Assembly: GCA_000004985.1 (NCBI GenBank)
Contig: GG739255.1
Direction: 5' to 3' (one strand)
Source: Naegleria gruberi
Lineage: Eukaryota
DNA length: 2,627 nt
Positions within the stretch are counted from its first letter, which is position 1, and each line of letters begins with the position of its first letter. The notes below the pieces were generated by a model. The model was given only the letters and a program-made list of their open reading frames with translations, did no database searches and had not been told where the DNA came from. Positions 1 through 2,627 of the stretch are shown piece by piece. The position numbers and the translations under genes were made by a program.

Positions 1-1
1 A

Positions 2-670
2 TATGAAGCATCCAATGACGACGATCACGCAATGGAAATTATGATTAAGGACTCATTCTCAGTTTCTAGAACTACCAATCAAGTACGTGAATCTGATGAT
101 TTGGACGATTTGGATGATTTAATTAATCGTACTGAAAATATCAAACTAAACTATGAAACTGAATCAGGTACAGACGATGAAACTGATTCATCTTCTGATG
201 GAAAGGGAGAATTTACTTCAGTTTCACTCAATACACCTTCAGATAATAGAAAATCCAACAGTTCCAGAAGAATAATCGAATCAGATTCCGATAATTCTGA
301 CGAGGAAATTTCACTCAACACCACAACAGTGAAACCAAATTCTTCCAACAACTCAACGGTCAACTCTGGAAAGATTATCCTCAAAGATCACCACTCTGAT
401 TCAGATTCAGATTCTGAACAAGATGATGAGGAAGAACTTGTTGGAGCAACCTTCTCAGTCAAACCAACAATTTCACTCCAGCAGTCAACCAACTCTGTTT
501 CACTCAATTCACCAGGATCTAATTTATCAACACCATCCACCAAAATCAAAACAAGAATAAGCAAAACATCAGACAAGACCAAACGTGTTAAGAAGAATCA
601 ATCTACATTCAGAAGAATGCATCGACTTGTTGAAGGTCAATTAGAAACTTTGGGCATTGAAATTGAATAA
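2..670 (+). CDS. 3' (C-terminal) part of an acidic Ser/Asp-rich repetitive protein; 5'-partial. Frame is open from the window edge; first in-frame ATG at 32; stop TAA at 668-670. Possibly a nuclear/nucleolar phosphoprotein-like low-complexity protein; identity not recognised.
   Basis: ORF track lists 32..670 (212 aa). The same frame has no stop back to position 2 (Y-E-A-S-N-D-D-D-H-A-M...), and the upstream residues are acidic like the rest, so the CDS probably starts outside the window. The ATG at 32 has a purine at -3 and G at +4, so it could alternatively be the true start. Composition shows acidic/Ser clusters (DLDDLDDL, ESDSDNSDEE, HSDSDSDSEQDDEEE), Asn/Ser/Thr-rich linkers and a basic tail (KIKTRISKTSDKTKRVKKNQSTFRR). 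The two minus-strand ORFs 151..384 and 388..582 are antisense mirrors of this low-complexity region. Confidence 0.6.
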   Translation, partial: YEASNDDDHAMEIMIKDSFSVSRTTNQVRESDDLDDLDDLINRTENIKLNYETESGTDDETDSSSDGKGEFTSVSLNTPSDNRKSNSSRRIIESDSDNSDEEISLNTTTVKPNSSNNSTVNSGKIILKDHHSDSDSDSEQDDEEELVGATFSVKPTISLQQSTNSVSLNSPGSNLSTPSTKIKTRISKTSDKTKRVKKNQSTFRRMHRLVEGQLETLGIEIE

Positions 671-671
671 A
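666..671 (+). promoter_or_regulatory. AATAAA hexamer overlapping the TAA stop of gene 1; candidate poly(A) signal, implying a very short 3' UTR
   Basis: The sequence ...attgAATAAAgaatt has the canonical hexamer at 666-671 and the stop at 668-670. There is no second canonical AATAAA in the following ~480 nt; the next is at 1159-1164. Confidence 0.3.
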
Positions 672-874
672 GAATTAAACTTTGTACTATTACCATTAGA
701 TTGTATTTATATTTAGTGCATCATGACTAACCTCTTCCCCTTCATCTTAGCTTTGTTGTGGTGCAGCATTTCGGAAGAAGATAACTAATTGATTCTCTTT
801 AATACCAAACACAATTGCTATATTATTAATACACAACTTTAAGTCTTCTTAACGTTTTGGTTGTTGTGATTAGG

Positions 875-943
875 TGTTGTTGTTTGAGTATTCACAGGTG
901 AATCTTCATCTTTGAAATAATGTTCAAGTGCCAAACAACAACA
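875..943. repeat. Perfect 12-bp inverted repeat tgttgttgtttg (875-886) / caaacaacaaca (932-943) built from TTG/CAA trinucleotide repeats, with a 45-nt spacer; potential hairpin
   Basis: Direct reading shows the reverse complement of 932-943 equals 875-886. The flanking bases do not extend the stem. The left arm sits in a longer (GTTGTTGT)x2 tract at 861-886. Confidence 0.4.
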
Positions 944-1156
944 AGTTGGTGATATTATTTCGCATTAGTATTTCTATTACTACTTACAGTTTAATAGAAT
1001 ATATTCTTTCATCAAAACCATTACAGTTTGTCTAATCTGTCTGCAGGTAGGAAAAACAACAAATAGAGGGAATTCTATAAGAGAGGAAAGACAAGTCATG
1101 TAACTGTGTAATATAATAGCAATTAATACGTATATTATTTATTGATTTAAGGATCT

Positions 1157-1235
1157 CAATAAATATTTCAAATTATTTCAAAATTGTAAAATTTAAATAT
1201 TTTTTTACAAAATACTGCCAGAGTTAAATATTTCC
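1157..1235. repeat. Three copies of the palindromic motif (T)AAATATTT(C/T) at about 1161, 1195 and 1226, spaced ~31-34 bp apart in an AT-rich tract. Also tatttcaaa is duplicated at 1163-1171 and 1174-1182.
   Basis: Direct reading shows caaTAAATATTTCaaa, attTAAATATTTTttt and gttAAATATTTCcttt. The AAATATTT 8-mer is its own reverse complement. Confidence 0.3.
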
Positions 1236-1682
1236 TTTTTTGAACTAGAAACCAAACACAATATGAAATTCATCATGATTAGACATCACACCGTACGTAT
1301 TTATTGGCTTTATTTCAGCTTTAATCAAATGATCATGAAAATATTAATACCTAAGTCAAAAGCAATTTTTTTGAAAGCAATACGATTTCGAATTAGAAAT
1401 TTTGAACATTTCCTTTTTGGGATTCACTTAAGAAAACATGAATTAAAAACAATCAAATCATCCCTCCAGAGGTATTAAACACTTTTAATATATAACATAT
1501 GGCGAATTGTAATCAGTCTCAATAGATAAATATGTACATCTTCATCCAACCCAAATCCTTAATTTTCAAGTTGGAAGGAATTATTAATATCAAAAGCACT
1601 TATTTGAATTTCAATGGTGGTGTGCATAATCATTGATATTATGTAAACATTGTAGTTTAGATAACATTCTCAAACTCTAATG

Positions 1683-2116
1683 AGTTGGAAAGAAGTTGTG
1701 GCCAAAAATTCGAAACAGGTTTATTTTTTTTACAGTGGCGGAGCGGATATCATATCACATAATCTTTCTATTTAGTTAACTTGCATACTTGAGAGATTCA
1801 TACAAGATATTGTACTACTTTTTGTTGCCGAGAAAAGGTTTACCCGAGCTAAAGTCTTACGCACCAGGTTTTACAGTACTCTGCCTTCAACTCATCTCCT
1901 TTAAAGTGGGTAATAACCTTATTAATAATTCCACAGTAAACCATCTGGAAATTGTCCTTTGAATTTCCAAACCGTAACACGCTCTGCTGTTCACGCCACG
2001 CACCTTCACGCTATCCTTAGTAAAATCAATCTATACAGCCTTAATCAAAAAAGTGTTTGCTGGCAATTTTTCGTAAATATTGAGTGGCGCTCAAATCCGT
2101 TTTTTGATTAAAAAAA
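1683..2116 (+). other. ATG-free leader: no ATG on the + strand between the ATG at 1680-1682 and the gene-2 start codon at 2117-2119. Candidate long 5' UTR / transcribed leader of gene 2.
   Basis: Manual scan of every 'at' dinucleotide across 1683-2116 found no following g. The 70 nt immediately upstream contain three ATGs (1613, ~1648, 1680). For an AT-rich background, several ATGs would be expected by chance in 434 nt. Confidence 0.35.
1978..2011. promoter_or_regulatory. Cluster of four CACGC cores (1978-1982, 1992-1996, 1997-2001, 2007-2011), three of them as TCACGC. On the complementary strand this is GCGTG, the RCGTG core used by bHLH-PAS factors (HIF-type HRE, AHR-type XRE). It lies ~105-140 bp upstream of the gene-2 ATG.
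   Basis: The sequence reads aaCACGCtctgctgtTCACGCCACGCaccttCACGCtatcc. This is four occurrences of a GC-rich 5-mer within 34 bp of an AT-rich locus. A TATA-like taaatat lies at ~2075-2081. Confidence 0.35.
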
Positions 2117-2243
2117 ATGCAAGGAAGAACGCTACTGCTTTTCTCGCTCATTCTTTTATGTGTGCTAGCTTGTTGTTGTGTAGAGAATGTTACTGCTGAA
2201 TCATGGAGAGGTTTCTTGAGTCAATCTATGCAAGTTACAAATG
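2117..2243 (+). CDS. Exon 1 of gene 2. Start codon in A-rich context (aaaaaaaATGc). It encodes the signal peptide and start of the mature region: MQGRTLLLFSLILLCVLACCCVENVTAESWRGFLSQSMQVTN + first base of a Gly codon.
   Basis: The ATG at 2117 follows the 434-nt ATG-free stretch. The N-terminus has the n-region (R4) / hydrophobic core (LLLFSLILLCVLA) / polar c-region layout of a secretory signal peptide. The exon ends at a consensus donor aatg|GTAAGTg at 2244. The frame is closed by a TGA at 2261-2263 inside the intron. Confidence 0.6.
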
Positions 2244-2306
2244 GTAAGTGGAGTGTAATTTGACATTTTGGAAGAATTAAGCATTATGATCATTATTCAT
2301 ATTTAG
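2244..2306 (+). other. Intron 1 of gene 2, 63 nt, phase 1, GTAAGTG...ATTTAG
   Basis: The 5' GTAAGT is at 2244-2249. The 3' end has a T-rich tract plus AG at 2305-2306 (tcatatttag|ga). There is an in-frame TGA at 2261-2263. Splicing 2243|2307 joins g+ga = Gly and restores an open frame. The size is typical of short nematode introns. Confidence 0.55.
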
Positions 2307-2627
2307 GAAAATTATTTTCATCATCAAAAAGATCACAAGTTGTTTGTCCTCCAAATACCTTTGGAAGTAAATGTAATAATAAGGTGAATCTACCAGATAC
2401 ATATCCTCTCAAAAAAGGTCCGTTAATGATTGGCCAGATGGAGATTAATGATGGAAATTCTTATTCATGCGAGTGGACTTTTTTTGTTTTAGAATTTAAT
2501 CAAAGTTTTAGTTATCCCTGTTTTTTTGTCGTAGCCGATACAACTGTTCCACCAATCAATTACACTCTAACCTATTCAGTGTGGTCTGCAGGTTTCATAA
2601 TTTTTTCAAAGGATGTTGTGTTTATTG
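2307..2627 (+). CDS. Exon 2 of gene 2 (3'-partial; continues past the window end). Phase-1 start; the spliced frame is open with no stop for 107 codons: G KLFSSSKRSQVVCPPNTFGSKCNNKVNLPDTYPLKKGPLMIGQMEINDGNSYSCEWTFFVLEFNQSFSYPCFFVVADTTVPPINYTLTYSVWSAGFIIFSKDVVFI. Secreted/type-I membrane protein of unrecognised family.
   Basis: A codon-by-codon read from 2309 to 2627 found no stop. In AT-rich DNA a stop-free run of this length is unlikely by chance. Internal candidate splice signals (donor aag|gtgaat at 2384; T-run+AG at 2491-2492 and 2533-2534) would both lead to an early stop if used, so read-through is favoured. The exact exon structure is uncertain. Confidence 0.45.

What the first reader, a model, noticed from the sequence alone, without database searches (positions are those of the whole stretch)
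1978..2011. Four CACGC (GCGTG) cores packed into 34 bp about 105-140 bp upstream of the gene-2 start codon
The motif occurs at 1978, 1992, 1997 and 2007, three times as TCACGC. It sits in a locally GC-richer patch of an otherwise AT-rich intergenic region. GCGTG is the core recognised by bHLH-PAS heterodimers (HIF/ARNT hypoxia response element RCGTG; AHR/ARNT xenobiotic element TNGCGTG). Such a density of a GC-rich pentamer is very unlikely by chance. Its position fits a proximal promoter or enhancer of the downstream secreted-protein gene, which might therefore be hypoxia- or xenobiotic/stress-inducible. The function is inferred only.
Basis: partly seen in the sequence, partly recalled or inferred. 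Interest (0 to 1): 0.55.

Follow-up and report, generated by a model that had tools for sequence, protein, structure and literature searches.

The report
CACGC cluster upstream of Naegleria gene
Four copies of the short word CACGC really do sit together just upstream of a small secreted-protein gene, but the DNA comes from the amoeba Naegleria gruberi, which is not an animal, so the proposed hypoxia/dioxin-receptor explanation does not apply, and the cluster is at most a candidate binding site for an unknown Naegleria factor.

Summary
CACGC starts at 1978, 1992, 1997 and 2007, all on the + strand, 106-139 bp before the ATG at 2117. The 34-bp patch is 65% G+C in a 30% G+C intergenic region. No dinucleotide shuffle reproduces the cluster (0/5000 whole window, 0/20000 local). 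Any G+C-rich pentamer reaches the same density in 0.4% of shuffles. One detail is wrong: TCACGC occurs twice in the cluster, not three times.

The gene-2 product is 97% identical to a Naegleria gruberi predicted protein, so this is a heterolobosean amoeba, not a nematode. The bHLH-PAS architecture (HIF, AHR, ARNT) arose in early animals. None of the four sites is the preferred HIF site ACGTG, and none fits the extended dioxin-element consensus.

No RNA family, tRNA, tandem repeat, hairpin, convincing ORF or transposon end explains the block.

My best reading (about 0.45) is a same-orientation cluster of binding sites for an unidentified Naegleria DNA-binding protein in the gene-2 promoter. The nearly equal rival (0.35) is a functionless product of micro-duplication and chance.

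No orthologous or genome-wide Naegleria sequence could be reached, so conservation and enrichment remain untested. Interest is low.

The parts
1978..2011 (+). The CACGC cluster as a whole: 34 bp, 65% G+C, C-rich on the + strand (16 C, 6 G), with 4 CpGs
1978..1982 (+). CACGC copy 1 (context aaccgtaaCACGCtctgctgt)
1992..1996 (+). CACGC copy 2 (context ctgctgttCACGCcacgcacc). It is preceded by TT, as copy 4 is.
1997..2001 (+). CACGC copy 3, directly tandem to copy 2 (CACGCCACGC)
2007..2011 (+). CACGC copy 4 (context cgcaccttCACGCtatcctta). TTCACGC is shared with copy 2, 15 bp away.
1991..1999 (+). TCACGCCAC, the only match in the window to the sterol-regulatory-element consensus TCACNCCAC (consensus recalled from memory). 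It also contains CGCCAC and the only CCACG in the window.
1734..1740 (+). AGTGGCG, a distal copy of the second recurrent G+C-rich word (GTGGCG, the reverse complement of the CGCCAC inside the cluster)
2083..2089 (+). AGTGGCG, the proximal copy of the same word, lying in the centre of the inverted repeat TTGAG-TGGCG-CTCAA (2080-2094)
2074..2080 (+). TATA-like TAAATAT, 37-43 bp before the ATG. This is a candidate core promoter of gene 2 (inferred).
2117..2243 (+). Gene 2 exon 1. The ATG at 2117 is preceded by an in-frame TGA at 2105-2107. It encodes a signal-peptide-like N-terminus, MQGRTLLLFSLILLCVLACCCVENVTAES...
2244..2306 (+). Gene 2 intron, 63 nt, GTAAGT...TTTAG. Removing it reproduces the reference protein sequence.
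2307..2627 (+). Gene 2 exon 2, which runs off the window. The spliced 149 aa are 97% identical to N. gruberi predicted protein P0001.
2..670 (+). 3' part of gene 1, an open frame of 222 codons rich in Ser/Asp/Glu with a basic C-terminus and a TAA stop at 668-670. It is not part of the element and only bounds the intergenic region.

Best explanation
The block is a promoter-proximal, same-orientation (homotypic) cluster of short G+C-rich recognition words in the upstream region of an orphan, probably secreted, protein gene of Naegleria gruberi.

The proposed mechanism is inferred, not shown. An as yet unidentified Naegleria sequence-specific DNA-binding protein reads the core CACGC/GCGTG. It could be a C2H2 zinc-finger type or another non-bZIP, non-E-box type of factor. 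It would occupy up to four sites spaced 14, 5 and 10 bp apart. Acting from about 65-95 bp upstream of a TATA-like box, it would raise or gate transcription of gene 2. The recurrent GTGGCG word at 1735, 1994 (opposite strand) and 2084 may belong to the same control region.

What is shown: the words, their non-random density, their position, and the identity of the organism. What is inferred: protein binding, the target gene and any effect on transcription.
For: - Four same-strand copies lie within 34 bp. This occurred in 0/5000 and 0/20000 shuffles, and family-wise in 0.4% of shuffles.
- The spacers between copies are unrelated to each other. Only copies 2 and 3 are tandem, so the array is not a simple microsatellite. 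TRF finds nothing there at a minimum score of 30.
- The block is a 65% G+C, CpG-rich island in 30% G+C, CpG-depleted DNA (intergenic CpG o/e 0.69). In a genome under A+T pressure such words tend to decay unless they are young or maintained.
- The position fits a promoter: 106-139 bp before the ATG, upstream of a TATA-like TAAATAT at 2074-2080.
- A second G+C-rich word, GTGGCG, recurs three times in the same upstream region. This specific word did so in 0/3000 shuffles, and any hexamer with at least 5 G/C did so in 1.4%.
- Other kinds of feature were looked for and not found: no Rfam family at E up to 10 in 1650-2116, no tRNA, no hairpin (DNA fold z = +0.39), no RNA-structure signal (z = -1.59 and -0.05), and no ORF above 57 aa.
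Against: - There is no comparative evidence at all. The gene is an orphan, with only P0001 itself among 1.84 billion representatives. No Naegleria DNA could be retrieved from any collection. Conservation of the block is therefore untested.
- No genome-wide background exists here, so it is unknown whether CACGC clusters are enriched in Naegleria promoters.
- The flanks of the four cores share no extended consensus beyond roughly WWCACGCY. A 5-bp core carries little information.
- No Naegleria cis-regulatory motif of this kind turned up in the literature searches.
- A per-window family-wise rate of 0.4% means that chance instances are expected somewhere in a whole-genome scan.
Confidence: 0.45

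Rival explanations
1. The cluster has no function. It is a by-product of local micro-duplication or replication slippage (CACGC to CACGCCACGC, and a TTCACGC copy 15 bp away) plus chance. The first-stage reader picked it up because it scanned many windows.
For: - Copies 2 and 3 are a perfect 5-bp tandem duplication, and copies 2 and 4 share TTCACGC at a 15-bp offset.
- The core is only 5 bp and has no conserved flanks.
- The family-wise shuffle rate of 0.4% per 2.6-kb window predicts dozens of such clusters in a genome of about 41 Mb (size from memory).
- Real genomes make local repeats more often than shuffles do.
- No conservation, expression or binding data exist.
Against: - Copy 1 and copy 4 are separated from the others by unrelated spacers, so slippage alone does not produce the array. 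TRF reports nothing there.
- Four intact CpG-containing words persist in CpG-depleted, A+T-rich DNA.
- The location lies within the promoter zone of a gene.
- A second G+C-rich word recurs nearby.
Confidence: 0.35
2. One reading: the cores are hypoxia-response or xenobiotic-response elements bound by bHLH-PAS heterodimers (HIF/ARNT or AHR/ARNT), which would make gene 2 inducible by hypoxia or xenobiotics.
For: GCGTG formally fits RCGTG at all four sites. TNGCGTG fits at two sites (1992, 2007) and TGCGTG at one (1997). N. gruberi has many PAS-domain proteins, 50-80 according to the survey read.
Against: - The organism is Naegleria gruberi, not an animal.
- The bHLH-PAS architecture was assembled in early Metazoa, and the one N. 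gruberi PAS domain that survey tested had only bacterial relatives.
- None of the four sites is the preferred HIF core ACGTG/TACGTG, and none fits the extended dioxin-element consensus KNGCGTGMSA.
Confidence: 0.01
3. The sites are bound by a non-PAS factor of a conserved family. One option is an SREBP-like bHLH-zipper at TCACGCCAC (1991-1999). Another is an ER-stress or secretory-pathway factor that reads CCACG or AGCGTG-type elements, which would fit a secreted-protein gene.
For: - TCACGCCAC is an exact, unique match in the window to TCACNCCAC (consensus from memory).
- CCACG occurs once, inside the cluster.
- Copies 1 and 4 read AGCGTG on the minus strand. This is 6 of the 7 bases of the yeast UPRE core CAGCGTG (from memory).
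- Gene 2 has a signal-peptide-like N-terminus.
Against: - Only one of the four cores fits the SRE consensus.
- There is no full match to CAGCGTG, to CCAAT-N9-CCACG, or to any ACGT-core or E-box site in 1700-2116.
- No SREBP or Hac1/XBP1-type factor in Naegleria was documented in the papers found.
- Short consensus matches of this kind are expected once the G+C-rich cluster is given.
Confidence: 0.05
4. The block is part of something other than a promoter element. Candidates are an unannotated short gene or exon, a lineage-specific non-coding RNA, or a remnant of a mobile element occupying the coding-like G+C stretch 1651-2116.
For: - The stretch 1651-2116 is 36% G+C, like the flanking coding regions, whereas 1100-1650 is 25%.
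- GTGGCG-GAGCG at 1735-1745 is complementary to CGCTC...CGCCAC at 1980-1999, and the two pair in the + strand RNA fold.
Against: - No ORF exceeds 57 aa on either strand in 1650-2116.
- No Rfam hit up to E = 10 falls there.
- Fold z-scores of -1.59 and -0.05 are not significant.
- The suspected 140-bp internal repeat is not real: alignment score 7 against a shuffle mean of 6.9.
- The long-range complementarity is only 6 + 5 bases with a 9-nt bulge.
- No related copy exists elsewhere in the window.
Confidence: 0.08

Closest known systems
Metazoan hypoxia-response element (RCGTG; HIF-alpha/ARNT) and xenobiotic/dioxin-response element (TNGCGTG; AHR/ARNT)
   Same: They share the pentamer GCGTG. All four sites fit RCGTG, and two fit TNGCGTG. 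The location is promoter-proximal and the sites are multimerised.
   Different: The host is a heterolobosean amoeba, in which the bHLH-PAS family is not expected. No site has the preferred ACGTG. None fits the extended dioxin-element consensus.
Homotypic clusters of transcription-factor binding sites in promoters of A+T-rich protists and fungi, for example the G-box / CA-rich elements bound by GBF in Dictyostelium and multimerised UAS elements in yeast (recalled from memory)
   Same: Several same-word G+C-rich sites are packed within a few helical turns, standing out from A+T-rich intergenic DNA, about 100 bp upstream of the core promoter.
   Different: Here no factor, no binding, no expression data and no conservation are available. 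The word CACGC is not a described Naegleria element in any paper found.
Sterol regulatory element (TCACNCCAC) bound by SREBP/Sre1 bHLH-zipper factors. Sre1 is the hypoxic regulator of fission yeast (from memory).
   Same: TCACGCCAC at 1991-1999 is an exact match.
   Different: Only one of the four cores fits. SREBPs are documented in opisthokonts, and no Naegleria SREBP was found in the literature search.
EGR/KLF-type C2H2 zinc-finger sites (GCGTGGGCG; CCACGCCC) (from memory)
   Same: The minus strand reads GCGTGGCGTG, which shares GCG-TGG with the EGR site. The + strand TCACGCCA resembles the KLF CACGCC core.
   Different: There is no exact match to GCGTGGGCG, CCACGCCC or CACCC. These families are animal-specific, so only the general zinc-finger reading mode could apply.
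Class C / N-box sites of Hairy/E(spl) bHLH repressors (CACGCG, CACNAG) and canonical E-box/G-box (CACGTG)
   Same: They share the half-site CACG.
   Different: There are no CACGCG or CACGTG sites in the window and no ACGT core in 1700-2116. No WRPW or EH1 Groucho-interaction motifs were found in Naegleria transcription factors (PMC4943189).

Membership tests
bHLH-PAS response elements (HRE / XRE) | The host genome encodes bHLH-PAS factors (HIF-alpha, AHR, ARNT) | tested here: not met
   The organism was identified as Naegleria gruberi. The bHLH-PAS architecture arose in early Metazoa according to bioRxiv 10.1101/2023.04.23.537977. The N. gruberi proteome itself was not scanned here.
bHLH-PAS response elements (HRE / XRE) | Core RCGTG (HRE) with the preferred A at R (ACGTG/TACGTG) | tested here: not met
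   All 4 sites are GCGTG, and none is ACGTG or TACGTG. The only TACGTG in the window is at 84, inside gene 1.
bHLH-PAS response elements (HRE / XRE) | XRE consensus TNGCGTG and its extended form KNGCGTGMSA | tested here: inconclusive
   TNGCGTG fits 2 of 4 sites (1992, 2007), TGCGTG fits 1 of 4 (1997), and the extended consensus fits 0 of 4.
bHLH-PAS response elements (HRE / XRE) | The target gene is induced by hypoxia or by aryl-hydrocarbon ligands | not testable with these tools
   No expression data are available. Gene 2 is an orphan of unknown function.
Promoter-proximal homotypic binding-site cluster (generic cis-regulatory module) | At least 3 copies of one word within about 50 bp, beyond the composition-matched expectation | tested here: met
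   There are 4 copies in 34 bp. This occurred in 0/5000 and 0/20000 shuffles, and family-wise in 20/5000.
Promoter-proximal homotypic binding-site cluster (generic cis-regulatory module) | Located upstream of a gene's core promoter or start site | tested here: met
   The block lies 106-139 bp before the ATG at 2117 and upstream of the TATA-like 2074-2080. The transcription start site itself is not known.
Promoter-proximal homotypic binding-site cluster (generic cis-regulatory module) | The cores are conserved in orthologous upstream regions | not testable with these tools
   No Naegleria DNA was retrievable. The gene has no homologue other than the reference allele.
Promoter-proximal homotypic binding-site cluster (generic cis-regulatory module) | A sequence-specific protein binds the word and affects transcription | not testable with these tools
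   This needs an experiment (EMSA, DNA-affinity purification or DAP-seq, and a reporter).
Sterol regulatory element (SREBP site) | Match to TCACNCCAC | tested here: met
   TCACGCCAC at 1991-1999 is the single match in the window. The consensus was recalled from memory.
Sterol regulatory element (SREBP site) | The host encodes an SREBP-type bHLH-zipper | not tested
   The literature search for Naegleria plus SREBP gave nothing relevant. The proteome was not scanned.
Structured RNA, tRNA or tandem repeat | Match to an Rfam or tRNA model, significant folding, or a TRF array covering 1978-2011 | tested here: not met

The most novel reading that the evidence does not exclude
The CACGC array, together with the GTGGCG words at 1735 and 2084, is the recognition module of a Naegleria- or Heterolobosea-specific transcription factor. 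That would make it one of the first cis-regulatory words defined in this lineage. Every core carries a CpG and N. gruberi has a TET-type 5-methylcytosine dioxygenase (mentioned in PMC9451156), so occupancy could be gated by cytosine methylation or oxidation.
Probability: 0.1. Interest if true: 0.4.

Novelty: new member of a known kind. Interest (0 to 1): 0.2.

Why it matters
If the cluster is functional, it would give a concrete, testable cis-element in Naegleria gruberi. My literature searches found no described promoter motif for this organism, and it is used as a model for early eukaryotic cell biology. A 34-bp probe with four cores would be a practical bait for isolating the cognate factor.

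As it stands it is a single-locus motif cluster upstream of an orphan gene, with no conservation, enrichment or expression evidence. The main practical result is negative. The metazoan HIF/AHR reading should be dropped, because the sequence is not from an animal.

Tried and rejected
- **Structured RNA or tRNA.** Rfam at E up to 10 gave no hit in 1650-2116. ARAGORN found no genes.
- **Tandem or direct repeats.** TRF at minimum score 30 found nothing at the cluster. The only family touching it (D1) is a 79% match to two coding-region 19-mers in gene 1, taken as chance.
- **Hairpin or cruciform.** The DNA fold of 1960-2030 gave z = +0.39. RNA folds of 1720-2020 gave z = -1.59 and -0.05.
- **A 140-bp degenerate direct repeat.** This was suggested by TTTTACAGT and ACGCACC recurring about 140 bp apart. 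The global alignment score was 7 against a shuffle mean of 6.9, so it was rejected.
- **Hidden ORF.** Nothing exceeds 57 aa in 1650-2116.
- **Function of gene 2.** There was no Pfam hit, and the only homologue is the reference N. gruberi protein. The AlphaFold single-sequence model had pLDDT 37.5, so no fold search was run.
- **Gene 1.** It has no homologue at all.
- **Retrieving orthologous or reference DNA.** The exact-protein look-up of P0001 and of three window ORFs failed. Protein-guided scans of metagenome, viral and prokaryotic genome contigs found nothing.
- **Exact 22-mer scan of metagenome contigs.** It gave one hit (L001). The hit lies inside a bacterial ORF of at least 799 codons, encodes ...SEREGAWREMARQVAH, and has unrelated flanks, so it is chance.
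- **Spaced-core pattern in viral contigs.** There were two hits. The one inspected (L002) is a 56% G+C contig with 26 CACGC/GCGTG copies, so it is chance.
- **Consensus scans.** There was no match in the upstream region for E-box, class C, EGR, KLF, yeast UPRE, ERSE, MRE, Myb, HSE, E2F, CAMTA or T-box sites.
- **Literature on Naegleria promoters, motifs, TATA boxes, SREBP and bHLH.** Nothing described such an element. De Mendoza et al. 2013 (PMC3864300) is not held.

Full report
**1. What is in the sequence**

CACGC occurs five times in the 2627-bp window, all on the + strand: at 26, 1978, 1992, 1997 and 2007. The last four fall within 34 bp (1978-2011), inside the string aaccgtaaCACGCtctgctgttCACGCCACGCaccttCACGCtatcc. 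Start-to-start spacings are 14, 5 and 10 bp. Copies 2 and 3 form a perfect tandem, and copies 2 and 4 share TTCACGC. Beyond roughly WWCACGCY the flanks share nothing.

It is TCACGC twice (1991, 2006), ACACGC once and CCACGC once. The third TCACGC in the window is the unrelated copy at 25-30.

The block is 65% G+C and strongly C-rich on the + strand (16 C, 6 G). The 1446-bp intergenic region is 30% G+C with a CpG observed/expected ratio of 0.69. The block holds 4 of the region's 23 CpGs.

**2. Is it more than chance**

- The tool's own 200 shuffles expect 0.77 copies in the window, and none reaches 5.
- In my dinucleotide-preserving shuffles, at least 4 copies within 34 bp occurred in 0 of 5000 whole-window shuffles.
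- The same density occurred in 0 of 20000 shuffles of the locally G+C-richer stretch 1651-2116 alone.
- Asking the question family-wise, any of the 96 strand-collapsed pentamers with at least 4 G/C reaches 4 copies in 34 bp in 20 of 5000 shuffles, or 0.4%.

The cluster is therefore non-random for a single window. A rate of 0.4% per 2.6-kb window still allows dozens of chance instances in a whole genome. Real DNA also makes local repeats more readily than shuffles do.

**3. What organism and what genes**

The window holds two genes on the + strand.

Gene 1 is an open frame of 222 codons (2-670) rich in Ser, Asp and Glu. It has no detectable homologue and no Pfam domain.

Gene 2 starts at ATG 2117, which is preceded by an in-frame TGA. 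It has a 63-nt GT...AG intron at 2244-2306 and then continues to the end of the window. Its spliced 149 residues are 97% identical, over 100% of their length, to a 226-aa 'predicted protein [Naegleria gruberi]' (P0001).

So the window is from Naegleria gruberi or a very close strain or haplotype (5 of 149 residues differ). It is not from a nematode or any other animal.

P0001 is a complete orphan. It is the only hit among 5.8 billion clustered proteins and among 1.84 billion representatives searched exhaustively. A single-sequence AlphaFold model is unusable (pLDDT 37.5). Only the N-terminal hydrophobic helix, residues 2-28, is confident, which fits a signal peptide.

**4. What the block is not**

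- No Rfam family at E up to 10 lies in 1650-2116, and there is no tRNA.
- There is no tandem-repeat array.
- There is no hairpin: DNA fold z = +0.39.
- There is no significant RNA folding on either strand: z = -1.59 and -0.05.
- No ORF longer than 57 aa covers it.
- A suspected 140-bp internal duplication was tested and rejected.
- The exact 22-mer TTCACGCCACGCACCTTCACGC occurs once in a soil-metagenome contig. There it encodes part of ...SEREGAWREMARQVAH in a bacterial ORF of at least 799 codons, and the flanks are unrelated, so it is a chance match.
- A spaced-core pattern hit two viral contigs. The one inspected is 56% G+C with 26 copies of the word, again chance.

**5.

GCGTG is indeed the core of the AHR/ARNT element, and it fits the loose HIF core RCGTG (established knowledge). 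The factors are the problem. According to the PAS-domain survey read (bioRxiv 10.1101/2023.04.23.537977), PAS domains were joined to bHLH transcription factors in early metazoan evolution. N. gruberi has many PAS proteins, and the one PAS domain that survey tested had only bacterial relatives. A heterolobosean is therefore not expected to have HIF, AHR or ARNT.

The sequence fit is also minimal. No site is ACGTG or TACGTG. Two of four fit TNGCGTG, one fits TGCGTG, and none fits the extended dioxin-element consensus.

The generic half of the interpretation, a promoter-proximal element of the downstream secreted-protein gene, remains plausible. The block lies 106-139 bp before the ATG. A TATA-like TAAATAT sits at 2074-2080, followed at once by the small inverted repeat TTGAG-TGGCG-CTCAA at 2080-2094.

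**6. Other consensus comparisons (consensus strings recalled from memory)**

The upstream region 1700-2116 has no E-box CACGTG, class C CACGCG, ACGT core, EGR, KLF, CACCC, yeast UPRE CAGCGTG, ERSE, MRE, Myb, HSE, E2F, CAMTA or T-box site. Canonical bZIP, G-box and E-box factors therefore have no canonical site there.

The one exact hit is TCACGCCAC (1991-1999) to the sterol-regulatory-element consensus TCACNCCAC. It covers only one arrangement of the cores, and no Naegleria SREBP is documented in the papers found. On the minus strand the tandem pair reads GCGTGGCGTG. This resembles zinc-finger triplet sites of the EGR type without matching them.

**7. A second recurrent word**

GTGGCG/CGCCAC occurs three times in the intergenic region: at 1735-1740 (+), at 2084-2089 (+, both as AGTGGCG), and as CGCCAC at 1994-1999 inside the cluster. 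That specific word reached three copies in 0 of 3000 shuffles. Any hexamer with at least 5 G/C did so in 41 of 3000, or 1.4%. This is weak, partly dependent evidence that the 1730-2095 stretch carries more than one reused G+C-rich word.

**8. Best explanation and rivals**

Best explanation (confidence about 0.45): a homotypic, same-orientation cluster of binding sites for an unidentified Naegleria DNA-binding protein in the gene-2 promoter. The supporting points are:
- the density of the word;
- the unrelated spacers, so the array is not a microsatellite;
- four intact CpG words in CpG-poor, A+T-rich DNA;
- the position relative to the ATG and the TATA-like box;
- the absence of any other feature type.

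Binding, target gene and effect on transcription are all inferred.

Main rival (0.35): functionless micro-duplication plus chance. It is favoured by the tandem CACGCCACGC, the short core, the missing flank consensus, and the lack of any conservation or enrichment data.

Minor rivals:
- part of an unannotated transcript or mobile-element remnant (0.08). This is prompted by the coding-like 36% G+C of 1651-2116 and a weak 6 + 5 base long-range complementarity between 1735-1745 and 1980-1999;
- an SREBP-like or ER-stress-type factor (0.05);
- the bHLH-PAS model (0.01).

**9. What could not be done**

No Naegleria genomic DNA other than the window could be reached. Exact-protein look-ups failed. 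Protein-guided scans of metagenome, viral and prokaryotic contigs found nothing. Gene 2 has no orthologue in any database searched.

They are spelled out under next steps. Literature searches found no described Naegleria promoter motif to compare with.

**10. Verdict**

The mechanistic reading offered (HIF/AHR/ARNT, hypoxia or xenobiotic induction, Caenorhabditis mutants) does not apply to this organism.

What remains is an ordinary candidate cis-element upstream of an orphan gene. It would be a new member of a well-known kind, with no functional or comparative support yet. Interest is low (0.2).

Noticed in passing
window 1734-1740, 1994-1999, 2083-2089: The G+C-rich hexamer GTGGCG/CGCCAC occurs three times in the 1446-bp intergenic region, twice as AGTGGCG and once inside the CACGC cluster. 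This specific word did so in 0/3000 shuffles. Any hexamer with at least 5 G/C did so in 1.4% of shuffles.
   Followed up: partly
window 2074-2094: A TATA-like TAAATAT (2074-2080) is followed at once by the inverted repeat TTGAG-TGGCG-CTCAA (2080-2094), 23-43 bp before the gene-2 ATG. This is a candidate core promoter or operator-like element.
   Followed up: no
window 2117-2627 (gene 2): Gene 2 encodes a Cys-containing protein with a signal-peptide-like start. It is a complete orphan, with only the N. gruberi reference allele found among 1.84 billion representative proteins. It has no Pfam domain, and the AlphaFold single-sequence model has pLDDT 37.5.
   Followed up: yes
window 2-670 (gene 1): This is a 222-codon open frame rich in Ser, Asp and Glu, with repeated ...VSLN(T/S)P... 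peptides and a basic C-terminus. It has no homologue at E <= 0.01, not even a N. gruberi reference protein, so it may be unannotated in the reference.
   Followed up: partly
window 2117-2563 compared with P0001: The window's gene-2 product differs from the NCBI N. gruberi protein at 5 of 149 residues (S10T, C19Y, R31G, G32S, F101I). The window therefore comes from another strain, haplotype or very close species rather than the reference allele.
   Followed up: partly
L001 23-44 (metagenome contig Ga0134128_10001257): The exact 22-mer of the cluster (TTCACGCCACGCACCTTCACGC) occurs in a 35% G+C bacterial contig. It lies inside a long ORF and encodes SEREGAWREMARQVAH, the H-box region of a sensor histidine kinase. 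The flanks are unrelated to the window, so it is judged a coincidence.
   Followed up: yes
window 1651-2116 compared with 1100-1650: The 466 bp immediately upstream of gene 2 are 36% G+C, which is coding-like. The preceding 551 bp are 25% G+C. No ORF, RNA family or repeat explains the step in composition.
   Followed up: partly
window 1735-1745 and 1980-1999: GTGGCG-GAGCG is complementary to CGCTC-(9 nt)-CGCCAC about 240 bp downstream, and the two pair in the + strand RNA fold. The fold z-score of -1.59 is not significant.
   Followed up: partly

What the first reader, a model, noticed from the sequence alone, without database searches (positions are those of the whole stretch)
2117..2627. Uncharacterised signal-peptide protein gene with a phase-1 short intron; family not recognisable
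Exon 1 encodes a textbook secretory signal peptide (MQGRTLLLFSLILLCVLACCC...) that includes a run of three cysteines. After a 63-nt GTAAGT..TTTAG intron the frame stays open to the window edge. The mature region has a CPPNTFGSKC motif, whose Cys spacing resembles growth-factor-receptor / EGF-like cysteine-rich modules. It is otherwise Cys-poor and Phe/Tyr/Asn-rich (SYSCEWTFFVLEFNQSFSYPCFFVVADTTVPPINYTLTYSVW), with several N-x-S/T sequons (NVT, NQS, NYT). I cannot assign it to any family from memory; it may be a lineage-specific secreted or receptor ectodomain protein.
Basis: partly seen in the sequence, partly recalled or inferred. Interest (0 to 1): 0.5.

Follow-up and report, generated by a model that had tools for sequence, protein, structure and literature searches.

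The report
Naegleria orphan secreted-protein gene, 5' part
This is the first two-thirds of a gene already listed as a nameless "predicted protein" in the public genome of the amoeba Naegleria gruberi; it probably makes a small secreted protein that has no detectable relatives, which is common in this group of organisms.

Summary
ATG 2117 opens a 42-codon exon with a signal-peptide-like N-terminus. A 63-nt GTAAGT…TTTAG phase-1 intron (2244-2306) has stops in all three frames. After it, one frame stays open to the window edge, giving 149 aa.

The product is 97% identical over its full length to one database protein, Naegleria gruberi NEG-M "predicted protein" NAEGRDRAFT_74496 (XP_002670539.1, 226 aa). 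That gene model uses the same junction.

No other relative was found:
- exhaustive phmmer against 1.84 billion representatives returned only the protein itself;
- two word-indexed searches at E≤10 found nothing more;
- Pfam, PDB sequences, and metagenome and viral DNA scans were all empty.

AlphaFold without an alignment gave no usable model (pLDDT 35-38).

The EGF/growth-factor-receptor resemblance is not supported. The Cys triplet is not conserved (C19Y in NEG-M).

Best reading: a real, species-restricted gene for a small, β-rich, probably N-glycosylated and disulfide-bonded secreted protein. Its function is unknown, and I found no RNA or protein evidence. This is ordinary for Heterolobosea and already annotated, so interest is low.

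The parts
2105..2107 (+). In-frame TGA stop four codons upstream of the start codon. It makes ATG 2117 the first possible start in this frame.
   Evidence: Direct reading of the sequence.
2117..2243 (+). Exon 1: start codon plus 42 codons and one base. Encodes MQGRTLLLFSLILLCVLACCCVENVTAESWRGFLSQSMQVTN and the first base of Gly43.
   Evidence: The same N-terminus occurs in NEG-M protein P0001.
2117..2197 (+). Predicted signal peptide, residues 1-27. The n-region is MQGR, the uncharged hydrophobic core is T5-V22, and the c-region is ENVTA. The most likely cleavage is VTA|ES, with V at -3 and A at -1.
   Evidence: Kyte-Doolittle 19-residue mean up to 2.44. AlphaFold models a helix at residues 2-28 with 10-residue block pLDDT of 78, 84 and 48; it is the only confident part of the model. 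The cleavage site is inferred from the -3/-1 rule and was not run through SignalP.
2244..2306 (+). 63-nt GT-AG intron, phase 1: GTAAGT donor, ATATTTAG acceptor, stops in all three frames.
   Evidence: The NEG-M gene model joins the same residues. No RNA evidence was available.
2307..2627 (+). Exon 2, 5' part, running off the window edge. Encodes residues 43-149 of the mature, β-rich region. The NEG-M allele continues for 77 more codons to a stop.
   Evidence: It is the only open frame of six. It is 97% identical to P0001.
2345..2374 (+). The CPPNTFGSKC motif (residues 56-65). It is a C-x8-C pair and a possible small disulfide loop. It is not an EGF or furin-like module.
   Evidence: Coordinates read. 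No Cys-rich Pfam family matched.

Best explanation
The window's 3' end holds the first 149 codons of a Naegleria gruberi protein-coding gene. It is an allele or strain variant of NAEGRDRAFT_74496 (XP_002670539.1, UniProt D2VZI1).

Proposed mechanism, with shown and inferred steps marked:
1. Transcript structure (shown as sequence features, not as RNA): a very short A-rich leader and one 63-nt GT-AG phase-1 intron, 16 codons after the predicted signal-peptide cleavage site.
2. Targeting (inferred): the N-terminal 27 residues act as a cleavable ER signal peptide, probably cut at VTA|ES. This directs co-translational translocation into the ER.
3. Mature protein (inferred): about 199 aa in the NEG-M model, Ser/Thr/Asn/Phe/Val/Ile-rich and mostly β-strand. 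It has six cysteines (56, 65, 97, 114, 183, 211), enough for three disulfides. It has four N-x-S/T sequons beyond the signal peptide, and no transmembrane or GPI-type hydrophobic tail.
4. Fate (inferred): it is most likely released as a small soluble N-glycoprotein, or stays loosely attached to the cell surface.
5. Function (guess): the protein has no detectable relative in any other organism, so it is a species-restricted 'orphan'. My best guess at its role is extracellular binding, for example to prey, substrate or cyst-wall material. No data here test that.
For: - Identity: one hit, P0001, E 1e-91, 97% identity, 100% query coverage, named 'predicted protein [Naegleria gruberi]'. The window's GC content of 32.5% matches the 33% reported for N. 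gruberi NEG-M (PMC8296547).
- Gene structure: the independently built NEG-M model has the same junction. The donor is GTAAGT, the acceptor is T-rich, and the intron is closed in all three frames.
- Coding signal: one open frame of six, and 82 of 20,000 shuffles with any open frame. In NEG-M the frame extends 77 more codons. G is enriched at codon position 1 (0.23) and GC at position 3 is low, unlike the spurious 93-codon stretch where G at position 1 is 0.10.
- Constraint: four of the five amino-acid differences from NEG-M lie in the first 32 residues, and only one lies in the remaining 117 (Fisher p = 0.0077). There are no frameshifts or stops.
- Signal peptide: hydrophobic core with Kyte-Doolittle mean 2.44, Arg4 ahead of it, and small residues at -3/-1. 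A start like this is expected in only 3.5% of random windows.
- No membrane anchor: the maximum 19-residue hydropathy in the mature part is 1.38.
- Orphan status.
- Precedent: about a third of predicted proteins in the related amoeba Acrasis kona have no BLAST hit, and some of these novel proteins carry signal peptides. That paper shows an intron at a signal-peptide/mature junction (PMC11589745).
Against: - I found no transcript or peptide evidence. The accessions appear in no searchable paper and in none of the stored supplements of four Naegleria papers I checked, three of them omics or comparative-genomics studies. Some of those supplement files were truncated when stored.
- There are no orthologues outside N. 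gruberi and no paralogues, which is also what a spurious gene model would show.
- The uncharged hydrophobic core is about 17-18 residues, at the long end for a cleaved signal peptide.
- Hydrophobic translations are common in AT-rich DNA, and a 93-codon open stretch occurs by chance nearby.
- Without the NEG-M DNA I could not count synonymous differences, so purifying selection is suggested but not demonstrated.
- No fold could be predicted (pLDDT 35-38), so the β-rich description rests on low-confidence models and on sequence pattern.
Confidence: 0.68

Rival explanations
1. Same gene, but the N-terminal hydrophobic segment is an uncleaved signal anchor. The product would then be a type II membrane protein with its β-rich C-terminal part outside the cell or in an organelle lumen.
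For: The uncharged hydrophobic stretch T5-V22 is 18 residues long and preceded by Arg4. That is long for a signal-peptide core and short-to-adequate for a membrane span. AlphaFold models one continuous helix at residues 2-28.
Against: A polar c-region (ENVTA) with V at -3 and A at -1 follows the core directly. That is the classic cleavage context, and it is conserved in the NEG-M allele. The n-region carries a single positive charge.
Confidence: 0.12
2. Same gene, but the 226-aa NEG-M model is cut short at its 3' end. The real protein would continue through a further intron into leucine-rich repeats and perhaps a membrane anchor, making this region the N-terminal part of a larger receptor-like ectodomain.
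For: Residues 191-216 of P0001 (KISSLQELSKLKNLTTFDIPCNSSST) give a weak Pfam LRR_4 match, E 0.058, 14.1 bits. The motif LKNLTTFDIPCN fits LxxLxxLxLxxN, and the model stops only 10 residues after the match.
Against: The score is far below the Pfam cut-off of 27 bits and covers a single repeat. No LRR protein appears as a homologue in any search.
Confidence: 0.1
3. This is not a functional gene. It would be a chance open frame, or a decaying or very young proto-gene, that a gene finder joined into a model because it has a hydrophobic start and a consensus-looking intron.
For: It has no homologue in about 15 billion proteins other than its own allele. I found no expression evidence. No Pfam domain or predictable fold was found. 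AT-rich DNA in this same window gives a 93-codon open stretch by chance. 97% identity between close strains would also be expected for neutral DNA.
Against: Several features coincide: an ATG directly after an in-frame stop, a signal-peptide-like start (3.5% expectation), a GTAAGT…TTTAG intron closed in all frames, and a joined frame of 184 further codons in NEG-M. At a stop frequency of about 7% per codon, I estimate the chance of that open frame at roughly 1e-6 per frame. Substitutions are concentrated in the signal-peptide region (p = 0.0077). There is an even number of cysteines in the mature part. Codon-position composition looks like coding sequence.
Confidence: 0.1

Closest known systems
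Naegleria gruberi NEG-M predicted protein NAEGRDRAFT_74496 (XP_002670539.1 / EFC37795.1 / UniProt D2VZI1), 226 aa
   Same: It is 97% identical over all 149 residues encoded in the window. It has the same start, the same exon junction, and the same Cys positions (56, 65, 97, 114) and sequons. This is the same gene in another strain or haplotype.
   Different: There are five substitutions: S10T, C19Y, R31G, G32S and F101I. The window lacks the last 77 codons. The database entry has no name, no domain and no literature.
Species-restricted ('novel') signal-peptide proteins of heterolobosean amoebae, as catalogued for Acrasis kona (PMC11589745)
   Same: They are short predicted secreted proteins with no BLAST-detectable relatives and short introns. 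That paper shows an intron at a signal-peptide/mature junction, although in a bacterial-derived horizontally transferred gene rather than a novel one.
   Different: There is no sequence relationship, so this is a category and not a family. The A. kona examples have transcriptome support, and this gene has none that I could find.
EGF-like and growth-factor-receptor (furin-like) cysteine-rich modules
   Same: A short C-x8-C stretch rich in Pro, Asn and Gly (CPPNTFGSKC) lies in an extracellular context.
   Different: It has only two cysteines where an EGF module has six, and there is no repeat of the unit. No Pfam Cys-rich model matches at E≤10. It is not a member.
Leucine-rich repeat proteins (Pfam LRR_4, PF12799)
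   Same: One LxxLxxLxLxxN-like motif occurs at residues 201-212 of the NEG-M protein, which lies outside the window.
   Different: The match scores 14.1 bits against a 27-bit cut-off and is a single motif. The part encoded in the window has no LRR pattern.

Membership tests
Allele/orthologue of N. gruberi NAEGRDRAFT_74496 | High full-length identity to XP_002670539.1 with collinear exon structure | tested here: met
   97% identity, 100% query coverage, E 1e-91. The junction residues …VTNGK|LFSSS… are identical.
Proteins with a cleavable Sec-type (ER) signal peptide | Positively charged n-region followed by an uninterrupted hydrophobic h-region | tested here: met
   Arg4, then T5-V22 with no charged residue. 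The 19-residue Kyte-Doolittle mean peaks at 2.44.
Proteins with a cleavable Sec-type (ER) signal peptide | Polar c-region with small uncharged residues at -3 and -1, and cleavage predicted by a trained method or shown experimentally | tested here: inconclusive
   ENVTA|ES has V at -3 and A at -1 by direct reading. SignalP and Phobius were not available. An h-region of about 17-18 residues leaves a signal anchor possible.
U2-type GT-AG spliceosomal intron | GT…AG ends with a consensus donor; removal restores a long open frame, while retention meets a stop | tested here: met
   GTAAGT…TTTAG, 63 nt, with stops in all three frames. The spliced frame is open for 149 codons, while the unspliced ORF ends at 2263.
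U2-type GT-AG spliceosomal intron | Spliced transcripts observed | not testable with these tools
   No RNA-seq or EST data were accessible. The IDs appear in no searchable paper or stored supplement.
EGF-like / furin-like cysteine-rich domains | Six-cysteine module (or repeated CxxC-rich units) recognised by the family profile | tested here: not met
   The motif has two Cys. Pfam gave no family for the window protein at E≤10 and no Cys-rich family for the full protein.
Leucine-rich repeat proteins | Tandem LRR units scoring above the Pfam gathering threshold | tested here: not met
   LRR_4 scored 14.1 bits against a cut-off of 27, E 0.058, with one stretch at residues 191-216 of P0001, outside the window.
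CUB, ML/NPC2-like and ependymin-related secreted β-sandwich families (leads from memory and from PMC6280359) | Match to the family profile or to a solved structure | tested here: not met
   No Pfam hit for any of these and no PDB sequence hit at E≤10. A fold comparison was not possible because the models have pLDDT 35-38.

The most novel reading that the evidence does not exclude
The gene encodes a genuinely new extracellular protein fold that arose within the Naegleria gruberi lineage, either de novo or by divergence beyond recognition. The protein would be a species-specific secreted or surface factor, for example in recognition of prey or mates, or in cyst-wall building. That would make it a tractable example of orphan-gene birth in a deep-branching eukaryote.
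Probability: 0.25. Interest if true: 0.35.

Novelty: already known. Interest (0 to 1): 0.15.

Why it matters
It matters little beyond annotation. The gene model has been public since the 2010 N. gruberi genome as an unnamed predicted protein, and orphan secreted proteins are numerous in heterolobosean amoebae. This check adds four modest points:
- A second allele keeps the frame open and agrees with the predicted intron.
- Its few substitutions cluster in the signal-peptide region.
- The protein has no relative in very large sequence collections.
- The EGF-like idea can be dropped.

If the gene is expressed, it would join the pool of lineage-specific secreted proteins that may shape how Naegleria interacts with its surroundings. 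Nothing singles it out from that pool.

Tried and rejected
- Pfam on the window protein and on the full NEG-M protein gave nothing except a sub-threshold LRR_4 hit.
- PDB sequence search at E≤10 gave nothing.
- Exhaustive phmmer against 1.84 billion representatives returned only the protein itself.
- Two word-indexed searches at E≤10, one with the signal peptide removed, also returned only the protein itself.
- Degenerate-pattern plus tblastn scans of JGI metagenome contigs and IMG/VR viral contigs were run to look for relatives or a giant-virus origin. Both found nothing.
- Exact look-up of the NEG-M protein, to fetch downstream DNA, found it not on record. The stop codon, the 3' end and dN/dS therefore could not be examined.
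- Searching with the upstream ORF to reach the locus through the neighbouring gene found no homologue.
- AlphaFold on the full protein and on the mature part, without an alignment, gave pLDDT 37.5 and 34.8. I ran no fold search because the matches would be meaningless.
- Rfam and tRNA scans of the window gave nothing credible. The repeat scan showed only short chance pairs.
- A literature search for the four accessions gave 0 papers. Supplements of four Naegleria papers held only numeric coincidences or nothing. The primary genome and microarray papers are not in the library.
- CUB, ML and ependymin resemblances were considered from the C-x-W…C pattern and from PMC6280359. I rejected them for lack of any profile match.
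- Codon-usage log-likelihood trained on the upstream ORF was uninformative, because that ORF is low-complexity.

Full report
**1. What is in the sequence**

The window is AT-rich DNA (32.5% G+C). At 2117 an ATG sits in an A-rich context (AAAAAAAATG), four codons after an in-frame TGA.

- The frame runs 42 codons and one base to a GTAAGT at 2244.
- Read unspliced, it stops at 2261-2263, giving a 48-aa ORF.
- Removing 2244-2306 joins it to a frame that stays open to the last base of the window. This intron is 63 nt, GTAAGT…ATATTTAG, with stops in all three frames.
- The product is 149 aa, and exon 1 is 127 nt, so the intron is phase 1.

**2. Is it more than chance?**

- Over 2307-2627 only this one of six frames lacks stops. 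Only 82 of 20,000 dinucleotide-preserving shuffles left any frame open over the 321 nt.
- I defined a crude signal-peptide-like start as K/R in the first 8 residues followed by a 12-residue uncharged window with mean hydropathy of at least 2.3. By that test the 2117 ORF is the only one of seven ATG ORFs of at least 40 aa in the window that qualifies. Such an ORF turns up in 3.5% of random Markov sequences of this size.
- 104 GT..AG pairs could join the two frames. Only 2244/2306 pairs a GTAAGT donor with a T-rich TTTAG acceptor.
- A caution: the spacer upstream contains a 93-codon stop-free stretch at 1197-1475. Its translation and codon-position composition look non-coding (G at position 1 is 0.10, against 0.23 in the candidate gene). 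Frame length within the window is therefore not strong evidence on its own.

**3. Identity**

A search of 5.8 billion proteins gave a single hit, P0001. It has E 1e-91, 97% identity and 100% coverage of the query, and is 226 aa long. It is the 'predicted protein [Naegleria gruberi]', accessions EFC37795.1 / XP_002670539.1 / D2VZI1 / NAEGRDRAFT_74496, and is the only member of its 90% cluster.

- Its sequence carries the same …VTNGK|LFSSS… join, so the public gene model uses the same intron.
- It continues 77 residues past the window edge to a stop.
- The window's G+C content agrees with the 33% reported for N. gruberi NEG-M. That genome averages 1.7 exons per gene (PMC8296547).
- The window is therefore N. 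gruberi DNA, or DNA of a very close relative, carrying another allele of this gene.

**4. Differences between the two alleles**

There are five substitutions: S10T, C19Y, R31G, G32S and F101I. Each is reachable by a single base change.

- Four fall in the first 32 residues and one in the remaining 117 (Fisher p = 0.0077). This is the pattern expected if the mature part is under more constraint than the signal-peptide region.
- Without the NEG-M DNA I could not count synonymous changes, so this is suggestive only.
- The 'run of three cysteines' is not conserved (C19Y) and lies inside the hydrophobic core, so I give it no significance.

**5. No relatives**

- Exhaustive phmmer of the 226-aa protein against 1.84 billion 50%-identity representatives found only the protein itself.
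- A second word-indexed search with the signal peptide removed, at E≤10, also found only itself.
- Pfam gave nothing for the window protein.
- For the full protein Pfam gave only a sub-threshold LRR_4 hit at residues 191-216 (E 0.058, 14.1 bits against a cut-off of 27).
- PDB sequences gave nothing at E≤10.
- tblastn-confirmed scans of metagenome and viral contigs gave nothing.

By these measures the protein is a species-restricted orphan with no paralogues.

**6. Protein features**

- Residues 1-27 have the classic three-part layout of a signal peptide: MQGR, an uncharged core T5-V22 (Kyte-Doolittle up to 2.44), and ENVTA with V at -3 and A at -1.
- AlphaFold models only this segment with confidence, as a helix at residues 2-28 with block pLDDT of 78, 84 and 48.
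- The core is long at about 17-18 residues, so an uncleaved signal anchor cannot be excluded without SignalP or Phobius.
- The rest of the NEG-M protein has six cysteines (56, 65, 97, 114, 183, 211) and four sequons (107, 127, 203, 212).
- It has no segment hydrophobic enough for a membrane span (maximum 1.38) and no hydrophobic C-terminal tail.
- Its composition is rich in Ser, Thr, Asn, Phe, Val and Ile.
- Both AlphaFold runs, made without an alignment because no homologues exist, gave pLDDT 35-38 with mostly short strands. The fold is unknown, and I ran no fold search.

**7. Mechanism**

Most likely (about 0.68) this is a real gene. Its product would enter the ER through a cleavable signal peptide, be disulfide-bonded and N-glycosylated, and be secreted or displayed as a small β-rich protein. 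The splice signals, the signal-peptide layout and the open frame are shown as sequence features. Cleavage, glycosylation, secretion and any binding role are inferred.

Rivals:
- A type II membrane protein with an uncleaved signal anchor (0.12).
- A longer LRR-containing, receptor-like protein whose public model is cut short at the 3' end (0.10). This rests only on the weak LRR_4 hint.
- A spurious or non-functional open frame (0.10). This fits the lack of homologues and of any expression evidence that I could find.

**8. Comparison with what is known**

- The EGF/growth-factor-receptor resemblance fails. The motif has two cysteines and no profile matches.
- CUB, ML and ependymin-type secreted β-sandwich families were considered. 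N. gruberi does have an ependymin-related protein, EFC42264, but that is a different gene (PMC6280359). None matches by profile.
- The closest category is the large set of 'novel' proteins of heterolobosean amoebae. Nearly a third of Acrasis kona proteins have no BLAST hit and some of these carry signal peptides. The same paper shows an intron at a signal-peptide/mature junction in a horizontally acquired gene (PMC11589745).
- In N. fowleri, 458 orthogroups lack any N. gruberi homologue, and 404 of the 458 have transcript support (PMC8296547).

An orphan secreted-protein gene is therefore ordinary here.

**9. Verdict**

The feature is an already annotated but uncharacterised N. gruberi gene. 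Interest is low (0.15).

The most novel reading not excluded is a lineage-born new extracellular fold (probability about 0.25, interest 0.35 if true).

Noticed in passing
window 2-670 (+): A 222-codon open frame runs off the 5' edge and ends at TAA 668-670. It is rich in Ser, Asp, Glu and Asn, with a basic tail (…KTKRVKKNQSTFRRMHRLVEGQLETLGIEIE). It has no credible Pfam family (only Utp14 at E = 1, 8.3 bits) and no homologue at E≤0.001 in the 5.8-billion-protein database, although the neighbouring gene's NEG-M allele is there. It may be unannotated or modelled differently in NEG-M.
   Followed up: partly
window 671-2116: A 1.45-kb AT-rich spacer separates the two same-strand genes, which is long for a genome that is about 58% coding. 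G+C falls to 19% at 1126-1275 and rises to about 41% at 1876-2100, just upstream of the ATG. I found no tRNA, no credible Rfam match and no significant repeats.
   Followed up: partly
window 1197-1475 (+): A 93-codon stop-free stretch (an ATG ORF at 1263-1478, 71 aa) gives a Lys/Ile/Phe-rich translation, with G at codon position 1 of only 0.10. It is probably a chance open frame. It serves as a local yardstick for how long such frames get in this DNA.
   Followed up: partly
P0001 residues 191-216 (beyond the window's 3' edge): There is a weak leucine-rich-repeat-like motif, KISSLQELSKLKNLTTFDIPCNSSST (Pfam LRR_4, E 0.058, 14.1 bits against a cut-off of 27). The public model stops 10 residues after the match, so its 3' end may be truncated.
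   Followed up: no
window 388-582 (-): The antisense strand of the acidic upstream ORF gives a 64-aa ORF that starts MVLSDVLLILVLILV… It shows that hydrophobic, leader-like translations arise as by-products in this sequence. It is almost certainly not a gene.
   Followed up: no
The NEG-M protein reads straight through it (…CNNKVNLPDTY…), so the public model does not use it.
   Followed up: partly
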